Shown here piece after piece: positions 1 to 64,000 of a stretch of DNA of 64,000 nt. The DNA comes from Candidatus Enterousia sp. GTDB taxonomy: Bacteria; Pseudomonadota; Alphaproteobacteria; Rs-D84. Positions within the stretch are counted from its first letter, which is position 1. Each line of letters begins with the position of its first letter. A program made the translations under genes and the position numbers. The stretch is from the NCBI GenBank assembly GCA_045593685.1, contig JAZNXD010000018.1, forward strand, positions 41,247-105,246. The letters are read 5' to 3'. The notes under the pieces are model-generated. The model made no database searches, was not told the origin of the DNA, and worked only from the letters and a program-made list of their open reading frames with translations.

Positions 1-1
1 C

Positions 2-1441
2 CTGGTAAACTATTACCCATTATTCTTATTGTTTGGTGCAACACGTGAAGAATTACAAAAACACATTGATGAATTTAAAAAGATATCTGCTTCATTTGGT
101 ATATCCCCGATTGTTGAAACCTTTGCATCCAAGGTTTCCTGGTTTGCACAAATCCCCGGATTTGATGTATTTCCACGCAGTTTTAAATTACTATCACGTA
201 CGGCGGCCATTTCAATCCCGCTGTCGACCCAGCCACGTGGTGTTGCAAATTCAGACTGGGGTCCGGGTCCATTGGTTGTATTTCCAACGGCCCAGGGCAC
301 ACCATATCAATTTCAATTTCACGTATCTGACAAACCGGCGGCGGTTGGTCATACTATGACTATCGGTCCGACCGGTGGTGGTAAGACAACACTATTTTCG
401 TTCTTGATTGCGCAATCCCTGCGTCACCCGAAATTAAAGGCGTTTTTCTTTGACCGTAACAAAGGCGCGGAAATATTTACCATGGCGGTTGGTGGAAAAT
501 ACATCACCATGCAGGGCAAAGAAAAAAACACCGACCCAATGGCACAAAGTTTTATGACACGTCTAAATCCATTAAAGATGCCGGACACGGCGGCAAATCG
601 TGCTTTTTTACGTCGCTGGTTTGCGATAATATCGGGGCAATCCGATGCAAATTCGGCCGACGAAATTGCCCGTGCTGTATCTGTTAATTTTGATTATTTA
701 TCTGATCAGGACCGGTTGTTAAAGAATCTGTGGGAAAGTTGTTTTTCATCCAATGGTAACATGCGCCCTGCCCTTAAAAAGTGGATTGATCCATTACAAT
801 ATGGTGATATGTTCAACGAAGCATCCGATACACTGGATTTGCACTCGCGCCTGACCACTTTTGATTTTACCGATATATTACAGGACGAAACCCTGGCGCC
901 GGCGGTTATATCATATATATTACACCGAATTAATAATATAACAGTATCTGGTGGTAATCCTTCTTTGATTATGATAGACGAAACGGCACCTATGTTGGAA
1001 AACAAAATGTTCCGTGACAATTTTATTGCCGGTCTTCAAGAAGGACGCAAAAATCGCCAGGCCTATATGGTTGCGTTCCAACGTGCAAATGTATTGGATA
1101 AACTGGGCATAGGTGACGTTGTCCGTGGCCAGGCCCAAACGGTCATGTTCTTCCGTAATCCTGCGGCCGACAGCAATGACTATGCACATTGGAATTTAAA
1201 TCCGCTTGAAATGGCCTTTATCCAGGGACGTGCCTATCCGAATTTAAAACGTGCGGTATTATTGTCACGTCCGGTAAATGGGGAATCGGTTATATTAAAT
1301 ACGGAACTTGGTGGATTGGGCAATATGTTGCGCTTGTTTGAATCGGGGCGTTCATCTGTATTATTGGCCGAAGAATTATACAAAATGTATGGCAATAACT
1401 TTGTTGGCGAATATCTAAAACGCCAGGGTGCCCTGGATTAA
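2..1441 (+). CDS. virB4: Type IV secretion/conjugal-transfer ATPase VirB4/TrbE family, 5'-truncated by window start
   Basis: The reading frame is open from position 2, so the gene continues upstream of the window. Walker A motif GPTGGGKTT. The C-terminal region matches the VirB4 ATPase architecture. Confidence 0.8.
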   Translation: MVNYYPLFLLFGATREELQKHIDEFKKISASFGISPIVETFASKVSWFAQIPGFDVFPRSFKLLSRTAAISIPLSTQPRGVANSDWGPGPLVVFPTAQGTPYQFQFHVSDKPAAVGHTMTIGPTGGGKTTLFSFLIAQSLRHPKLKAFFFDRNKGAEIFTMAVGGKYITMQGKEKNTDPMAQSFMTRLNPLKMPDTAANRAFLRRWFAIISGQSDANSADEIARAVSVNFDYLSDQDRLLKNLWESCFSSNGNMRPALKKWIDPLQYGDMFNEASDTLDLHSRLTTFDFTDILQDETLAPAVISYILHRINNITVSGGNPSLIMIDETAPMLENKMFRDNFIAGLQEGRKNRQAYMVAFQRANVLDKLGIGDVVRGQAQTVMFFRNPAADSNDYAHWNLNPLEMAFIQGRAYPNLKRAVLLSRPVNGESVILNTELGGLGNMLRLFESGRSSVLLAEELYKMYGNNFVGEYLKRQGALD

Positions 1442-1444
1442 AAA

Positions 1445-2059
1445 ATGTTAAAAACATTAGTGATATTTTTATCGTTAATATATATCACCCCGGCGTTTTG
1501 TGGGGGGTGCCTGACATATAAAAAAAATCCAAATATTCTGGTTGATGTACCAAATTGGCAAAAGAAAATTGTTCAACCATCTGCCCCACTGGAAAAATTA
1601 CATGGTAATGTAGAAGCAAATTTGGTTAACAATTATGAATTGGTAATAGAGGTTATGCCGGTTGAAAACGGATACTGTGTATCGTTAAAGGGAATTGATG
1701 CCACAATAGGTTATGATAATTTTATTGTAAATATTGATATGGAATATGAACAGAATTCATGTGCATATAATGCGGTATTGCATCACGAAGATAAACATAT
1801 TGATGCTTACCTGGGGATAATGACTGAATTTAAATCCGAAATACATCAATCACTGTACAGTGCCGCCGATTCTGTAATGCCCATATTTATTGAATCAGAA
1901 GGTAATGTTGATGACGCCGTCGAAGATTTAAATAATGAATTTATTTCACATCCCGATTTATTGTTGTTATCACAAAAAATAAACGCAGCCCAGGAAATTC
2001 GGAACAAGCAAATTGACAACAATGAAGATAACGCGGAATTATTTTCATGTTATAATTAG
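1445..2059 (+). CDS. Putative secreted lipoprotein with HExxH motif (resembles predicted secreted Zn-protease COG5661/DUF922)
   Basis: Signal peptide with a lipobox-like segment ITPAFCGGC. HHEDKH is a HExxH motif. It starts 4 nt after the virB4 stop. Confidence 0.5.
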   Translation: MLKTLVIFLSLIYITPAFCGGCLTYKKNPNILVDVPNWQKKIVQPSAPLEKLHGNVEANLVNNYELVIEVMPVENGYCVSLKGIDATIGYDNFIVNIDMEYEQNSCAYNAVLHHEDKHIDAYLGIMTEFKSEIHQSLYSAADSVMPIFIESEGNVDDAVEDLNNEFISHPDLLLLSQKINAAQEIRNKQIDNNEDNAELFSCYN

Positions 2060-2084
2060 AAACACCGGGATTTACCGGTGTTTT

Positions 2085-2774
2085 TTAAAACAAATCAAAA
2101 TCATTGATAAAGGCTTCTCGTAACACAGAATCAACTTCGGCCCCGCTCAGCCCCGCCCCACGCAGATAAATAATTTGATTTTCCTTTGGTGCATAAAGAC
2201 CGGCGCTGTGATCGGCACAAATTGGTTCTGCCGAAATATTTTGTGCCGGCAAAAATTTAATTTTTGCGCCCGCATCCACCATTGCCGAAAAGGCAATATC
2301 TGACCTGCATTTTTCACAATCCTTGTTAATAATTGCTGTGCCACTTAATTTTGAATTTGAATTTTTCCCGGCCAAAATCTTGTTTTTAATTAAAATAGCC
2401 GTGTTTTTATATAAATGATATGCCTTGCAATCATAATTTAATTCGGAATTGTTTTCCAATCTAACGTGTCCCAAAATTTCAGAATTTTTCCCGGCGTTTT
2501 TAATAAAAATGTTCAAAAAAGCCGGCAAATTATTTTTTACATCAATACTGACACAGACCTGTTGATTTTCCGCACCGACCGAAATTTCCAAATTATTTTC
2601 GCCCACAATTTCACCAACGTAAATAATATGAACCGGTAAATCATATTTTTTATTTATTGGCGCATAATCCAATGTTGATAAATCGGGACAATACTTACCA
2701 TCACGGAAAACGATAGTTTCCGCTGCAAAAGTTTTTATGTTGAATTCGTTCCACATGTATGACATATTACACAC
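2085..2774 (-). CDS. SufB/SufD-family domain protein, short (229 aa) C-terminal-type fragment
   Basis: The C-terminus IIYLRGAGLSGAEVDSVLREAFINDFD matches the conserved SufB/SufD C-terminal region (FYLRSRG...). There is no room for an N-terminal part before ychF. Confidence 0.5.
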   Translation of the reverse strand: MCNMSYMWNEFNIKTFAAETIVFRDGKYCPDLSTLDYAPINKKYDLPVHIIYVGEIVGENNLEISVGAENQQVCVSIDVKNNLPAFLNIFIKNAGKNSEILGHVRLENNSELNYDCKAYHLYKNTAILIKNKILAGKNSNSKLSGTAIINKDCEKCRSDIAFSAMVDAGAKIKFLPAQNISAEPICADHSAGLYAPKENQIIYLRGAGLSGAEVDSVLREAFINDFDLF

Positions 2775-2792
2775 ATTATAAAGGATTTAATT

Positions 2793-3872
2793 ATGGGATT
2801 CAACTGTGGTATTGTTGGGTTGCCCAATGTTGGCAAATCAACACTGTTTAATGCATTAACACAAAGTGCCGCCGCCGATGCGCAAAATTATCCATTTTGT
2901 ACAATCGAACCAAATACGGGTCGTGTTGTTGTGCCGGATTCAACCTTGCATGAATTGGCACGTGTTGCCGGGTCCCAGAAAATTTTACCAACCCAACTGG
3001 AAATTGTTGATATCGCGGGCTTGGTTCGTGGCGCATCAACGGGCGAAGGTTTGGGGAATAAATTCCTGGGCAATATTTTATCAACCGACGCGATTATTCA
3101 TGTTGTTCGCTGTTTTGAAAATGATGATATTGTGCACGTCCATGGTAAAATTGACCCATTATCAGATATTGAAACAATCGAAACCGAATTAATGTTGGCC
3201 GACCTGGAAAGCATTGATAAACAAATTAAAAACCTGGAAAAGAAAGCCCGCGGTTTGGACAAAGATGCAATAAAATTATTGGCCGATGCAAATACGATAA
3301 AGGCAAATTTGGAAAAATCAATTCCTGCGCGCCTGGGTGATGTTGAATCTGCACCGTTTAATTTGCTGACATCAAAACCTGTTATATATGTCTGCAACGT
3401 GGACGAAGCATCCGCCGCCACCGGAAATAAATATTCGGATTTGGTACGTGAAAAATTCGGCGCAACCAATGATGTATTGGTAATATCATCAAAAATAGAA
3501 ATGGAAATTTCGCAAATCGTTGACCCTGACGAAAGAAAAATGTTCCTGGACGATTTGGGGTTATCAGAATCCGGCCTGGACCAGGTTATCAAGACTGGAT
3601 ACAGAACGCTTGGCCTGCAAACATATTATACCATTGGCCCCAAAGAGGCACACGCCTGGACCATTACAACCGGTATGACTGCCCCCCAGGCGGCGGGAAA
3701 AATTCACACCGATTTTGAAAAGGGGTTTATCCGTGCCGAAGTAATTACGCCCGCTGACTTTATCGCCCTGGGTGGCGAAGTTGCGGTTAAAGATGCCGGA
3801 AAAATGCGCCTGGTTGGTCGTGATTATATTATGCAACCCGGCGACATTTGCCACTTTTTGTTTAATAATTAA
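2793..3872 (+). CDS. ychF: Ribosome-binding ATPase YchF
   Basis: N-terminal G1 motif GIVGLPNVGKSTLFNALT. Length 359 aa. AAAGGA ribosome-binding site upstream. Confidence 0.9.
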   Translation: MGFNCGIVGLPNVGKSTLFNALTQSAAADAQNYPFCTIEPNTGRVVVPDSTLHELARVAGSQKILPTQLEIVDIAGLVRGASTGEGLGNKFLGNILSTDAIIHVVRCFENDDIVHVHGKIDPLSDIETIETELMLADLESIDKQIKNLEKKARGLDKDAIKLLADANTIKANLEKSIPARLGDVESAPFNLLTSKPVIYVCNVDEASAATGNKYSDLVREKFGATNDVLVISSKIEMEISQIVDPDERKMFLDDLGLSESGLDQVIKTGYRTLGLQTYYTIGPKEAHAWTITTGMTAPQAAGKIHTDFEKGFIRAEVITPADFIALGGEVAVKDAGKMRLVGRDYIMQPGDICHFLFNN

Positions 3873-3924
3873 TTTAAATAAAATTGTTAAAAAAACACCG
3901 GCAAACACCGGTGTTTTTTTATTG

Positions 3925-4082
3925 AAAATTTTATGGATATAATCATAATAACAAGTGTTTCGTAACAATTTAACGAGGCGTGCAAAAAAGCCAAAAAACT
4001 TTTTGGGGACGCCTACAATGCGGTTTTTTTGCAAGAGGTTACGGCCCGTTTTCAGAACCGATTTTTATCGGTTCTTTTTTAT
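3925..4082 (+). ncRNA. Candidate small RNA in the convergent ychF/dnaG spacer, ending at its own intrinsic terminator
   Basis: The 315-nt non-coding spacer has a hairpin GGCGTgcaaaaaagcc...ACGCC. A second hairpin GAACCGATttttATCGGTTC is followed by a T6 tract at 4053-4082. Both are separate from the ychF and dnaG terminators. Confidence 0.3.
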
Positions 4083-4148
4083 GAATAAAACATTTTTATC
4101 AGGCTTGTTTGTACCCGGTGTAACAACAAATAAAAATGTTAAAAATTC

Positions 4149-4186
4149 CCGGCTTTTTTAATAATTTTGTTCAAAAAAGCCGGTGT
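4149..4186 (-). terminator. dnaG terminator (CCGGCTTTTTT...AAAAAAGCCGG)
   Basis: 11-bp stem immediately after the dnaG stop. Confidence 0.55.
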
Positions 4187-4187
4187 T

Positions 4188-5798
4188 TTATATGGAAATC
4201 AAAACTTCTAATTTTTCATTATATTTTTTTATCTCTTCATCAATGCGTTGTATTTCATCGCGCGCCGTTTCATCCCCGGCCAACAGTTGATTTGTAAATT
4301 CGCGTTTTTGCGCCCTTAATTTTTCCAAATATCTTTGCAATTTTAATGACACAATATATTTCTCTGCCGCGGTCGCATCCATATTCAAATCAGTCACCAC
4401 GCCATCGAAATCCACCCCCAATGACCCCAGGAAATCCAAATATCTTTCCGCCAATTCCGGAAAATTATTTACAATATAAACCAGGGTATTTTTCGTAATC
4501 GCATCAATGTCCGGCAATTTAATATTTGCGGCAACATCTGTTTTTTTCCACCTGTGCCACGTATTAAATTTACGCGAATTATATTCTTTTTCGAATTCTG
4601 ATTTCAAATCAGGATCTACAATTTTTTCTAATTCTTTTTTTAAAAATTTTTCTGCCTGTGCACGTCCACCCGGTGTTTTTACCAGAAATTGATTGTTAAC
4701 CATTTCCCACATATAATCAACCAGTGGCACCGCATCATCAATAATCTTGCGCATGGCCTCAATACCGCCATTTTTAAGTATTTCATCTGGATCCTTGCCA
4801 CCGGTCACAAACGCAAAACGAACATCGGATGTATCACGAATAAACGGTAGTATGATACCGCATGCGCGTGCGGCTGCCTTGCTGCCCGCTGTATCTCCAT
4901 CAAAACAAAAAGTTATGTTTCTGTTTGATTTACACAATAACGATATATGGTCTTCGGTCAGGGCCGTACCCAAAGGTGCGACTGTTTCTGCAAAGCCCGC
5001 AATTTGCATTTTTATTGCATCTATTTGCCCTTCGACGATAATGCTGCGGTTTGCGCGGTGAATACCTTCGCGTGCAAAGTTAAACCCAAAAATGGTTCTG
5101 CGTTTATGAAAAATATCTGTGTCAACTGTGTTGATATACTTTGGATCAGACCCATCCAGGGAACGTCCTGAAAACGCAACAACATTACCCTTGGCATTAA
5201 AAATCGGAAACATTAATTTATCACGGAAAAAATCATACATGCCAAATTCACCGCGACGACACAGTCCCGCATCAATCAGATATTTTGACCCCGCAAATTT
5301 ATTTGCAATTATATTATTTTTTGGTGCGTATCCCAATCTATATTTTTTTATATCATCATCCGAAAATCCCCGATTTCGTGCGTATGCCAATGCATGTGCA
5401 CCATCGGGGGTAAATAATTTTTCCATATATGTCTGACATGCTTTTTCACATATATCAAACAACTGTTCTTCACGTTTTACAATATTTGGATCACGCGGTT
5501 TATAGTCCGGCATTTTTATCCCCGCCATATCGGCCAATTCCTGGATGGCGGCGCGAAAATCCAAATTATTACGCTTCATTGTAAAGGAAACAATATCGCC
5601 CCCTTCGCCGCAACCAAAGCATTTAAAAATCCCCTTTTCTTCATTGACACAAAAACTGGGGGTTTTTTCATTGTGAAACGGACAACAACCCCAATAATTT
5701 TGTCCCTTTTTGGTCAGTGGCACCGCACGTCCCACCACGTCCAGTATCGATAAACGTGCACGCAGTTCGTCTGTAAAATTGCGGTCCAAACCTGCCAT
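4188..5798 (-). CDS. dnaG: DNA primase DnaG
   Basis: Zinc-ribbon CCPFHNEKTPSF...FKCFGCGEGGD. TOPRIM region. 536 aa. Confidence 0.9.
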   Translation of the reverse strand: MAGLDRNFTDELRARLSILDVVGRAVPLTKKGQNYWGCCPFHNEKTPSFCVNEEKGIFKCFGCGEGGDIVSFTMKRNNLDFRAAIQELADMAGIKMPDYKPRDPNIVKREEQLFDICEKACQTYMEKLFTPDGAHALAYARNRGFSDDDIKKYRLGYAPKNNIIANKFAGSKYLIDAGLCRRGEFGMYDFFRDKLMFPIFNAKGNVVAFSGRSLDGSDPKYINTVDTDIFHKRRTIFGFNFAREGIHRANRSIIVEGQIDAIKMQIAGFAETVAPLGTALTEDHISLLCKSNRNITFCFDGDTAGSKAAARACGIILPFIRDTSDVRFAFVTGGKDPDEILKNGGIEAMRKIIDDAVPLVDYMWEMVNNQFLVKTPGGRAQAEKFLKKELEKIVDPDLKSEFEKEYNSRKFNTWHRWKKTDVAANIKLPDIDAITKNTLVYIVNNFPELAERYLDFLGSLGVDFDGVVTDLNMDATAAEKYIVSLKLQRYLEKLRAQKREFTNQLLAGDETARDEIQRIDEEIKKYNEKLEVLISI

Positions 5799-8038
5799 TA
5801 CTTCTTCTTGGTTTTGTTATTAATTAACTTGATTGCGGTTTCTAAATCCGGCTGTTCACGAACAGAAACGTTTACACGGTTCGAAGATATATATGCCCCA
5901 TATCGTCCGGTCGGATAAAAGAATATCATCTTCTTTGTTTCTGGGTTTTCACCGATTTTTATTGGTTCTGCCTTTTTACCGGCATTTGCCAATAAATCAC
6001 GTGCGATTTCCAACGTTATGGTTTCAGATGTATATTGTTTTGCCGCAACATTTTTTCCACCATCTGTCACATACGGACCAAATTTTCCAACACGAAATTC
6101 AATACCACCACCCAATTCAACCGCATCTGATTTTGTGTTCTGTGCGGCGGATTCTGTGGCCTGTGCGGTTACATCAACCTTGCCCAGTTGTTTTGTATAT
6201 TTACAATCTGGGTATTTTTCACACCCAATAAAAGGACCAAACTTAGACAATTTTATACCCAACTTTGCGCCACAATCTGGACACTTATCATTACCATCGG
6301 GGAATAAATGTTTGTTCATAAATTCGTTTATTTCATCAATAATTTCGGATGTTTTAATACCGCGCGCACCATCAATCATCGCATCGGTTGGTTTCCAGAA
6401 ATTTTCCAATGCGCTAATTTTATCCTGTTTACCATTTGAAACATCGTCCAGGGTATCTTCTGTTTTTGCAGTAAAGTTTACATCAACCAAATCGGTAAAA
6501 TATTTATTCAGGTATGATGCAATAACCCATCCGCCATTTGTTGGATGGAAACGGCGTTGTTTATCCTGTTCAACATATGCGCGGTCGACAATCGTGGACA
6601 TAATTGTTGCGTATGTCGAAGGGCGCCCTATTCCCAATTCTTCCAATTTCTTAACCAGGGACGCTTCGGTATATCTGGGTGGTGCCTGGGTAAAATGTTG
6701 TTCCGGTATCAGTTCTGTAATATCAACATTATCACCAACGTTCATTGGTGGCAATTTAGATTCTTTTTTATCTTCTTCGTCATCTTTGTCTTCGGTATAG
6801 ACCTTCATAAAACCATCAAATGTACGTGTTGAACCAACGGCATGAAAGACGGCAACCTTGTTTTGTGTTTCTATATCTGCGGCAACCGAATCAAATTCTG
6901 CACATGTCATTTGGCATGCAATCGTACGTTTCCATATCAGGTCGTATAACTTTGCCTCGTCACCACTTAAATTTTTTGCGGGCGCATCAAAGTGTGTTGG
7001 TCGAATTGCTTCGTGTGCTTCCTGGGCGTTCTTGGATTTTGTTGCATAAATATTTGGTGTTTTGGGTACAAATTTTTCACCATATTCACGTGCGATAAAT
7101 CCACGTATTTCATTTACCGCATCCGCGTTCAGGTTTGTTGCGTCCGTACGCATATATGTAATCAACCCCTGTTCATACAGGTGCTGTGCGGCACTCATCG
7201 TGCGTTTGGATGCAAAGTATAATTTACGTGCTGCTTCCTGTTGCAGCGTACTGGTTGTAAATGGTGCCGCCGGCTTACGCGTGGTTTTTTTCTTGTCCAC
7301 GTTAATAACCGTGGCATTAATTTTTGGTTCACCCAATGCGGATAAAATATCGTTAATCTGTGCCTGGTTTTCAATGCTCATTTTTTCAATTTTTTGACCA
7401 TTGAATTTATTAAGCATTGCCTTGAAATCCACGGAATTTGCCGTACACATAGATTCCAGTGACCAATATTCCACCGGTTTAAAGTTTTCGATTTCTTTTT
7501 CACGGTCAACAACCAATTTTACCGCCACCGATTGCACACGTCCGGCGGACTTGCCCAAATTTCTGCGCCACAACAAAGGTGAAATTCCAAACCCAATCAG
7601 GTAATCCAACGCACGCCGCACCAGGTATGCATCCACCAAATTCTTGTCTATTTCACGTGGTTCTTCGATTGCGGCCTGGACGGCTTTTTTTGTAATTTCA
7701 TGAAAGGCCACACGATAAACTTTTTTATCTTTTAATAATCTTTTTGCCTTTAAAATATCCAACAGGTGCCATGCAATGGCCTCGCCTTCGCGATCAGGGT
7801 CGCTTGCCAAATAAACTGCATCTGCTTTTTTTAATTCGTCCGTAATCAGTTTTATTTGTTTTTCTTTGCCCGGCATAATTTGCCATTTCATTTTAAAATT
7901 ATTTTCTGTATCCACACTGCCATTTTCTGGAACCAGGTCACGCACATGACCAACCGATGCAATAACACGCCACCCTGACCCCAGGTATTTTTCTATTGTT
8001 TTTGCCTTGGATGGTGATTCCACAATTAATAAATTCAT
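5798..8038 (-). CDS. topA: DNA topoisomerase I
   Basis: Start MNLLIVESPSKAKTIEKYLG is the TOPRIM motif of type IA topoisomerases. C-terminal zinc fingers CPDCG...CEKYPDC. The stop overlaps the dnaG start by 1 nt (TAATG). Confidence 0.9.
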   Translation of the reverse strand: MNLLIVESPSKAKTIEKYLGSGWRVIASVGHVRDLVPENGSVDTENNFKMKWQIMPGKEKQIKLITDELKKADAVYLASDPDREGEAIAWHLLDILKAKRLLKDKKVYRVAFHEITKKAVQAAIEEPREIDKNLVDAYLVRRALDYLIGFGISPLLWRRNLGKSAGRVQSVAVKLVVDREKEIENFKPVEYWSLESMCTANSVDFKAMLNKFNGQKIEKMSIENQAQINDILSALGEPKINATVINVDKKKTTRKPAAPFTTSTLQQEAARKLYFASKRTMSAAQHLYEQGLITYMRTDATNLNADAVNEIRGFIAREYGEKFVPKTPNIYATKSKNAQEAHEAIRPTHFDAPAKNLSGDEAKLYDLIWKRTIACQMTCAEFDSVAADIETQNKVAVFHAVGSTRTFDGFMKVYTEDKDDEEDKKESKLPPMNVGDNVDITELIPEQHFTQAPPRYTEASLVKKLEELGIGRPSTYATIMSTIVDRAYVEQDKQRRFHPTNGGWVIASYLNKYFTDLVDVNFTAKTEDTLDDVSNGKQDKISALENFWKPTDAMIDGARGIKTSEIIDEINEFMNKHLFPDGNDKCPDCGAKLGIKLSKFGPFIGCEKYPDCKYTKQLGKVDVTAQATESAAQNTKSDAVELGGGIEFRVGKFGPYVTDGGKNVAAKQYTSETITLEIARDLLANAGKKAEPIKIGENPETKKMIFFYPTGRYGAYISSNRVNVSVREQPDLETAIKLINNKTKKK

Positions 8039-8042
8039 AACC

Positions 8043-9188
8043 CTAACTCCCCTTTGCAGATAATTGTTGGTCTTTGTGAATATACGCGTTTTGGCATAAT
8101 CCAAATCCAAACATCAGTGATAACAAACTGCTGCCACCAAAAGACATTAACGGCAACGGCACACCGACGGTTGGTAATAATCCCAAAACCATGGAAATAT
8201 TTATAAAATAATAAACAAAAAAGTTCAACATAAATCCAAAACAGACCAGTTGACCAAATCGATTGCGGCATTTTTTTGCCGTCCAAAACAGTAAAACAAC
8301 AATCCAAGTATAAATTGCCAACAGGCAAAAAGCCCCAATAAAACCAAATTCTTCGCCCAGCATTGTAAATATAAAATCCGTCTGTTTTTCTGGCAAAAAC
8401 GATTGCTGGGATTGTGATCCCTGCATATACCCCTTCCCCAGCATTCCACCACTGCCAAACGCAATTTTTGCCTGGTTAATTTGATATCCTGCGCCCTGTA
8501 AATCACTGTTTGGATTAAACAGGGTTATTATTCGTCCGCGTTGATAATCGTGCAGTCCACCAAACCAAACCGCCGGTGCCGCCATTAACCCCAAAACTGC
8601 GGCAATAATGAACCATTTTTTGTTTGCGCCGACTATATAGAAAATCCCAACAGTAATCATCCCCAAGGACAAAGCCGTACCCAAATCTGGTTGTGCCACA
8701 ATTAATCCAAATGGCACCAACAGCATCAGCATAGGCGCAATATAATTTTTAAATTGCCCCAGTTCGACCGAATTAAACCACGCGAAATATCGTGCCAACG
8801 CCAATACAAGTGCAATCTTGATTAATTCCGAAGGTTGAATATGTATAACCCCCAGGTTTAACCATCTTTGTGCCCCCATACCGGTGTGTCCAACAAATGT
8901 CACCAACACAATCATAATCAGCGCAATCGCATAAATCAGATATGCCGACTTAATCCATGTTTTTATATTTGTGAATGCCGCAAAGAAAAACACACCAAAC
9001 GCCAGGATAATTTTCATCAGTTGTGATAATGCAAAAGGTCTCCAATTACCACCCCCCGCCGAATACAAAACCACAATAGAAATCGTTAACACCATGCACA
9101 TCGGCACAAACAATCCCCATGAAAATCGCCCCAGTTTTTCTGGGAACGTCATCATATTAGCATTTGATACACGTGTCTGCTTTGCCAT
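8043..9188 (-). CDS. mrdB: Peptidoglycan glycosyltransferase RodA (SEDS family)
   Basis: Multi-transmembrane SEDS protein. It sits immediately downstream of the PBP2 gene in an mreCD-mrdA cluster. Confidence 0.8.
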   Translation of the reverse strand: MAKQTRVSNANMMTFPEKLGRFSWGLFVPMCMVLTISIVVLYSAGGGNWRPFALSQLMKIILAFGVFFFAAFTNIKTWIKSAYLIYAIALIMIVLVTFVGHTGMGAQRWLNLGVIHIQPSELIKIALVLALARYFAWFNSVELGQFKNYIAPMLMLLVPFGLIVAQPDLGTALSLGMITVGIFYIVGANKKWFIIAAVLGLMAAPAVWFGGLHDYQRGRIITLFNPNSDLQGAGYQINQAKIAFGSGGMLGKGYMQGSQSQQSFLPEKQTDFIFTMLGEEFGFIGAFCLLAIYTWIVVLLFWTAKKCRNRFGQLVCFGFMLNFFVYYFINISMVLGLLPTVGVPLPLMSFGGSSLLSLMFGFGLCQNAYIHKDQQLSAKGS

Positions 9189-9202
9189 GTGTTACTGTTT
9201 CC

Positions 9203-10969
9203 TTATTTTAATAATTCCTTCATAACTGCGGCGCATGTTCGTGCGGCCGGTCCACTGCCCCCGGCGTGTTCCGTAACAATACAAACCGCATATTTTGGAT
9301 TGTCGGTTGGTGCATATCCAACAAACAGACCATGATTTCGCATATGCCACTTTAATTGTTCATTGGTCAGAACACCTTTTTCGCGTTCTTTTTTTGAAAT
9401 GCTGCGCACCTGCGAAGTACCTGTTTTCCCGCCCATGCGTTTGCCATTAACATTAATCGCACTGCCCGATGCGGTGCCACCCTTTTTAAGAACCTGTTCC
9501 AAACCGTTCAAAACAGCATCAATATTTTTCTGTTGTAAATTCATGCTTTCGAATATTGGTCTTTGTGCGGATTTTATCAATCGTGGTACCACCTGTTTAT
9601 TAGATACGGTTCGTGCCATCATGATTGCCAATTGCAAACAATTTGTTAAAATAAATCCCTGACCGATACCGGAAATAACGGTGTCACCATGCACCCATCT
9701 GTATCCAACATTTTTTTCCTTCCAATATCTATCTGGAATAACGCCGGGCATTTCGCGTGATAAAATACCATCCATATATTTTTCGGAAAATCCCAACCTT
9801 AACGCCATTTCTTTTATCGCATCAATTCCAATACGTAATGCCACCTGATAAAAGTATATATCGCATGAATGTTTTAGCGCCCCGGCCAAATCCATTTTAC
9901 CGTGACCCTTGTGTTCCCAACAATGATATCTGCGATCGCCATAGTCCCAGTATCCCGGACAGAAAATCTTTTCACGTGGGTTTATTGCGCCCGCCTCTAA
10001 CGCGGCCAGTGCAACAACGATTTTAAACGTGGAACCCGGGGGGTAAAGTCCCTCGATTGCCTTGTTCATAAAAGGTTTTGCGATATCTTCGCGCAAACTT
10101 TCTATATATTCATCCCCATCATCTTGATGGAAAATATTTGGGTCAAAACTGGGGGTTGATACCATTGCCAAAATATCACCCGTATCAATATCCAATGCCA
10201 CACCACAACCCGATCTGTGTTGTGTCAGGGCATCGTACATAACCCTTTGTGCATTTTCATTTATGGTTGTTTGAACATTTTCCCCAATAATTGGTGCCAC
10301 ATATTGTGATTTGTCTTCACCGGTTATTCGTCCAACGGCATTGGTTATCATAACGGTTTGTCCGGACGTGCCACGCATATCGTCATCAAATCTTTTTTCC
10401 AGTCCTGTTATACCGGTTGTCAAAAAAGGTGCGTTTGGCACAGGCTTGGCGGGATCCCCAATATATCCAAAAATTTGTGCCCCGGCCGGCCCCAATTCAT
10501 AAATGCGTCTATAACCGCTTTCCACGTGCAGTCCCGGTAAATTTTTCGCCTGTAATTTTGCCAGTTTTCCCCAGTCTGTATTTTCGCTGACCAATACGGG
10601 TTGAAATTTTAATTGTTTTTTTATCTTGGCGCGAATTTTATCAATCTTTTTTTGTTTCAGATTTAATTCCACCCGAACAGTTTCAATCAATTCATCAATA
10701 TCATGTGCTTCTTCTGGGATGATATATATACGATATGTTGGCACATCTTGGGAAATTGGTGCGCCACTGCGTGACAAGATTTTTCCACGTTCGGGCATAT
10801 TAATTTGAATACGATAAGAATTATTTTCACTTTTCTTTTTGTAATCTTGATAATTAAATAATTGCATCTGTAACATACGCAACACCAACACAGATGTTAA
10901 CACCGCCCCCGCCCCCAGGAACAACGCGCTTCTTCTATCAAAGGTACGTGAAACCTCTTTGTCAATCAT
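9203..10969 (-). CDS. mrdA: Penicillin-binding protein 2 (peptidoglycan D,D-transpeptidase MrdA)
   Basis: N-terminal membrane anchor. Transpeptidase motifs STFK and KTGT. 588 aa. Confidence 0.85.
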   Translation of the reverse strand: MIDKEVSRTFDRRSALFLGAGAVLTSVLVLRMLQMQLFNYQDYKKKSENNSYRIQINMPERGKILSRSGAPISQDVPTYRIYIIPEEAHDIDELIETVRVELNLKQKKIDKIRAKIKKQLKFQPVLVSENTDWGKLAKLQAKNLPGLHVESGYRRIYELGPAGAQIFGYIGDPAKPVPNAPFLTTGITGLEKRFDDDMRGTSGQTVMITNAVGRITGEDKSQYVAPIIGENVQTTINENAQRVMYDALTQHRSGCGVALDIDTGDILAMVSTPSFDPNIFHQDDGDEYIESLREDIAKPFMNKAIEGLYPPGSTFKIVVALAALEAGAINPREKIFCPGYWDYGDRRYHCWEHKGHGKMDLAGALKHSCDIYFYQVALRIGIDAIKEMALRLGFSEKYMDGILSREMPGVIPDRYWKEKNVGYRWVHGDTVISGIGQGFILTNCLQLAIMMARTVSNKQVVPRLIKSAQRPIFESMNLQQKNIDAVLNGLEQVLKKGGTASGSAINVNGKRMGGKTGTSQVRSISKKEREKGVLTNEQLKWHMRNHGLFVGYAPTDNPKYAVCIVTEHAGGSGPAARTCAAVMKELLK

Positions 10970-11417
10970 TTCGTATCCTTTGAATTAATAAGGTTATTGG
11001 CATATACATTGCGCATGTCCAAACGAACATCCAAATTCCACGCAGAAATCCCATAAACGACAGTGTTGATAACACCTGGAATAAAATGGCCACCCCCATC
11101 AGAACCATAAATGCCGGTAATCCATTTTTATCCATGCGCGTTAAATCTATAAAACTTTGAAATCCATTTATTGCATAAAACAGACAATATATTGCAACCC
11201 AAAAACACACAGTTTCAAAATTATAATCCAAACACAAACACATCAGTATTGAAAAAAATCCAAACCAACGCACGGGCAATACAAACGAACAAAAGAAAAT
11301 CGGGATAATTGCCATAATCCCCCCGGGATTCCAAAAAGGTACCGATAAACGCCACAGCCCGATTGTTAACAAAAACGGGAAAGATACACGTAAAAAATCA
11401 ATTATATTTTTTTTCAT
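10962..11417 (-). CDS. mreD: Rod shape-determining protein MreD
   Basis: Small polytopic membrane protein lying between mreC and mrdA, with overlapping starts and stops. Confidence 0.6.
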   Translation of the reverse strand: MKKNIIDFLRVSFPFLLTIGLWRLSVPFWNPGGIMAIIPIFFCSFVLPVRWFGFFSILMCLCLDYNFETVCFWVAIYCLFYAINGFQSFIDLTRMDKNGLPAFMVLMGVAILFQVLSTLSFMGFLRGIWMFVWTCAMYMPITLLIQRIRND

Positions 11418-12238
11418 TTGTATTCGTTATTTGGTGTATCAAATTTTAAAACCATCACACGTGACAATTTCATGGGATCAAGAACTTTTACATCCGTTTC
11501 ATCCAATAATTCGCCAACGAATAATCCCGCGGGTAAAACCCCGGAAATATTACTGCTGACCAATTTTAAACCACCCGTTGGTTGAAATTCTGGGTCGCTA
11601 AAAAAGCCAATAACCGGTCGCGCAGAACCATTTCCGGCCATAAAACCATAAACTTCGGAACCTGCAACACGAACGGCAATATTGGTATCAGAATCGGTCA
11701 ATGCACGAACGCGTGCAAAATTTTCCGCCGCATCAATCACAATGCCCACCAACATCATATCCGTACTTGCAACGGCCATCCCAACCCCAACACCATCGCG
11801 TGCACCGCGATTAATGATATATGTATTATGCCCCAACGCACTGTTGTCATGAATAACATCTGCGATAATTGTATCGCGTGGTTGACCGGTTACAATATTT
11901 AATTCCTGTGTTAATTTTTTATTTTCTGCGATTGCAATATCACATGCATATTTATTTGCCAACGCTTCGTCCAGTCTGGTTCGCAATTCTTCATTTTCTG
12001 CACGAAGATTTGATATTTCTGCGACATTATCGATTGCCCCACCCACTGCGCGAATTGGCCAAGTAACCACATCACCGACGAAATGTGCGACCGGTACCAC
12101 CACATGTGACAAAGCGTTCATAATTGCATAATCGGGCTTTGCAATCATAACATATATAAACAGTACCGGTAAAACCGTACTGGCGGCGACGGCACGAATA
12201 ATCGGATACAATTTGGAAGATATTTTTGTTTGTTTCAT
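11414..12238 (-). CDS. mreC: Rod shape-determining protein MreC
   Basis: N-terminal transmembrane segment followed by a coiled coil. Position upstream of mreD. Confidence 0.8.
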   Translation of the reverse strand: MKQTKISSKLYPIIRAVAASTVLPVLFIYVMIAKPDYAIMNALSHVVVPVAHFVGDVVTWPIRAVGGAIDNVAEISNLRAENEELRTRLDEALANKYACDIAIAENKKLTQELNIVTGQPRDTIIADVIHDNSALGHNTYIINRGARDGVGVGMAVASTDMMLVGIVIDAAENFARVRALTDSDTNIAVRVAGSEVYGFMAGNGSARPVIGFFSDPEFQPTGGLKLVSSNISGVLPAGLFVGELLDETDVKVLDPMKLSRVMVLKFDTPNNEYK

Positions 12239-12379
12239 CGGGGCTACTTTAATCCTAAAAAGTCAGATATTCAATAAAAACTTGATTTTTGTTTTATTTG
12301 TGCCACAATAACACCGGTCAAAGTGGCAAGGCATTGCCATCAGACTGTAAAATCATTAGATATAACAAGAGGATATAAA

Positions 12380-12583
12380 ATGCCAAAATTAAAGACTAAG
12401 TCGTACTTGAAAAAGCGTGCGTCTATGACTGCGACCGGCAAAATCCGTGTTGCACGTAACTCTCACAAGAAACTGCTGCGCAAGAAGTCCGCTCGTGCAA
12501 ACAAAGCGGGTGCAAAACCACAGTATCTGAACGAAAACATGGTCGGTCAGGCAAAAATCCTGGCACCGTATGGTTTGAAATAA
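12380..12583 (+). CDS. rpmI: 50S ribosomal protein L35
   Basis: MPKLKTKSYLKKRASMTATGKIRVAR. AAGAGGA ribosome-binding site 7 nt upstream. Confidence 0.85.
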   Translation: MPKLKTKSYLKKRASMTATGKIRVARNSHKKLLRKKSARANKAGAKPQYLNENMVGQAKILAPYGLK

Positions 12584-12597
12584 GGGGGTAACACGTC

Positions 12598-12966
12598 ATG
12601 GCAAGAGTAAAACGCGGAACAACCGTAAAACAAAAACATAACAAGATTTTGGCGCGTGCCAAGGGATACCTGGGCCGTCATCATTCAACATATCGTGCCG
12701 CCCGTGAAAAAACGGAAAAGGCAGGACAGTACGCATATCGTGATCGTCGCGTTAAAAAACGTGAATTTCGTGGTTTGTGGATTGTTCGTATCAATGCCGC
12801 TGTGCGCGCAAATGGTATGACTTACAGCCAGTTTATGAATGGCTTAAAGAAAGCAGGCGTTGCCCTGGACCGCAAGGTTTTGGCCGAAATGGCATATGCG
12901 GGTGATGCAAACTTTGTAAAATTGGTTGACACAGCGAAACGATTTATCAACGCCGAAGGAAAATAA
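12598..12966 (+). CDS. rplT: 50S ribosomal protein L20
   Basis: [18 protein letters not shown]...[10 protein letters not shown]. Confidence 0.9.
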
Positions 12967-13048
12967 TACCTTGATGGCTTGGTATCTGTTTTGTAATAAT
13001 CAAGGCCGTCGCATGACGGCTTTTTAATTTTTATCTGGGGTTAATATT

Positions 13049-13996
13049 ATGCACGAACAAATAAAAAATATAAATACTTTGGAAGAATTACAGGCGCTTT
13101 ATACCGCGACCTTTGGTAAAAATGGCACAATGACCGCACGTTTAAAACAAATGAAGGATTTGGATAACGATGCACGTGCCGAACTAAATCGCGAAAATAC
13201 AGAATTGCGCGAATTGTTTAAAACGCGCCAAATGGAAATTGAAAATGCGGTATTATTGGCGGGTCTGCAAAAACAGAAGTTGGATGTATCGCTAAATCCA
13301 TTGCCGGAAAATTCTGGTACTTTGCATCCTTTAACACACGGTCTGACCGAAATTTCACATATATTGGAATCGTTCGGATACACAATGTACACCGGCCCCG
13401 AAATCGAAGATGATTGGCATAACTTTACCGCGTTAAATACACCAATGCATCATCCCGCCCGTGACATGCAGGACAGTTTCTTTTTACCAAACGGTAATGT
13501 ATTGCGTACCCAAACATCTGCAATTCAAATTCGTGCAATGGAAACGGATGGTGTGCCCATTAAAATGTTTGGCATAGGTTCAACATACCGCAAAGAAATG
13601 GACGCAACGCACAGTCCTATGTTCCATCAAATCGAAGGGTTGTACATAGCCAAAAACATAACAATGTCAGATTTAATCGCGGACGTTCGTGCATTTTTAT
13701 CGCGATTTTTTGGCATTGATAATATTGAATTGCGTATACGTCCATCGTACTTTCCGTTTACAGACCCGTCCATAGAAATAGACATGAAATGGCGCGGTGG
13801 CAAATGGTTGGAAATTATGGGGGCGGGCATGGTTCATCCAAATGTATTGCGTAATTGCAACGTTGACCCAGACGAATACCAGGGTTTTGCCTTTGGTTTT
13901 GGTTGGGACAGATTGGTAATGTTAAAATATGGTCTGAACGATATTCGTCAGTTCTATGATAATGATGTGCGCTGGTTAAAAACGGCCGGATTCTAA
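13049..13996 (+). CDS. pheS: Phenylalanine--tRNA ligase alpha subunit
   Basis: Class II aaRS motifs (FPFTDPS, GAGMVHPNVL). Followed by pheT. Confidence 0.9.
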   Translation: MHEQIKNINTLEELQALYTATFGKNGTMTARLKQMKDLDNDARAELNRENTELRELFKTRQMEIENAVLLAGLQKQKLDVSLNPLPENSGTLHPLTHGLTEISHILESFGYTMYTGPEIEDDWHNFTALNTPMHHPARDMQDSFFLPNGNVLRTQTSAIQIRAMETDGVPIKMFGIGSTYRKEMDATHSPMFHQIEGLYIAKNITMSDLIADVRAFLSRFFGIDNIELRIRPSYFPFTDPSIEIDMKWRGGKWLEIMGAGMVHPNVLRNCNVDPDEYQGFAFGFGWDRLVMLKYGLNDIRQFYDNDVRWLKTAGF

Positions 13997-14011
13997 TGGG
14001 GGATATTTAAG

Positions 14012-16315
14012 ATGAAATGGACACTTGATTGGTTAAACGAATATTTAAAATCGGATGCACCTGCATCTGAAATTGCGGATACCCTGACCCGTATCGGGCT
14101 AGAGGTAGAAGATGTTATTTCCCCCACGTCACCCATTGCTGCGCGTATTGTGGAATGTCGTCCACATGAAAACAGCGACCATTTACATGTATTAATGGTC
14201 GACGATGGCACCGGCACACTGCGTCAGGTTGTATGTGGCGCACCAAATGCACGTGTTGGATTGATTTCTGCATTGGCAATTCCCGGATGTGTTGTTGGTG
14301 GAATTGAAATCAAATCTGGCAAGTTGCGTGGTGTTTTATCGGACGGCATGATGTGTTCGGCACGTGAATTGGGTATCGGTGATGATCACAGTGGTATTAT
14401 TGAATTACCCAAAGATACTGTTATTGGCGCCCCGGTTATGGAAACCAAGACTGTTTTTGATGCGGGGATTACGCCAAATCGTCCGGATTATTTATCTGTG
14501 CGTGGTATTGCGCGTGACCTGGCGGCGGCGGGAATTGGTGAATACATTGTGCCAAACGATACCGAATTTGTGTCCATTAATGGAAAACGTTCTGTGCAAT
14601 TAAAGACCGATAAATGTCGCGCATATAAAATGGTTGAAATTCATGGAATTGATGTCAACCCCAGTTGTGATAAAATTTCTGCACGCCTGATGGCGATTGG
14701 AATTAATCCAAAAAATGCACCGGTCGATGCAACAAATTATATCTGTTATGACATGGCGCAACCCATGCATTGTTTTGATGCAGACCAAATAGACGGGGAT
14801 ATCATTGTGCGCATGGCCGAACCAAATGAAAAATTCACAGATCTGTTTGGCAATGAACATGAATTAACCGAATCCGATATGGTTATTGCCGATAAATCTG
14901 GGATTTTGGCATTGGCGGGTGTAATTGGCGGCACGCGTGGTTCCACAACGGATAAAACAAAAAATATTATTTTGGAATCCGCCTATTTTGACCCCGTGTC
15001 GGTTCGTAAATCCGCAAAAAGATTGGGAATATCAACGGATGCATCGTATCGTTATGAACGTGGCATAGACCCGACAATAACCGGTGTTGCGGCAATGTGT
15101 GCATCTGAAATAATCATGGATGCATGTGGTGGGAAAATCGTTGGCACATATTGTGCGGGAACGGATGTGGCACCAGACGTCAAGATAAAATATAATCCGA
15201 AATATTTTATGAAAAAAACAGGTATTGATTTGGCACCTGAAACCCAACACGAAATTTTAACCCGTCTTGGCTATACGTTATCGTCCGATGGCGCAGATTG
15301 GATTGCAATACCACATCCTTCGCGTGTTGATGTGCAAATTCCTGAAACCATGGTTGCGGATTTATTGCGTATCCATGGATATGATAAAATTGCGACATCC
15401 GACCGTCACACAACGGGTGACAGTCGTCCACATAACACACATGAAATGGATATTAAATGCGCATTGGCATCCCGTGGTCTGAACGAATGTCGTTCGTTTG
15501 GTTTTGGTAATTTGGCGACGGAACAGTTATTATCAGATGCGCCGAACACAGAAATATCAAACCCCATAACATCGGATTATAACACGATGCGCAACGGGTT
15601 GTTGTTTGGTTTGTTGTCGTCTGTATCAAATAATGAAAAGCGTGGTTACGCGGATTTAAACCTGTTTGAATTGGGAACGGTTTTTGATGGCGATATGCCG
15701 GGTCAACAGCATACATCCGTATGTATTGTTCGTACCGGCGCAACCGCACCACGTCATTGGACCGGGCGCAATCGCAATGTTGATATATACGACGTAAAAT
15801 CAGACCTGATTGCATTAATGTCGGGTCAACGTTTTACGCTTTCAACAGAAAACGCACCGCGCTGGGCACATCCATATCGCTATGCGGCGCTGATGCAGGG
15901 CAAAAAGAAAATAGCAGAATTTGGCGAATTGCATCCATCGGTTGCAAAAAAATTACGTATAAAAACAAATGTTGTTATTGCAAATGTGGATGATATTACA
16001 AATCTGCCATCGCATCGTCAAAGCAAACAGCCGACATTATCGGAATTCCAACCAATAACACGTGATTTTGCGTTTATCGTTGATTGTGACATGCCGGCGG
16101 AAAAATTAACGTCTGTTGCACGATCGGTGGATTCACGTATAACAGATGCTGTTGTATTTGACGCATTTGATATGGGAACGGGCAAAAAATCCATTGCCTT
16201 TACGATTTGGATTCAACCAACCGATAACATGTCGGATTCCGACCTGTTATCATTACAGGATTCAATAATCCGTGCGGTTGAAACAAAATGTAATGCCCAA
16301 ATTCGTGATAAATAA
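14012..16315 (+). CDS. pheT: Phenylalanine--tRNA ligase beta subunit
   Basis: 767 aa. N-terminal tRNA-binding domain. Downstream of pheS. Confidence 0.9.
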   Translation: MKWTLDWLNEYLKSDAPASEIADTLTRIGLEVEDVISPTSPIAARIVECRPHENSDHLHVLMVDDGTGTLRQVVCGAPNARVGLISALAIPGCVVGGIEIKSGKLRGVLSDGMMCSARELGIGDDHSGIIELPKDTVIGAPVMETKTVFDAGITPNRPDYLSVRGIARDLAAAGIGEYIVPNDTEFVSINGKRSVQLKTDKCRAYKMVEIHGIDVNPSCDKISARLMAIGINPKNAPVDATNYICYDMAQPMHCFDADQIDGDIIVRMAEPNEKFTDLFGNEHELTESDMVIADKSGILALAGVIGGTRGSTTDKTKNIILESAYFDPVSVRKSAKRLGISTDASYRYERGIDPTITGVAAMCASEIIMDACGGKIVGTYCAGTDVAPDVKIKYNPKYFMKKTGIDLAPETQHEILTRLGYTLSSDGADWIAIPHPSRVDVQIPETMVADLLRIHGYDKIATSDRHTTGDSRPHNTHEMDIKCALASRGLNECRSFGFGNLATEQLLSDAPNTEISNPITSDYNTMRNGLLFGLLSSVSNNEKRGYADLNLFELGTVFDGDMPGQQHTSVCIVRTGATAPRHWTGRNRNVDIYDVKSDLIALMSGQRFTLSTENAPRWAHPYRYAALMQGKKKIAEFGELHPSVAKKLRIKTNVVIANVDDITNLPSHRQSKQPTLSEFQPITRDFAFIVDCDMPAEKLTSVARSVDSRITDAVVFDAFDMGTGKKSIAFTIWIQPTDNMSDSDLLSLQDSIIRAVETKCNAQIRDK

Positions 16316-16387
16316 ACCCCGGGGGCGCATCTGTGCCCCCTTTATTCATACCTTGAAAAGGTAAAAAATATACTCTATACTGCGTGT

Positions 16388-17446
16388 ATGAAGATTTTAA
16401 ACCGCTATTTTATGCGCCAACTGGTTGCGATATTTATCATGCTGTTGTTGATATTAACGGGATTGGCATGGATGATGCAAATTATGTCCATGATGAAGTT
16501 CTTGTTAAAATACGGCATCGATTTGGGCAGTTTTTTGGGGTTGACCGCATTAATGATACCTTTTATTGCATCTATTATAGTTCCCTTTGTATGTTTTATT
16601 GCGGTTATCTTTGTTTACAACAAAATGATATCTGATAACGAAGTAACGGTAATGGCGGCATCCGGTTTATCGCCACGTCAAATTGCGCGTCCGGCACTGC
16701 GCTTGGGGGTTGTTTTGGCGGTGTTAAATTTGATGTTAAATATATGGATTGTACCACACAGTCAGTCTGTGTTTTATGATACCCAGTGGAATTTGCAGTA
16801 CGGTATGGCACACATGAAATTACAGGAAAGTGCATTTACCGAAATATCGGATGGTTTGGTTGTGTATGTTGATCGTGTATCTGGTCATGACCTGTCCCAG
16901 GTTATGTTATCCGACATGCGCGATGAATCCGCCCCCAGCACGATATTTGCCGAAAAGGGAAAATTGGTTACAACGGTGCGTGGATTGTCACTTGTTATGA
17001 CAAACGGTGCGTTGCAATTTAGTGGCGCACAAAGTGTGACGGGAACGTTTGAAACATTTGATATGGATTTAAATTTGGTTGACCGTGGCGGTAATACATC
17101 TTTTCGTGTTCGTCGTGTGCCAACACGTGAATTGTTACGTGTTGCATTTGATGCCCAAACCGAAAAGCAACACAAGATGATTTTATCTGAATTATGCAAC
17201 AGATTTCTAAGCCCGTTGATGAACATCATATTGGCTGCGTTATGTGTAACGATATTGTTGCGTTCGTCATTGTTGCGTCGCCGGACCAGTTTTGCCCCCA
17301 TGTATGCTGTTGCATCCATGGCGGCTGTAATGGCACTGTATATGTCTGCGACTAATATGATTGGCAGTATGACGGGATTTGTTTTATTGGGGATTGGTTT
17401 GTTTGTGTTTTTATCCTGTGTGTTATTGGTATTATCGAAAAGATGA
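16388..17446 (+). CDS. LPS export permease LptF/LptG (YjgP/YjgQ family)
   Basis: 352-aa polytopic permease with a periplasmic beta-jellyroll insert, directly upstream of lptD. Only one F/G paralog is present here. Confidence 0.75.
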   Translation: MKILNRYFMRQLVAIFIMLLLILTGLAWMMQIMSMMKFLLKYGIDLGSFLGLTALMIPFIASIIVPFVCFIAVIFVYNKMISDNEVTVMAASGLSPRQIARPALRLGVVLAVLNLMLNIWIVPHSQSVFYDTQWNLQYGMAHMKLQESAFTEISDGLVVYVDRVSGHDLSQVMLSDMRDESAPSTIFAEKGKLVTTVRGLSLVMTNGALQFSGAQSVTGTFETFDMDLNLVDRGGNTSFRVRRVPTRELLRVAFDAQTEKQHKMILSELCNRFLSPLMNIILAALCVTILLRSSLLRRRTSFAPMYAVASMAAVMALYMSATNMIGSMTGFVLLGIGLFVFLSCVLLVLSKR

Positions 17447-19455
17447 AAAAGTTAATTGTAATCTTGTCTGGTTTTTTGTTTATCGCATCTTCCTATGCGG
17501 TGTCTGTGAACATAGAAGAACCGCGTACCATCATTGCCGACAGGATAGAATACGATGTAAAATCTGAAACGATTAAGACATCCGGTGACACAGAAATAAC
17601 CAACAAATCGGGTCAACGGATGACCCTTACGGATTCTTATATTTCATCCCAGGGTTCCGAACTGTCGGGCCAGGAAATAAAACTGTGGTTGGGCCATCAT
17701 GTTTACGTTGAATCCGATAATATTACACGTCGTGGTGATTTAACGATTGCGCGTCGTGCGACGTTTACGGCATGCGACGATTGTGATTCCTATGGGGATG
17801 CATGGGAAATCACCACGTACAAGATTGTTCATGATATGCAATCGCGCATGCTTGAATTTTACAGCCCTGTGATGCGTGTATATGATATACCGGTGTTGTG
17901 GTTACCGTATTTTGAAATGCCGGACCCCGGTGTGAAATACAAGACTGGGTTTTTAATGCCTGATTTTGAATCGACGAACAATATGGGAACCCAAATAAAC
18001 GTTCCGTTTTATATATCTATATCTGACACACACGATATCACATTAACCTTGTCGTATTTGACCCAGGAAAACCCATTATTTCAACTGGAACACCGCCTTA
18101 ATGCTGCGCACTCAGAATATCGTACCAGTGGTTCCTATACCCACAATCGTGCGGGTGCGGATCGTTGGCATATTTTTAACGATGATGTAATAGAATTGGG
18201 TGAATATGCACGTGCAACAATATTCTTGGAACGTGCATCGGACCGCACGTATTTACAGAAATATGGTTTCTATAATGACCAGCCATATTTGGATTCTGGT
18301 GCAAAATTGGAATTATTTGGCCAAAGCAGTTATGTTGTTGCCGATGCACACGTATTCCAAGAATTGCGTGAAAGTACCGGGGTTCAGACCGCACCCGACG
18401 GTGATATATTACCAAATATTCGTGCGGTACATCAAACGGCGCCACTGTTTGGTGAAACATACGCCACGTTTTCCGGTGATGTATTGGGCATTTCGGGCGA
18501 CGGCACCGCGGCCCAGCGTTTAATTGGTGACGCACGTTTAACGACGCCATGGACATTGTGGGGTGGTAACCGCCTAACGGCCAGTGTTTCAACCCGATAC
18601 GACATATATCATTTTGACCAAACGCCCATGGTCGAAGGTGGTACCTATTCCGGATTTAAAAACAGATTTTTACCCAGCGGGTATTTGGAATGGGGATTGC
18701 CCATGTTCAAGCCATCATCAAATTGGACACAAATAATAGAACCACGTGCACGCATAACGTTTATGCGCCACTTGGATGCCGAAGAATTCGCACTCAGTAA
18801 TGATTCTGCCGGTACTATCTTGACCGATTCCACGCTGTTTTCGGACAATCGTCTTGCGGGGTTGGATTTGTGGGAAAACGGCACATACGCAGACTATGGT
18901 GCGCGTTGGGCGGCATTTAACAAAGATGGCCAAACGATTGAAATCTTTTTGGGTCAATCCTATGATTTTACCGAACGTCCATCTATTGATTTGAACAGTG
19001 GTTTTCACAATGGTGCATCTGACTATGTTGGTCGTATTGCATACAATAATATGAAGTGGTTTAACATTGCATCACGTTTCAGATTAAACCAGGAAAACCT
19101 GTCGCTTCGTCATATGGAAACGTCCGCAAATATTGGTACCCCCCGAAACTTTTTAAACGTCGGTCACATTTGGTCGCAACACCTAAGCGATGAATTCACC
19201 GAAAACATTGATATAAACGAAGCAATAATCGGTGCCGGGATTCAGTTAACCAATCGTTGGTCTTTGCGCTGGAATGCAATTTATAACATGGAATTGGGCG
19301 CGTTTCAGCGTCACACCGGTGGATTCTTTTATAACCATCCATGCTATTATCTGTCCATTGAATATCGTCGTGATAACGCGGTCAAAGAAGACTATGTTGG
19401 TACCACAACATTTCAATTCAGATTTGGCATGGCCATAGAAGGCCAACAATATTAA
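17443..19455 (+). CDS. lptD: LPS-assembly protein LptD (OstA)
   Basis: Signal peptide. N-terminal OstA-like domain plus a large beta-barrel. 670 aa. Confidence 0.85.
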   Translation: MKKLIVILSGFLFIASSYAVSVNIEEPRTIIADRIEYDVKSETIKTSGDTEITNKSGQRMTLTDSYISSQGSELSGQEIKLWLGHHVYVESDNITRRGDLTIARRATFTACDDCDSYGDAWEITTYKIVHDMQSRMLEFYSPVMRVYDIPVLWLPYFEMPDPGVKYKTGFLMPDFESTNNMGTQINVPFYISISDTHDITLTLSYLTQENPLFQLEHRLNAAHSEYRTSGSYTHNRAGADRWHIFNDDVIELGEYARATIFLERASDRTYLQKYGFYNDQPYLDSGAKLELFGQSSYVVADAHVFQELRESTGVQTAPDGDILPNIRAVHQTAPLFGETYATFSGDVLGISGDGTAAQRLIGDARLTTPWTLWGGNRLTASVSTRYDIYHFDQTPMVEGGTYSGFKNRFLPSGYLEWGLPMFKPSSNWTQIIEPRARITFMRHLDAEEFALSNDSAGTILTDSTLFSDNRLAGLDLWENGTYADYGARWAAFNKDGQTIEIFLGQSYDFTERPSIDLNSGFHNGASDYVGRIAYNNMKWFNIASRFRLNQENLSLRHMETSANIGTPRNFLNVGHIWSQHLSDEFTENIDINEAIIGAGIQLTNRWSLRWNAIYNMELGAFQRHTGGFFYNHPCYYLSIEYRRDNAVKEDYVGTTTFQFRFGMAIEGQQY

Positions 19456-19470
19456 TCAAAGGAAGCAAGG

Positions 19471-20289
19471 ATGAAAAAACTGTTAATACTATTGTCGGTA
19501 TTTTTTGTTGCGCCCGCATTTGGCGCATCCGTCGTGGCCAGTGTAAATGGCACCCCGATAACGGATACTGATATAACCGCGCGCACAAAATTAATGGCGC
19601 GCCAGGGCAAGACCAGTACCGACAATCGTCGTGTTGCCCTGCAAAATATAATCGACGATAACGTAAAATTAACATATGCCACAAATTTTGGTGCCGTGCC
19701 CGATGACAAAACGGTGGATGCAGAATTTAAAAAAATGAAATTGGGTGATTTATCTGCATCTGAACGTGAAATGGCGCGTAACGCCCTGCGTTCTGAAATC
19801 GCATGGCAGGTTATTGTTGCCCGTACAATTTTACCAACGGTCGATATATCCGCCGAAGATATTGCATCCGAACGTGCGAACCTGGCGCGTGAACATGGAT
19901 TGCCACTTGAAATGACAATAATTCGATTAACGGATATTCCCGCCGATATTGCAAAAAAATTAACCAAGCCAAAATCATGTGACAATGCGATTGAAATGGC
20001 GGAAAATTTGGGCGGATTGCCGCAAAAGTTTACCGCCATGCAATATGAATTATCGGCCGATATTCGTGAACGCGTGGCCACATTACCCAAACTTACCTGG
20101 TCACCACGTGTGGATGATTCTGTGTTATTGATATGCGACAGTAAAAAAACATCCGAATATAAAAACCTGGATGAAATCATCAAACAGAACGCAACCTATA
20201 AACAGGCAATGTTTATGGCGGACCAGCAATTAAAACAATTACGCAGGCGGGCGGTTATTGTCATTAACGATGACCGATATAAATTATGA
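19471..20289 (+). CDS. SurA N-terminal-domain periplasmic chaperone-like protein (no PPIase domain)
   Basis: Signal peptide. SurA-like N-terminal segment. Sits at the lptD-surA position. Confidence 0.55.
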   Translation: MKKLLILLSVFFVAPAFGASVVASVNGTPITDTDITARTKLMARQGKTSTDNRRVALQNIIDDNVKLTYATNFGAVPDDKTVDAEFKKMKLGDLSASEREMARNALRSEIAWQVIVARTILPTVDISAEDIASERANLAREHGLPLEMTIIRLTDIPADIAKKLTKPKSCDNAIEMAENLGGLPQKFTAMQYELSADIRERVATLPKLTWSPRVDDSVLLICDSKKTSEYKNLDEIIKQNATYKQAMFMADQQLKQLRRRAVIVINDDRYKL

Positions 20290-21392
20290 AACCAATACTA
20301 TTTAACTTTACGGACCCAGAACTGGAAAAATTTCTGGTTGATATGGGGCAACCTAAATTTCGGGCACGTCAAATTCGTGACTGGTTAAATCGTGGTGCGC
20401 CGGATTTTGCATCAATGAAAAACATACCGGAAAAACTGCGCCAAGAATTGGACACGGTTGCGCAAACTTTGCCGGTAAAAATTGTACGCAAGTTGGAATC
20501 GTCTGATGGTGAAACGACCAAGTTTTTGCTGGAATTAAACGATTGTGAACAAATTGAATGTGTATTAATGCGAACCACATACGGCAACAGTGTCTGTGTC
20601 AGTTCCCAGGCCGGCTGTGCCATGGGCTGCAAATTTTGTGCCAGTACATTGTTGGGGCTAAAAAGAAATTTATCATCCAATGAAATCTTTGCCCAGATTT
20701 TAACGGCCCAATGGGAATTGCGTTCCGATAAATTCAGTGAAAAACCAATTCGTCCAAACGGTGATGCAAATAATGGTGACGTATCACACATTGTAATTAT
20801 GGGTACGGGCGAACCACTGCAAAACACAGAAAATGTTATCGATTTTATTGAACGTGCAAATCGTGATATGGGTATTGGGTGGCGTCGTATAACGTTATCT
20901 ACGTGCGGAATTGTTCCGGGTATTGACCGGTTGATTCAATGGAATCGTCCGATTAATTTGGCAATATCCTTGCATGCACCGACCGATGAATTGCGTTCGC
21001 AAATTATGCCAATAAACAACAAATATAAATTAAGCGAAGTCCTGGATGCGGCGTGGCGCTTTACCGATAATCATAATCGTCAGTTAATGATAGAATACAT
21101 CCTGTTGGCCCGGCGCGATGAAAAAGGCGAAACGGTTTTATATAATGCAACACCCGAATATGCCGAAAAACTGTCTGAACTGTTACGTGGAAAAAATTGT
21201 ATGGTAAATTTAATACCGTGGAACGCGGTTGATGAACGCGACTTTGCATCCCCGTCGGGCAATGCGGTACACAGATTCCAGGATACATTAATAAAAAATG
21301 GAATTCATACGCGTATCCGTCGTGAACGTGGCACCGATATAGGTTCGGCCTGTGGGCAATTACGTTTAAATAATGCAAGGGGAAAAAAATGA
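20286..21392 (+). CDS. rlmN: 23S rRNA/tRNA m2A methyltransferase RlmN (radical SAM)
   Basis: CxxxCxxC in GCAMGCKFCAS. C-terminal Cys in SACGQL. Confidence 0.9.
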   Translation: MKPILFNFTDPELEKFLVDMGQPKFRARQIRDWLNRGAPDFASMKNIPEKLRQELDTVAQTLPVKIVRKLESSDGETTKFLLELNDCEQIECVLMRTTYGNSVCVSSQAGCAMGCKFCASTLLGLKRNLSSNEIFAQILTAQWELRSDKFSEKPIRPNGDANNGDVSHIVIMGTGEPLQNTENVIDFIERANRDMGIGWRRITLSTCGIVPGIDRLIQWNRPINLAISLHAPTDELRSQIMPINNKYKLSEVLDAAWRFTDNHNRQLMIEYILLARRDEKGETVLYNATPEYAEKLSELLRGKNCMVNLIPWNAVDERDFASPSGNAVHRFQDTLIKNGIHTRIRRERGTDIGSACGQLRLNNARGKK

Positions 21393-22141
21393 ATCTGCGA
21401 TATATAACATGTTCTGATCCACGCGAACATTTACCGGTACCGGATGTTATATCATTGTTAAAAATGTCACCATTGGTTGAAATTGGTATACAGACATCGT
21501 CCGGCACAATGTCGCAGTTAAAGCCACGAAAACTGTGGTTTGATGTATTGATGTTTCATGTTGTAAACAACCCGCATCCCCTAAATGTGGCACTGCATAT
21601 AAATTATGATTGGTGCGATGATATGTGTTCTGGCAAGATACCATATGAAATAAAAAATTGGTTAAAAATGCGTAATCGTCGTACAGATGGGCCGGCAATC
21701 CGTCGTTGGCAATTAAACATAGGCGACCGCACACAAAATTTTGATGCGGCATCTGTTGCGCGTTTAATACGTTCACATCCCGAACAAGAATTTATTTTAC
21801 CCTATAATGACAAAGTTAAATCCAAGATAGAATTTCTTTATAAAACGGGTGCAAAATTTTCACTGCTGTATGATTCTTCATATGGTTATGGTGTGTCGCC
21901 CGAAAATTGGAACGCGCCGGTATATATCACGCATCCCATGGGGTATGCGGGTGGCCTGTCACCGGAAAACGTGTCGGAAAATTTGAATAAAATTAGTGCT
22001 GTTACCCCACGCGATTACAGCACATGGATTGATGCCGAAGGACGTCTTATGAAACCCGGCACACGACAATTTGATATTGATCGTGCCCGACAATATGTTC
22101 GAAATGCACTTGCCTGGCAGGAAGCGCAAAACAAACGATAA
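21389..22141 (+). CDS. Hypothetical protein, divergent phosphoribosylanthranilate-isomerase (TrpF)-like TIM-barrel C-terminus
   Basis: Motif YAGGLSPENV and the trailing WIDAEGRLMKPGTRQFDIDRARQYV parallel TrpF GGLxPxNV ... GVDxSSGVE...G.KD. The start overlaps the rlmN stop (ATGA). Confidence 0.4.
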   Translation: MNLRYITCSDPREHLPVPDVISLLKMSPLVEIGIQTSSGTMSQLKPRKLWFDVLMFHVVNNPHPLNVALHINYDWCDDMCSGKIPYEIKNWLKMRNRRTDGPAIRRWQLNIGDRTQNFDAASVARLIRSHPEQEFILPYNDKVKSKIEFLYKTGAKFSLLYDSSYGYGVSPENWNAPVYITHPMGYAGGLSPENVSENLNKISAVTPRDYSTWIDAEGRLMKPGTRQFDIDRARQYVRNALAWQEAQNKR

Positions 22142-22226
22142 AAATTCCGGCTTTTGCCGGATTTTTAATTTGAAAATATGCATTTAATTTTGTATCTTAA
22201 AAACACGATAATCACAGGGGAAAAAC

Positions 22227-22421
22227 ATGGATGAAAAAAAATTATCTTTTGAAGAAGCCTATCAACAATTAATGGAATTGGTAAAAAAAATGGAATCTGG
22301 TCAATTACCATTGGCTGATTCTGTATCTGCCTATGAACAGGGGATTAAGTTAAAGGCATATTGTGAACAATTATTAAAAGAAGCCGAATTAAAAATAGAA
22401 ACATTAAAAGTCAGCGCTTAA
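22227..22421 (+). CDS. xseB: Exodeoxyribonuclease VII small subunit
   Basis: 64-aa helical protein. SFEEAYQQLMELVKKMESGQLPL is the XseB signature. Promoter TTGAAA-N17-TATCTT upstream. Confidence 0.8.
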   Translation: MDEKKLSFEEAYQQLMELVKKMESGQLPLADSVSAYEQGIKLKAYCEQLLKEAELKIETLKVSA

Positions 22422-22447
22422 TACCACAACAACTAAACGGATATATC

Positions 22448-24973
22448 GTGGCAGAAAAAAGTAAATTAACCCCCGTAATGCAGCAATATGTGGATATGAA
22501 ATCTGAAAATCCGGATGCATTACTAATGTTTAGGTTGGGGGATTTTTATGAATCTTTTTTTGAAGATGCAAAAATAATCAGTGGTACTTTGGGGCTGGTA
22601 TTAACGGCGCGTGGCACGGACGGTGATGGCGCTTCAATTCCAATGTGTGGGATTCCATGGCATGCGGCGGATAATTATTTTGGTCGCCTGGTGCGATCTG
22701 GGTACAAGGTTGCATTGGTTGAACAAATGGAAACCCCGGCCCAGGCCAAAGAACGCGGGCATAAATTTATTGAACGTCGTGTTGTTCGCGTATTAACACC
22801 GGGAACATTGACGGATGAAAATTTATTAACACCAAAGAATTCTAATTTCTTGGTTGCGGTTGCACCCATTGGTGGTGGTGCATACGATATTGCGGGTTGT
22901 GATATATCGACGGGTGAATTTTTTGTTGGTCAAACATCCGATGCACTTGATGACTTGACCCGTATCAACCCGGCCGAGGTTATATTTCCCTTTTCCACCG
23001 CCGAAGACAAAACAATCAAGAAATTACGTGACACATTTAAATCAACACCAGTATATGAAAAACTGTATCATCGTGCAGATATTGATATGGTTGTATCGCG
23101 TGTGTTTGGTGGTGCGGTGGATTCCGGTATTGCCGCCAAGAATAATGATGGTGCGATATGTTTGTTGGCGGGATATTTGTTTAACACCCAACGTGATGCG
23201 AAAATAACATTTCGTGCGCCATACACATTTAAATCTGGACATCAGTTGTTAATAGATTCTGCCACATGGCGCAGTCTTGAAATAGACGCCCCAATAAATG
23301 ACGGCGGTGTATGTTTAATTGACGTCTTGGATGAAACGACAACATCTGCGGGTGCCCGCAAGATGCGTGCATATCTGCGAAATCTATCATCAGATATTAA
23401 TGAAATAAAAATGCGTCAGTTACATGTTTCGCACTTTTTATTGAATCCCGATGTTTTGGCAATGACACAAAATGTTTTGTCTTCTGTACCGGATGTTGGT
23501 CGTGCATTATCGCGCCTGTTGTCCGGTCGTGGTGGCCCACGTGATTTACGTCACATTTCGGAATTTTTAATTACGTTGCCCCGGGCGCAACTTTTGTCAT
23601 CGCGTCTTGATATGGGGTTTGCACCACGATTTGAATCGATTAATACACATGGCGAATTATCGAACCGTTTGTCGCGTGCCCTGGCGGATGAATTGCCAAC
23701 ATTTTTCCGTGATGGTGGTGTTGTGCGTGATGGTTTTGATATGGCACTGGATAACATGCGCGAATTGTCAAATGGTGCGCGCGAAACGATTGCGGGTCTG
23801 CAATCTGAATATATTTCCATGACGGGTATAAACAATCTGAAAATAAAATATAACAATATACTGGGCTATTTTATCGAAATCCCCAGTTCCCGTGCCGACA
23901 CATTATTAAAACCCGATTCTGGTTTTATTCATCGTCAAACAATGTCGGGCAATATGCGTTTTACCACGTCGCGTCTGATTGATTTGGATAACGATGTTCG
24001 CAGCGCCGCCGAAAAAGCATCTGCGATAGAGGCGGAAATCATCAATACCTTTATTGAATCAATTCGTGAAATATCGGATGATTTGCTGTCTGCGGCCGAT
24101 TTGTTGGCGGATGCGGATGTTTGGTGTGCACTTGCCACGGTGTCGGATAAATATTCATGGGTTATGCCGGAAATAACGGATGATTGTGCATTTGATGTAA
24201 CGGGTGGTCGTCATCCGGTAATTGAATCGGTATTGCGCACACGCGGTGATAATTTTGTTAAAAATGATTGCAATTTAAATACACATGCCATTGCATTATT
24301 AACCGGACCGAACATGGCGGGTAAATCCACATATTTACGCCAAAATGCATTGATTGTGGTATTGGCACACCTGGGATCCTTTGTGCCGGCGACCCGTGCA
24401 CGCATTGGAATCTGTGACCAATTATTCAGTCGTGTTGGTGCATCGGACAACCTGGCGGCGGGTCAGTCAACATTTATGGTTGAAATGGCAGAAACGGCAA
24501 ATATTTTAAATCGTGCAACCGAACGTTCTTTTATAATCTTTGATGAAATCGGTCGTGGAACCGCGACATACGATGGCATGGCTATTGCCCAGGCGGTATT
24601 GGAATACCTGGACGCGTTACAGTCACGAACATTGTTCGCGACACACTATCATGAATTAACCGCATTAACCGGCGACCGGGGACTGGGGCATGTTACATGT
24701 TTAACGATTGATGTACGTGAACATAACAATGAAATTGTATTTATGCACAAAATTGTACCGGGTGTTGCAAATCGTTCGTATGGTATTCATGTGGCGCGCA
24801 TGGCGGGCATGCCATCATCTGTGATTGCGCGTGCGGAATGTGTATTGTCTGCTTTGGAATCAAACGAACCGGTTCAACCCACGGCGACCTGTGCCCCAAT
24901 CCCAAAACCCATACGCAAAAAGGCGGTTATATCAGATAACCTGCCCCAACCACAACTAAGTTTATTTGGATAG
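22448..24973 (+). CDS. mutS: DNA mismatch repair protein MutS
   Basis: N-terminal mismatch-binding TPVMQQY...GDFYE. Walker A GPNMAGKST. 841 aa. Confidence 0.9.
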   Translation: MAEKSKLTPVMQQYVDMKSENPDALLMFRLGDFYESFFEDAKIISGTLGLVLTARGTDGDGASIPMCGIPWHAADNYFGRLVRSGYKVALVEQMETPAQAKERGHKFIERRVVRVLTPGTLTDENLLTPKNSNFLVAVAPIGGGAYDIAGCDISTGEFFVGQTSDALDDLTRINPAEVIFPFSTAEDKTIKKLRDTFKSTPVYEKLYHRADIDMVVSRVFGGAVDSGIAAKNNDGAICLLAGYLFNTQRDAKITFRAPYTFKSGHQLLIDSATWRSLEIDAPINDGGVCLIDVLDETTTSAGARKMRAYLRNLSSDINEIKMRQLHVSHFLLNPDVLAMTQNVLSSVPDVGRALSRLLSGRGGPRDLRHISEFLITLPRAQLLSSRLDMGFAPRFESINTHGELSNRLSRALADELPTFFRDGGVVRDGFDMALDNMRELSNGARETIAGLQSEYISMTGINNLKIKYNNILGYFIEIPSSRADTLLKPDSGFIHRQTMSGNMRFTTSRLIDLDNDVRSAAEKASAIEAEIINTFIESIREISDDLLSAADLLADADVWCALATVSDKYSWVMPEITDDCAFDVTGGRHPVIESVLRTRGDNFVKNDCNLNTHAIALLTGPNMAGKSTYLRQNALIVVLAHLGSFVPATRARIGICDQLFSRVGASDNLAAGQSTFMVEMAETANILNRATERSFIIFDEIGRGTATYDGMAIAQAVLEYLDALQSRTLFATHYHELTALTGDRGLGHVTCLTIDVREHNNEIVFMHKIVPGVANRSYGIHVARMAGMPSSVIARAECVLSALESNEPVQPTATCAPIPKPIRKKAVISDNLPQPQLSLFG

Positions 24974-24978
24974 ACAAG

Positions 24979-25854
24979 ATGACACCATCTGGATGGATTA
25001 TTTTGGACAAAGATTCTGGTCTGTTTTCACGAACGGCGGGGGGGCGCATTGCGCGAATGCTGGGGACAAAAAAGTTTGGTCACATTGGCACATTGGATCC
25101 AATGGCGACGGGTGTTTTACCCATTGCGATTGGTGACGCAACCAAAATGATACCCTTTGTCCAGGATGCAAATCCGCACATCAAAGAATATCTGTTTTCA
25201 TGTAAATTTGGTTTTGAAACGGATACGTTGGATATAACGGGTCACGAAATAAATCGCAATGATATTATTTTATCGGACGAACAAATTATACGCGCCCTGC
25301 CCGATTTTATTGGGAATATATCGCAAATCCCACCCATGTATTCGGCGGTACACGTTGATGGTGCCCGTGCACACGAATTGGCACGTCACAATAAAATTGT
25401 TGAAATTCCACCACGCAGTGTTGAAATTTATGAATTGGAATACCTGGGGGTGCGGGACGGTTCCTGGCATTTTCGGATGCGTTGTTCCACCGGCACATAT
25501 GTACGTTCCATTGCGCGTGACATCGCAAAAAAGTATGGGGCATTTGCCACGGTTGACATGATACGGCGCACCTCTGCAAATGGTTTTGACATAAAAAATG
25601 CGGTAAAACTTGATTTTTTGGAAAAAGTATTTAATAATAGTGGCAGTTTTGGTTCAAACCTAAAACCGGTGGATTTTGGACTGGGGGACATTCCGGTTCT
25701 GAATCTGTACGATAAAGATGCCGAATTTTATAAAAACGGTGGCTTTATCAAAACTGATGTGGCAAATGGTTTGTATCGCATTTATACAGATGACCTGTTC
25801 ATTGGTATTGGCGCGGTATCCGAAAATATGTTGCATCCAAAACGAACAATTTAA
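24979..25854 (+). CDS. truB: tRNA pseudouridine(55) synthase TruB
   Basis: Catalytic motif GHIGTLDPMATGVLP. Confidence 0.9.
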   Translation: MTPSGWIILDKDSGLFSRTAGGRIARMLGTKKFGHIGTLDPMATGVLPIAIGDATKMIPFVQDANPHIKEYLFSCKFGFETDTLDITGHEINRNDIILSDEQIIRALPDFIGNISQIPPMYSAVHVDGARAHELARHNKIVEIPPRSVEIYELEYLGVRDGSWHFRMRCSTGTYVRSIARDIAKKYGAFATVDMIRRTSANGFDIKNAVKLDFLEKVFNNSGSFGSNLKPVDFGLGDIPVLNLYDKDAEFYKNGGFIKTDVANGLYRIYTDDLFIGIGAVSENMLHPKRTI

Positions 25855-25872
25855 AAATAAAAGGAAAATATA

Positions 25873-26145
25873 ATGTCCGTAACAAAAGAAAAGAAGTCTG
25901 AATTGATTCAGGCATACAAAGTATCTGACAAAGATAATGGCGGTTCTGTTGAATCCCAGGTTGCAGTGTTAACCGAACGTATTCGTAACCTGACGGAACA
26001 TATGAAGGCAAACCACAAAGACAACCACTCGAAACGCGGTCTGTTGTTAATGGTTAACCGTCGTAAAAAATTGTTGGCCTATATCAAGAAACGTAATCCT
26101 TCTGATTACGAAGCCTTGATTAAAAAATTGGGTCTGCGTAAATAA
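25873..26145 (+). CDS. rpsO: 30S ribosomal protein S15
   Basis: 90-aa S15 sequence. Classic truB-rpsO order. Confidence 0.9.
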
Positions 26146-26149
26146 TATA

Positions 26150-26178
26150 AAAATACCGGCAATCGCCGGTGTTTTTTA
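26150..26178. terminator. Bidirectional terminator ACCGGCaatcGCCGGT after rpsO and nth
   Basis: Hairpin followed by T6. A tract on the other side. Confidence 0.65.
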
Positions 26179-26823
26179 TTTGTGTAATTTTTTTCTAAAT
26201 GGGCAAAATTCTGCCGCGGCGCATATTTCACACTTTGGTCGCAACGCCGTGCAGACATATCGACCATGTAAAACCATAACATGATTTACCTTGTCGTGAT
26301 ATTCGCGCGGTATTTTTGAGAGTAATTTTGCCTCTACCTTTTCTGGCGTGTTATCACAATCACCAACCCAACCATATCGGTGTGCGTTGCGGAAAACATG
26401 CGTATCCACGCCAATGTTTGGTGCACCCCATAAAACATTGCAAACAACATTTGCGGTCTTTTGCCCAATACCGGGCAGGCGCATCAGTTCATCGCGATTG
26501 TGATATTTGTCTGGGAAAGTATCTGTAACATTTTCCGCCGCCAGCATTTCAGCCAACGCAATAATATTTTTTGCCTTGTTATTAAAGAACGAAATAACCC
26601 TGATATGACTTTTTAACCCATCAATCCCCAGGGCCAACATCTTCTGTGGTGTTGGTGCCACACGAAACAGTTCGGGTGTAACCTCGTTCACTTTTTTATC
26701 GGTCGCCTGGGCAGACAGAATCACCGCCACCGCAAAGTTAAATTCATTTGTATGATACAGTTCCGACCGAATTGTCATATCAACGGTCGGAATAACTGCA
26801 TCAAAATATTGTGCCGGTGTCAT
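26176..26823 (-). CDS. nth: Endonuclease III
   Basis: HhH-GPD LPGIGQKTA. Four-Cys Fe-S cluster CTALRPKCEICAAAEFC. Real start MTPAQYF. Confidence 0.85.
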   Translation of the reverse strand: MTPAQYFDAVIPTVDMTIRSELYHTNEFNFAVAVILSAQATDKKVNEVTPELFRVAPTPQKMLALGIDGLKSHIRVISFFNNKAKNIIALAEMLAAENVTDTFPDKYHNRDELMRLPGIGQKTANVVCNVLWGAPNIGVDTHVFRNAHRYGWVGDCDNTPEKVEAKLLSKIPREYHDKVNHVMVLHGRYVCTALRPKCEICAAAEFCPFRKKLHK

Positions 26824-27062
26824 TATTTTAATTTCTGTAATTGTTGTAATGCCAACTCTTCTATAATCTTTTTGTTTTGTTCCAAGATTTTTGCATTTTG
26901 CATTTGAATTGCACACATATTGCTCAATAACAACTCTGTTTCTCTTGATAATCCTGCCCGTAACCATGCTTTATATGCACAATCCTTTGATGCTATGCAC
27001 TCACCTGTTCTTCCGTTACGGTACTCACAGTTTATTGATGGATTTAAACAATATTCTTCCAT
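26823..27062 (-). CDS. Small Cys-rich hypothetical protein (79 aa) translationally coupled to nth
   Basis: Strong ribosome-binding site AAGGAG 7 nt before the ATG. TAATG stop/start overlap with nth. Cysteines arranged C-x6-C-x9-C-x5-C. Confidence 0.45.
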   Translation of the reverse strand: MEEYCLNPSINCEYRNGRTGECIASKDCAYKAWLRAGLSRETELLLSNMCAIQMQNAKILEQNKKIIEELALQQLQKLK

Positions 27063-27072
27063 AACTTACTCC

Positions 27073-30000
27073 TTATGCTTTTTTTACAGAAATACTTAAA
27101 GTATACCCTTCTATATCCTTGCTGTATTCACCATCACCGCAAACCATTTCAACAACCAACGCATCGCGCATAATACGTTTTTTATGCTGTTCAATCGCAA
27201 TCGCCAATGCAGGGTCTGCATTGTATGTCAACACAATGCGGTCGGATACATCCAATCCCGCCGCCTTGCGTGTATCCTGGATAAAGCGCAATGCATCATT
27301 TGCCAACCCTTCGGCCACCAGTTCTGAATTAACATCTGTATCCAGAACGACCACCGCGGTGTTATCTGGTAATGCCGCACCTGTAACACCATCGCGCATG
27401 TTCAGGCGCATTTCAAATTCGTCTGAATTTAATGTATGACCCGCGGCAATTAATTTATCGCCTGCAATTTCATAGTCCCCGCGTTTAACAGCCGGGATAA
27501 TTTCTTTTAATGCACCGCCCAAACGTGCACCAATCTTTGGTGTAATCAGGTATACAAAACTGTCCGCAACATCACCAAACGAATCTTCGAACTTAACCGA
27601 TTTAACATTTAATTCGTCTTTGATAATATCGGCGTATTCCGGCATGTTTGCACCCGCCACCGTTAACGAATTTAATGGCAAACGATTGCGCAGTTTATAT
27701 TGTTCACGCAACTGTTTTCCAACCGATACGATTGATTGCACGCGTCGCATATCTTCTACGATTTTTGTATCCACCGTACCCGCCGTTGGGAACGCTGTCA
27801 AATGTACAGATTCATCCCCGGTCAGGTTTTTATAGATATGTTCCGCGACAAACGGTGCGAACGGCGCAATCACGCGACAGAATTTTACCAATACTGTATA
27901 CAGCGTATCAAATGCCGCCTGTTCTTCATCCCAGAAACGTGCGCGCCCGCGTCTGATGTACCAGTTGTTCAGGATATCCAGGAATCGCACAAATTCTTTG
28001 ATTGCCACGTCCGGTTTATATTCATCCAGCGCATTTTTCACCACACATACCAAAACATTTAATTCGGCCAGGATATATTTATCCAACGGTGTTGTGCCAT
28101 CTGTTATTTCATGCGCGGTCACATTGCCTGCATTGGCATACAATGTAAAGAAGTGATATGCGTTCCACAGCGGTGTCTGAATTGTTTTTGTTGAATCAAC
28201 AAATACCTTGCCTTCTTTATCGACGGGCACCGGTTCCGCCTTCATAAAATTCGACCCCAGTATATATAAACGCACGGCATCTGCGCCATATTGTTCAATT
28301 TGTTCGCTTGGGTCAACAAAGTTCCGCAATGATTTCGAGAATTTTTTCTTATTCTCGTCCACCACCATACCGTTTGCAGACACGGCCCTGAACGCAGGCT
28401 TATCAAACAACGCCGTCGCCAATACCATCAGCGCATAGAACCAACCACGTGTTTGGTCCTGGCCCTCTATAATATAGTCCGCCGGAAATGTCGCCGCAAA
28501 GCGTTCTGCGTTTTCAAATGGATAGTGCAGTGACGCCCATGGCATAGAACCACTTTCCACCCAGCAATCCAAAACATCTGTTATACGCGTCCAACCATCC
28601 TTGGTCAGTTTATCCAGTGTTGGGCGATGCAAATCATCAATTTTCACACCAAAGAATTCTTCTAATTCTGCGATTGACCCGAATACTTTGTATTCACCGT
28701 CCTTTTCCCAAATTGGCAAAGGCATCCCCCAGAAACGATTTCGTGAAATCGACCACGGGCGTGCATTTTCAATCCACGAACGGAAACGTTCCCCGGCACT
28801 TGTCCAATTAACCAATGCATTATTTGCCAATAATTTGTCTTTAATTTTTGGCACATCGATATACCAAGAATCCGTTGCGCGATAAATTAATTTTTCTTTG
28901 GATCTGTCACCAAACGGATAACTGTGTTTGTATTGTTCTTTTTTGACCAATCGTCCATTTGTTTTCAGCCAATCCAAAATAGCGGGCGTCGCCGCAAAGA
29001 TATTTTGTCCCGCAAAATCCACAACCGTTTCATCAAAATTGCCATAGTCATCCACATTTAACAGTACCGGGAATTTTGCATCAATATTTTTTGCCGCCCA
29101 AAAGTCGTCCGCCCCATACGCCGGCGCAATGTGTACAATACCCGTACCGTCAGAATCCGAAACATAGTCCGCCGGTATTACCTGGAATAATAATTCGGAC
29201 CCGCCCGCATAATATGGGAACAGCGGTGTATAGTGCATCCCGACCAAATCTGCCCCCTTAACAGAGCCAATCTGGGTTGCGTTTGCGAATTGTTTTTCGT
29301 ATGCCGCCAGGCGCGAAGCAGCAACAATATAAATCGCGCCGTCTGCATCCTGCATACGCACATATTCCATGTTGGGATTTACCGCCAACGCAGAATTTGC
29401 CGGCAACGTCCATGGCGTAGTTGTCCATGCAATCGCGCGGTCGCCATTTTCCAATTCAAACCAAACCGTTACCGCATCGTCAACAATTTCGCGATAGTCA
29501 CTGGATGCCTCGGAATTTGACACAACCGTACCATTAACCCAGTCATATGGATTCACGCTGTAATCTTTGTACAACAGACCCTTTTCATACAGCGACTTTA
29601 ATGTCCACAACATGGATTCCATATAGTTTTTATTCATGGTCTTGTAACCATATTCATCACCAATATCGACCCAGCGTCCCATGCGCGTAATAAAACGATT
29701 CCACTCGTTTGCATATGTCATAACATCGGTTCTGCACATATCACAGAACGCCGAAATGCCGTCACTTGCAACAATGTCTTTGGCTGATTTTCCCTGTTTT
29801 TTTTCAACGGAATTTTCCGCCGGCAACCCGTGGCAATCCCACCCCAGTTCGCGACGTACAAACCGACCGTTCATTGTCTGGAAACGACCAATCATATCTT
29901 TTACCACCGACACACCCAAATGTCCCCAGTGTGGTGTTCCATTGGCAAAGGGTGGACCGTCATAGAAAGAAAACGGATGTCCCTGTTTTGTTTGCTCCAA

Positions 30001-30096
30001 CGACTTATGAAATGTATTATTTTCGCGCCAATATTCCAACACCTGCTGTTCCAATTCAGGAAAGTTTGCACGTGGGTCTGTTTTTGGGTATGCCAT
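27073..30096 (-). CDS. ileS: Isoleucine--tRNA ligase, type 2 (eukaryote-like)
   Basis: FYDGPPFANGTPHWGHL HIGH-region typical of type-2 IleS. KMSKS region. 1007 aa. Confidence 0.9.
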   Translation of the reverse strand: MAYPKTDPRANFPELEQQVLEYWRENNTFHKSLEQTKQGHPFSFYDGPPFANGTPHWGHLGVSVVKDMIGRFQTMNGRFVRRELGWDCHGLPAENSVEKKQGKSAKDIVASDGISAFCDMCRTDVMTYANEWNRFITRMGRWVDIGDEYGYKTMNKNYMESMLWTLKSLYEKGLLYKDYSVNPYDWVNGTVVSNSEASSDYREIVDDAVTVWFELENGDRAIAWTTTPWTLPANSALAVNPNMEYVRMQDADGAIYIVAASRLAAYEKQFANATQIGSVKGADLVGMHYTPLFPYYAGGSELLFQVIPADYVSDSDGTGIVHIAPAYGADDFWAAKNIDAKFPVLLNVDDYGNFDETVVDFAGQNIFAATPAILDWLKTNGRLVKKEQYKHSYPFGDRSKEKLIYRATDSWYIDVPKIKDKLLANNALVNWTSAGERFRSWIENARPWSISRNRFWGMPLPIWEKDGEYKVFGSIAELEEFFGVKIDDLHRPTLDKLTKDGWTRITDVLDCWVESGSMPWASLHYPFENAERFAATFPADYIIEGQDQTRGWFYALMVLATALFDKPAFRAVSANGMVVDENKKKFSKSLRNFVDPSEQIEQYGADAVRLYILGSNFMKAEPVPVDKEGKVFVDSTKTIQTPLWNAYHFFTLYANAGNVTAHEITDGTTPLDKYILAELNVLVCVVKNALDEYKPDVAIKEFVRFLDILNNWYIRRGRARFWDEEQAAFDTLYTVLVKFCRVIAPFAPFVAEHIYKNLTGDESVHLTAFPTAGTVDTKIVEDMRRVQSIVSVGKQLREQYKLRNRLPLNSLTVAGANMPEYADIIKDELNVKSVKFEDSFGDVADSFVYLITPKIGARLGGALKEIIPAVKRGDYEIAGDKLIAAGHTLNSDEFEMRLNMRDGVTGAALPDNTAVVVLDTDVNSELVAEGLANDALRFIQDTRKAAGLDVSDRIVLTYNADPALAIAIEQHKKRIMRDALVVEMVCGDGEYSKDIEGYTLSISVKKA

Positions 30097-30274
30097 AATT
30101 ATACTCCGTTTTTATATTAAAAAAGGGCGCCCATGCGCCCCAGCCACCGCCAAAGCGCAGTGTCCGTTATTTAATAATAATTATTGTTGTTTGTTTCATC
30201 ACGCCCCAGGTTACAACGTATTTACAGAAAATGCAAGTATTGATATCCACCCAAAATATTTAATTATCTAATGG

Positions 30275-30303
30275 TTGCAATTTGTATTTTATGTAAATAT
30301 AAT
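30275..30303 (+). promoter_or_regulatory. Sigma70-type promoter TTGCAA-N17-TATAAT for leader/HTH cassette A
   Basis: -35 TTGCAA at 30275-30280 and -10 TATAAT at 30298-30303, 17 nt apart. The same hexamers occur at the paralogous locus B. Confidence 0.6.
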
Positions 30304-30339
30304 GCATATGCATCGGAACAATCCCGGTGTGGGGTATAA

Positions 30340-30481
30340 GAACCTCTCCAAGATGTCTGGCAAGACATAAAACTACCTCCAACCCTGGTTGGAGGGCCGG
30401 GATATATATAAATAAACGGCACTATTCTTGGATAGTTCTTAACCTCCAACCGCTTTTGAAATTCAAATGCGGTTTCTTTAT
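30340..30481 (+). promoter_or_regulatory. Structured 5' leader A (attenuator/riboswitch-like)
   Basis: Hairpin at 30353-30368, then a 7-nt linker. Stem CCTCCAACC (30376-30384) pairs with GGTTGGAGG (30387-30395). A 46-nt spacer contains a small hairpin. ACCTCCAACC (30442-30451) overlaps the terminator stem AACCGC...GCGGTT followed by a T tract (30448-30481). The architecture is identical at locus B. Confidence 0.6.
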
Positions 30482-30502
30482 ATGGAAACGCGGGGTAAAT
30501 CA

Positions 30503-30688
30503 ATGAATATCGGCCATGCAATAGAACGTATTCGTATTTCTGAAAATATACCATTAAATCAAATGTGTGACATACTGGGGCTGACATCGGAAATGGATTA
30601 TCATAAAATACGTACGGGCATGGTTGCCCCAACAATATATCAACAAATAATGGTTGTTATGAACACGCGTAAACCATTGGAAATATAA
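30503..30688 (+). CDS. Small XRE-family HTH transcriptional regulator (61 aa), paralog A
   Basis: GGGG ribosome-binding site 9 nt upstream. HTH LNQMCDILGLTSEMDYHKIRTG. About 35% identical to the 38879..39064 product, with the same length. Confidence 0.6.
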   Translation: MNIGHAIERIRISENIPLNQMCDILGLTSEMDYHKIRTGMVAPTIYQQIMVVMNTRKPLEI

Positions 30689-30716
30689 AATCCCCGAAAC
30701 GGGGATTTTCAAATTC
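30688..30716 (+). terminator. Intrinsic terminator after HTH gene A
   Basis: ATCCCCGaaaCGGGGAT followed by a T tract. Confidence 0.6.
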
Positions 30717-30717
30717 C

Positions 30718-30793
30718 TGGTGCCGGTGATAGGACTTGAACCTACGACCCCCTCATTACGAATGAGATGCTCTACCAGCTGAGCTACACCGGC
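30718..30793 (-). tRNA. tRNA-Thr (anticodon CGU)
   Basis: Cloverleaf. Acceptor GCCGGTG/CACCGGC. Anticodon loop UUCGUAA. T-loop TTCAAGT. CCA is encoded. Confidence 0.9.
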
Positions 30794-30970
30794 CTGGTGC
30801 CAATGACTATAACCTATTCAAAAAATAAATACCAGGAAAAAATTATCATGCCTTTATTTTTCTTAACAAGATCATAAATCCGGCTATTGTGTGCGGGGCA
30901 TTATGTTCATTTTTTTCGTCGAACAGAAACGGTACAAGAAATAAAAACACCGGAACTTACCGGTGTTTAC

Positions 30971-31456
30971 TTAATGTTCCTTGCCATTGTAATGATTGTT
31001 CAAATGTCGGGTTAAAACCTGTTTCATTTGTGCAATGATTTTTTGCCGCAAATTTTTGGGTGTATCATATGGCAAAAAGTCAGATGCGTTTTCCGACATT
31101 TGTTTCGCAAAACGTTTCTGAGAATCTTGTATTGCATCTTTTGCTGGTATTTTATATGGGTCAATATAAGGTTTTCCCATGGCTTTATTGTTTGCTGCGA
31201 TATATATTTCATAAGTGGTGTTTTTATGACAATCTTCGTCCCACCAATCCGCGTCGTCCAAAAGAACAAAGCGTTTTATATCGGGTTTGTATTCATATAT
31301 AGATGTGTAAGTATCGCCATCATGGCGTACGCTATACTTTCCAAAAGTATATGACCAGCCATCAAAAATTCCAGTAAATCTTTCTTTTTCTTCTTTTTTT
31401 ACGACATCGTGTGTTGCCAATTCATAATAAATACTTCTTTTTGTGCTTTCCTTCAT
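30971..31456 (-). CDS. Hypothetical protein (161 aa)
   Basis: Open reading frame directly downstream of mnmG on the same strand. No recognisable motifs. Confidence 0.45.
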   Translation of the reverse strand: MKESTKRSIYYELATHDVVKKEEKERFTGIFDGWSYTFGKYSVRHDGDTYTSIYEYKPDIKRFVLLDDADWWDEDCHKNTTYEIYIAANNKAMGKPYIDPYKIPAKDAIQDSQKRFAKQMSENASDFLPYDTPKNLRQKIIAQMKQVLTRHLNNHYNGKEH

Positions 31457-31482
31457 TTTTTTTCCCTTGAGCTCAATTCTCT

Positions 31483-33135
31483 CTAATTACCCCCGTTTTT
31501 AATTTTTCTTAGCACGACCATAATTCCCGCCGGGGTCATCCCCGGTATACGTGACAAACTGGCGATATTTTCCGGTCGCGTGGCGGTCAATTTTTCAATC
31601 AATTCGTTCGTCAATCCCGGCAATCCCGCATATACAAAGTCCGCCGGAATTTTTAATTCTGCATCACGTCTGTACGCGGCGATTTCGCGTTCATTGCGTG
31701 CGATATATCCCGCATAGAATTTATCGTTTGCTTCGATAATATCGGATTTGCGTATCAGTTTTTCTGTATAAGATTTTAAATCAATCAACCCCAAACGCAT
31801 ACCAATTTGCCCCAGTCGCGTAATCGCATTATCTGCCCGCAGACTTAATCGATATTCTGCCCGCGAAGTGAACATACGATACGGTTCATCAACCCCCAGG
31901 GTTGTTATATCATCAATCAAAACCCCAATCATGGCGTTTGTTCGGTCAATTTCCAGATACGGCAAATCGCACGCAAACGCCGCCGCATTTGCCCCCGCAA
32001 CCAGTCCCTGGGCCGCCGCCTCTTCATATCCGGATGTGCCGTTTATTTGTCCTGCGAAAAACAGGTGTGGAATATCTTTGCTTTGCAGTTTGTCATTTAA
32101 TACGCGTGCATCAATCGCATCGTATTCAATCGCATATCCATACCGAACGATTTGCGCATTTTCCAATCCCGGTATTGTACGAATCCATTTGTCTTGAACA
32201 TCACTGCCAAAACTGGTTGAAATTCCATTTGGGTATATCAGGTCACTGTTCCACCCCTCGGGTTCCAAGAATACATGATGTGACGTATGTTCCGGAAAAC
32301 GCATAACCTTGTCTTCCAGGCTGGGGCAATATCGTGGTCCTGTGCCAACAATGTCACCATTGTACATGGGCGCATTTTTTATATTATCACGAATAACCTG
32401 GTGTGTTTCTTGGGTTGTATGTGTGATATAGCACACGCAATCATAATTGTTATTTTCGTCACCGTCACTGAACCAATCGTGTGGTCTGTCCCCCGGTTGA
32501 ATTTCGCAAACAGAAAAATCAATAGAATCTTTTTTTATACGCGCCGGTGTCCCGGTTTTCAGGCGCAGTAATTCAAAGCCGGCATCTTTCAAAACGTCCG
32601 AAATATTTTTGTCCGCCGCCTGGTATGTTCCATCGTCTTGCAAACGCCCCGATGGAATTTTTTCATCCCCACGCGTTACGACACCCCGCAAAAATGTCCC
32701 CGTTGTTAAAACGATTGCCCCCGCCCGATATTTATTGTTAACGGTTGTATTTTTTATATCAAAATTTTCAACCGCTTCAAAAACAATGTCCAGGTTTTCA
32801 TATTCGCCCAAAATATCCACGATCGCCGCATGATATAAATCGCGGTCGATTTGTGCGCGCAAAGCCTGGGTTGCGGCACCATGCGTTGCGTTTAATGTGC
32901 GCCAATGAATACCCGCGCGATCGGCCGCGCGTGACATAACGCCACCCAATGCATCTATTTCTGCGACCATTTGTGATTTACCGGGCCCCCCAATGCTTGG
33001 GTTACATGACAGCGCCCCCAGGTCCGATTTTGCCTGGGTTAATAACAGTGTTTTTGCACCACGTCGTGCAGATGCTGCCGCGGCCTCGACCCCTGCGTGC
33101 CCACCACCGATAACAATCACATCATACATTTGCAT
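31483..33135 (-). CDS. mnmG: tRNA uridine-5-carboxymethylaminomethyl modification enzyme MnmG (GidA)
   Basis: FAD-binding YDVIVIGGGHAGVEAA. 550 aa. The start abuts the fabG stop (TAATATG). Confidence 0.9.
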   Translation of the reverse strand: MQMYDVIVIGGGHAGVEAAAASARRGAKTLLLTQAKSDLGALSCNPSIGGPGKSQMVAEIDALGGVMSRAADRAGIHWRTLNATHGAATQALRAQIDRDLYHAAIVDILGEYENLDIVFEAVENFDIKNTTVNNKYRAGAIVLTTGTFLRGVVTRGDEKIPSGRLQDDGTYQAADKNISDVLKDAGFELLRLKTGTPARIKKDSIDFSVCEIQPGDRPHDWFSDGDENNNYDCVCYITHTTQETHQVIRDNIKNAPMYNGDIVGTGPRYCPSLEDKVMRFPEHTSHHVFLEPEGWNSDLIYPNGISTSFGSDVQDKWIRTIPGLENAQIVRYGYAIEYDAIDARVLNDKLQSKDIPHLFFAGQINGTSGYEEAAAQGLVAGANAAAFACDLPYLEIDRTNAMIGVLIDDITTLGVDEPYRMFTSRAEYRLSLRADNAITRLGQIGMRLGLIDLKSYTEKLIRKSDIIEANDKFYAGYIARNEREIAAYRRDAELKIPADFVYAGLPGLTNELIEKLTATRPENIASLSRIPGMTPAGIMVVLRKIKNGGN

Positions 33136-33136
33136 A

Positions 33137-33865
33137 TTAAAAACGCCCCATACCACCATTTACATGCAGTGTTTGTCCATTGATATATGATGCCTCGTCC
33201 GAAGCCAGGAACACACACGCATTTGCAATATCTTCTGGTTCGCCAAAGCGACCCGCCGGAATCTGACTTAAATAGGTTTTCTTTAAATCGTCCGACAAAA
33301 CATCCGTCATTGGTGTTTTGATAAATCCCGGCGCAATCGCATTTGCGGTAATACCACGGGATGCAACTTCGGCCGCGATTGATTTTGTCATCGCAATCAT
33401 ACCGCCCTTGGATGCGGCATAGTTTGCCTGGCCCGGGCCACCAATGGTACCGATAATAGATGCCATGTTAATAATACGCCCAAAACGGTTTTTCATCATT
33501 GGCATAATTGCCGCACGACACATTTTAAAACAAGAACGCAAATTCGTATTAATCACTTCATCAAATTGTTCATCTGTCATACGCATCAGTAAAGTGTCAC
33601 GTGTGATACCGGCATTATTGATTAAAATATCAATTTTTCCGGCACGTTCGATTGTGTCCATAATTAATTCCACCGCCGCGCCATCCTGGGCCAGGTCGGC
33701 CGGAATTTTGATATATTCATCACCAAATTCTGCATCCATTTTTGCCGTATTGCGCCCCGATACAACAACGGTTGCGCCCGCCTGCTTCATTTTTTTTGCA
33801 ATTTCCGCACCGATGCCACCCGTGGCGCCTGTGATTAATGCAACTTTACCTGTTAAATCAAACAT
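33137..33865 (-). CDS. fabG: 3-oxoacyl-[ACP] reductase FabG
   Basis: SDR motifs TGATGGIG and YAASK. 242 aa. Confidence 0.85.
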   Translation of the reverse strand: MFDLTGKVALITGATGGIGAEIAKKMKQAGATVVVSGRNTAKMDAEFGDEYIKIPADLAQDGAAVELIMDTIERAGKIDILINNAGITRDTLLMRMTDEQFDEVINTNLRSCFKMCRAAIMPMMKNRFGRIINMASIIGTIGGPGQANYAASKGGMIAMTKSIAAEVASRGITANAIAPGFIKTPMTDVLSDDLKKTYLSQIPAGRFGEPEDIANACVFLASDEASYINGQTLHVNGGMGRF

Positions 33866-33867
33866 GA

Positions 33868-34743
33868 TTATATCTCCAACTTTTTTGCGGTTATTTTATC
33901 GGTTATACGTCCACACAGTCCTGTTAATACACTGCCCGGCCCCACTTCTATCATTTCTGTAATTCCCATGTCTGCCATGTTTAAAACACTTTCGCGCCAA
34001 CGTACACCGTGCGTAATTTGATAAACCAGTGCTTCTTTGATTTCTGAAATATCTGTCATGGGTGCGCATGTTTTGTTTGATATCAGTGGCACACATGGCG
34101 TATTAAATTTTACCCCATCCAATGCCACGCGCATCTCTTCTGCGGCGGGCGCCTGAATCCGACAGTGTACCGGCACAGACAGCGCCAAAGGCATCGCACG
34201 CTTTGCACCACGTTCTTTGGCCACGGCCATTGTTTTTTCGACAATATCCCGTGCACCGGAAATAACAACCTGTCCCGGGGAATTATCGTTTGCTACGTCA
34301 CAGTCCGTCTCGTTACAAATTTCACGAACCGCTTCAATACTCAGTCCCAAAATAACCGCGGTCAGTCCCTGCCCCACCGGTACGGCCGTCTGCATTGCGT
34401 TTCCACGTGCGCGCAACAATTTAGCGGCATCACCAACCGACAACGCCCCCGCCGCACACAGCGCGGTATATTCGCCCAAACTGTGCCCCGCAACATAATC
34501 GGGAACACGTGCCCTCGCCGCGCGCATCATGGCGATACTGGTTGCCATAATGGCGGGTTGAACATTTGCGGTTAGCGTTAAATCTTCTGCCGGACCATTA
34601 AAAATAATATCGGACAGTTTTTCACCCAAAGCCGCATCCACTTCGTCAAAAACCGCACGTGCGGCGGCATTGTTTTCATATAACTCTTTGCCCATACCGA
34701 CGCTTTGTGCGCCCTGGCCGGGAAATACAAATATTGATGACAT
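33868..34743 (-). CDS. fabD: Malonyl-CoA:ACP transacylase FabD
   Basis: FPGQGAQ ... GHSLGEY active-site motif. Confidence 0.9.
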   Translation of the reverse strand: MSSIFVFPGQGAQSVGMGKELYENNAAARAVFDEVDAALGEKLSDIIFNGPAEDLTLTANVQPAIMATSIAMMRAARARVPDYVAGHSLGEYTALCAAGALSVGDAAKLLRARGNAMQTAVPVGQGLTAVILGLSIEAVREICNETDCDVANDNSPGQVVISGARDIVEKTMAVAKERGAKRAMPLALSVPVHCRIQAPAAEEMRVALDGVKFNTPCVPLISNKTCAPMTDISEIKEALVYQITHGVRWRESVLNMADMGITEMIEVGPGSVLTGLCGRITDKITAKKLEI

Positions 34744-34772
34744 ATCTTGCCCTTTGTTAAATTACAATGGCA

Positions 34773-35318
34773 TTATACTTTGCGAATACTAAATTCGCAA
34801 CCGCAATAATTCTGCCGATAAAAATCAGATTCGCGATTTATTTGCACACGTAAATTTTCATCCCATTTAATCGGCATATATGATAAATCGTTGCACATCT
34901 TAATAGCCGAATCATCCACCTGGGGTTGACTTTTATGACGTGATACACCCAATACACTTGCGATTGCATTAAAGCCATTATCACGTGCGAATTTTACCGC
35001 GCGACGAAATCTGTATTCAAAGCACAGTGAACAACGTGCCCCGCGTTCGGGCACGTCTTCAAATCCGCGCACGGCATCGCGCCATGCATCATGGTCATAT
35101 TCCAGAACCGCGTATTTTGCCCCAACACTTTCACAGTATTTAATCTGTTCGTGCATACGTTTGGTATATTCCGATTCTGGAAAGATATTGGGGTTATAGA
35201 ACAGAACAATAAAATCTTCTATGCCATCGATTGCACCATCTGCCAACTGTTTTATGGCGCCCGCACTGCACGGTGCACAACAAGACAATAATACAACGCG
35301 TAAATTTTTATCTGACAT
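34773..35318 (-). CDS. queH: Epoxyqueuosine reductase QueH (DUF208)
   Basis: LLSCCAPCS N-terminal Cys motif plus C-terminal CGCEFS. Confidence 0.75.
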   Translation of the reverse strand: MSDKNLRVVLLSCCAPCSAGAIKQLADGAIDGIEDFIVLFYNPNIFPESEYTKRMHEQIKYCESVGAKYAVLEYDHDAWRDAVRGFEDVPERGARCSLCFEYRFRRAVKFARDNGFNAIASVLGVSRHKSQPQVDDSAIKMCNDLSYMPIKWDENLRVQINRESDFYRQNYCGCEFSIRKV

Positions 35319-35859
35319 GTTGTAACAGTTTTGTCATGGCCACCGGCATTTTTCCCGTCGCCGTCGGATAAATTTGCTTTAAATCTTTGTTAACAACGAT
35401 ATCGTTTTCTGTTAATTCGTGCCATGTTATCGTTGTGGCCACCGGAACAGGTCTTGCGGCACTTGCATTTGTTTTCAGTCCTATGCTATACCGTTTATGG
35501 GTTCCTTTTTTTATTGCAGGCACGTTCATCTTATCATTGGTTATCACAGGTTCAAAAGATGCGTGTGGTGTATTTTGTTTGATTTTTTTTGCATTTGTTA
35601 TTTCCTCTGCAATCCACACAGGCAACATCTCGCGTTCCAGGAAATGTGTTGCAACACCTGTTCGTATGTTATAGTTTTCCTTCAATCTTACAATTTCGAT
35701 TCTGTAACAATCCCCCGTTGTTCCCACAATTTTTTTAAGCGTTTCAACCGCCTCTTTTACATTTAAAATTTCGCCTTCGGACATATATTTATTGGCATGT
35801 ACACGTACAACAAATTTTTGCCGAATTCCAAATTCTTCTTTTGTTAATCTGGTATCCAT
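35308..35859 (-). CDS. Hypothetical protein (183 aa) between metG and queH
   Basis: Open reading frame overlapping the queH start by 11 nt. No recognisable motif. Confidence 0.5.
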   Translation of the reverse strand: MDTRLTKEEFGIRQKFVVRVHANKYMSEGEILNVKEAVETLKKIVGTTGDCYRIEIVRLKENYNIRTGVATHFLEREMLPVWIAEEITNAKKIKQNTPHASFEPVITNDKMNVPAIKKGTHKRYSIGLKTNASAARPVPVATTITWHELTENDIVVNKDLKQIYPTATGKMPVAMTKLLQHVR

Positions 35860-35869
35860 AATTATTTCC

Positions 35870-37861
35870 TTAATTTACCTTGTATTCTGAACCAAGCTTT
35901 GCCCCCTTGCCCAGGTCGATAATATTACCATCGTCTGATCCGGCGCCAACTTCGGCCGCGCTGCACATCATACCAAAGGATTCAACCCCTGCAACGGTGC
36001 GTTGCGCCATTGGTTTTTTTGCGCCCGGCAATTTACATCCCACCGGTGCCAAAACACCGCGCAATCCAACACGTGCATTTGGCGCGCCACAAACAATTTG
36101 AACCTTGTCCGTACCGTTGTTAACAACCAATATATGCAAATCTTCACGCGAAGGATGATTTTTCACCTCGACAATTTCTGCGACCGTTAATTTTGGGGAA
36201 TCGTCCGCCACACGCGGTGCGTATTTTTCCGTTAATCTTGTAACCGTTTCATCGTCAATTCTATTAAACAGATTTTCCGGCACGACAAATTCTGCGCCAT
36301 CTGCGATGCGTGTTTCAAATTTTTCCGGCCAGCTCAGGTCATTTTGCGCCACAAAAACATTTTGCATTTTTTCGGCTGTCCCCGGAATAAAGGGTGCCGA
36401 CACACGCGCATACAAATCAATCAACTGAAAACATTTATTCAGTGCATTTCCTGCGCCTGCCATATCGCCATTTTTAACCAACGCCCATGGTTCCATTTTT
36501 GTCATATATTCATTACCAATCGCATACAGCCCGCGCAACGCCACGATTGCATTTCTGAATTCGCATGCATCCAGTGCGGCTGTTAATTCGGCCAATTTTT
36601 CATTAATCTGTGATTCCAGTTCTGTGTCCCAATCACCCGCCGCCGGTACGTTTGTGCCAAAGTTTTTCGCGGTCAGTTTACAAACACGACTAACAAAATT
36701 CCCCAACATACCGTTCAGGTCTTTGTTTACAATATCTGCAAAGCGTGCGATTGTGAAATCTGTATCATCTGTTTCCGGGGCTGACGCCAACAGCGCATAA
36801 CGCCATGCATCCGCAGGTGCCTCTTCAATCGCGCTGTCCAAGAATATTCCACGTTTTTGTGATTTTGAAAATTTACCACCTTCAAAATTCAAAAAGTTCA
36901 TACCCTTTAACATATCAACAGTCTTCCAGTTATCGTTCATTGCCAACTGTTGTTCCGGAAAGAAAACCGAATGGAATTTCACGTTATCTTTTCCCATAAA
37001 TTGTGCATAGTGTGCATCTGGGTTTTTCCACCATGTGGCCCAGTCTTCATTTGCCGCCTGCGATATAGATACATACCCCCATGGCGCATCAAACCAAACA
37101 TAGAAAACTTTGTTTTCATAACCTGGTTTATTTACCGGGATTCCCCACGGCAAATCGCGTGTGATTGATGTGTCGCGCAAACCTTCGTTTGCCCATCCGC
37201 GTGCAATCGCCGCCGCAGACTTGGACCATTTTGGCGCATGTTCTGCCAACCAGTCCTTCCATACATTTTCAATCTTGGACGCCAAAAAGAATAAATTCTT
37301 GGTTGGGCGCATTTCGATTTTATCACTATCAGAAATTGTGCTTCGTGGATTGATTAATTCTGTTGCCTCGTATGTTGCGCTGCACTTATCACACTGGTCA
37401 CCGCGTGCGCCTTCGAATCCACATTTTGGACATGTGCCAACCAACTGTCTGTCGGCCAGGAACATGTTATCATCAACCGAAAATGGTTGAATTGTTTCAC
37501 GTTCTTCAATCAGTCCCTGCTCGTCCAGCCGTGAAAATAATTCGTGTATCAACTTTTCCTGTTTTTCTGTATGCGTGCGCCCATATAAATCAAAAGACAA
37601 ATTAAAATCACGCACCGCACGCAGGTGTTTTTCATAGTATTTATTGTTATACTCGATAATCGGCAGTCCTTCTTTGGCGGCACCAACAACGGCGGGCGTT
37701 CCGTGTTCATCCGCGCCACATACAAACAATACATCGCGTCCCATCGCACGGCAAAAGCGCGCATAAACATCACTGGGTAAATAGCACCCAATTAAATGTC
37801 CCAAATGTAATTCGCCATTAACATACGGTAATGCAGATGTAATTAAATATTTTTTCGCCAT
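35870..37861 (-). CDS. metG: Methionine--tRNA ligase with C-terminal tRNA-binding domain
   Basis: HIGH motif (YVNGELHLGHL). KMSKS (KFSKS). C-terminal Trbp111-like domain. Confidence 0.9.
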   Translation of the reverse strand: MAKKYLITSALPYVNGELHLGHLIGCYLPSDVYARFCRAMGRDVLFVCGADEHGTPAVVGAAKEGLPIIEYNNKYYEKHLRAVRDFNLSFDLYGRTHTEKQEKLIHELFSRLDEQGLIEERETIQPFSVDDNMFLADRQLVGTCPKCGFEGARGDQCDKCSATYEATELINPRSTISDSDKIEMRPTKNLFFLASKIENVWKDWLAEHAPKWSKSAAAIARGWANEGLRDTSITRDLPWGIPVNKPGYENKVFYVWFDAPWGYVSISQAANEDWATWWKNPDAHYAQFMGKDNVKFHSVFFPEQQLAMNDNWKTVDMLKGMNFLNFEGGKFSKSQKRGIFLDSAIEEAPADAWRYALLASAPETDDTDFTIARFADIVNKDLNGMLGNFVSRVCKLTAKNFGTNVPAAGDWDTELESQINEKLAELTAALDACEFRNAIVALRGLYAIGNEYMTKMEPWALVKNGDMAGAGNALNKCFQLIDLYARVSAPFIPGTAEKMQNVFVAQNDLSWPEKFETRIADGAEFVVPENLFNRIDDETVTRLTEKYAPRVADDSPKLTVAEIVEVKNHPSREDLHILVVNNGTDKVQIVCGAPNARVGLRGVLAPVGCKLPGAKKPMAQRTVAGVESFGMMCSAAEVGAGSDDGNIIDLGKGAKLGSEYKVN

Positions 37862-37983
37862 TTTATGCCCTTTTATTTATCGCGAGAATTATAAAACATA
37901 TTTTGAATAAATCAATATTAATAAAAAACTTGAAAAAACAAACTGATATAGTACATTTGTTATAACCTTTTGGGGGTGTAATA

Positions 37984-38493
37984 ATGAAAACATTAAATCA
38001 AATTGATAAAAATACCATTATTTATATTGTAAACGAAATAACACGCCATCATGGCATAAAAAATGTACCACCGGTAAAGTTGGGCCGGTTAACATATTTA
38101 CTGTGGTTGGAATATGCATCGTTACAGCCCGGATACGAATTTCCCAAAAATTCACCGATGGCAAACATGCGTTTTATAAATTATGAACGCGGCCCGGCCG
38201 AGGTTCTAAGTTCCGACAATTATTACGAAATTCAATCGGAAATTATATCCGGTCGTGTTCCGAACTTTTCGCAAACAATGTTCGCTGCAAACGAAAATGT
38301 ACGCCTGAATCACGCATTTGAAACGGTGCGTAATTGTTATTCGAACCATCGTACCGAAGATTTATGTTATTTTATTCAGCATACATTACCGACCTGTTTG
38401 TTCAAGCCTGTGATTGCGCCATTGCAAATAAATAATCAAGAATTTTTGCAAGAGGTTAAATCATTTATCAAGCATCGTCACAAATTGAAATAA
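37984..38493 (+). CDS. Hypothetical protein resembling SocA/Panacea domain (DUF4065, phage-associated GepA-like)
   Basis: VKLGRLTYLLWLEYA ... NYERGPAEVL matches the Panacea pattern KLxKLLY...F.a..GPV. It sits next to tRNA-Val. Confidence 0.4.
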   Translation: MKTLNQIDKNTIIYIVNEITRHHGIKNVPPVKLGRLTYLLWLEYASLQPGYEFPKNSPMANMRFINYERGPAEVLSSDNYYEIQSEIISGRVPNFSQTMFAANENVRLNHAFETVRNCYSNHRTEDLCYFIQHTLPTCLFKPVIAPLQINNQEFLQEVKSFIKHRHKLK

Positions 38494-38496
38494 AAA

Positions 38497-38520
38497 CACC
38501 GGCATTTGCCGGTGTTTTTT
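38497..38520 (+). terminator. Intrinsic terminator CACCGGCatttGCCGGTG followed by a T tract
   Basis: Perfect 7-bp stem followed by T6. One member of the recurring terminator family. Confidence 0.7.
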
Positions 38521-38528
38521 ATCATGTC

Positions 38529-38605
38529 TGGTGGGTGGTATTGGACTCGAACCAACGACCTTTACGATGTCAACGTAACGCTCTAACCAACTGAGCTAAC
38601 CACCC
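38529..38605 (-). tRNA. tRNA-Val (anticodon GAC)
   Basis: Cloverleaf. Acceptor GGGTGGT/ACCACCC. Anticodon loop UUGACAU. T-loop TTCGAGT. CCA is encoded. Confidence 0.9.
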
Positions 38606-38648
38606 AAAACTACTAAAACTGCGCCCATTATAACAAAGAAAAATATAA

Positions 38649-38678
38649 TTGCAAATGATATTTGTTATGGGATATAAT
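38649..38678 (+). promoter_or_regulatory. Sigma70-type promoter TTGCAA-N18-TATAAT for leader/HTH cassette B
   Basis: -35 at 38649-38654 and -10 at 38673-38678, the same hexamers as locus A. Confidence 0.55.
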
Positions 38679-38687
38679 ACCGATTGT

Positions 38688-38860
38688 AATAGGGTACCTA
38701 TTATGCGAGGCTGGAAATCTCGCGACACACTCGCCTGCGCAGGCGTTAATTGCTCCAACCCGTGGTTGGAGGTCGGTTAATATATTGAATACCCGAGCCA
38801 CGAAGTGTCGTGATTTCTACCTCCAACCACCCTATTCCAAGGTGGTTTTTCTTTTAATCT
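38688..38860 (+). promoter_or_regulatory. Structured 5' leader B (paralog of leader A)
   Basis: Palindrome AATAGGgtaCCTATT at 38688-38702. Hairpins GCGAG/CTCGC and CGCCTGCGCAGGCG at 38732-38745, then a 7-nt linker. Stem CTCCAACC (38753-38760) pairs with GGTTGGAGG (38764-38772). A 46-nt spacer contains hairpin CACGAagtgTCGTG. ACCTCCAACC (38819-38828) overlaps terminator AACCACC...GGTGGTT, followed by a long T tract. Confidence 0.6.
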
Positions 38861-38878
38861 TTTTTTTGGGGGGTGGAA

Positions 38879-39064
38879 ATGACTTTGGGGTATGAAATTG
38901 AATATATTCGTACATTGCGAAATTTATCAATAATTGACGTTTGTAATGCAATGGGGGTTTCGGAATCAGAATACCGTAATATCATCTATAATCATACACG
39001 CCCCACAACATATCAATTAATCATGTTTATATCTGTGGCGCATCATCACATTAATTCTGTATAA
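38879..39064 (+). CDS. Small XRE-family HTH transcriptional regulator (61 aa), paralog B
   Basis: GGGGGGTGG ribosome-binding site. HTH LSIIDVCNAMGVSESEYRNI. Confidence 0.6.
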   Translation: MTLGYEIEYIRTLRNLSIIDVCNAMGVSESEYRNIIYNHTRPTTYQLIMFISVAHHHINSV

Positions 39065-39065
39065 A

Positions 39066-39090
39066 AAAGCCGGCATTTGCCGGCTTTTTC
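39066..39090. terminator. Bidirectional terminator GCCGGCatttGCCGGC between HTH-B and accC
   Basis: Perfect palindrome flanked by an A tract and a T tract. Confidence 0.65.
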
Positions 39091-40446
39091 TTATTTGTTT
39101 GCCAAAAAATTTTCCAACCATTTATTATCAAATTTTAACTGTTTAACATCTTTATTTGACAACAGTTTCCTTTGCAAAGGTATGGTTGTTTTTACGCCTT
39201 CGATAACAAATTCATCCAACGCACGTTGGGCGCGCATGATGCATGCCGGTCTGTTCTGTGCATGGACAATTAATTTTGCAACCATGGAATCATAGGTCGG
39301 CGGAATTGTATATCCCGTATAAACCGCACTGTCCACGCGAACACCCAATCCACCCGATGGCGCATACAGTGAAATTTTTCCCGGATTTGGAACAAAGGTT
39401 TCCGGATCTTCGGCATTAATACGAAATTCAATCGCATGACCATTTGGAATAACATTTGATTGATTGTATCCCAACTTTTCACCGCCTGCGATACGAATTT
39501 GTTCACGCACCAAATCCACACCGTATACCATTTCGGTCACCGGGTGTTCCACCTGCAAACGCGTATTCATTTCCAGAAAATAGAATTTGCCATCTTCGAA
39601 CATGAATTCAAAAGTTCCGGCATTTGTATATCCCATTTTCTTGGCCGCCGATTTACAGACTTCAATCATATCGTCGCGCTGTTTTTGTGATAAAACCGCG
39701 GCGGGACATTCTTCCATAACTTTTTGATTGCGTCTTTGCAGTGAACAGTCGCGTTCACCAAAGATAACAACATTGCCATGTTTGTCCCCCAGTACCTGAA
39801 ATTCAATATGTCGTGGGTGTGTTAACAGTTTTTCCATATACAGCGTATCATCACCAAACGCAGATTTTGCTTCGTTCTTGGTTAATTGATAAGCCTCGCT
39901 CATTTCATCGGCGCCCATAACGGGTCGCATTCCGCGTCCGCCACCACCGGCGGCCGCCTTTAACATAACCGGATATCCAATTTTTTCGGCCACATCCAAT
40001 GCATGTTCCAATGATTCCAACGCACCATCAGACCCCGGAACAACCGGCAATCCACACTCAATCGCGGTGCGTTTTGCATTAACCTTGTCGCCCATTTTTG
40101 TAATCATGTCGGGCGCCGGGCCAATCCAAATCATACCATGTTGTTCAACCTTTTGTGCAAAATCCGCCCGTTCGGACAAGAATCCATACCCCGGATGAAT
40201 TGCATCCGCATTGGTCAGCAACGCCGCCGTTAAAATAGCAGATTCGTTCAAATAAGAATCACGTGCCGGCGCCGGTCCGATACATACCGACTCGTCGGCC
40301 AGTTGTACATGCATTGCATCGCGATCGGCCGTTGAATACACCGCAACGGTTCGAATACCCATATCACGACATGCGCGAATAACACGCAGGGCAATTTCCC
40401 CACGGTTGGCAATTAAAACTTTTTTGATTTGCGACATATTATTCAA
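39091..40446 (-). CDS. accC: Acetyl-CoA carboxylase biotin carboxylase subunit
   Basis: ATP-grasp fold. [24 protein letters not shown]-terminus. 451 aa. Confidence 0.9.
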
Positions 40447-40882
40447 TCACGATTAAAGGTTGGTCAAATTCAACCGCCGCGCCGTCTGTTACCAAGATTT
40501 CTTTGACCACGCCATCTTTATCAGATTTAATTGGGTTGAACGTCTTCATTGCTTCGACCAACGCGACGGTGTCGCCGGCCTTGACCGATTTTCCGACGGC
40601 GACAAATGCGTCTGCCCCCGGTTCCGGTGCCAGGTACACAACCCCCACCATTGGTGATTTTAACGCATATCCGTTAACGGTATTTGTTGTGGTATCATTG
40701 TTGGATGTTTTAATTTCCGCCGATTGGGCAACAGGCGCTGCGATTGTTGCGGTCTGTTGTTTTGATAAATGAATATGTTTGCGATATAAACCAAACAAGA
40801 ATTGACGTTCCAAATTCAATTCTGTAATCCCCATATCATCCATGATCTTAGACATAGATTCAACGGTTGCACGAAATGACAT
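40439..40882 (-). CDS. accB: Biotin carboxyl carrier protein AccB
   Basis: Biotinyl-lysine region [18 protein letters not shown]. Overlaps the accC start. Confidence 0.85.
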
Positions 40883-40949
40883 TTTTTATCCTTATTTTAT
40901 AATTAACTGTCTCGCATAGGTTAAAATTGTATCACATTATCCCCCATTG

Positions 40950-41186
40950 TCAAGGTACCGGGTCGTATCCGTACCCGCCCCCGGGCCTGCAACGTGATAT
41001 ACGTTTTATCCCCAGCCATACCCCCCGCAGGACCCCGTGTTTTTCAACTGCGGTGCGTGTATATTCGCTGCATGTTGGGACAAAGCGACACACCGCCCTG
41101 CCCCCAATAATTGGGGAAATGGCACATTGGTATGCGCGAACCATCGCAATGGCAGCGCGTTGAAATAACGATTGATTTTTATTCAT
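40950..41186 (-). CDS. yidD: Membrane protein insertion efficiency factor YidD
   Basis: [10 protein letters not shown] ... [14 protein letters not shown]. Confidence 0.8.
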
Positions 41187-41523
41187 TGATTTCCTGCCGG
41201 CGCAGATAATTCAGTGCTTTTTTCATTGCGACGCGCCCGGACGCACGGTCCGCGTCCAAGATTGCGCGCCGAATAATAAATACATAGTCCCAATCTTTGC
41301 GCATCATCTGTTCGCAAAACGCAATCCAGTCACGAATTAATCTTTTTGCACGATTTCTGTCAACGGCGTGTTTAAAAGTCTTTTTTGTAACAATCAGACC
41401 ATATCGCGGATCGTCTGGATATTTTGCCTTTTTTGCCCGCACCAGAAAGTACGCACTTTTGGCCACGGGGTCATTTTCACCCATGGCAAAGTCTTCATGT
41501 CTTTTTATTGTATCACGTATCAT
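41179..41523 (-). CDS. rnpA: Ribonuclease P protein component RnpA
   Basis: [26 protein letters not shown] (RNR motif). The real start is probably MIRDTIKRH. The extended open reading frame has no ribosome-binding-site support. Confidence 0.7.
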
Positions 41524-41599
41524 AGTGGGCACATAATACCACAATATACGATAAATCAAATAAATTTGTTGGCCTGTCTTGATTTTTCGCACATCGTGA

Positions 41600-42687
<1,088 letters not shown>

Positions 42688-42688
<1 letters not shown>

Positions 42689-42737
42689 AAAATCCCCGAT
42701 TGGGGATTTTTTTTGCCGGCATTTGCCGGTGTTTTTA
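42688..42737. terminator. Tandem bidirectional terminators between mreB and gpsA
   Basis: ATCCCCGattGGGGAT plus GCCGGCatttGCCGGTG, each flanked by A and T runs. Confidence 0.65.
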
Positions 42738-43601
42738 TTATATTTTTAACTTTTCTTGCATTTGGACAAGTATCGGTGTTTCAACCCCCAAATCACGTGC
42801 GCGGGCAATCAGACCACCCAATGCAAAGATTCCTTCTACTGTACCAGATGGTTCTTTGCCCTGTGCAATGGCAATTCCGCCCGAAAAATTACGGCTGGTT
42901 TCACTTGTTGCCGACAAAAACAGGTCCCCTATTCCGCATAATCCCAAAAAGGTGCGCATTTTTCCGCCCATCGCCATGCCTATTTCCATGACTTCGTTCC
43001 ATGCACGTGTAAATATCATTGCGCGCTCGTTTTCGCCCCGCGCCATAACTTTGTTGTATCCGCAAATCAGTGCCAACGCGTTTTTACCAACCCCACATAC
43101 CTGGGCTCCAATTATATCGTCGCTTTCTTCCAGGTATAATTTACCCAGTGCATCGGCGCCTGCAACCAATGCACCACGTGTTCCCGCCAATGTAGAACCC
43201 GTGGGAACGCCATGTGCAACCTCGGCTGCGAATTGTGGACCCGACAACACGCCATATTCCGTACATTCGGGCAGTTCGGATTGTAAAATTTCCGACATAA
43301 ATTGTCCGGTTTGGCTTTCGGCGCCCTTGGTACAGATAATAATTGGTTGGCCATTATATGTGTCGTGTGCCCGGCGCAATGTTTCGCGAAAAAACGCACC
43401 CGGTGTCACAATCAGCCATGTATCCATGTCGTGCAAATCCGACATTTGACCGGTCATTTTTATATTTTGTGGAATTTCTATGTCGTCAAAATGTTTGCAT
43501 TCTCCATCATAAGACCACAAAGTTACATCCGCACCACCGCGTGCAGAAATTATCGCCAGTGCCGTTCCCCATGCACCCGCACCAATTACACCTACCTTCA
43601 T
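42738..43601 (-). CDS. gpsA: NAD(P)H-dependent glycerol-3-phosphate dehydrogenase
   Basis: N-terminal Rossmann motif KVGVIGAGAWGTALA. 287 aa. Confidence 0.85.
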   Translation of the reverse strand: MKVGVIGAGAWGTALAIISARGGADVTLWSYDGECKHFDDIEIPQNIKMTGQMSDLHDMDTWLIVTPGAFFRETLRRAHDTYNGQPIIICTKGAESQTGQFMSEILQSELPECTEYGVLSGPQFAAEVAHGVPTGSTLAGTRGALVAGADALGKLYLEESDDIIGAQVCGVGKNALALICGYNKVMARGENERAMIFTRAWNEVMEIGMAMGGKMRTFLGLCGIGDLFLSATSETSRNFSGGIAIAQGKEPSGTVEGIFALGGLIARARDLGVETPILVQMQEKLKI

Positions 43602-45214
43602 TTCAGATTCCTTATTTTTCTTTCAATATATGGGACAACCGTTAATCCATCATCAGATAAATCAATCGCACGATTGTATGCTTCTATGGCCTTGTCAACA
43701 TCGCCCTTGGCTGCATACATGTCCCCCAGGTTAACAAATAACGAAGAACATGTTTCTGATATTTCGCCAACACGTTCCAGTAATTCCAGCGCCGCGTCCA
43801 CACCTTCGCGTGCCGCCACCACAACCCCCAGCGTATCCCATGCCAGGACATCTGTTGGGTTTTGCCGAACCAGCCCCATCGCATAATCATACGCGTTTTC
43901 CAGTTCGCGATTTCGCGCAGCCCAAATCTTGGCCTGTAACGAAATGATTTCACTATCAACCATTTGTATTTCTGATGCCTGTCTAATATCGTCTTGTGCG
44001 GCCTTGTAATCGCCAAAGGCAAAGTATATTTGTGCCCTGCTCTTAATAAAAAAAGCCCGGGCCTCATCTCCCAAATTTTTATCGCGCAAAGCACGATTGA
44101 CCGCACGCAATGCGGTGCGTTTATTTCCATTTTGGATATTGTACGCAATCATTTTATTTACAGCCGGCACAAACAGCGGATGCTCTTCTATCAAATCCCC
44201 CAGTGCATCAATATCTTGGTTCTTTTCAATCATGCGCAAACGTGCAAAGGGATAAAATGGACTGTCTTGCTTTATTTTTTCAAAATGTTTTTGATAGTTT
44301 CCGACATTGGTATAAAAATACTGGCCCAAATAGTAATCGATTGTATTATTATTGTATGCAAAATCTGGCGCAATAATTTGTGCAAAACGTAACAACAGCA
44401 TTGCCAAATCTGAATACATCATGATCTGTGTGTGCGACACGTTTTGAACCAAACTGAACGCCAGTTGATTTTCATATCCTTCGTATATTGACCAATCCGG
44501 AATATTTTTATAATTCGCCATAAACATCCCGCCGGGAAGCGACGAGAATTCGGCACGCAAAGCATCCGCACGATCCTGCATATCATGATGTGTATAGAAC
44601 GACATAACATACATATAATCGTTCAGGTTCATAAATTCTGTTTCAACCTTGGCAAAGTGGTCGGCGGCGGTATCTATATCGCCCAGTTGTGCATAAATTT
44701 GACCACGCACAAACGATTTCCAAGATTGGTTTGTTGGCAGTTTGTCGATAAACTTAAACGTGTTCGTACGCCAATCATTTGCGATTGCGGACCAAATACG
44801 CAAGGGGGCGGCCAACGCAGATTCATCTGTCTTGTGACGATTGTGAAAATCCTTCCATTTATTATTTTTTATCAGGTGCGCGTCATAAATTAAACGCGCA
44901 GGCATACTCTTTTCGTTTTTCAACAGATGTGCATCAAATGGCATCCGTCCCGATAAAAAGTCCGCCAAATAAACGGTGTTCTGGACGGCCGGATATTGTA
45001 CATCCCCCAGGTTCTGTGTAAATTTTTTTGCAGAATCAAAATCGTTAACATACACAGCGTGCTGGGCCGCCAAAAAAGACGCATATTTTGTTTCTGGAAA
45101 ACTGTACGTGTCCTGATTGGATTGTGATTTTGTGTAATTCCATATTGCGCCACCTGTAATAACAACGACGGCCAATAAACTAACTGTAATAAAAATGCTT
45201 TCTATTTTCTTCAT
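43598..45214 (-). CDS. Membrane-anchored TPR-repeat protein
   Basis: N-terminal transmembrane segment. Multiple TPR-like helices (e.g. AYNRAIDLSDDG). Confidence 0.6.
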   Translation of the reverse strand: MKKIESIFITVSLLAVVVITGGAIWNYTKSQSNQDTYSFPETKYASFLAAQHAVYVNDFDSAKKFTQNLGDVQYPAVQNTVYLADFLSGRMPFDAHLLKNEKSMPARLIYDAHLIKNNKWKDFHNRHKTDESALAAPLRIWSAIANDWRTNTFKFIDKLPTNQSWKSFVRGQIYAQLGDIDTAADHFAKVETEFMNLNDYMYVMSFYTHHDMQDRADALRAEFSSLPGGMFMANYKNIPDWSIYEGYENQLAFSLVQNVSHTQIMMYSDLAMLLLRFAQIIAPDFAYNNNTIDYYLGQYFYTNVGNYQKHFEKIKQDSPFYPFARLRMIEKNQDIDALGDLIEEHPLFVPAVNKMIAYNIQNGNKRTALRAVNRALRDKNLGDEARAFFIKSRAQIYFAFGDYKAAQDDIRQASEIQMVDSEIISLQAKIWAARNRELENAYDYAMGLVRQNPTDVLAWDTLGVVVAAREGVDAALELLERVGEISETCSSLFVNLGDMYAAKGDVDKAIEAYNRAIDLSDDGLTVVPYIERKIRNLK

Positions 45215-45235
45215 GGCTATGCTAGAATAGCGCTT

Positions 45236-45796
45236 ATGAAGAATAATGTCAAATTTGATAAATACGAAGAAATGTTACGCGAATGGTCTGTGCGTATGAA
45301 TTTGGTCGCCCCCAGTACGCTGAACGATATTAAAACACGTCACATTGCTGATTCGGCGCAGTTGGCGGATGTTTTGCCGACCGGTGTGTCAATCGTTGAT
45401 TTGGGCAGTGGCGCCGGTTTTCCGGGAATTGTTTTGGCAATTTTGGGTTGGCGTGTAACGTGTGTTGAATCAATCGGGAAAAAGGTTGCTTTTTTAACGG
45501 CTGTCAAAGAAGCGCTTGGGCTGGATAATTTGACCATATATCACGGTCGTGTTGAAAATTTTGTCCGGGATTTGCCGGCAAAAAACGATAATATTGTATT
45601 TACTGCGCGTGCATTTGCGTCATTAGAGAAAATAATGGATTATGTTGCACGTACGAAATGCCGGCTTTTTCTATTAAAAGGCCGGGAAATAGAATCTGAA
45701 ATTAATGTTGCAAAACGGCGTTATCGTTTTTCTTATGATTTAACGCCATCGTGCACCGGGGATGGTTTTATAATTTCTGTGCGTTTTGACCGGTAA
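45236..45796 (+). CDS. rsmG: 16S rRNA m7G527 methyltransferase RsmG (GidB)
   Basis: SAM motif VDLGSGAGFPGIVLAI. 186 aa. Confidence 0.85.
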   Translation: MKNNVKFDKYEEMLREWSVRMNLVAPSTLNDIKTRHIADSAQLADVLPTGVSIVDLGSGAGFPGIVLAILGWRVTCVESIGKKVAFLTAVKEALGLDNLTIYHGRVENFVRDLPAKNDNIVFTARAFASLEKIMDYVARTKCRLFLLKGREIESEINVAKRRYRFSYDLTPSCTGDGFIISVRFDR

Positions 45797-45810
45797 TTTC
45801 ATGTGAAACA
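45795..45810. promoter_or_regulatory. parS-like site (13/16 to TGTTTCACGTGAAACA)
   Basis: aaTTTCAtGTGAAACA immediately after the rsmG stop. Shares a 12-mer TTTCATGTGAAA with the site at 46778-46793. Confidence 0.4.
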
Positions 45811-45828
45811 GGTTTTAACATGATGATT

Positions 45829-46731
45829 TTAGCGCGTTTTGTATCTTTTTAACAAGATGCTGTTTTGGCCGGTTGTTTTGTATATAATGCTGTCGATTTT
45901 TTGCATCATTTCTTGCTTCTGCTTTTTTGTGGCCAATTCCCACAGATTTATTGTGCCATATTTTGTTTCGAAATCCCACAGTGGTGCCCACATGTTTACT
46001 TGTGGTATGAACATTGCTTTGTTGATTTTTGCGCATTCTAGGTTGGGTTTATATGTGTTTTTTTGATTATAAAAGTATGCTTTGCGCAACCCATGTATAT
46101 ATGTTCCGTCGGCGGTTTGATTGACGTAACGCTGTGTGGCGTGTTTCATGATTATGTCCGCAACCTGTTGTGTATAAAAGTAGGGTGATATATTATTTGG
46201 TTTGCATTGGTCGTTTATTTCGGTCAATGCGTTTTTTATAAATTTTCTGCCCGGTTTTTCTGTTTGTGTTTCATGGTGTTGCGCCTCGATTGCTTCGACG
46301 ATTTCGCCGGCTGGTGCCATCACTTCATTAAGTGCCGCAACGCGTGCACGTGTCATGGGTGGCAGGTGTTCGGTATGTTTTGTTAGAGCGGCTTTGCGTG
46401 CATGTTCATATTCGTGTCGCAGAACGTATCGTTTTGATGTGTTGTTAAGGTGGCATATTCTTTCAAGTTGTTCGTTCGGTGTTTTTGGAATAAAATAATA
46501 TGTAATAATTGTGTTTGTGGCGGGAATGAATCGTCCGGCGGCGCACTTGGTTATTTTTGTTTCTGGTGTTACGTACACTGTGTCGGTAATGTATTTCAGG
46601 GGGCGTAATTGTGTTTTACCGGTGTTTGCCGGTTTTTTTGAATTATTTTCTTGTGTTGTTTGTGCGGCGATAATCGAAGTTACGCCCAGGATAAAAGATA
46701 CAGAAAGATGTGCCAAATATCGAAAATTCAT
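45829..46731 (-). CDS. Secreted hypothetical protein with HExxH motif (possible Zn-metallopeptidase-like), inserted between rsmG and parA
   Basis: Signal peptide MNFRYLAHLSVSFILGVTSIIAAQT. RHEYEH motif. The ATG at 46731 sits 5-7 nt after a TATATA -10. The longer open reading frame starting at 46785 would bury the promoter. Confidence 0.5.
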   Translation of the reverse strand: MNFRYLAHLSVSFILGVTSIIAAQTTQENNSKKPANTGKTQLRPLKYITDTVYVTPETKITKCAAGRFIPATNTIITYYFIPKTPNEQLERICHLNNTSKRYVLRHEYEHARKAALTKHTEHLPPMTRARVAALNEVMAPAGEIVEAIEAQHHETQTEKPGRKFIKNALTEINDQCKPNNISPYFYTQQVADIIMKHATQRYVNQTADGTYIHGLRKAYFYNQKNTYKPNLECAKINKAMFIPQVNMWAPLWDFETKYGTINLWELATKKQKQEMMQKIDSIIYKTTGQNSILLKRYKTR

Positions 46732-46736
46732 ACTTT

Positions 46737-46766
46737 TATATATAGCACAAAATAACCGTTTGTCAA
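46737..46766 (-). promoter_or_regulatory. Promoter box TTGACAAA...TTTTGTGCTATAT placed for a leaderless transcript
   Basis: -35 TTGACA (complement of 46761-46766), a 16-18 nt spacer, and -10 TATATA 5-7 nt before the ATG. 21 of 26 bases match the box at 49741-49766. Confidence 0.5.
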
Positions 46767-46777
46767 TATTGGTTTTG

Positions 46778-46793
46778 TGTTTCATGTGAAATT
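46778..46793. promoter_or_regulatory. parS-like site (13/16 to consensus)
   Basis: TGTTTCAtGTGAAAtt, 110 nt upstream of parA. Confidence 0.4.
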
Positions 46794-46902
46794 GCGGGTA
46801 ATATATTGATTTTTAATTGTTTTTTGTGTTGGTTGATATATTGTCTTGACCGAATCGGCTGCTTTTTATAAGGTAAACTACATAATTATATGGAAAGGGA
46901 AT

Positions 46903-47685
46903 ATGGCTTATATCATAGCATTTGCAAATCAAAAGGGTGGTGTTGGAAAAACAACAACCGCCATTAATATCGGCGCATCGTTGGCAACGATTGGTCAGCG
47001 TGTTTTGTTAATAGACCTGGATCAACAGGGTAATGCCGGCACGGGTTTGGGCTTTGAACGCGGTGCACATGAACAAAACGTGTATGACGTTATAATGGGG
47101 GTATCGCCCATTGCAAATAATATTTTAAGTACGGCCGTGCCCGGCTTGCATCTTTTACCGTCCAGCCAGGCTCTTGCCGGTGCGGATATTGATTTATTGG
47201 ATGTTGAAAATCGCGAATATAAATTGCGTGACGCCTTGGTGCCGATAATGGATTATTACGATTTTATTTTGTTGGATTGTCCGCCGGCTTTGGGTTTTTT
47301 AACCATCAACGCATTAACGGCATCTGATTCTGTCATAATACCGTTACAGTGCGAATTTTTTGCCCTAGAAGGGGTGCAGCAATTAATGGATACTATAACA
47401 ATAGTGCGTGAAAACTGGAATCCTGGATTGGAAATTCTGGGGGTTTTGTTGACGATGTATGACAAACGTTATGGTCTGACACGTGCGGTTGATGATGATG
47501 TTCGAAAAACGTTTGGTGATACGGTTTTCAAAACGGTTGTGCCGCGCAATGTTCGCGTATCCGAAGCGCCCAGCCACGGCAAGCCGGCGCTGTTTTATGA
47601 CTTTAATTCAACCGGCGCCCAGGCATATTTGCGTGTCGCGACCGAGGTGGTAGAAAGAACCATAGGGGGCACAGATGGCAAATAA
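46903..47685 (+). CDS. parA: Chromosome partitioning ATPase ParA
   Basis: Deviant Walker A KGGVGKTTT. AAGGGA ribosome-binding site before the ATG at 46903. Confidence 0.9.
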   Translation: MAYIIAFANQKGGVGKTTTAINIGASLATIGQRVLLIDLDQQGNAGTGLGFERGAHEQNVYDVIMGVSPIANNILSTAVPGLHLLPSSQALAGADIDLLDVENREYKLRDALVPIMDYYDFILLDCPPALGFLTINALTASDSVIIPLQCEFFALEGVQQLMDTITIVRENWNPGLEILGVLLTMYDKRYGLTRAVDDDVRKTFGDTVFKTVVPRNVRVSEAPSHGKPALFYDFNSTGAQAYLRVATEVVERTIGGTDGK

Positions 47686-48553
47686 ATTTGGATTGGGGCG
47701 TGGTTTGGCGGATTTGCAAAATGCGCGTGGCGCGATACCGAATATTTCTTTGTTAACACCGACCGACAGGGTTGTTGTAAAGCAGGTCCCGTTGTCGCAA
47801 ATTGCTGCAAATCCCGATCAGCCACGTAAAACTTTTACCGAAGGTGAATTGGCCGACCTGGCTGCATCTATTCGTGAAAAGGGCGTGTTACAGCCTATTT
47901 TGTTGCGTGCTGTTACCGGTCGTCCATATATGTATGAAATAGTTGCGGGTGAACGTCGTTTTCGTGCATCCAAAATGGCGGGCAAAACCGAAATACCCGC
48001 GTTGGTAAAAACATTAACGGATGAAAACGCGCGCGAAATTGCATTAATAGAAAATGTTCAGCGTGAAAATCTTAACCCTATGGAAGAGGCTGCTGCCTAT
48101 AAAAACCTGATGGAGTGTTGTGATTATGAATTGGCGGATGTTGCGCGCCTGATTGGCAAATCAGACAGTTATATTCGTAACATGTTGCGATTAACTTCGT
48201 TGCCCGAATCTGTGCAACATTTGGTAGAGCAGGGCGAATTATCCGCATCCCATGCGCGTACGATTGCGGTTGCCGAAAATCCCGAAGATTTGGCGCATAA
48301 AATTATATCTCAAAAATTATCGGTATCGGATACGGACAGGTTGGTAAAATCCGCGCCCCGCGCCAAAACATGCCGTAATCATAAAAACAAGAACATTGAT
48401 GATGCGCAAATTCGTGATATGGAAAACAAAATAAAGGGCGCCCTGGGGGTGGGGGTAAAAATAACCGAGCGTCGCGGTGGCGCGGGACAGGTAACATTAT
48501 CGTTTGTTTCCCGTCCCCAGTTATTCGAATTGGTTGAAAGACTGACCAAATAA
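47675..48553 (+). CDS. parB: Chromosome partitioning protein ParB
   Basis: ParB box GERRFRA. HTH. Overlaps the parA end. Confidence 0.9.
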   Translation: MANKFGLGRGLADLQNARGAIPNISLLTPTDRVVVKQVPLSQIAANPDQPRKTFTEGELADLAASIREKGVLQPILLRAVTGRPYMYEIVAGERRFRASKMAGKTEIPALVKTLTDENAREIALIENVQRENLNPMEEAAAYKNLMECCDYELADVARLIGKSDSYIRNMLRLTSLPESVQHLVEQGELSASHARTIAVAENPEDLAHKIISQKLSVSDTDRLVKSAPRAKTCRNHKNKNIDDAQIRDMENKIKGALGVGVKITERRGGAGQVTLSFVSRPQLFELVERLTK

Positions 48554-48555
48554 AA

Positions 48556-48650
48556 ATGTTCAAAAAAGCCGGCAAATGCCGGCGATTTTTATTAAAATTA
48601 AAATCAAATAAATTTGTTAAAAAATACCGGCATTTGCCGGCTTTTTTATC
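48556..48650. terminator. Two tandem bidirectional terminators (GCCGGCaaatGCCGGC and CCGGCatttGCCGG)
   Basis: Perfect palindromes flanked by A and T tracts, between the convergent parB and radical-SAM genes. Confidence 0.65.
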
Positions 48651-49731
48651 GTTTTTTTGATTTAAACAGATTTAAAACGGTGTTCATATCTTTTTTTATA
48701 CTTTGCGCGACCCGGCGATTTGTTTCGTTAAAAACCCAGCGTTCTTCTTCGATGGCGGTTTGTTTTTCCAAATCGCGTTTTATATTATTCAAAGGTCGTG
48801 GCGTGCCATCTTTGTTGCGCCATGGCACGGTTATCTTCTTGCCCGAATTTTCGCCCAGTGTAACATTGCCAAAGGAATCAAATGCCATCAGAACCTGCGG
48901 CGGATTCCCCGGGGCCAGGAAACTAAACTGTGGCGTTGGTGTATGGTATGCGTTTTCAATATTTTTTGCGCGCCCACCATCAAACAATGTACCGATTGAA
49001 AATCTTAAAATAATATTCCCGTTTACGGACCACATATTGTTTTGTGGGGCAGGGGACATATCATTGTTTGTGCCACCAAAAACGCTAATTGGGTGTACGT
49101 CGTTGTTTTGTTTACGCAATTTGCCCAGCATTTCATCAATCATATCCACATCTTGCCCAAAAGATGAAATATTGATGACACAGGTGCTGTTTTTTTGTCT
49201 GCGTGACATTTCGGTAATGAATTCAATATTTTTCTGCATTGCGTGCGGATGGAATCTGTCCAGTGACAATGATACCTGCATTGGAATTAATCTAAAACTG
49301 CTGATGCTGTGTGCGCTTAATACATCGACCATGTCATCAAAAATCATATCGCGCATGGGGGTAAGTGTCCAGCCCGCATTTGTTTTTATATCAACGCTGC
49401 AACCATTATTCAGTGCTAAATTCAGCAAATTTTTCACATAATTTGGTTCGTTATGGTATTTGTAGGCGCTCATAATTTCGCCGCCTGTAAATACTAAATC
49501 CTTGCTAAATTTTGGATCATTTATGGCTTGCTTGATATAATTTTCTATTATTGCCGACGGAATATAGTTTTTAGGCATATTTGCGCCGGCCGATTCACAA
49601 CAGTGTGGGCAATTATTCCAACAGTAATGCGTGGTTTTAAAAATCATTACATACGGCAGTTTTCGTATTGCCTGTGCCGCGGATGAATTACGACATAACA
49701 TCGAATGAAAAAAATCATGTATCCTTAACAT
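48646..49731 (-). CDS. Radical SAM domain protein, function unknown (361 aa)
   Basis: CWNNCPHC is a CxxxCxxC motif. FTGGE is a glycine-rich SAM motif. No SPASM-type C-terminal Cys cluster is evident. Confidence 0.7.
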   Translation of the reverse strand: MLRIHDFFHSMLCRNSSAAQAIRKLPYVMIFKTTHYCWNNCPHCCESAGANMPKNYIPSAIIENYIKQAINDPKFSKDLVFTGGEIMSAYKYHNEPNYVKNLLNLALNNGCSVDIKTNAGWTLTPMRDMIFDDMVDVLSAHSISSFRLIPMQVSLSLDRFHPHAMQKNIEFITEMSRRQKNSTCVINISSFGQDVDMIDEMLGKLRKQNNDVHPISVFGGTNNDMSPAPQNNMWSVNGNIILRFSIGTLFDGGRAKNIENAYHTPTPQFSFLAPGNPPQVLMAFDSFGNVTLGENSGKKITVPWRNKDGTPRPLNNIKRDLEKQTAIEEERWVFNETNRRVAQSIKKDMNTVLNLFKSKKR

Positions 49732-49736
49732 GAAAT

Positions 49737-49766
49737 ATAATATAGCACAAAATATTACTTTGTCAA
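49737..49766 (-). promoter_or_regulatory. Promoter box TTGACAAA...TTTTGTGCTATAT placed for a leaderless transcript of the radical-SAM gene
   Basis: -35 TTGACA (complement of 49761-49766), a 16-nt spacer, and -10 TATATT ending 7 nt before the ATG at 49731. Confidence 0.5.
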
Positions 49767-49785
49767 CAGGTTGGGCAAATAGTCG

Positions 49786-49816
49786 ATAAAAAAACCGCCC
49801 GATTGGGCGGCTTTTG
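49786..49816. terminator. Bidirectional terminator CCGCCCgattGGGCGG
   Basis: 6-bp GC stem flanked by A7 and T4. Confidence 0.6.
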
Positions 49817-49829
49817 AAACTTTCAACAA

Positions 49830-50249
49830 TTATTTAACTGTTGTTGTGGCGTTACGGTTCCATTTCCAAACTTCTTCACCGGAACCTTTAACCAATGGGC
49901 GTTCTTTACCATAAGAGATAGTAGAGATACGTTTTGCATCAATACCATCGTTTACGATAACGTTTTTCGCCGCATTTGCACGACGTGCGCCCAGGGCTAA
50001 GTTGTATTCTGTTGAACCACGTTCGTCACAGTTACCTGCGATTTGGATTTTCACATCTTCGTGGTTTTTCATATACAAAGCCTGACCCAACAGGTTGTTT
50101 TTTGCATCTTCGCTGATTTCAGAAGAATTGAAACCAAAGAATACGCGCTGATCGTTCAAATCTGCCGGTTCTACAATTTTAGAAGAGCCGCCACACGCTG
50201 CCAACAGGCCAGCTACGCCCGCCAACAAAGCAAAGTTTTTAATTTTCAT
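49830..50249 (-). CDS. pal: Peptidoglycan-associated lipoprotein Pal (OmpA-like)
   Basis: Lipobox LLAACGGS. OmpA C-terminal motif NLALGARRANAAKN. Confidence 0.85.
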   Translation of the reverse strand: MKIKNFALLAGVAGLLAACGGSSKIVEPADLNDQRVFFGFNSSEISEDAKNNLLGQALYMKNHEDVKIQIAGNCDERGSTEYNLALGARRANAAKNVIVNDGIDAKRISTISYGKERPLVKGSGEEVWKWNRNATTTVK

Positions 50250-50326
50250 GAAAATACTCCCTTGTGTTTCTGTTGCTCATGTTCTATTTTACTATAAAAC
50301 GTTTGAATTATCAAGGAAAAACAAAA

Positions 50327-51103
50327 ATGTCTGATTATAACCTGCGTGATCTTGAATTGGCGGGGATACATTGGGAATTGGCGGATATGCCAATTTCAAT
50401 GCCAAAGCCCGAATCAAAACAGGATATTATTACGCCCACGCGTCCAACCGCGGCGACCGTTATGGCCGAAATAGGGCGTGTTGCAACATCTGTGGTTCCG
50501 CCAATCGCGCCCGCCCAAACGGTATCGGTTGATACGGTTCGTGCCATGGCATCGCGCCCCAATGATATGGCGACATTAAACCGCATGATTGATGAATTTA
50601 ATCATCCACTGCGTGCCACCGCAACAAATACCGTGTTGCCACACGTGGGGCAGGGCGGTTTGGTGATTCTGACCGACATACCCGGCACAGAAGACGATGC
50701 AACGGGGCATATATTGTCCGGTGCAACGGGTGAATTGATGGATAAAATGTTGGCGGCCATTGGATTGGGACGCCAAAACGTATCGATTATTCCCATGGTG
50801 TTTTGGCGTACACCGGGTGGGCGCACGCCTTCGCGTGATGAATTGGATTTATCGCGTCCTTTTGTGGACAGGGCGCTGGAACTGTTAAAACCGCGCGTAA
50901 TTTTGACGCTTGGTACCCTGCCTGCGACCGAGGTTGCCGACATAAACCTGGTAAAATCACATGGCGTACCCGTGACCATGGATAACGGTGCCGTTTTAGT
51001 GCCGATATTTCATCCAAATTTCCTGATATTAAAGCCCGCTGCCAAACGCGATGTGTGGACGGCGTTGCAAAATGTTCAAAATATCTTGAAAAGTGCCGAA
51101 TAA
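50327..51103 (+). CDS. Uracil-DNA glycosylase superfamily (family-4-like) protein
   Basis: LTDIPGTEDDATGHILSGATGELMDKML parallels the family-4 UDG motif GExPGxxEDxxGxPFxGxxGxLLxxML, but with E replaced by D-I. AAGGAAA ribosome-binding site. Confidence 0.5.
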   Translation: MSDYNLRDLELAGIHWELADMPISMPKPESKQDIITPTRPTAATVMAEIGRVATSVVPPIAPAQTVSVDTVRAMASRPNDMATLNRMIDEFNHPLRATATNTVLPHVGQGGLVILTDIPGTEDDATGHILSGATGELMDKMLAAIGLGRQNVSIIPMVFWRTPGGRTPSRDELDLSRPFVDRALELLKPRVILTLGTLPATEVADINLVKSHGVPVTMDNGAVLVPIFHPNFLILKPAAKRDVWTALQNVQNILKSAE

Positions 51104-51152
51104 TAGTTAATAATTTGCGTATATTGTAATAAAGGAGCCTACAATTAAACCT

Positions 51153-51692
51153 ATGATTAACCGTGATAATCGTCGTGACGCCGGTCCACGCATGAATAAC
51201 AAAATATTTGCCAAGTCTGTCCAGGTAATCAGTGCAGACGGCCAAAATTTGGGCGTTATGCCCACGCCCCAGGCGTTGCAAATGGCAATGGATATGGGGT
51301 TGGATTTGGTTGAAATGAACGCCAATGCGCCCGTTCCAATTACGAAAATAATGGATTATGGGAAATTCAAATACGAACAGAAAAAGCGCGCATCCGAAGC
51401 ACGCAAGAATCAAAAAACAACTGAATTAAAAGAAGTTTGGATTAAGCCTTTCATAGAAGAAAACGATTTGAACATCAAATTGAAAAAGGTTTTTGAATTC
51501 CTGGCCGAAGGAAACAAGGTAAAAATTTCCGTAATGACCAAGGGGTCTAAAAAGGTTTTGGCGCGTGGCAAAGACGCAGTGCCAGAATTGTTTGCCCGTG
51601 TAATTGAAATTGTTGGTGAACGTGGTTCCCTGGAATCTAAGTCCAAACCGGACGAAAGAACCAAGTCAATTATTATTGCGCCTGCGAAATAA
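51153..51692 (+). CDS. infC: Translation initiation factor IF-3
   Basis: IF3 N- and C-domain sequences (e.g. KEVWIKP). AAAGGAG lies upstream, but 15 nt from the ATG. Confidence 0.85.
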   Translation: MINRDNRRDAGPRMNNKIFAKSVQVISADGQNLGVMPTPQALQMAMDMGLDLVEMNANAPVPITKIMDYGKFKYEQKKRASEARKNQKTTELKEVWIKPFIEENDLNIKLKKVFEFLAEGNKVKISVMTKGSKKVLARGKDAVPELFARVIEIVGERGSLESKSKPDERTKSIIIAPAK

Positions 51693-51722
51693 TTAATCCC
51701 CCATTTGGGGGATTTTTTTTAT
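51693..51722. terminator. Bidirectional terminator ATCCCCCatttGGGGGAT
   Basis: 7-bp stem followed by T8. Confidence 0.65.
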
Positions 51723-52597
51723 TCTTCTCCAAAGTCCATATCGCGCAACTTTTCTGCGCGTGGTGCAATCTTAGATATAGATGTTTGTAATTGGTCTATG
51801 TCTGTTTGTGCCTGGGCAAAGTGTCGTGAAACATTTACCGCACGATCGTTTAATCGTCCCAAATCGGTCAACAACATATCCAATTCCTTTTTTATTTTTG
51901 CCGCCACGCGTTTGATTTTTATATCCGACAAAACCGCCCGGATTGTATTCAACGTCGCCCACAAAGTTGACGGGGACACGATAAAGACACGCCTGCGTGC
52001 GGCATATTCAATCGTCGCCGGAAATTCACGATGCAGAACCTCGAAGATTGATTCTGATGCGATAAACATCATCGCGGATTCCGCAGTTTGACCGGGGATA
52101 ATGTATTTTTCACCGATTGCATCAATATGTTTACGCACGTCCAGTTCAAATTGTTTTTTTGCCATACCATCGTTTGCATCTGTTACCATGCGGTTATAAC
52201 TTTCCAATGGGAATTTGCTGTCTATTATCATATCACCCGGCGGATATGGCAGACGTATTATACAATCCGGTCGTACCCCTGTGTCCAATACGGATTGAAA
52301 AGCATATGTTTCCGGCGGCATAATATCACGCACCAAATCTTCCAGTTGCCTTTCGCCAAAGGTTCCGCGTGCCTGTTTATTTCCCATCAGGATGTTTTTA
52401 AAATTCGCAATGTCACCACTAATATTTTTTAATTCAATGGCATTTTGGCTAAGTGCGCCCAATCTTTCCGCCAATCTTTCGCGCAGACGTGCATTATCTT
52501 CACGCAATGCCGATATATCAACCGTTGGGCGTCGCATTAAAATTGCCAATAATAATAAAATGATAATAAACAATAACACAAAAATATAAGTTGTCAT
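51719..52597 (-). CDS. rmuC: DNA recombination protein RmuC
   Basis: N-terminal transmembrane segment plus a coiled coil. GERQLEDLV and a C-terminal nuclease-like region. Confidence 0.75.
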   Translation of the reverse strand: MTTYIFVLLFIIILLLLAILMRRPTVDISALREDNARLRERLAERLGALSQNAIELKNISGDIANFKNILMGNKQARGTFGERQLEDLVRDIMPPETYAFQSVLDTGVRPDCIIRLPYPPGDMIIDSKFPLESYNRMVTDANDGMAKKQFELDVRKHIDAIGEKYIIPGQTAESAMMFIASESIFEVLHREFPATIEYAARRRVFIVSPSTLWATLNTIRAVLSDIKIKRVAAKIKKELDMLLTDLGRLNDRAVNVSRHFAQAQTDIDQLQTSISKIAPRAEKLRDMDFGEE

Positions 52598-52639
52598 TTC
52601 GCTTTCCTTTGCTATTATTTATTATAAAGGGAATAAAAT

Positions 52640-53143
52640 ATGTTGCAAATGAAACTTTGTGGCGATGTGGTTTTGCGTACGCCGTGCGCCCCCATCGACG
52701 ATATTTCGCCGGAATTGTTATCGACCATGGACGAAATGGTTGAAATGATGCGTGCACAAAATGGCGTTGGTCTGGCCGCGCCCCAGGTGGGAATTTTGGG
52801 ACGGTTTTTGGTTATGATGGACCCTGATTCCGAAACAGTTTATCGCATGATAAATCCGCGCATTGTATCATATGGCACGGACAAGGCTATTATGGAAGAA
52901 GGTTGCCTGTCTGTTTTGGGGCATGACGGTTTGCCGGTTTATGCAAATGTTACGCGCCCATCTTCGGTTGTTGTCGAATGGACCGACGAACGCGGTGAAA
53001 ACAAAATGGCCGAAATGCGCGGTCTGCCGGCCCGCATTGTGCAACACGAAACGGATCATCTGGATGGTAAATTATTTGTGGACTATCTGTCACCACTGCG
53101 TCGCGAAATGTTAATGCGCAAAGTAAAAAGATTAAAGATATGA
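52640..53143 (+). CDS. def: Peptide deformylase
   Basis: Motifs GVGLAAPQ, EGCLS and HETDHL. Confidence 0.9.
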   Translation: MLQMKLCGDVVLRTPCAPIDDISPELLSTMDEMVEMMRAQNGVGLAAPQVGILGRFLVMMDPDSETVYRMINPRIVSYGTDKAIMEEGCLSVLGHDGLPVYANVTRPSSVVVEWTDERGENKMAEMRGLPARIVQHETDHLDGKLFVDYLSPLRREMLMRKVKRLKI

Positions 53144-53946
53144 AATTAGTATTGATGGGAACGAACGCCTTTGTTGTTCCAATTTTTGATGCAATAAAAA
53201 ACGCCGGTCATGAAATTGTGGCGGTCTTTACACGTGCGCCAAAACCCACCGGTCGCAAACGCATACTGACGCCTTCACCGGTCCATATCTGGGCAAATGA
53301 AAACGGATTAACGGTTCATACAAACATTAATGAATATAATTATACGCCTGATATGGTTGTTGTGATTTCGTATGGTGTGATATTACGTGATAATGTTTTA
53401 AATTCTGCGCCGGTTATAAATATTCACCCCAGTTTGTTACCCAAATACCGTGGCCCGTCGCCAATTCGCACGGCAATTTATAATGGCGACAAAACATCTG
53501 CGGTGTGTTTAATGGACGTAACGCCCGAACTGGATGCGGGGGACGTGCACATATGTCGCGAATTTGAAATTGATATCAATGACACAAATGAATCCGTCGA
53601 AGAACGTGTGTCGCAAATTGGTGCAGATATGCTGATTGAATATTTGCAAAAACCATCTGCATATCCCGGCACCCCGCAAAGTGGCACCCCAACATTTACA
53701 CATAAGTGGACGGGTGACGATGAAATAATCGATTGGTCGCGTACACCACGTGAAATTCATAATCAGATTCGTGCGCTGGGGTGTGGTCGTACCCAAATAA
53801 ATGGCATTGATGTCAAGATTTTAAAGACGCGCCTGAACAACGATAATTTGGAAATATTGGAAATTCAGCCCGCCGGGAAAAAGCCAATGGATTGGAAAAG
53901 TTTTACCAACGGTCTGCGTGGCGCAGAAATCAAATATGGGAATTAA
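53140..53946 (+). CDS. fmt: Methionyl-tRNA formyltransferase (short, 268 aa)
   Basis: N-terminal formyltransferase domain with SLLPKYRGPSPI. Overlaps the def stop. Confidence 0.85.
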   Translation: MKLVLMGTNAFVVPIFDAIKNAGHEIVAVFTRAPKPTGRKRILTPSPVHIWANENGLTVHTNINEYNYTPDMVVVISYGVILRDNVLNSAPVINIHPSLLPKYRGPSPIRTAIYNGDKTSAVCLMDVTPELDAGDVHICREFEIDINDTNESVEERVSQIGADMLIEYLQKPSAYPGTPQSGTPTFTHKWTGDDEIIDWSRTPREIHNQIRALGCGRTQINGIDVKILKTRLNNDNLEILEIQPAGKKPMDWKSFTNGLRGAEIKYGN

Positions 53947-53958
53947 AAAAATACACAA

Positions 53959-54690
53959 ATGACACGATATAAACTAACACTTGAATACGATGGCACCGAC
54001 CTGATTGGCTGGCAGGAAAATCGCCAGGGACCATCTGTTCAGTCTATTATGCGCGATGCGATTGAAGGGTTCTGTGGCACGCGCGCGGATGTTGTTGCGG
54101 CCGGTCGTACCGATGCGGGGGTGCACGCCACCGCAATGACTGCGCATGCGGACATTCCCGGCGAACACGATGCCGAAACCGTTATGCGCGCGCTGAATTT
54201 TTATTTGGTGGGCAAACCCGTCGCGGTATTGGATTGTGCGGTTGCGTCCGACGAATTTCATGCGCGATTTGATTGTGTGGCCCGTCACTATAAATATGTG
54301 GTATTAAATCGTGGTCCATCACCCGTATTGGCGAAAAATCGTGTCTATTGGGTGCCACGAAAATTGGATGTTAATGCAATGCGCACGGCCGCCGAAAAGT
54401 TAATTGGCAATCACGATTTTACCAGTTTTCGCGCATCCGAGTGTCAGGCAAAATCACCCATTAAAACATTGGATAAAATCACAATCACACAAAATGGCGA
54501 TGAAATAATATTTGAATTTTCTGCGCGTTCATTTTTGCATCATATGGTGCGAAATATTGTGGGCACATTGATTGAAATCGGATTGGGCAAACCATACGAT
54601 ATTGATGAAATTTTGTCGGCAAAAAATCGCAGCGCGGCGGGCCCAACGGCGCCTGCATCGGGCCTGTACTTTATCCGCGCAGATTATTAA
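53959..54690 (+). CDS. truA: tRNA pseudouridine(38-40) synthase TruA
   Basis: Catalytic-Asp region GRTDAGVHA. Confidence 0.9.
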   Translation: MTRYKLTLEYDGTDLIGWQENRQGPSVQSIMRDAIEGFCGTRADVVAAGRTDAGVHATAMTAHADIPGEHDAETVMRALNFYLVGKPVAVLDCAVASDEFHARFDCVARHYKYVVLNRGPSPVLAKNRVYWVPRKLDVNAMRTAAEKLIGNHDFTSFRASECQAKSPIKTLDKITITQNGDEIIFEFSARSFLHHMVRNIVGTLIEIGLGKPYDIDEILSAKNRSAAGPTAPASGLYFIRADY

Positions 54691-54698
54691 TTACGCAA

Positions 54699-55520
54699 TC
54701 AATCGTTTAACCAATCTTGGTCGGGACATAAATCTCTTCGTGTCAGATATTGCTTTAATTCTTGTATTGTACCATTTGTTCCCTTGCCTCCATCATAATG
54801 TACAACCTGACCATTGTTAAATAATTTACAACAAAAGTACCATGTTGTTGGTTTTTTTGAATCTGCCTCTATCGCAATAAGGCATTTTCTTGAATGTAAA
54901 TCACAGTCAAAATATCTGTTTTTTTCGCCCCCGATAGACCGAAATATTTGATGATTAAAACAGCGATTGTACAGTTCTTCTTGTAATTCTTTCTCGGTTA
55001 TTTTGCGTTTGAAATGCCCATCTTGACCAAGCTTTTGCCAGACTTTATCTTTGCATATTATTGTTTCGGTTGAAACATCATAGTCAGTGGCGCCATATCG
55101 ATTTGTATGTTCGATTGTATGGAGCCTACCTTCGGATTCACAAGCTTCACCAACAACGGGACTGCAAACAGTATGTTCTGGATTTTGTTCACATTCTTTT
55201 AGATGCTTGTCTTGTTCTTTAATCAGTTGAACTGCTAAATCTGCGCATCCTGCATAAATATCGTCATCTTTCATTCCTGTGTTGCACTGAAATAAGGCAT
55301 ACATACAATTCAGGCCGAATTCGTATGCAGAATATCCCGCAGATGGTTTCCATATGTTATTCCTAAAATCATCAAAACAATCCATTGCTTTTTTTGGTAA
55401 TATCTTGCTTTGCAGGGTTTGGGCAACGGCACGTGGGTACCAATAAACAAAGTCTTCCATATCTATTGCGTAACAATTAAAGGCAAACAAACACGTACAA
55501 ACAAATAAAAAAAATCTCAT
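54699..55520 (-). CDS. Secreted Cys-rich hypothetical protein (273 aa)
   Basis: Signal peptide MRFFLFVCTCLFAFNCYA. About 16 Cys. Very strong ribosome-binding site GGGGGGGAG. Preceded closely by a terminator hairpin. Confidence 0.5.
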   Translation of the reverse strand: MRFFLFVCTCLFAFNCYAIDMEDFVYWYPRAVAQTLQSKILPKKAMDCFDDFRNNIWKPSAGYSAYEFGLNCMYALFQCNTGMKDDDIYAGCADLAVQLIKEQDKHLKECEQNPEHTVCSPVVGEACESEGRLHTIEHTNRYGATDYDVSTETIICKDKVWQKLGQDGHFKRKITEKELQEELYNRCFNHQIFRSIGGEKNRYFDCDLHSRKCLIAIEADSKKPTTWYFCCKLFNNGQVVHYDGGKGTNGTIQELKQYLTRRDLCPDQDWLND

Positions 55521-55532
55521 TATCTCCCCCCC

Positions 55533-55568
55533 ATATAAAAACAGACCGCCACAGGATATCTGGCGGTC
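55533..55568 (-). terminator. Intrinsic terminator (GACCGCCA...TGGCGGTC plus a T tract on the minus strand) 3 nt upstream of the Cys-rich gene's ribosome-binding site
   Basis: 8-bp stem with a 9-nt loop, followed on the minus strand by TTTTTAT. Confidence 0.55.
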
Positions 55569-55820
55569 GGGGAGTTGGTAATCAGTATATCATTGATTCT
55601 GTCGTTTTCGGGTTGCCCCTATTGTATGACGAACAGCCCCCCGACTTATACAGTCAGGGATAAATAACGATACAAAACCACAGGAAGCATATCGTATTAT
55701 TACATGTTCTTTGATTCTGTACCGGATATACTGGGCTACCACAGCCCCGAACCCATATCCCTATGGATTCAAGACAAATTTTATCATAAATACGTAAAAA
55801 AACAAATTATATTATCCTTC

Positions 55821-57767
55821 TTAATTCCATCGCCGATTGCGTACGGTATACTTAACGTCGCCATTTGGATAAATCACAAATCCACCACGCAGCAATTTAT
55901 GCGCGCACATATTTGAATCTATGTCATAGTATGAAACGATATACCTGATACTGTCGTCACGACAAAGTGTATCGATATTTTTCATCAGTGGCACAAACTT
56001 TTGAACATATACAATATTCCCATATCTATAAACCCCGTTTTCATGTTTGCGCCGGCGATTTGGTGTGCGTTGCGCTTCGCCATTAATTTGTTTCCACGTA
56101 TCAAATGCAAAATAGTGATTGGATGCGCGTGACTTGTTAAATTCCAGTTTTCCATCGTCACGCACAAATGCCACCAATTCATTATCATATGTTGCATAGA
56201 ATATTGGTCGTGGCGTTGTGTATATAATAACTGTGCCGATGCAGGAAAACACGCCAAATAAAATATAATTTACCCGAATTTTTATATTCTTGATTAATAT
56301 CAATGATATCAGCCCCATTATTAAAAACATAATCGCCATGTTTGAAACATGTGGGACGTTAATCATGGCGCCGGGCATATTGGAAATGTGTTCTGCGATA
56401 CAAAACAAATAATCATATATGTCGTGCGCCAACGCAACCGGGCCCGACATGCCAAACATTGCCCCGATAAAGACCAACGGCATAATAACAAAAGAAAACA
56501 CCGGCAACAAAATCAGATTCCCGACCAAACCATATATTGGAATTGCACCAAAATGCATTGCAACCAATGCGGCCGTAAATATCATCGCGACCAGTGATGT
56601 TAAGACACACGCATATATAATTTTTAAAAGTTTATTTTGTGGCATCTTGGGTTTAACAACATCATACAGCCATACCATCCCAAACACCGCCGCAAAGGAT
56701 AACTGAAAACCGGCCTGCATGACATAGTGTGGATTCATCATAAATACGACACAAAACACAATCGCAACATTGCGCAGTGAAATTGCGCTGCGCCCAAAAA
56801 TAAAGGCCAAAAATATTAATATGGTCATTAAAAATGCACGAATTGTTGCAACATCTGTCCCGGACAAGAATAAATAACCCATCAACCCGCACGCGGCGCA
56901 ACACATTGCCGGAATTTTTGCCGGTATGCGCCGTGTCATATACGGGACCGAACGAAATAAAAAATAGAATATTAAAAATATCCATCCGCCAACCAATGTC
57001 ATATGAAATCCACTGATTGACCACACGTGTCCTATGCCGGTTGCGTTCCATATTTGCGCATCTGATTTTGGTATCGCGCCCTTGTACCCCAACACCAACG
57101 TGTCAACCAAAAAAGAATCGGCCCTGTGGTGCATTGCATCGCGCAGGCTTTTTATGTTTGATTTGTTTGCGGGTGTAATAACAAGAATTTCATCCGCATA
57201 TCCCGTCGCGGTCAATTTATTAAAGTACGCCCACCTGGCATAGTCAAATGTTTCCGGCGCATATGCCGATGCCGGACGAAACAACCCTATTTTTGCGCGT
57301 ACCGTATCACCGGGCGCAGGCAGCGACACAGCATCCATGATTGACACACGAACATTTGCCACACCGTTCCCCGCATTAATATCCGTGGCATTAACAGCCA
57401 TCATAATTCGTGATTTTTCATCATTATATTCAATCGATTTTACCACACCTGTGATTTCAACATCGTGAATATTACGATTTAACCGTGGCGTATCAATAAT
57501 ATTGGTAAATACACCCGCATAGCAAAAACCAAACGCCAATAAAAATATTGCGCGCAATAACACAGGCGTCCGTTTGATAAATACGGCGCCACCACATATA
57601 AACATAAATGTCGCACACATAAAGGGGGGTGGTTCGTGATTGGATGTGAAATACAATGCGGCCCCACCCGCCAACAAAAACGGCACATACAGGAATAAAT
57701 TCTGATACTGATTATCCAACCAATCGCGCATATGAAAAGTATAGGAATTTATACGCGCGTATCGCAA
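55821..57767 (-). CDS. comEC: ComEC/Rec2 family DNA internalization channel protein
   Basis: Polytopic membrane protein. Competence-domain motif GIGHVWSISGFHMTLVGG. Confidence 0.8.
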   Translation of the reverse strand: MRYARINSYTFHMRDWLDNQYQNLFLYVPFLLAGGAALYFTSNHEPPPFMCATFMFICGGAVFIKRTPVLLRAIFLLAFGFCYAGVFTNIIDTPRLNRNIHDVEITGVVKSIEYNDEKSRIMMAVNATDINAGNGVANVRVSIMDAVSLPAPGDTVRAKIGLFRPASAYAPETFDYARWAYFNKLTATGYADEILVITPANKSNIKSLRDAMHHRADSFLVDTLVLGYKGAIPKSDAQIWNATGIGHVWSISGFHMTLVGGWIFLIFYFLFRSVPYMTRRIPAKIPAMCCAACGLMGYLFLSGTDVATIRAFLMTILIFLAFIFGRSAISLRNVAIVFCVVFMMNPHYVMQAGFQLSFAAVFGMVWLYDVVKPKMPQNKLLKIIYACVLTSLVAMIFTAALVAMHFGAIPIYGLVGNLILLPVFSFVIMPLVFIGAMFGMSGPVALAHDIYDYLFCIAEHISNMPGAMINVPHVSNMAIMFLIMGLISLILIKNIKIRVNYILFGVFSCIGTVIIYTTPRPIFYATYDNELVAFVRDDGKLEFNKSRASNHYFAFDTWKQINGEAQRTPNRRRKHENGVYRYGNIVYVQKFVPLMKNIDTLCRDDSIRYIVSYYDIDSNMCAHKLLRGGFVIYPNGDVKYTVRNRRWN

Positions 57768-58040
57768 TTATTTTTTGCTTAGTTTTCGTGGCTTTTTTGT
57801 TACTGGTGCATTGCCCAAGATTTGCATCTGCATTTTCATTATAATATTTTCCTTCTCGCGGATTTGTTTTAACAGTTCTTCGTTTTCCAGTTTGATTTTA
57901 TTTAATTCTGTTTTGCTAATAATCACCTGGCTTGCCATTTGTCGGCCACGCTTGTGGTTCAGAAAAAAAGCAAACAGCGCCCCCAAAATTGCGCCAATGG
58001 ACGCACTAAGAACATCAAAAAGTGTTTCCATGATAACCAT
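57768..58040 (-). CDS. Small membrane-anchored coiled-coil hypothetical protein
   Basis: One transmembrane segment followed by a charged helical tail. Abuts the comEC start. Confidence 0.4.
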   Translation of the reverse strand: MVIMETLFDVLSASIGAILGALFAFFLNHKRGRQMASQVIISKTELNKIKLENEELLKQIREKENIIMKMQMQILGNAPVTKKPRKLSKK

Positions 58041-58081
58041 AGAAACACTTTAACATTTTTCAGCCAATCAAATCATTGGGT

Positions 58082-58678
58082 TTATTTTCGCATGCCCGTT
58101 TTAGGATCAATCCAAACCTGTTCCAATGCGATTTCCATCATCGGCATGTCCGATTTGCTGTCCGAATATGCACGAACAACATTTGGAATAATTTTATTTT
58201 CACGTGCCCACTCGTCCATTTTATATACCTTGTTTTGCCCCCAGCACAAAAATTCATACTTCCATGGCTTTTTCTTGTCCATTTTGGAACAAAAGACCGC
58301 ATCAAAATTCATATCGCGCACCAACTGTGGCAACAGGTAATCCGGACTGGCCGAAATCATTAATACTTTGCGTCCTGCGTCCTTTTCGGCCTGGACACGT
58401 TCTTTGGCCCAACCAAATCTTTCGCGTTTGTGTTGTTTGATAAATCCCGGTGCAAATTTTTTGACCATATTTGGTGTCATAAAACGACGAATATTTTCAC
58501 GCCACCAAACACCACCCGGATTTATCCATTTGCAAACACCACACACCATCATCCACGGCAGGAACAGCCACGGTCGCACACTGCGACGCAGACAATATTT
58601 TGCAAATTCCACATTGGAATCATGCGCGGACAAAGTCCCATCAAAATCAAATAATACAACTTCTGTTTTTTTCAGCAT
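58082..58678 (-). CDS. HAD-IB family hydrolase
   Basis: HAD motif I FDFDGTL. Motif IV-like YSDSKSD. Confidence 0.7.
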   Translation of the reverse strand: MLKKTEVVLFDFDGTLSAHDSNVEFAKYCLRRSVRPWLFLPWMMVCGVCKWINPGGVWWRENIRRFMTPNMVKKFAPGFIKQHKRERFGWAKERVQAEKDAGRKVLMISASPDYLLPQLVRDMNFDAVFCSKMDKKKPWKYEFLCWGQNKVYKMDEWARENKIIPNVVRAYSDSKSDMPMMEIALEQVWIDPKTGMRK

Positions 58679-58693
58679 TTAAAATACCCCTGA

Positions 58694-59158
58694 TTATTTT
58701 CTGTTTTTTCTAAATTCGTCCAAGGACACCACACGTCCCGGGTCCGGCACGGTATCGGGTTTTTCATCCAGTGGCAATTCCATATCATTATCTGCGGCGG
58801 CCGTTTGTGGTTTGGGTTGGAACGATAACATAAAGTCCACCGATGGGTCCTTGAATTCCACCAGTGCGGAAAACGGCACACGTATAAAGAACGGACGTCC
58901 ATCAAAAGTTAACTGAACCCCAAATTCTTTATCAGATACATGCAGGTTATTATAAGAATATTGTAAAACAATCGTCATAACATCCGGATATCTGATTCGT
59001 AAAAAGTCCGGCAAAACAACACCCGCATCACGTGTGCGAAATGTTATAAAGAAATGCGTCCCATCCCCCAACCCGTTAAATTGTGCATGAATCAGTGCAT
59101 CTTTTACCACCGATTTTAATGCGTTATCCAATAAAGTTTGATAATCAATACGTGCCAT
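58694..59158 (-). CDS. sspB: ClpXP adaptor SspB (alpha-proteobacterial type)
   Basis: HFFITFRT and RYPDVMTIVLQYSY closely resemble Caulobacter SspB-alpha. Confidence 0.7.
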   Translation of the reverse strand: MARIDYQTLLDNALKSVVKDALIHAQFNGLGDGTHFFITFRTRDAGVVLPDFLRIRYPDVMTIVLQYSYNNLHVSDKEFGVQLTFDGRPFFIRVPFSALVEFKDPSVDFMLSFQPKPQTAAADNDMELPLDEKPDTVPDPGRVVSLDEFRKNRK

Positions 59159-59163
59159 AATTT

Positions 59164-60243
59164 TCACTCCGCGCATACTATATTATTTATTTCCCCATTT
59201 TGGCAAGTAACAAATACCGCATCGGGCACATCTTTAAATATATCTGCATCCAATCCGGTTGCCCAAACCTGGGCATCGACGGCACCCAATTCCGCAAAAA
59301 TTTGTGCACGTGCATTTGAATCCAGGTGTGCCACCGCTTCGTCCATTAAAATAATTACACGTCGCCCAGTTTTGGCGTGCACCAATTTTGCATGTGCCAA
59401 AATTAAATCTATTAATACGGTTTTTTGCTGGCCGGTACTGGTCAAATGTGCCGGCAACCCCAGTTCCTGGTTAAACACCGCAAAGTCCGATTTGTGCGCA
59501 CCATCCAAAACCATTTTGTCCCCAATCAAAACGCGGTTGTTTTTCAGGTATTCTAAATATGCACGTTCTGCATCGCCGGCGCTGCTGCCCTGTATCAGCA
59601 TCTTTTCAATCCAACCCGACACGGACACGGCGCACCGCCTAAGGAAATAATTCAATTCGCCCGCGTATTGAATTCGTGCCACGGCGATTGCCACGGCCAC
59701 ACCCGCAATTTGTTCATCCAACGCACCGACCCAGTGCACGTCCGCGCCCGACTTTAACGCAAACGCCCGTTCGCTAAGAAGTTTTGCCAATCGTGCCGTT
59801 CGGCCCGCGTGCGATGCATCAAAACTGGTGGCCAGTCTGTCAAAAAAGGCCCGTCGTTCTGATGCGCTGTCCACGAACAATCTGTCTTCGCGTGGTGTCA
59901 GCCAAACAATGCGCATATGTTTGGCCAAATCGGCCAATGGCGCATTATCCCCGTCTATTTTTGCACGGCGATTCGCGTCCCCATGGGCAAAGTTTACAGA
60001 AATTTGTGTCGCATCATCCAATTCGGCAAAGGTGCTGAACCCACCATTTCCATCAAATCGTGCGATGTCCCCCATGGCCGCGCCCCGCATTCCACGTTCC
60101 CCACCCAGCATTGACAGGGCCTCTAATATCGCGGTTTTACCCGCGCCATTTGGTCCGATAATAATCACATTATGTCGTCCAAATGTTTCGACACGACACA
60201 TGGCATGATTTCTAAAATTGGTCAGACTTAAACTGTTTATCAT
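59164..60243 (-). CDS. recF: DNA replication and repair protein RecF
   Basis: N-terminal LSLTNFRN ... GPNGAGKT Walker A. ABC signature region. Confidence 0.9.
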   Translation of the reverse strand: MINSLSLTNFRNHAMCRVETFGRHNVIIIGPNGAGKTAILEALSMLGGERGMRGAAMGDIARFDGNGGFSTFAELDDATQISVNFAHGDANRRAKIDGDNAPLADLAKHMRIVWLTPREDRLFVDSASERRAFFDRLATSFDASHAGRTARLAKLLSERAFALKSGADVHWVGALDEQIAGVAVAIAVARIQYAGELNYFLRRCAVSVSGWIEKMLIQGSSAGDAERAYLEYLKNNRVLIGDKMVLDGAHKSDFAVFNQELGLPAHLTSTGQQKTVLIDLILAHAKLVHAKTGRRVIILMDEAVAHLDSNARAQIFAELGAVDAQVWATGLDADIFKDVPDAVFVTCQNGEINNIVCAE

Positions 60244-60312
60244 GCGCAAATAATACACAATAAAAAAATCACCCGCAAGGGGTGTTTTTCTGATTTATTC
60301 TTTTAAAAAAAG

Positions 60313-60386
60313 TGGAGGCCTGGGTCGGAATCGAACCGGCATCCAAGGATTTGCAGTCCTCTGCATAACCACTCTGCCACCAGGCC
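60313..60386 (-). tRNA. tRNA-Cys (anticodon GCA)
   Basis: Acceptor GGCCTGG/CCAGGCC. U73 discriminator. Anticodon loop CUGCAAA. T-loop TTCGATT. CCA is encoded. Confidence 0.85.
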
Positions 60387-60481
60387 TTAATCAGCGACCC
60401 AATCTTACGCAAAAAAAAATTGTATTTCAACAGAAAAATGTTTTATAATAGAAAAAGTTTTATGGGGGGAATGTTTTACAC

Positions 60482-61822
60482 ATGAAAAAGGTATATTATT
60501 TATTGTTGTGCATGGCGTCTTTATCGGCGCATGCCGCATCCGATGATTGCATGACACGCACAACCGTGCCGTCGGAAAAATTGAATTTGCCCCAGGTAAT
60601 AGAATTGGGCCTGTGTCGTAATCCGCAAACAACATCTGCCTATTTGGCGTATGAATCCGCGCGTTTATCAAAAAATGCGGGATATGCGGATTATTTACCT
60701 TCTGTTAACGCATCGGCATCGGCGTCGATTCCGTATCGCAATGAACAGTGGGGTGATTGGACGTATGGCGCATCCATTTCTGCATCATATCTAATATTTG
60801 ATTTTGGCAAACGGTTATCTGATTTGAATCAGTTATCTGCATCATGGCGTGCGGCGGGGTTTGAATATGATGAAACGGTACAAAATTATATCTATGGATT
60901 GATTGGTTCGTATTATGCGTTGTTAAACGCGGATGCGGACGTAGAATCTGCGCAAATGCTGCGTGACGTTGCAAAAAATGCACGTGACACAGCACAAAAA
61001 AAATTCAAGGCGGGTTCTGTTGCCAAGGCGGACGTATTAAAGGCCGACACCACATTGGCCGGACGTGACCTGGATTTGGAACGCGCAAAAAATAATCGCG
61101 AAATTGCCAAGGGGGCCCTGCTGAACAAATTATCATTTGCCGCAGACCAGGAAATTTCAATCGCGGACCTGCCGGCGGAAATTGGGACGCCCGGTGATAC
61201 AAAATCCCTGGATGAATTATTTGACCAGGCAAAAAAAACGCGTCCCGACCTGTTGCGTGCTTCTGCAAACAAAGATGCCGCATGGCATCGCCGTAACAGC
61301 ACATTTCTTAGCAACCTGCCATCAATTTCCGCATCTGGATCATTACAGTGGAACGATACGCCGTCGGAAACATTTGGTGCGGGCAACGATAAAATCAGTG
61401 GCAGTATCGGAATACGTGCATCCATGCCACTGTTTGCGGGATTTGCGAACATGTACAATCTGCGCAACGCCCAGGTAAACTATGAACGCGCCATCGAAAA
61501 CGAACGCGCAACCGCGGACAATGCGTCCCTGGACGTTTATACCGCATATCACAATTATAAAACGGCACAGACTGTTTTAAAGCAAACCGAAACATTGTTA
61601 AAATCTGCCACGGAAAGCGAACGTGTCACCGCGGGTATGTATCGTGTTGGTCGTGCAACAATGCTGGATTGGCAAACGGCACAGTCTGAATTAATGACCG
61701 CCGAAAAGCAAAACAATGCCGCCCGCTATGATTTATTTACCAAACGCGCAGCGGTTGCATTGGCCGTTGGGGAAATCAAGGCAAAGTTAGAAGAGGGGGA
61801 ATTACATGAAGAAAACAACTAA
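60482..61822 (+). CDS. tolC: TolC-family outer membrane efflux protein
   Basis: Signal peptide. Two-repeat helical/beta-barrel architecture. 446 aa. Confidence 0.8.
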   Translation: MKKVYYLLLCMASLSAHAASDDCMTRTTVPSEKLNLPQVIELGLCRNPQTTSAYLAYESARLSKNAGYADYLPSVNASASASIPYRNEQWGDWTYGASISASYLIFDFGKRLSDLNQLSASWRAAGFEYDETVQNYIYGLIGSYYALLNADADVESAQMLRDVAKNARDTAQKKFKAGSVAKADVLKADTTLAGRDLDLERAKNNREIAKGALLNKLSFAADQEISIADLPAEIGTPGDTKSLDELFDQAKKTRPDLLRASANKDAAWHRRNSTFLSNLPSISASGSLQWNDTPSETFGAGNDKISGSIGIRASMPLFAGFANMYNLRNAQVNYERAIENERATADNASLDVYTAYHNYKTAQTVLKQTETLLKSATESERVTAGMYRVGRATMLDWQTAQSELMTAEKQNNAARYDLFTKRAAVALAVGEIKAKLEEGELHEENN

Positions 61823-63035
61823 ATCATCTGATACGCAATCACCAAAACAAAAACGCCCATCTTTGTTTGGTCGATTCTTTCGTTTTATTTGGCGCAAAAA
61901 GTGGTGGATATTATTAATTGGTGCAATTTTGGTTGCAATTAAGTTTATTGCCACTGACCCCGCGGGCAAGGCACCCGAATACATAACAATAAATATTACG
62001 CGTGGTGACCTGCGCCAGGTGGTCAGTGCCACCGGTGAAATCCAGCCTGTAAACACAGTCAACGTTGGTTCCCAGGTATCCGGAACAATCGATAATCTGT
62101 ATGTGGATTTTAATTCCAAGGTAAAAAAAGGTGACGTATTACTAACGATTGAACCGTCTGTGTTACAGGCAACCGTTGACGAAGCGCGCGCATCCCTGGA
62201 CAGCACTATATCCCAACGTAACTTTGCCAAAAGTGAATATGAACGCAATAAAATGCTGTACGAAGGCGACATGATTTCGCGCGCAGAAATGGAACAGTCC
62301 CTGACCCAATACGAACAGTCGGAACAGTCCGTAAAACGTGCCCAGTCCACATATGATCGTGCGGTAACAAATTTGGGTTACGCGACAATCATATCCCCGG
62401 TGGATGGGACCGTCATCTCGCGCAAGGTGGATGTTGGGCAAACGGTTGCGGCATCTTTTCAAACACCTGACCTGTTTGAAATCGCCGAAGATTTAACAAA
62501 AATGCAAATTGAAACCGCCGTATCCGAAGCGGACATTGGTGTCATCCAAGAAGGTCAGCCCGTAACCTTTTCCGTTGATGCATATCCAACCGAAACCTTT
62601 AATGGTGTGGTGCGTCAAATACGTCTGTCGCCGACAACAACATCAAACGTGGTTGTTTACACGGTTGTGATTGATGTTGATAATTCTGATTTACGCCTGA
62701 TGCCGGGTATGACCGCATTTGTAACAATTATTATTTCCGAAAAACAAAATGTATGGAAGGCGGCAAATGCGGCGTTCCTGGTGCGCAGTTTTGCAAACTT
62801 TTTAGAACCGGCCGATATAAATGGCGCATCACCTGCTTCGCACCTGGCGCTGTTGCGCGATGAAGCGGTGATTTTGGTTCCCTATACCAAGGGATTGTCC
62901 ACCGCAACCGAAACGGAAATAATGTCCGAAGAAATCGAAATGGGGGATAAAATTATTGTTGGACGCGTCGGCATGACATCCAGCAATCCTAAGACAAACA
63001 TGAACCCAATGCGCGGTCCGGGTGGCCCACGTTAA
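61806..63035 (+). CDS. HlyD/membrane-fusion-protein family periplasmic adaptor
   Basis: N-terminal transmembrane segment. Biotinyl/lipoyl-like hairpin. Coiled coil. Overlaps the tolC end. Confidence 0.8.
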   Translation: MKKTTKSSDTQSPKQKRPSLFGRFFRFIWRKKWWILLIGAILVAIKFIATDPAGKAPEYITINITRGDLRQVVSATGEIQPVNTVNVGSQVSGTIDNLYVDFNSKVKKGDVLLTIEPSVLQATVDEARASLDSTISQRNFAKSEYERNKMLYEGDMISRAEMEQSLTQYEQSEQSVKRAQSTYDRAVTNLGYATIISPVDGTVISRKVDVGQTVAASFQTPDLFEIAEDLTKMQIETAVSEADIGVIQEGQPVTFSVDAYPTETFNGVVRQIRLSPTTTSNVVVYTVVIDVDNSDLRLMPGMTAFVTIIISEKQNVWKAANAAFLVRSFANFLEPADINGASPASHLALLRDEAVILVPYTKGLSTATETEIMSEEIEMGDKIIVGRVGMTSSNPKTNMNPMRGPGGPR

Positions 63036-63068
63036 AAATTAATCCCGCGAAAGCGGGATTTTTTTAAA
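63036..63068. terminator. Bidirectional terminator ATCCCGCgaaaGCGGGAT
   Basis: 7-bp stem with a GAAA loop, flanked by A5 and T7. Confidence 0.65.
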
Positions 63069-64000
63069 ACGTTAAACGTAATCCGGCGGATATAAAAGGT
63101 GTCTTGGACGTTGTGCCACCCGATATCCAACCATCCACATTTTCACTGTATTTATAACGAAACGAAGCAATCAACATATTGTCCCGAAAATCATCCACAT
63201 CACTGTGCCAAACACCGGTGTCTGAAAACATATATGTCAAAGACAGACTGTAACGCAATAAATCATAACTGACCCCGGTCCCCAGCACAAATCCATCGGA
63301 CACCGGACCAATCGGGTCTTGGTCATATATAATGCGTGCCGTCGTGCCCCAAACCCAACTGTTGTATTGCAGATTCATACCCATTGACATTTGCGCGCGC
63401 CAATCTGCGGTGACACCGGGGGTATAAACTTCGGGGTCGAAATCGTCGGGATTGTCCATAAAAGACACACCCAAAGAATACGCTGTTTTTATCTTGCCTG
63501 ATGGCCTGCGAATTTTTAACCCCGCATCCATTGCCCAGTCGTAATCGTCCGCAAAACCGGCGGCCGAAAAACCATATTGTACGCCGGATTTTGGTGCGCT
63601 GGTTAAATTAATACGTGGCGCATTACGTCCCGACGTCAATGTTGTGTCCGGTATAACGGGACCGCCCGGAATAATTTTTTCATTATACAGGGGTCTGTCA
63701 TTAATGCGCAGCCCCCCAACATCGGGTAACCCCACACCCAATTTTCGTGCAACCGAATCTGTGTATCCAACCTCGATACGGCCCATGTTTCGAATTTCCC
63801 ACAACGCAAATGCTTCGCGCGAAAAGTTTCCCTTGTCCAGGGCCGCCTGGTCCATTGCATAGACTAGTCCGAATTTGTGCGCATCATTTATTTGGTACGT
63901 AATTTGTCCGCGTCCCCGCCAATCACCAATAAACAGGGTTGATTCAAAGTCAGGTTCGATTATCCCACCCGTTGCATATCCGGTCAACTTTGCGGAAAAC
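63064..64000 (-). CDS. Outer-membrane beta-barrel protein (porin-like), 5' end beyond window
   Basis: Alternating beta-strand pattern. C-terminal LRLTF (terminal Phe). The frame stays open to the window end. Confidence 0.55.
   Translation of the reverse strand, partial: FSAKLTGYATGGIIEPDFESTLFIGDWRGRGQITYQINDAHKFGLVYAMDQAALDKGNFSREAFALWEIRNMGRIEVGYTDSVARKLGVGLPDVGGLRINDRPLYNEKIIPGGPVIPDTTLTSGRNAPRINLTSAPKSGVQYGFSAAGFADDYDWAMDAGLKIRRPSGKIKTAYSLGVSFMDNPDDFDPEVYTPGVTADWRAQMSMGMNLQYNSWVWGTTARIIYDQDPIGPVSDGFVLGTGVSYDLLRYSLSLTYMFSDTGVWHSDVDDFRDNMLIASFRYKYSENVDGWISGGTTSKTPFISAGLRLTF

Follow-up and report, generated by a model that had tools for sequence, protein, structure and literature searches.

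An undescribed leader RNA family that looks built as a two-state transcription switch in tiny-genome gut Alphaproteobacteria

Introduction

Two loci in a 64-kb window (the whole stretch of DNA analysed here) from an uncultured Candidatus Enterousia / Rs-D84 alphaproteobacterium each place about 175 nucleotides between a promoter and a small XRE-type gene, which raises the question of what this interval encodes and how it bears on the gene behind it. An initial annotation had proposed a duplicated structured leader that is tied to two paralogous XRE genes and works as a three-element terminator switch. Candidatus Enterousia and its Rs-D84 relatives inhabit animal and human guts and have not been cultured; their genomes are below 1 Mb, respiration and the TCA cycle are missing, and many of their membrane proteins are unassigned (PMC12306168). 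Here, we report that the two loci are copies of a previously undescribed family of ~175-nt structured leader RNAs, which is widespread in tiny-genome gut Alphaproteobacteria. Positioned between promoter and gene, this new attenuator family looks, from its sequences, built to act as a two-state transcription switch.

Results

Each locus carries a promoter, a structured leader and a terminator

Both loci share one layout, in which a sigma-70 promoter is followed by a ~175-nt structured RNA, an intrinsic terminator, an RBS and a 61-aa XRE gene. The features of locus 1 are as follows.

30275..30303, + strand: promoter (TTGCAA 30275-30280, N17, TATAAT 30298-30303; promoter scan 10/12 matches)
30304..30479, + strand: leader RNA, ~176 nt from presumed transcription start to U-tract end
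30310..30330, + strand: P1, the 5' hairpin (30310-30316 : 30324-30330), in minimum-energy and centroid folds
30331..30352, + strand: P2 5' strand (base GGGGU 30331-30335, outer AUAAGAA 30337-30343, inner UCCAAG 30347-30352)
30353..30368, + strand: P3, AUGUCUggcaAGACAU, the "peripheral hairpin" of the initial annotation
30376..30384, + strand: arm 1, CCUCCAACC, the P4 5' strand and proposed anti-antiterminator
30387..30395, + strand: arm 2, GGUUGGAGG, partner of arm 1 (P4, terminating fold) or of arm 3 (read-through fold)
30396..30420, + strand: P5 (GCCG 30396-30399 : CGGC 30417-30420), with conserved AU-rich loop GGAUAUAUAUAAAUAAA
30422..30446, + strand: P2 3' strand (inner CUUGGA 30427-30432, outer GUUCUUA 30435-30441, base ACCUC 30442-30446)
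30422-30425 : 30432-30435, + strand: P6, alternative local hairpin (CUAU : AUAG)
30442..30451, + strand: arm 3, ACCUCCAACC; closes P2 with its 5' part and begins the terminator stem with its 3' part (AACC)
30448..30479, + strand: intrinsic terminator (stem 30448-30460 : 30462-30474 with one mismatch, then UUUCUUU)
30492..30688, + strand: RBS (GGGG 30492-30495) and HTH1 gene (61-aa XRE-type ORF 30503-30688)

In the alternative fold of locus 1, GGGG pairs locally with CCUC as P2a. Locus 2 is arranged in the same order.

38649..38678, + strand: promoter (TTGCAA 38649-38654, N18, TATAAT 38673-38678)
38679..38851, + strand: leader RNA, ~173 nt (170 bits with covariance model R1)
38686..38704, + strand: P1 (GUAAUAGG 38686-38693 : CCUAUUAU 38697-38704)
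38705..38728, + strand: P2 5' strand (base GAGG 38707-38710, outer UGGAAAUC 38712-38719, inner GCGACAC 38722-38728)
38705-38709 : 38719-38723, + strand: P2a, alternative local hairpin (GCGAG : CUCGC)
38732..38745, + strand: P3, CGCCUGCGCAGGCG
38753..38760, + strand: arm 1, CUCCAACC
38764..38772, + strand: arm 2, GGUUGGAGG
38774..38795, + strand: P5 (CGG 38774-38776 : CCG 38793-38795), with conserved loop UUAAUAUAUUGAAUAC
38799..38823, + strand: P2 3' strand (inner GUGUCGU 38805-38811, outer GAUUUCUA 38812-38819, base CCUC 38820-38823)
38799-38803 : 38808-38812, + strand: P6, alternative hairpin (CACGA : UCGUG)
38819..38828, + strand: arm 3, ACCUCCAACC
38825..38851, + strand: intrinsic terminator (AACCACC 38825-38831, 9-nt loop, GGUGGUU 38841-38847, U tract)
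38869..39064, + strand: RBS (GGGGGGUGG) and HTH2 gene (61-aa XRE-type ORF 38879-39064)

The TTGCAA-N17/18-TATAAT promoters of the initial annotation were confirmed by sequence and by a promoter scan, and these sigma-70-like promoters stop exactly at the start of the structured RNA. The palindromic -35 hexamer of locus 2 is common to the divergent tRNA-Val promoter on the - strand. As annotated, a terminator hairpin with a T tract ends both leaders and a 61-aa HTH gene follows, its RBS and start lying ~25-30 nt past the terminator with no promoter-like site between terminator and gene at either window locus. A simple terminator scan with a loop limit of 8 nt flagged neither leader terminator, probably because the 9-nt loop of locus 2 exceeds that limit and the stem of locus 1 has an internal mismatch. 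Each locus thus shows what is expected of an attenuator in outline, namely a promoter-proximal leader with a G+C-rich hairpin and a U tract directly upstream of an ORF.

The two window copies have only short sequence blocks in common. The word CTCCAACC and its complement occur six times in the 64 kb, all within the two loci, compared with a chance expectation of 0.75 (mean of shuffles), and none of 100 shuffles reached six. Both leaders are more stable than shuffled sequences, with minimum free energies of -66.6 kcal/mol at locus 1 (z = -7.1) and -61.4 kcal/mol at locus 2 (z = -4.1).

Several of the measurements first made at these loci describe the window but not the wider family presented below. 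The 46-nt spacer from GGTTGGAGG to ACCTCCAACC is exact in both loci (30396-30441 and 38773-38818) but is not fixed, with longer spacers in the unbiased XRE-linked relatives (e.g., ~50 nt core to core in unit A of L001), and the 7-nt linker found at both loci ranges from 4 to 10 nt in the family. The conserved arm hairpin is present at both loci, but the first arm of locus 2 reads gCTCCAACC rather than CCTCCAACC, hence its 8 bp. The hairpin ATGTCTggcaAGACAT in one locus does correspond in position to CGCCTGCGCAGGCG in the other. The small hairpins CTAT..ATAG, CACGA..TCGTG and GCGAG..CTCGC form in the alternative (read-through) fold only and are absent from the most stable fold. There, their strands instead make up a long-range helix, P2, which had been missed, and a four-way junction takes the place of the string of small hairpins originally described.

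The claim that the leader belongs to no known RNA family held throughout. A scan of the whole window against Rfam 15 at the gathering threshold returned three tRNAs and nothing else, scans of both loci with E up to 10 returned only noise on terminators downstream of ORFs, and 20 further unit-bearing loci gave tRNA and rRNA only. We found no paper on the motif in the literature and none that joins Rs-D84 with riboswitches.

The leaders belong to a family with a conserved terminating fold

A search for further copies yielded 99 additional units from genomes and gut metagenomes, and the family has at least 100 members. A metagenome search with the XRE protein gave no confirmed relatives; a DNA pattern search worked instead. 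The window holds two units only, since a covariance-model search of it with the speed filters off returned no third. With covariance model R1, the locus 1 leader scores 62.9 bits (E = 2e-16 to 9e-17), and the match starts directly after the -10 box. Because the search pattern that recovered most of the 99 units specified the 8-nt arm cores, arm-core conservation in those units is uninformative, and our argument about the arms rests on the unbiased XRE-linked units, by-catch units and positions outside the pattern.

The terminating (T) fold is a four-way junction composed of P1, the long-range P2, P3, P4 (arm1:arm2) and P5, to which the terminator is added. When the 99 units were aligned by a covariance model fitted to this structure, 95.1% of cells were paired and 47 of 54 pairs changed on both sides, whereas sliding the partner by 1-3 columns in the same units gave 35-47% pairing. 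A MAFFT alignment, which involves no structure fitting, showed pairing in 95.9% of cells and changes on both sides at 13 pairs. None of 500 shuffles matched that alignment in percentage paired, double-changed cell count or covariation score, and one of 500 matched its number of pairs with a double change. Across the family, all eight pairs of P1 change on both sides and all five pairs of P3 covary, P2 covaries in both the MAFFT and the covariance-model alignments, and the terminator stem keeps its seven pairs (7/7, locus 2 numbering). P4, through which arm 1 would compete with arm 3 for the antiterminator strand, is paired in 99.7% of cells and has G.U-compatible variants. In the unbiased set, P1, P2, P3 and P5 covary freely and P4 and the terminator are nearly invariant, which is the pattern that a three-way pairing constraint predicts.

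These results support the initial proposal of a functional structured RNA and place it on the + strand, given the heavy covariation and the G.U pairs, which on the opposite strand would read as A.C mismatches. Covariance-model scores were 170-214 bits for the forward strand versus 20-27 bits for the reverse. The promoter-then-unit layout of the window recurs in 60 of 78 metagenome units, and the promoter sequence varies from unit to unit. Copies within one genome are highly diverged; they have the arms and the P5 loop in common and keep their pairing by compensatory changes.

Across the 99 units, unpaired positions conserved at >= 85% are confined to the apical loop of P5 (G-AAUAU..G-AAU-A) and to two As in the P3-P4 linker. 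The loop, GAAUAUAUUGAAUAA, contains two GAAUA motifs. The junction strands vary across the family and lack the conserved core nucleotides typical of small-molecule aptamers. Pairing of the P5 loop with the P3-P4 linker, the P1 and P3 loops, the P6 region or the 5' end was no higher than in shuffles, and a search of the window for sites complementary to the loop found no excess. A P5 kissing dimer through the palindromic core AAUAUAUU was rejected, as that core is not conserved.

Two classes of arms coexist in one genome, class I with CUCCAACC and class II with UCCCGACC/GGUCGGGA. The SD and anti-SD likeness (GGAGG/CCTCC) stressed in the initial annotation is consequently not required: class II and other variants lack GGAGG/CCUCC, which weakens the idea that the arms work through RBS/anti-RBS likeness. 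Leader-peptide attenuation was also set aside; units inspected by eye have no small ORF in common, and the RBS-like arm 2 is not followed by a consistent start codon.

Signs of selection on an alternative, mutually exclusive fold

In the alternative (A) fold, arm 2 pairs with arm 3 and buries the 5' half of the terminator. RNAalifold, which the initial annotation had recommended for a joint fold, itself picked this arm2:arm3 helix. Four independent variants alter all three arms together, with UCCCGAC / GUCGGGA / UCCCGAC in L022 and L014b (and a related form in L018), CCUGUCCCA / UGGUGGCAGG / CCUGCCA in L029, and CUCCUGGC / GUCAGGAG / CUCCUGAC in L102b. Variants of arm 1 only (CUCCGACC, CUCCAAUC and CUCCAACU) are all G.U-compatible transitions.

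Outside the search pattern, the base that follows the arm 2 core pairs with the base that precedes the arm 3 core, a ninth arm2:arm3 pair kept in all 95 of 95 units (G-C in 82, U-A in 8, U.G in 3 and A-U in 2). The same arm 2 base can pair with the flank of arm 1 in only 38% of units, and pairing is down to 5% one position further out. Furthermore, P2a and P6, which exist in the A fold only, beat shuffled controls with mean z of -2.35 and -2.05, respectively (Wilcoxon p ~1e-15, n = 90). The A fold, mutually exclusive with the T fold, is therefore also under selection, and it provides the alternative helix, inclusive of the terminator 5' strand, that an attenuator needs.

The energies favor termination. 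In the full-length RNA, the T fold is more stable than the A fold by 2-22 kcal/mol; in a transcript that extends up to the terminator loop, it is favored by a median of 7.9 kcal/mol; and the A fold is thermodynamically disfavored in 94 of 99 units. A difference of ~8 kcal/mol implies that read-through would involve an activating factor. The three-element switch proposed initially thus stands in its pairing logic, as GGTTGGAGG is complementary to both flanking copies of CCTCCAACC, the second of which overlaps the terminator, the arms covary and the ninth pair is kept, but the energies favor the terminating fold by ~8 kcal/mol.

The leader is found mostly upstream of secreted- or surface-protein genes

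Contrary to the initial view that the leader is tied to two paralogous XRE genes, its members, at least 100 in number, lie mostly upstream of genes for signal-peptide or surface proteins. The kinds of downstream gene include surface-repeat proteins, an outer-membrane beta-barrel, Cys-rich secreted proteins, XRE regulators, an EcoRI-type methylase and a UvrD-like helicase. The leader is not confined to XRE genes, and the XRE genes of the window are two members of a larger proposed regulon. From the end of the unit to the start codon, the median distance is 26 nt (interquartile range 20-32), and an RBS usually lies in between.

The two window proteins, both of 61 aa, are 37% identical, and orthologues of HTH1 stand behind the same leader type in L001, L016 and L103. 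Both were classed as XRE/Cro-type regulators, whose hallmark is a lambda-repressor-like HTH domain of four to five helices. Pfam HTH_3 matches HTH2 with E = 2.7e-4, just under the curated cut-off, and a Pfam search of HTH1 found no match. An AlphaFold model of HTH2 has four helices and a pLDDT of 94.4, and Foldseek placed it nearest to the solved folds of DdrO, SinR, HipB, C.BclI (a restriction-modification controller) and P22 c2, with TM scores of 0.7-0.8. PHROGs and PADLOC scans of the XRE proteins gave weak generic HTH matches only.

The neighbors of the window units are the housekeeping genes ileS, mnmG, fabG, fabD, metG and accBC, and the position of the unit between tRNA-Val and accC is fixed in synteny across species. 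Both window copies adjoin tRNA genes. Integrases occur close to tRNA-Val in L003 and L005, with the islands on the far side of tRNA-Val from the unit. The extended promoter palindrome ATATAATT-GCA-AATTATAT was considered as an XRE operator and rejected; it is found in some species only, and we dropped it because the divergent tRNA-Val promoter, with its common TTGCAA, better accounts for the conserved upstream block.

Discussion

We propose, with a probability of roughly 0.6, that each leader is a two-state transcription attenuator that terminates by default and reads through in the A fold, and that the leaders together govern a regulon of mostly secreted and surface proteins. Computation shows that both folds are present as conserved pairing potential, with the arms changing in concert at three places, and we infer that the RNA does switch between them. 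By default, the RNA would adopt the T fold, in which P1 and the P2-closed four-way junction with P3, P4 and P5 leave the terminator hairpin free, such that transcription would halt and a stable ~175-nt RNA would be set free. In the A fold, arm 2 would release arm 1 and pair with arm 3 over 9 bp, which would close a three-way junction that also includes P5 and the local P6, while the 5' strand of P2 would refold as the local hairpin P2a. The terminator would be blocked because arm 3 holds the first 4 nt of its stem, and RNA polymerase would continue into the gene that starts ~26 nt downstream. An activating factor would hold arm 1 or stabilize the three-way junction; we consider a protein or RNA that recognizes the conserved P5 loop most likely, and a small-molecule ligand less so. 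The model predicts that changing arm 1 from CUCCAACC to GAGGUUGG would raise read-through.

The same leader type would then control a secreted- and surface-protein regulon in the reduced-genome Rs-D84 / Enterousia bacteria. More tentatively, and with somewhat less than even confidence, we suggest that it forms a regulon-wide RNA switch that is the main gene-control device of gut Rs-D84 with genomes below 1 Mb, such that one effector (an RNA-binding antiterminator, a trans-acting RNA or a new ligand of the P5 loop) gates the secretome and a few regulators, with class I and class II as separately addressable channels.

Alternatively, the units could be stand-alone genes for trans-acting small RNAs that always terminate, with the ~175-nt RNA as the product and the position before genes as secondary, which we regard as unlikely. 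Each unit does have its own promoter and strong terminator, the stable fold is the terminating one, tandem arrays of two to three units with their own promoters suggest selection for RNA dosage, and the exposed conserved motif of the P5 loop is a possible binding or seed site. However, nearly all units have a same-strand RBS and ORF within ~20-32 nt, which leaves no space for another promoter, and a search of the window yielded no complementary target for the P5 loop. Moreover, the terminator-overlapping arm2:arm3 helix with its ninth covarying pair and the selected hairpins found only in the A fold would be without a role if the units always terminated. The two ideas are compatible, in that a terminated leader of an attenuator could additionally act in trans.

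A constitutive 5' UTR module, which would be a fixed partial terminator and/or a structure for mRNA stabilization or processing, without signal-dependent switching, appears slightly harder still to accept. The lack of ligand-pocket-like conservation, the preference for the terminating fold in 94 of 99 units and the mixed functions of the downstream genes would all suit such a module, but a fixed damper needs no second fold, and triple covariation, an extra pair and two dedicated hairpins keep one here.

Far less probable is that the inverted repeat CCTCCAACC-n-GGTTGGAGG and its third half-site are DNA operators of the downstream XRE proteins: inverted repeats are known targets of XRE proteins, the window proteins have an ordinary Cro/XRE DNA-binding fold and the repeat is a near-perfect palindrome on DNA, but this reading is largely refuted by a half-site spacer that ranges from 2 to 9 nt, arm 1 variants that are G.U-compatible on the + strand only, RNA-type compensatory changes over the whole unit, the low reverse-strand scores and the non-XRE genes behind most units. 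Equally implausible is that the units are copies of a palindromic, MITE-like mobile or intergenic repeat, or a phage-immunity remnant, and have no RNA function of their own. This could be suspected from the many copies per lineage with some tandem duplication, the tRNA genes beside the window copies and the integrases by tRNA-Val in L003 and L005. However, diverged copies within a genome still pair through compensatory changes, promoters differ from unit to unit, the arm pattern matched no viral contig, the integrase islands lie beyond tRNA-Val while the unit stays between tRNA-Val and accC, and family members differ widely, unlike the near-identical dispersed copies with terminal inverted repeats that define MITEs.

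Known leaders offer several precedents for the attenuator that we favor. The pyr operon leaders of Bacillus are PyrR-controlled attenuators with three elements (anti-antiterminator, antiterminator and terminator). As in those leaders, arm 1 sequesters arm 2, which otherwise partners the 5' half of the terminator (arm 3), and the whole sits between promoter and gene. Unlike in the pyr leaders, the outer two elements are identical in sequence, a fourth strand pair (long-range P2 versus local P2a and P6) would switch simultaneously, and the default fold already terminates, which calls for an activator rather than a PyrR-like terminating factor; the pyr leaders have no sequence or Rfam relation to the family described here.

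The pbuE/ydhL adenine riboswitch is an ON-type riboswitch with a three-way-junction aptamer. The predicted read-through fold resembles it, with arm2:arm3 as the closing helix of a ~64-nt three-way junction that includes P5 and P6, a junction 3' strand that is also the terminator 5' strand, and an OFF fold that invades the junction. In contrast to pbuE/ydhL, the junction strands of our family are variable, being P2 strands that covary with their P2 partners, loop-loop pairing was not found when tested against shuffles, and the purine-riboswitch model gave no match. The downstream genes suggest no metabolite, and regulated genes tied to a single metabolite, as expected for a small-molecule riboswitch, were not found among them.

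The immunity RNAs of satellite phage P4 (CI RNA, seqA-seqB-seqC) and of phages P1/P7 (c4) form the Rfam C4 family. They share with our units a central sequence complementary to an upstream and a downstream copy; its pairing decides early termination in the phage RNAs and would do so in our units. Prompted by this A-B-A' complementarity, we considered an RNA of the P4 CI or P1 c4 type and rejected it, as the C4 model did not match either locus even at E = 10, viral contigs searched with the arm pattern gave no match and the units have a core-genome context rather than a phage or satellite immunity location. The P4 and P1 systems also differ in that the central RNA is excised, acts in trans and lies in a phage immunity region, whereas the upstream copy in our units is directly adjacent and forms a hairpin, and the units precede cellular genes.

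T-box leaders terminate by default, and a macromolecular effector stabilizes their antiterminator. The leaders described here are likewise long and structured, are predicted to terminate by default and would need an effector in the proposed model, but they have no match to the Rfam T-box model, and neither aminoacyl-tRNA synthetase genes nor amino-acid genes stand behind them. The placement of one leader type before many surface, adhesin-like and regulator genes recalls the regulons of the c-di-GMP-I/II riboswitches, although the leaders resemble them in neither structure nor sequence and gave no Rfam match; a second-messenger ligand would be pure conjecture.

Of the secreted- and surface-protein genes examined, a large proportion have this one leader type upstream, which suggests that the interface of Rs-D84 bacteria with hosts or partner cells is largely under one RNA device. 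With at least 100 diverse members and compensatory changes at 47 of 54 pairs, the leaders make a well-populated candidate RNA family, and its signs of selection on both mutually exclusive folds are unusual. The family is a clean system for studies of co-transcriptional switching and for the search for a new effector. In addition, the covariance model gives annotators predicted transcription starts and terminators in genomes without transcript data.

In L001, L019 and L021, tandem units occur that have their own promoter and terminator and no ORF directly behind them, an arrangement compatible with an additional stand-alone role for the RNA.

Two loci share a leader with a promoter, an intrinsic terminator and a downstream HTH gene

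Both loci within the window consist of a promoter identified by sequence and promoter scan, a leader, and a short ORF that starts 24-28 nt past the leader:

30275-30303, + strand: locus 1 promoter, TTGCAA-N17-TATAAT
30503-30688, + strand: HTH1, 61-aa ORF
38649-38678, + strand: locus 2 promoter, TTGCAA-N18-TATAAT
38879-39064, + strand: HTH2, 61-aa ORF

At each locus, the promoter, a 46-nt spacer from GGTTGGAGG to ACCTCCAACC, a hairpin and T tract that terminate the leader, and the 61-aa ORF were found as the initial annotation had described them. Its sequence for arm 1 of locus 2 was wrong; arm 1 reads gCTCCAACC, and the hairpin of arm 1 with arm 2 is therefore 8 bp. Six occurrences of the octamer CTCCAACC or its complement were counted across the 64 kb, three at each locus, against a mean of 0.75 in shuffled sequence (0 of 100 shuffles reached six). 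As also stated initially, most of the underlying sequence differs between the loci: the leaders show near-total divergence outside short shared blocks, and the HTH1 and HTH2 proteins are 37% identical. Folding of both leaders was much more stable than that of shuffled sequence (z = -7.1 for locus 1 and -4.1 for locus 2).

Two local resemblances were also observed. On the - strand at 30376-30400, the palindrome of helix P4 together with the A-rich P3-P4 linker resembles an intrinsic terminator (hairpin plus TAGTTTT) and was flagged by the scan. The start of the HTH2 coding sequence (38895-38909; GAAATTGAATATATTCG, which encodes the conserved EIEYIR) holds the palindrome GAATATATTC and is close to the P5 loop motif GAAUAUAUUGAAUA, a likeness that may be a coincidence of AT-rich sequence.

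The leader belongs to a family with a conserved terminating fold

The same leader was present in front of almost every XRE homologue of the XRE-linked set. Single-sequence folding of 30 distinct units returned one recurring architecture, which comprises a 5' hairpin (P1), a long-range helix in three segments (P2) and the terminator. P2 closes a four-way junction that encloses P3, P4 (arm 1 with arm 2) and P5; the CCUC of arm 3 ends the 3' strand of P2, and its AACC begins the terminator stem. Applied to a plain MAFFT alignment of 19 units of the locus 2 type, this structure places 95.9% of cells in pairs and 13 pairs change on both sides, which supports the initial claim of a functional RNA. 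None of 500 shuffles reached the observed percentage paired, double-changed cells or covariation score, and one of 500 had as many pairs with changes on both sides. Within P2, single positions show compensatory changes (UUAGAACU/AGUUCUAA, UUAGUACU/AGUACUAA, UUAGCACU/AGUGCUAA and UUAGAAGU/ACUUCUAA).

A covariance model built from this alignment (R1) gave the window copies scores of 170 and 63 bits and also recovered every other unit type. Scanning metagenomes for the three-arm pattern yielded at least 120 stretches from rumen, gut, human-gut and termite samples, and R1 found full-length units in 75 of 80 fetched loci. Five loci (L077, L078, L085, L100 and L105) matched the DNA pattern with no R1 hit, and may have done so by chance or be highly divergent relatives. 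Across 99 units aligned to R1, a set whose large metagenome part was pre-selected for the arm cores, 95.1% of cells pair and 47 of 54 pairs show changes on both sides; sliding the partner by 1-3 columns lowered pairing to 35-47%, and none of 500 shuffles came near. Because the 99-unit alignment was fitted to R1, the MAFFT result serves as the independent check. The Rfam search that had been suggested initially, conducted with Rfam 15 on the window copies and 20 other unit-bearing loci, matched no family, and we found no description of the leader in the literature.

Tandem leaders were observed in three related genomes, with two (L001:2588-3013), two (L019:3532-3978) and three units (L021:3283-3975). 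Every copy comes with a promoter and a terminator of its own, an XRE gene follows the last copy only, and the copies have diverged with pairing kept.

A second, mutually exclusive fold is under selection

Forcing arm 2 to pair with arm 3 produced a three-way junction of that helix, P5 and a local hairpin (P6), and the 5' strand of P2 refolded as a local hairpin (P2a). The small hairpins noted initially (GCGAG/CTCGC, CACGA/TCGTG and CTAT/ATAG) are real as P2a and P6, that is, within this second fold. RNAalifold, the joint fold proposed in the initial annotation, picked the arm2:arm3 helix over P4 when run on 28 units.

All three arms have changed in concert in independent lineages, including L029 (CCUGUCCCA / UGGUGGCAGG / CCUGCCA), the by-catch unit L102b, which lies outside the pattern selection (CUCCUGGC / GUCAGGAG / CUCCUGAC), and the class II units L022, the related L018, and L014b (UCCCGAC / GUCGGGA / UCCCGAC). 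Variants confined to arm 1 are solely G.U-compatible transitions (CUCCGACC, CUCCAAUC and CUCCAACU). A ninth arm2:arm3 pair joins the base that follows the core of arm 2 to the one that precedes the core of arm 3, both outside the search pattern, and is present in 95 of 95 units (G-C 82, U-A 8, U.G 3, A-U 2). Pairing of this arm 2 base with the arm 1 flank is seen in 38% of units, and the next position outward pairs in 5%. The triple covariation and the ninth pair agree with the initial proposal that arm 2 can pair with either flanking copy. The stability of P2a and P6 exceeds that of shuffled sequence (mean z -2.35 and -2.05; Wilcoxon p ~1e-15, n=90), with p values that overstate independence because the units are related. 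On four lines of evidence, we say that the arm2:arm3 fold is under selection. In the MAFFT set, P4 and the terminator start are near-invariant while other helices drift by compensation, which is a prediction of the three-way pairing constraint, so a sequence-specific reader of the arms need not be invoked.

Class II forms a subclass with arms UCCCGAYC/GGUCGGGA/UCCCGACC:

L014:366-541, - strand: class II unit
L022:3790-3979: class II unit
L018:3764-3979 (= L007, L008): class II unit

Its P5 loop motif (..CNAAGG) differs from that of class I, and, judged from sequence, the difference in arms and loop would fit separate effectors. L014b and a class I unit are 3.4 kb apart on one contig (SUUQ01000001), which suggests that two orthogonal switch versions may run in one cell.

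Termination is the predicted default

These computational results show that two conserved, mutually exclusive pairing schemes exist, one with the terminator free and one in which the first four nucleotides of the terminator are sequestered. Computed energies favour the terminating fold, by 2-22 kcal/mol in the full RNA and by 7.9 kcal/mol (median) in the transcript to the terminator loop; in the latter, the read-through fold came out ahead in only 5 of 99 units. Based on these energies, termination would be the default and read-through would need an activator. Strong conservation of unpaired sequence is confined to the P5 loop (G-AAUAU...G-AAU-A, with two GAAUA motifs), and the P3-P4 linker has two conserved A residues as well. 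Because the loop is conserved and shows no excess complementarity to the rest of the RNA or to the 64-kb window, our guess is that the activator would be a trans-acting macromolecule rather than a small ligand.

A pure trans-acting sRNA is suggested by the tandem units of L001, L019 and L021 that have no ORF directly behind them, yet such a role leaves unexplained both the antiterminator helix and the close spacing between unit and ORF. If the leader were a constitutive damper or stabiliser, selection on the second fold would be left unexplained. Readings of the element as a DNA operator or as a mobile repeat are contradicted by its strand-specific G.U pairs, the variation in loop length, the compensatory changes and the diversity of its promoters.

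The leader precedes diverse genes

For the metagenome units, the median distance from the unit to the start of the next ORF is 26 nt (interquartile range 20-32), and a ribosome-binding site usually precedes the ORF. A simple hydrophobicity rule, which is a crude heuristic, assigned a signal-peptide-like N terminus to 40 of 64 scorable downstream genes; a few of the other 24 appear to be start-codon errors. Pfam matches among downstream genes include Listeria-Bacteroides repeat domains (six proteins), an outer-membrane beta-barrel, Cys-rich ephrin-receptor-like repeats, an F5/8 type C domain, an EcoRI-type methylase, a UvrD-like helicase and several XRE HTH proteins. A TTGnnn-N16-18-TAnnnT promoter abuts the start of the RNA model in 60 of 78 units, and these promoters vary in sequence, which indicates that the unit is not a copied DNA cassette. 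The initial placement of the leader ahead of two XRE genes therefore holds in the window and fails as a general rule, as most units precede genes of other kinds; given the diversity of downstream genes in the wider family, the XRE association in the window is a special case. The AlphaFold model of HTH2 shows an ordinary Cro/XRE fold (pLDDT 94), with DdrO, SinR, HipB and controller proteins as the closest solved structures.

Genomic neighbourhood and relatives

The window loci lie among housekeeping genes (ileS, mnmG, fabG, fabD, metG and accC) and are adjoined by tRNA-Thr and tRNA-Val. Near relatives of HTH1 and HTH2 are on a Candidatus Enterousia sp. MAG contig, and remoter ones are in 'Alphaproteobacteria bacterium' MAGs from goat, sheep, deer, buffalo and chicken guts. 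Enterousia is a member of the uncultured order Rs-D84, whose genomes are smaller than ~1 Mb (PMC12306168). HTH2 synteny is fixed in ~20 species (metG, variable region, tRNA-Val, leader and HTH2, accC-accB), and integrase islands, where present in some genomes, lie on the far side of tRNA-Val from the leader and HTH2. Phage-type integrase genes were observed beside tRNA-Val at L003:398-1825, where the 3' half of the tRNA is replaced, and at L005:227-1849, which also has a resolvase; they point to an integration hot spot on the tRNA side away from the leader.

The palindromic -35 TTGCAA at 38649-38654 seems common to two back-to-back promoters (38627-38678; likewise in L012-L031). The + strand promoter drives the locus 2 leader, and the - strand promoter (TTGCAA-N16-TATAAT with an extended TG) faces tRNA-Val (38529-38605) and has as its -10 region the conserved block ATTATAACAAAGAA that precedes the leader promoter. 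In some species, small GIY-YIG domain ORFs (104-120 aa), possibly homing-endonuclease-like selfish genes, flank the HTH2 gene on either side (L006:1880-2242, L007:2842-3156 and L008:717-1031). The ORFs adjoining the loci at 30971-31456 (- strand, 161 aa) and 37984-38493 (+ strand, 169 aa) had no Pfam match, and the latter is kept beside metG in the relatives L002 and L004. The isoleucyl-tRNA synthetase (27073-30096, - strand) has a C-terminal DUF5915 domain.

Follow-up and report, generated by a model that had tools for sequence, protein, structure and literature searches.

A conserved structured RNA, overlooked in an earlier note on this DNA, lies directly upstream of two small genes of Candidatus Enterousia sp. 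and is the defining partner of both. The window, i.e., the whole 64,000-nucleotide stretch that was analyzed, retained three copies of this structured RNA of 175–240 nt. Two of them precede ORF A (30503..30688, plus strand; Shine-Dalgarno (SD) sequence GGGG at 30492–30495) and ORF B (38879..39064, plus strand; SD GGGGGGUGG at 38868–38876), and each ORF codes for a minimal XRE-fold protein of 61 amino acids (AA), as the note had stated. The locus exemplifies an undescribed module, consisting of a promoter, the structured RNA, a terminator, and a small ORF, that is conserved in reduced gut Alphaproteobacteria. Its RNA forms a new family, which is of a generally known kind but has unusual features. 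Judged from its sequence, the chances that it acts as a transcription-attenuating leader are about even.

Leader RNA, promoters, and terminators in the window

Alignment of the regions upstream of ORFs A and B revealed a shared non-coding sequence with a perfect hairpin, CCUCCAACC-N3-GGUUGGAGG, followed approximately 48 nt on by a second CCUCCAACC and then by a short G+C-rich hairpin and a U-run. The sequence CCTCCAACC was confined to these sites in the 64-kb window, with five matches against 0.26 expected. Copies were scored using two covariance models, R1, which was built from nine copies, and the broader model R2.

The promoter of module A (30275..30303, plus strand) was of the sigma-70 type, TTGCAA-17-TATAAT, with 10 of 12 consensus matches, and it also precedes the homologous RNA in the related locus L001. 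The conserved 5' end of the RNA begins right behind the −10 hexamer. Leader RNA copy A (30303..30482, plus strand; approximately 178 nt) folds into a P1 hairpin and a long-range P2 around P3, P4, and P5. Its P4 stem, CCUCCAACC-CUG-GGUUGGAGG, is located at 30376–30395, the P5 loop at 30399–30419, the second CCUCCAACC at 30443–30451, and the intrinsic terminator at 30448–30481, all on the plus strand. Copy A received 112.4 bits from R1 (E 2.7e-32) and 111.4 bits from R2, with a minimum free energy (MFE) of −66.6 kcal/mol (z = −6.7).

Module B has a sigma-70-type promoter (38649..38678, plus strand; TTGCAA-18-TATAAT) which was conserved in all B loci. Its palindromic −35 hexamer, TTGCAA (38649–38654), also serves as the −35 element for tRNA-Val, whose promoter is divergent and extends on the minus strand from 38654 to 38627. 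Leader RNA copy B (38679..38855, plus strand) is 177 nt long and contains, on the same strand, P4 at 38753–38771 (CUCCAACC-CGU-GGUUGGAG), the P5 loop at 38777–38791 (UUAAUAUAUUGAAUA), the second CCUCCAACC at 38820–38828, and the intrinsic terminator at 38825–38855. The scores were 196.6 bits with R1 and 168.9 bits with R2, and the MFE was −61.4 kcal/mol (z = −3.7).

The third copy was divergent and longer (55536..55775, minus strand; approximately 240 nt). It could be detected by R2 with 38.6 bits (E 3.9e-7, filters off), and its predicted fold had the same architecture with an MFE of −92.5 kcal/mol (z = −5.1). Reading along the minus strand, its three pairing segments are CCCUGAC (55659–55653), GUCGGGG (55645–55639), and CCCCGACC (55572–55565), followed by the terminator (55568–55537) and the SD sequence GGGGGGGAG (55532–55524). 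The cargo of this copy is an ORF of 273 AA (54699..55520, minus strand) with a hydrophobic N-terminus of the signal-peptide kind, which matched no Pfam family.

The promoters of modules A and B lie approximately 200 nt 5' of each ATG. The U-tract of each terminator ends 21–24 nt ahead of the ATG with only a G-rich SD sequence between them, and no promoter for the ORF was found between terminator and ATG in either module. Expression of the ORF would therefore occur only via transcripts that read through the terminator. For ORF A, the family alignment favored the ATG at 30503 over the gene-caller start at 30467, which falls within the leader terminator. Gene callers translate parts of the RNA, as in the 73-AA version of ORF A and the spurious ORF at 30327..30506, and database proteins with N-terminal extensions such as 'MQSSNLQPP' are miscalled translations of the RNA (segment 3).

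The fold consists of the 5' hairpin P1 and a four-way junction, in which P2 encloses P3, P4, and P5, and the terminator follows right after P2. By their z-scores, the single-sequence folds of the three window copies far exceed shuffled controls in stability. The same architecture was obtained as the MFE fold in all seven of seven diverse copies. Across 25 copies, 88.1% of the cells were paired, compared to 33–45% when the partners were slid, and changes on both sides could be observed in 40 of 49 pairs. The covariation score, from an alignment that was fitted to the model, was 0.516 against 0.185 ± 0.011 for shuffles; the P2b compensations inspected by hand agree with it (GACAC/GUGUC, GAUAG/CUAUC, CAGUAG/CUACUG, CAACAG/CUGUUG, and CCAAG/CUUGG). 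The best-conserved parts were the P4 stem, which is nearly invariant as CUCCAACC/GGUUGGAG, the P5 loop GAAUAUAYUGAAUAA, an A-rich joiner, and ACCUCCAACC ahead of the terminator. Inspection by eye revealed no consistent pseudoknot partner of the P5 loop. The B-type RNA was 72–98% identical in nucleotides between genomes in which the dS of the ORF ranged from 1.3 to over 2 (saturated).

A leader peptide was considered and rejected. The 25-codon ORF across P4 of leader B was not conserved, the orthologs reading ATG CGA GAT TAG, and leader A carries a 5-codon ORF.

Distribution of the RNA family and three-segment pairing

A match to R1 was present directly upstream of every family member examined, namely ORF A, all orthologs of ORF B, P0113 (28% identity), P0115, P0164, and P0170. 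The proteins preceded by the RNA include some that are only 28–35% identical to B. The RNA also occurred before unrelated ORFs of 56–65 AA (L003, L010), a different XRE protein of 75 AA (L103), secreted proteins (L104 and the third copy of the window), an ABC transporter (L267), and other ORFs (L080, L266). The copy number per locus was one in L254 and L259, two in tandem in L260, and three in tandem in L255. Every copy carried a promoter and an intrinsic terminator. In all 13 of 13 independent loci, the RNA was co-oriented either with an ORF start on the same strand within approximately 10–100 nt or with another copy, with a chance probability of about 1e-4.

Searches against Rfam 15 (4227 families) revealed only tRNAs at the gathering threshold in the window. 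Nothing credible was found for copies A and B at E ≤ 10, and seven other loci bearing copies gave nothing at E ≤ 0.05. Two-piece tmRNA, 6S RNA, SRP RNA, and T-box elements were rejected as candidates, none being present at these sites by ARAGORN and Rfam. The bare hairpin pattern, CTCCRACC-N2-9-GGTTGGAG, produced mostly chance matches in metagenome and viral contigs; among the matches listed, true copies after filtering with the covariance model amounted to 4/120 metagenome loci and 0/120 viral loci. A more specific pattern matched seven viral contigs with three true copies, all of which were located at prophage–host edges.

Three segments of the RNA are involved in the alternative pairing. 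The two copies of CUCCAACC are segments 1 and 3, and segment 2, GGUUGGAG, is complementary to both. Pairing of segments 1 and 2 yields P4, and segment 3 shares nucleotides with the 5' strand of the terminator stem. In 23 of 25 copies of the RNA, segments 2 and 3 were perfect Watson–Crick complements, and 96.3% of the cells were complementary. All three segments had changed together in L003 and L010 (CCCGACC/GGUCGGG/CCCGACC) and in the third copy of the window (CCCUGAC/GUCGGGG/CCCCGACC). Segment 1 tolerates G·U pairs, and the P4 loop, which is the spacer between the half-sites, ranges from 3 to 8 nt. The co-variation of the three segments, together with the G·U tolerance of segment 1 and the variable P4 loop, points to a switch at the RNA level rather than to a DNA operator.

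An operator composed of the inverted repeat CTCCAACC-N-GGTTGGAG and a third half-site downstream, at which a dimer of the mini-XRE protein would autoregulate by roadblock while the RNA structure would be secondary, appears quite improbable. XRE/Cro proteins typically bind palindromes as dimers, and the PDB neighbors of the mini-XRE model are such proteins. The repeat is also the same in A and B, and it is invariant while other stems vary. However, a half-site spacer of 3–8 nt is incompatible with a fixed dimer geometry, and the segment 1 variants CTCCGACC, CTCTAACC, and CCCTGAC pair only as G·U, i.e., as RNA and not as DNA; both features disfavor an operator at the palindrome. The repeat further lies at approximately +70 to +90 within the transcript, it occurs in the same or a co-varied form before non-HTH genes and at loci without an HTH gene, and the protein family is uncharged on average with an acidic start of the recognition helix.

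The missing ORF promoter, the strict co-orientation, and the three-segment pairing make an attenuating leader the most likely reading of the RNA. As read from the sequences, the copies form a conserved, covarying, and co-oriented 5' leader with a terminator and a mutually exclusive alternative pairing, as is expected of an attenuator. The module would comprise a strong sigma-70 promoter, the RNA of approximately 175 nt, the intrinsic terminator, and a cargo of SD sequence and ORF. By default, segment 2 would pair with segment 1 to form P4, the terminator would form, and the ORF would remain off with release of a short RNA. In the alternative state, segment 2 would pair with segment 3 to form an antiterminator, and transcription would proceed into the ORF. 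The antiterminator conformer was 2–26 kcal/mol less stable than the terminator conformer in silico, which suggests that termination is the default and that switching would require an external factor. The trigger would be a trans-acting signal, most likely a protein or an RNA recognizing the invariant P4 or the P5 loop. A metabolite would be less likely; the highest conservation in a stem and a hairpin loop, and not in the junctions, is atypical of a metabolite riboswitch.

Further points weigh against the attenuating leader. The covariation of segment 2 with segment 3 comes from only two or three independent variant lineages, and tandem copies with a promoter each would be explained no less well by stand-alone sRNA genes than by a pure cis element. 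The copies could accordingly be sibling trans-acting sRNAs, each driven by a strong promoter and finished by its own terminator, with the ORF as a leaky read-through passenger or as a protein partner, in an RNA–protein pair like that of the P4 CI RNA or in a type III toxin–antitoxin layout. Each tandem copy in L001, L260, and L255 has its own promoter. L001 has an extra copy without an ORF immediately ahead of module A. This copy is served by its own promoter and ends in a strong terminator, and its many compensated differences from copy A suggest that it has long been maintained. Such self-promoted tandem and ORF-less copies, as well as the two- and three-copy arrays of L260 and L255, keep an sRNA or an RNA–protein partnership a serious rival, even if we consider it unlikely.

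Further features are in line with a trans-acting RNA. P4 and the 15-nt P5 loop hardly vary in primary sequence, as would be expected of a surface recognized by RNA or protein, the compact terminated fold far exceeds all others in stability, and the CCUCC-type motifs resemble anti-SD seeds. These motifs are base-paired in the predicted fold, however, and sites complementary to the P5 loop occurred in the window at chance level (10 against 6.7 ± 2.7 expected). The downstream proteins are unrelated to ToxN-type nucleases, short tandem repeats were not found, and no copy in the 13 loci lacked a co-oriented ORF or a further copy directly downstream.

Mini-XRE proteins and chromosomal context

ORFs A and B are homologous, with 19 of 52 aligned residues identical by BLASTP (37%; pair E 6e-10) and a full-length identity of approximately 32%. 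The paralogy proposed in the earlier note could thus be upheld, while its gapless alignment could not, since one gap was required. The helix-turn-helix core which the note had recognized is backed by structure prediction. The AlphaFold (AF2) model of the mini-XRE protein, built with 12 homologs, had a pLDDT of 94.8 and showed four helices at residues 3–13, 18–25, 29–36, and 44–54. The Foldseek comparison that the note had suggested was run, and the top PDB matches were all XRE-type domains with TM scores of 0.7–0.8, superposing at an rmsd of 0.9–2.4 Å across 52–58 residues; the neighbors were DdrO-N, HipB, SinR-N, CapH-N, restriction–modification C-proteins, 434 Cro, and P22 c2. Among the Pfam families, HTH_3 (PF01381) matched ORF B with 21.3–21.4 bits, which is under the cut-off of 23, and ORF A had no Pfam match. 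HTH_3 reached E < 0.01 in only 4 of 42 family members, and HTH_31 in 2. The predicted structures support the XRE fold, whereas Pfam membership by sequence is not supported. It is from this predicted fold that DNA binding by the mini-XRE proteins may be expected.

A profile search of 1.84 billion cluster representatives yielded 124 clusters at E < 1e-3 and 55 at E < 1e-10, nearly all of them 59–68 AA long; the family size of approximately 120 refers to clusters at 50% identity. The family consists of unannotated proteins of about 60 AA from uncultured gut Alphaproteobacteria near Ca. Enterousia, and no member bears a name or a Pfam domain. Near-invariant residues were E8, R11, C22, Y32, and Q46, and the family signature can be given as E8, R11, C22, Y32, P42, and Y-Q-x-I-M. 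The mean net charge was −0.3, and the recognition helix (helix 3) begins with the acidic stretch E-x-E-Y. Like the XRE/Cro proteins of the HTH_3 type (SinR-N, DdrO-N, HipB, C-proteins, and 434 Cro), the mini-XRE protein is a four-helix bundle in which helices 2 and 3 form the HTH. In contrast to them, it is a bare domain without a dimerization or sensor extension, its sequence stays below the Pfam threshold, and it combines a net charge of about zero and an acidic start of helix 3 with signature residues of its own.

In the orthologs of ORF B, third codon positions were the most variable, and dN/dS was 0.17–0.45 at dS values from 1.3 to saturation (over 2), which indicates that the gene has been retained by purifying selection. 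A site in ORF B complementary to the P5 loop stems from the palindromic codons of EIEYIR and is not conserved in the orthologs.

The tRNA genes named in the earlier note, tRNA-Thr(CGT) just after ORF A (30718..30793, minus strand) and tRNA-Val(GAC) just before module B (38529..38605, minus strand), could be confirmed using ARAGORN and Rfam. The former is convergent with ORF A and belongs to the context outside the module, and the latter is divergent from module B. The arrangement of tRNA-Thr next to ORF A was identical in L001, and in the one related genome having module A the module lies between ileS and tRNA-Thr. Other details of the neighborhood required correction. The gene ileS (27073..30096, minus strand) is indeed close to ORF A, which had been described as lying upstream of it, yet the two are divergent. 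ORF B, said to be upstream of accC, sits past the 3' end of accC (39091..40446, minus strand), which is convergent with it, and the two share a bidirectional intrinsic terminator (39064..39089, either strand). Weak Rfam matches to sRNA or leader families at 39064..39089 are matches to this terminator. The label "Panacea-like" does not hold for the neighboring gene of 169 AA (37984..38493), which had no match in Pfam at E ≤ 1, including PF13274/DUF4065, and nothing credible in PADLOC, PHROGs, or NCBIfam; its single-sequence AF2 model (pLDDT 36.9) was too poor for fold comparison.

The related loci come from metagenome-assembled genomes (MAGs) labelled Alphaproteobacteria or Candidatus Enterousia. 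Comparison of the neighborhoods revealed that B orthologs (46–98% identity) always adjoin tRNA-Val(GAC) and are usually located between tRNA-Val and accC. An inversion of the accC block in one lineage left B together with tRNA-Val and metG. Where B was kept beside tRNA-Val, the genomes compared had 91–96% identical AccC but only 46–74% identical B, and their B-type RNAs were 72–98% identical. The interval between metG and tRNA-Val is variable and holds the 169-AA gene, GIY-YIG genes, or islands. An island with an integrase, HsdM, and AAA_14 interrupts tRNA-Val(GAC) in L004, and its 3' end in L005 directly borders on genes for a resolvase and a 540-AA integrase. The 3' half or 3' end of this tRNA gene is thus an island attachment site in related strains. 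Both islands lie on the 3' side of tRNA-Val, and the RNA and ORF B lie on its 5' (promoter) side, outside the islands. Whether or not a genome carried an island, B and its RNA kept the same place next to tRNA-Val, even at protein identities as low as 46–54%.

In the reading proposed by the earlier note, the pair of genes would have remained as regulators from decayed elements integrated at tRNA genes, or would belong to addiction or defense modules as antitoxin-like components. Several findings would agree with this, namely the use of tRNA-Val(GAC) as an attachment site in L004 and L005, the occurrence of some RNA copies at predicted prophage edges (L266, L267), a related RNA and small-ORF module which is present in L003 and absent in the near-identical strain L002, and the presence of HipB, CapH, and restriction–modification C-proteins among the closest structural neighbors. 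However, the position of B and its RNA beside tRNA-Val was conserved even after accC had moved away, the module lies outside the islands, and the gene is under purifying selection. Relatives of the mini-XRE proteins were not found in IMG/VR, among INPHARED phages, or among PLSDB plasmids, and PADLOC gave no match for the mini-XRE genes. No tRNA was near the family members in L254, L255, L257, and L259, and tRNA adjacency is therefore not a general property of the family. As the note had itself observed, the 64-kb window contains neither a toxin nor an integrase as a partner; downstream of ORF A comes tRNA-Thr, and ORF B is succeeded by the terminator and then by accC, which is convergent. These observations do not support a mobile remnant or an addiction module, a reading that we regard as very improbable.

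Known regulatory systems and the biology of reduced genomes

The proposed attenuating leader resembles terminator/antiterminator attenuators and riboswitch platforms, such as the trp leader with its pairings 1:2, 2:3, and 3:4, in that a long structured 5' leader places a terminator just before the ORF and a central segment pairs with an upstream or a downstream partner, the latter overlapping the terminator stem. Tandem arrangements and the occurrence before several different genes, as in a regulon, are shared as well. Unlike in peptide-based attenuators, no leader peptide is conserved, and the mini-ORFs vary between orthologs. The RNA also matches no Rfam 15 family and no known aptamer, and it differs from riboswitches in that conservation lies in a stem and a hairpin loop instead of the junctions and in that each tandem copy has a promoter.

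In the immunity system of satellite phage P4, the leader is constitutively transcribed, and seqB of the CI RNA pairs with seqA and seqC, which leads to premature termination. The RNA described here has a comparable A-B-A' order of segments, of which the middle one is complementary to both flanks, in a leader whose termination would decide on downstream expression. It differs from the P4 system by the lack of phage context, sequence similarity, and downstream replication genes, by its conserved chromosomal positions in reduced genomes, and by holding all three segments in one compact RNA.

Type III toxin–antitoxin systems (ToxIN, CptIN) have the same order of promoter, RNA, terminator limiting read-through, and protein gene, and their RNA may likewise be tandem. 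The unit found here, which occurs singly in the window, is a 175-nt four-way junction with its own promoter, in contrast to a processed repeat of approximately 36 nt. What is encoded downstream is a 61-AA XRE-fold protein or an unrelated cargo instead of an endoribonuclease of the ToxN/AbiQ type, with no PADLOC match. The CcsR1–4 'cuckoo' RNAs, which carry CCUCCUCCC motifs and are coupled to a DUF1127 gene in Rhodobacter, are another multi-copy and sometimes tandem family with C-rich, CCUCC-like motifs and a tiny protein gene in an alphaproteobacterium. The present RNA differs from these in lying upstream of the ORF and not in a 3' UTR, in having its motifs base-paired and not in loops, and in its fold and sequence, with no Rfam match, including the alphaproteobacterial sRNA families.

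Candidatus Enterousia belongs to the order Rs-D84, which comprises uncultured gut symbionts with genomes of <1 Mb and approximately 90% coding sequence (PMC12306168). In such small and densely coding genomes, any non-coding sequence still present probably has a function. Genes of the unannotated family of XRE-fold proteins of about 60 AA are invariably preceded by the RNA, and the same leader family may control a limited number of genes in the <1-Mb genomes, mainly the mini-XRE genes. We tentatively suggest, as a possibility that is somewhat doubtful at present, that the RNA represents a signal-sensing leader of a new class at the core of a small Rs-D84/Enterousia regulon, and that it is an orphan riboswitch or else is bound by a dedicated RNA-binding factor. 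The mini-XRE proteins would be its main outputs and might feed back on it, and the CUCCAACC/GGUUGGAG/CUCCAACC triple of segments and the CCCGACC class would represent two or more orthogonal switching classes. The <1-Mb genomes of the Rs-D84/Enterousia group carry few regulators, and if the attenuating leader is the true reading, the RNA described here would be a new and computationally well-supported class of regulatory RNA.

Copies of the leader RNA and their annotation

A divergent third copy of the leader RNA family was located on the reverse strand of the window at 55536-55775, where the three short segments that can form alternative pairings read CCCUGAC, GUCGGGG and CCCCGACC and are followed by a terminator. 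The fold of this copy had a z value of -5.1. Immediately downstream of it, on the same strand, lies an ORF of 273 amino acids (54699-55520) with a hydrophobic N-terminus, which matches no Pfam family. In related loci, a single mini-XRE ORF is preceded by two to three RNA copies in tandem, all of which carry a promoter and a terminator of their own (L001, 9588-9802; L260, 4562-4979; L255, 2428-3002). The extra array copy of L001 (9588-9802) is missing from the window. Both RNA copies of L001 have in common an identical stretch of approximately 70 nt covering the promoter and helix P1, and recombination between these identical stretches would allow the loss of one tandem copy.

Copies of the RNA could also be observed at the predicted prophage edge of two IMG/VR contigs (L266, 12015-12198; L267, 8439-8616), just past genes for a DNA methyltransferase, a PLD-like nuclease and lysis. 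Directly downstream of these copies are non-phage ORFs, among them an ABC transporter.

The leader RNAs are also misread as protein-coding sequence. Spurious ORFs were called over them at 30327-30506 and 38649-38780 of the window, and the 73-amino-acid version of ORF A, the first mini-XRE gene, is a gene-caller artefact whose start lies inside the terminator (30467-30502). Similarly, the N-termini of six database proteins (P0043, P0056, P0060, P0066, P0084 and P0089), such as 'MQSSNLQPP' or 'MRWGIPGVGYKNLSK', are annotation artefacts in which the leader RNA has been translated.

Insertions, islands and indels in related genomes

A module of approximately 410 bp, in which a promoter and a variant RNA precede a 65-amino-acid ORF that is unrelated, lies between mreB and gpsA in L003 (9840-10255) and is missing from the otherwise near-identical L002 (9830-9845). 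No target-site duplication was visible at the module when the two loci were compared. A homolog of the variant-RNA module follows queH on the reverse strand of L010 (1340-1541).

Near tRNA-Val and RNA-B, the RNA copy that precedes the second mini-XRE gene, B, a small GIY-YIG gene lies between the inverted repeats gtcattcctgcgcaggcaggaat and attcctgcctgcgcaggaatgac in L006 (5290-5810) and in L007-L009 (about 6340-6660). It is also bordered by a duplicated 'caaagaaatttaagattgcaaataatatttgtt', which indicates insertion into the tRNA-Val/RNA-B promoter region, and the arrangement resembles that of a mobile GIY-YIG element. Other relatives have a GIY-YIG gene between B and accC. Genomic islands are integrated at tRNA-Val(GAC) in L004 (1-5700), with HsdM, AAA_14 and a 475-amino-acid integrase, and in L005 (1-5660), where the island of about 9 kb carries a resolvase, a 540-amino-acid integrase and TPR/Slam proteins; L005 and L001 are on the same contig. 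The tRNA-Val gene of L004 is interrupted and is no longer detected by ARAGORN.

Two further reverse-strand ORFs of the window could not be assigned to families. The first, of 161 amino acids (30971-31456), lies between tRNA-Thr and mnmG (gidA) and matches none of the families of Pfam, PADLOC, PHROGs or NCBIfam; its absence from the equivalent position in L001 indicates an indel adjoining tRNA-Thr. The second, of 183 amino acids (35308-35859), is wedged between metG and queH and matches no Pfam family; in more distant relatives, the metG-queH gap holds syntenic, much shorter ORFs of 102-108 amino acids.

Promoter and ribosome-binding signals

The palindromic TTGCAA at 38649-38654 serves on both strands, as the -35 element of the forward RNA-B promoter and of the divergent tRNA-Val promoter, whose -10 element is at 38632-38627 on the reverse strand. 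Every B locus keeps this back-to-back layout (38627-38678), a hint that initiation at the two promoters is either coupled or competitive.

Almost all ORFs behind the RNA, in the window and in homologous loci, have a run of G as their Shine-Dalgarno sequence, GGGG or GGGGG in place of GGAGG; the sites in the window are 30492-30495, 38868-38876 and 55524-55532. The motif GGGG also recurs as the 5' strand of the outer part of the long-range helix P2, paired with CUCC of segment 3. In transcripts that read through the terminator, CUCC segments could thus also sequester the Shine-Dalgarno sequence.

Follow-up and report, generated by a model that had tools for sequence, protein, structure and literature searches.

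In silico, bacterial leaderless genes are recognized by a -10-like signal, TANNNT, that precedes the start codon by about 10-12 bp (PMC3160421). Among Alphaproteobacteria, Caulobacter has 375 leaderless mRNAs and S. meliloti has 171, and initiation on leadered mRNAs that have no Shine-Dalgarno (SD) sequence is also common in the class (PMC4117421). For leaderless translation, the AUG must lie at the very 5' end of the message, accessible and free of added leader sequence, and the identity of the start codon matters (PMC8459731). Here we analyze a 64-kb stretch of DNA (the window, ~43% GC) in which two minus-strand genes are preceded by nearly the same promoter box, a likeness first pointed out in a sequence-only reading. 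We find it likely that both boxes are near-consensus sigma-70 promoters that abut the ATG and yield leaderless mRNAs, and that they resemble each other because they share an optimum, with no dedicated regulator behind the resemblance.

The two genes lie on either side of parA (46903-47685, plus strand) and parB (47675-48553, plus strand). One of them (45829-46731, minus strand) encodes a 300-aa protein with an HExxH motif and a signal-peptide-like N-terminus; the other (48646-49731, minus strand) encodes a 361-aa radical-SAM protein with CxxxCxxC at residues 37-44. Next to the HExxH gene are gidB (45236-45796, plus strand) and a TPR gene (start at 45214, minus strand), and an OmpA/Pal-family gene (49830-50249, minus strand) precedes the radical-SAM gene. 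The MAGs that supply homologues of the window's proteins bear the label Alphaproteobacteria or Pseudomonadota and derive largely from gut or rumen samples; exact-sequence look-ups of the window proteins matched no record. The radical-SAM protein scores 26 bits against Pfam Radical_SAM, below the cut-off, and has weak YydG-like matches in NCBIfam; its nearest PDB sequence is YydG (E 3.6e-6), and its 197 homologues are mostly from Alphaproteobacteria MAGs.

Read on the minus strand, box A, the promoter of the HExxH gene (46739..46766), runs TTGACAAACGGTTATTTTGTGCTATAT from 46766 to 46740, and box B, that of the radical-SAM gene (49739..49766), runs TTGACAAAGTAATATTTTGTGCTATAT from 49766 to 49740. 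Their common skeleton is TTGACAAA-N5-ATTTTGTGCTATAT, with 22/22 skeleton bases and 23/27 bases overall identical, and a repeat finder pairs them at 85% identity over 27 nt (family D10). The likeness was earlier counted as 21/26 over a 26-mer; the likeness holds, and a recount gives 22/26. In both boxes a -35 TTGACA (46761-46766 in A, 49761-49766 in B) is followed by a 16-nt spacer (46745-46760 in A) that ends in TGTGC (TGTG at 46746-46749 and 49746-49749), directly before the -10 hexamer, TATATA at 46739-46744 in A and TATATT at 49739-49744 in B. A 7-nt discriminator, TAAAAGT (46732-46738) or ATATTTC (49732-49738), then leads to the ATG (46729-46731 and 49729-49731), whose A is thus the 8th base after the -10 in both. 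The consensus -35, a spacer of 16-18 nt and the closeness of the -10 to the ATG (put at 5-7 nt) had all been recognized in the sequence-only reading; the TATATT it gave for the -10 is right for box B and wrong for box A.

This one letter separates the two boxes in a scan for consensus promoters. Box B matches the consensus at 11/12 positions (5/6 in the -10) and has the TG in addition, and it was the top promoter between 45000 and 50400. Box A was not listed, because its hexamer has A at position 6 and not the usual T; with the -10 imperfect, this promoter depends for its strength on the -35 and TGn. When the skeleton was searched for in the window with up to 3 mismatches, boxes A and B were the two matches, with 0 expected from 100 shuffles, and at this threshold the 64 kb contain no third copy. 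The accB promoter in the window is built on the same skeleton, in the form TTGACAATGGGGGATAATGTGATACAAT; here a 43-nt leader containing an AAGGA SD separates promoter and gene.

Apart from the last -10 letter of box A, the elements of boxes A and B firmly support their identification as sigma-70-type (RpoD) promoters with an extended -10. To see how widely such a box occurs, we scanned one genome per species for TTGACAAA-N6-TTTTGTGYTAT and obtained at least 119 matches, in Clostridia, Anaerolineae, CPR, Planctomycetota, Spirochaetes and several Alphaproteobacteria MAGs. Among the matches listed, the pattern is completed by TATAAT in 52/119 and by TATNNT in 106/119, and many lie directly upstream of tRNA genes. 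As this 25-nt pattern recurs across many phyla, the box is a general optimum of the housekeeping RNA polymerase and not a lineage-specific site. When metagenomes were scanned with the ATG set 7 nt from the end of the -10, 27 scattered matches appeared, from diverse environments, so the design exists elsewhere. Compared by eye, the DnaA box, the CtrA box, a CRP/FNR-type half-site and a Bacteroidetes-type (-33/-7) promoter all misfit in letters or spacing.

By alignment with homologues, the ATGs at 46731 and 49731 are the true starts. Upstream of 49731 the radical-SAM reading frame contains no in-frame ATG, GTG or TTG, and 21 homologues align starting at the Met of 49731. At codon 11 the window's gene has a second in-frame ATG, but L003, L004 and most other homologues have a residue other than Met there. 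Many HExxH homologues align residue 1 to residue 1 with the 46731 start. A gene caller placed the start of this gene at an ATG at 46785 instead (P0121, 318 aa), in the center of a parS-like palindrome, TTTCACATGAAA. Because relatives without the HExxH gene carry this parS-like site too, we judge the 46785 ATG to be spurious.

Several homologues of both families have N-terminal extensions that are translated promoter, as in IDKCIFCDIYKN-M, LTNNVRCANIYL-M and VDNVFVCAMFLY-M. The calls extended upstream through the promoter are P0121, P0022, P0018, P0074, P0134, P0135, P0153 and P0157; their spurious N-terminal peptides translate TTGACAAA...TTTTGTG...TATA and take the form '..IDK.(I/L)FC.IY..'. 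A promoter lying directly against the true ATG would be expected to give rise to extensions of this kind. False N-termini from gene callers would have consequences, for example masking the signal peptide of the HExxH family.

We then compared the promoters across orthologues. The radical-SAM orthologues range in protein identity from 95% (L001/L002) through 77% (L003), 73% (L004), 61% (L156/L157), 54% (L153) and 47% (L152) to 42% (L154/L155). When eight orthologous loci are aligned on the Met, all have TTGACA-16/17 nt(..GTGn)-TAnnnT-6..8 nt-ATG in register. The TTGACA is perfect in all eight, as it is in boxes A and B, in strain L005, which keeps box A, and in two further loci treated below, L158 and L076; the GTGn is invariant across the orthologues. 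The spacer is 16 nt long in both boxes and in most orthologues; L003 has 17 nt. In the orthologues, the A of the ATG is the 7th to 9th base after the -10. Among the radical-SAM orthologues, neither the upstream flanks nor the early part of the spacer is conserved, whereas the core promoter elements are kept and the T-rich TTTTGTG of the spacer is present in most. Even in L154, where the radical-SAM gene has been relocated to a site between an ftsX-like gene and gpsA, it still carries the promoter.

The HExxH gene offers a more distant comparison. Its positional orthologue in L158 encodes a protein only 36% identical, next to a gidB that is 83% identical, and upstream of it are a parS-like site and TTGACA-16 nt ending TGTGC-TATGTT-7-ATG. 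Every promoter-to-ATG sequence compared (13/13) has ATG as its start codon, and so does L158. By these alignments, each gene family has conserved the promoter-ATG design as a fixed trait. The sequence-only reading would have counted absence of the box from orthologous promoters against itself; the layout is present in the eight radical-SAM loci and in L158. The in-silico mark of leaderless genes, a conserved TANNNT near the true start (PMC3160421), is likewise found in the orthologues of both genes, L158 included.

We wondered whether this layout is peculiar to the two genes or common in the window. On a crude, home-made gene map with 58 starts, an SD-like motif is present at 33/58, for example at parA (AAAGGGAAT-ATG) and pal (CAAGGGAGTATTTTC-ATG), whereas the ATGs at 46731 and 49731 have none, as had been claimed. 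The geometry TTG-N3-[16-18]-TANNNT-[5-9]-ATG occurs at 7/58 of these gene starts versus 15/2605 (0.6%) of other ATGs (binomial p 5e-8), an enrichment of ~20-fold, and promoter-to-ATG distances in the window cluster at 5-9 nt. Box A falls outside the strict geometry solely by the last letter of its -10. Among geometry-bearing genes, 7/8 are without an SD (Fisher p 0.016). Judged from this genome's sequence, the lineage appears to use two standard designs: the leaderless layout, and a leader that carries an SD.

Further candidate leaderless starts in the window lie at 2765 (minus), 12238 (minus), 16388 (plus), 57731 (minus) and 60243 (minus), with TTGnnn-16..18-TAnnnT, 6-9 nt to the ATG and mostly no SD. 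Some of the other candidates have alternative GTG or TTG starts a few codons upstream. In the divergent pair gidB and TPR, only 21 bp separate the two start codons (26 bp in L154). The gidB ATG is preceded, at a distance of 7 nt, by a conserved TGCTAGAAT, in an arrangement kept in L001, L003 and L004, and the TPR gene promoter, TTGACA-17-TATTCT-9-ATG, has its -35 within gidB codons. The two genes (45214-45236) thus have overlapping divergent promoters, which would probably give leaderless mRNAs.

For boxes A and B, we propose that RpoD holoenzyme would bind the -35, TGn and -10 elements and, because the -10 ends 7 nt before the ATG, would start transcription at the A of the ATG or 1-2 nt before it. 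The predicted +1 of box B is the A at 49731, the sole purine in the usual start window; for box A, transcription could also begin at a G that precedes the A at 46731 by two bases. The resulting mRNA would have neither a 5' UTR nor an SD, and its 5'-AUG would bind 70S ribosomes together with initiator tRNA directly, by the leaderless route. The promoters would be essentially constitutive in character. In the predicted 5' ends the first 10 nt are unpaired, with minimum free energies of -1.6 and -3.4 kcal/mol; z-scores are ~0 and control genes are alike. Leaderless mRNAs had earlier been predicted from the position of the promoters, and the register in orthologues together with the enrichment of the geometry now lends this prediction comparative support.

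The same genes could in principle be translated from leadered mRNAs, started further upstream or reached by read-through, or by SD-independent initiation on a leadered mRNA at a codon further downstream, and we regard this as unlikely. The gap between -10 and ATG stays at 6-8 nt amid diverged DNA, which is hard to explain unless the ATG is tied to the transcription start site. Read-through into the radical-SAM gene would have to pass the intrinsic terminator of the OmpA/Pal-family gene (GCCGCCCAATCGGGCGG and a T run, 49789..49815, minus strand; repeat family D1), which is kept in orthologues and ends 22 nt from the -35 of box B, so that box B is the only room for a radical-SAM promoter. Initiation downstream is made conceivable by the in-frame ATG at codon 11 of the window's radical-SAM gene and by the frequency of non-SD leadered initiation in Alphaproteobacteria (PMC4117421), but the codon 11 Met is unconserved and conservation of the protein begins at the first Met; the HExxH homologues, too, align from residue 1. 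The imperfect -10 of box A also counts in favor of the leadered reading.

The surroundings of box A differ between relatives. The HExxH family, of ~300 aa, has no Pfam or NCBIfam model; an exhaustive HMMER search assembled 60 representative clusters, in which H106, E107, H110, E136, E143 and Y211 are invariant (alignment A6). The motif is gluzincin-like, HExxH...E, and the N-terminus resembles a signal peptide or lipoprotein signal. An MSA-based AlphaFold (AF2) model of the protein has pLDDT 89.5 and pTM 0.83 (pLDDT 37 for a single-sequence model). Searched with Foldseek, this model gave nothing significant in the PDB, and BFVD returned weak hints only, of a possibly zincin-type likeness ('lethal factor', E 0.019). 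The dN/dS of 0.12 between the window and strain L005 indicates that the reading frame is a real gene. A view of this gene as an ORFan or recent strain-specific insertion, based on a word-indexed search with a single 95% relative, was overturned by the 60 clusters and the L158 orthologue.

By comparison of these loci, the HExxH family is fast-evolving and variably present. The gene is found in the window, in L005 and in L158 (67-1029) and is absent from L001-L004, all of them with a gidB 82-84% identical to that of the window. It is flanked, next to parAB, by two parS-like sites of the form TGTTTCA[CA/TG]TGAAATT, each matching canonical parS at 13/16 positions. One of them (TGTTTCATGTGAAATT, 13/16 to TGTTNCACGTGAAACA, 46778..46793) lies in the spacer between parA and the HExxH gene, 11 nt upstream of the box A -35, and occurs also in L158; the second (45795..45810) falls where the HExxH gene and gidB converge, between their 3' ends. 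The interval that the sites enclose is hypervariable: in L158 it holds a protein 36% identical, and in L001-L004 a bidirectional terminator stands in place of the gene, with the parS-like sites ~130 bp apart. ParB binding or spreading might affect box A, given the 11 nt that separate it from the palindrome.

Other features of this region deserve mention. The HExxH coding strand is oddly composed (A 41%, G 16%). Within its codons ~31-40, a hairpin, ACCGGTGTTTGCCGGT plus T7 (46618-46640, plus strand), has the look of an intrinsic terminator for transcription coming from the gidB side, and resembles both the spacer terminator of relatives without the HExxH gene and the regional terminators of repeat family D1. 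The methylation motif of CcrM in Alphaproteobacteria is GANTC, and a palindrome with GANTC, CCGAATCGG (46846-46860, plus strand), overlaps the probable -35 of parA, TTGACC. A block by the parA promoter, CGATTCGGTCAAG, is kept in L001, L003 and L004, and parA itself, which diverges from box A, has a good SD in a leader of ~30 nt. The radical-SAM proteins of the window and L001 share 95% identity and the GidB proteins, encoded ~3 kb away, 84%; this contrast suggests a recombination mosaic around parAB.

Beyond the two genes, a stretch closely resembling box A precedes an unrelated gene in L076 (2238-2283; SUUL01000002.1, Alphaproteobacteria bacterium SIG45), which encodes an HNH_5 endonuclease (389 aa) and adjoins metK. 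From promoter to ATG this stretch, TATTGACAAACGCATATTTTGTGCTATATATAATAGCATGAAT, is identical to box A at 40/44 positions, the ATG included, with dissimilar flanks; by a rough hand estimate, and given the number of matches, chance would produce such identity at ~1e-4. L152, the 47% radical-SAM orthologue, also carries TTGTGnTATATATAAnAnnATG. The likeness of box A and L076 exceeds what the search pattern alone leads one to expect.

One could explain this by copying of box A from a radical-SAM-type promoter, or by a leaderless module of ~44 bp that moves between unrelated, often accessory, genes, an explanation to which we give a small probability. The shared TTGTGnTATATATAAnAnnATG and the 40/44 identity speak for it, yet the similarity ends exactly at the promoter edges, adjacent repeats, target duplications and mobile-element genes are lacking there, and a BLAST of box A against phage genomes returned chance-level matches only. 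L158 has the same architecture in other letters (TATGTT and a different spacer), as expected for vertical descent under functional selection, and the AT-rich discriminators of strong promoters leave few letter options, which makes convergence plausible. We therefore prefer convergence on a narrow optimum and treat promoter copying as a low-probability account. In its specific form, a 'promoter plus ATG' module, TATTGACAAACG..TATTTTGTGCTATATATAAnAGnATGAA (~44 bp), would be exchanged among unrelated, often accessory, genes of gut Alphaproteobacteria; its candidate carriers are the variable HExxH gene, the HNH_5 gene of another MAG and a distant radical-SAM orthologue. Improbable as we hold such exchange to be, it would let new or hypervariable genes gain strong SD-independent expression in one step. 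A dispersed repeat or mobile element (REP, MITE or IS end) is not supported, as no similarity extends into the flanks: box A, box B and L076 share none there, and the A/B identity is confined to the 27-nt box.

The sequence-only reading had also predicted co-regulation of the two genes and had suggested a shared regulator site, partially inverted. A dedicated factor might indeed bind the box, or the dyad ACAAA-N7-TTTGT within it, since A and B have 9-11 positions in common outside the minimal -35 and -10 letters and the TTTTGTG of the spacer is kept in most orthologues. The dyad, however, consists of the -35 ACA and the extended -10 TGTG within an A/T-rich spacer, and the shared letters are those of a consensus promoter whose 25-nt pattern is widespread in unrelated phyla, among which no such factor can be shared. 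Of the 10 free positions of that pattern, A and B agree at 5, whereas random pairs of the matches listed average 4.2, and 41% of random pairs among the 119 listed are at least as similar as A and B. L153 has a broken dyad, L003 and L156 a weakened one, and the promoter elements persist in all three. Conservation stops at the core promoter, the 64 kb hold no further copy, and relatives that lack the HExxH gene retain box B. A shared operator is thus very improbable, and the predicted co-regulation is not supported.

The same holds for the spacing of the two genes, whose starts are exactly 3000 bp apart. The sequence-only reading had sought meaning in this distance. Because L001-L004 keep box B and lack the HExxH gene, the distance has no conserved counterpart in relatives, and we regard it as coincidence. 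Under our preferred reading, the boxes would be alike because both lie near the same optimum, and neither a dedicated regulator in common nor a recent common origin would be needed. For motif hunting this is a caution: two long, near-identical boxes in one genome can be mere copies of an RNA polymerase optimum.

Collectively, the two genes provide in-silico examples of leaderless design, conserved over deep divergence, in an uncultured gut or rumen lineage of Alphaproteobacteria without transcriptome maps, and they would extend knowledge of leaderless genes beyond Caulobacter and Sinorhizobium. Regulons of transcription factors with an operator box resemble the present case in having a long, near-identical motif with a partial dyad at two unlinked promoters; here, in contrast, RNA polymerase elements account for the whole motif, unrelated phyla have it too, and nothing further is conserved. 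The extended -10 (TGn), or '-16 TRTG', promoters of sigma-70 and sigma-A are a much closer match, as they share with boxes A and B the TTGACA, the 16-nt spacer and the TGTGn before TAnnnT; the only difference is the TATATA of box A, whose last letter is A where T is usual. TRTG is a hallmark of Gram-positive promoters. Like the leaderless genes of Actinobacteria, Deinococcus-Thermus, Caulobacter crescentus and Sinorhizobium meliloti, the two genes have TANNNT (TATATA in box A) 6-8 nt before the AUG and no SD, with conservation in orthologues and enrichment at gene starts. From sequence alone, they match the experimentally mapped leaderless cases (PMC4117421, PMC3898074) and the '-10 adjacent to ORF' pattern (PMC12340547). 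Their host differs from the leaderless reference organisms in being an uncultured alphaproteobacterium of ~43% GC with good SDs at many genes, and, unlike in the leaderless genes of those organisms, the -10 is accompanied here by a full consensus -35 and TGn.
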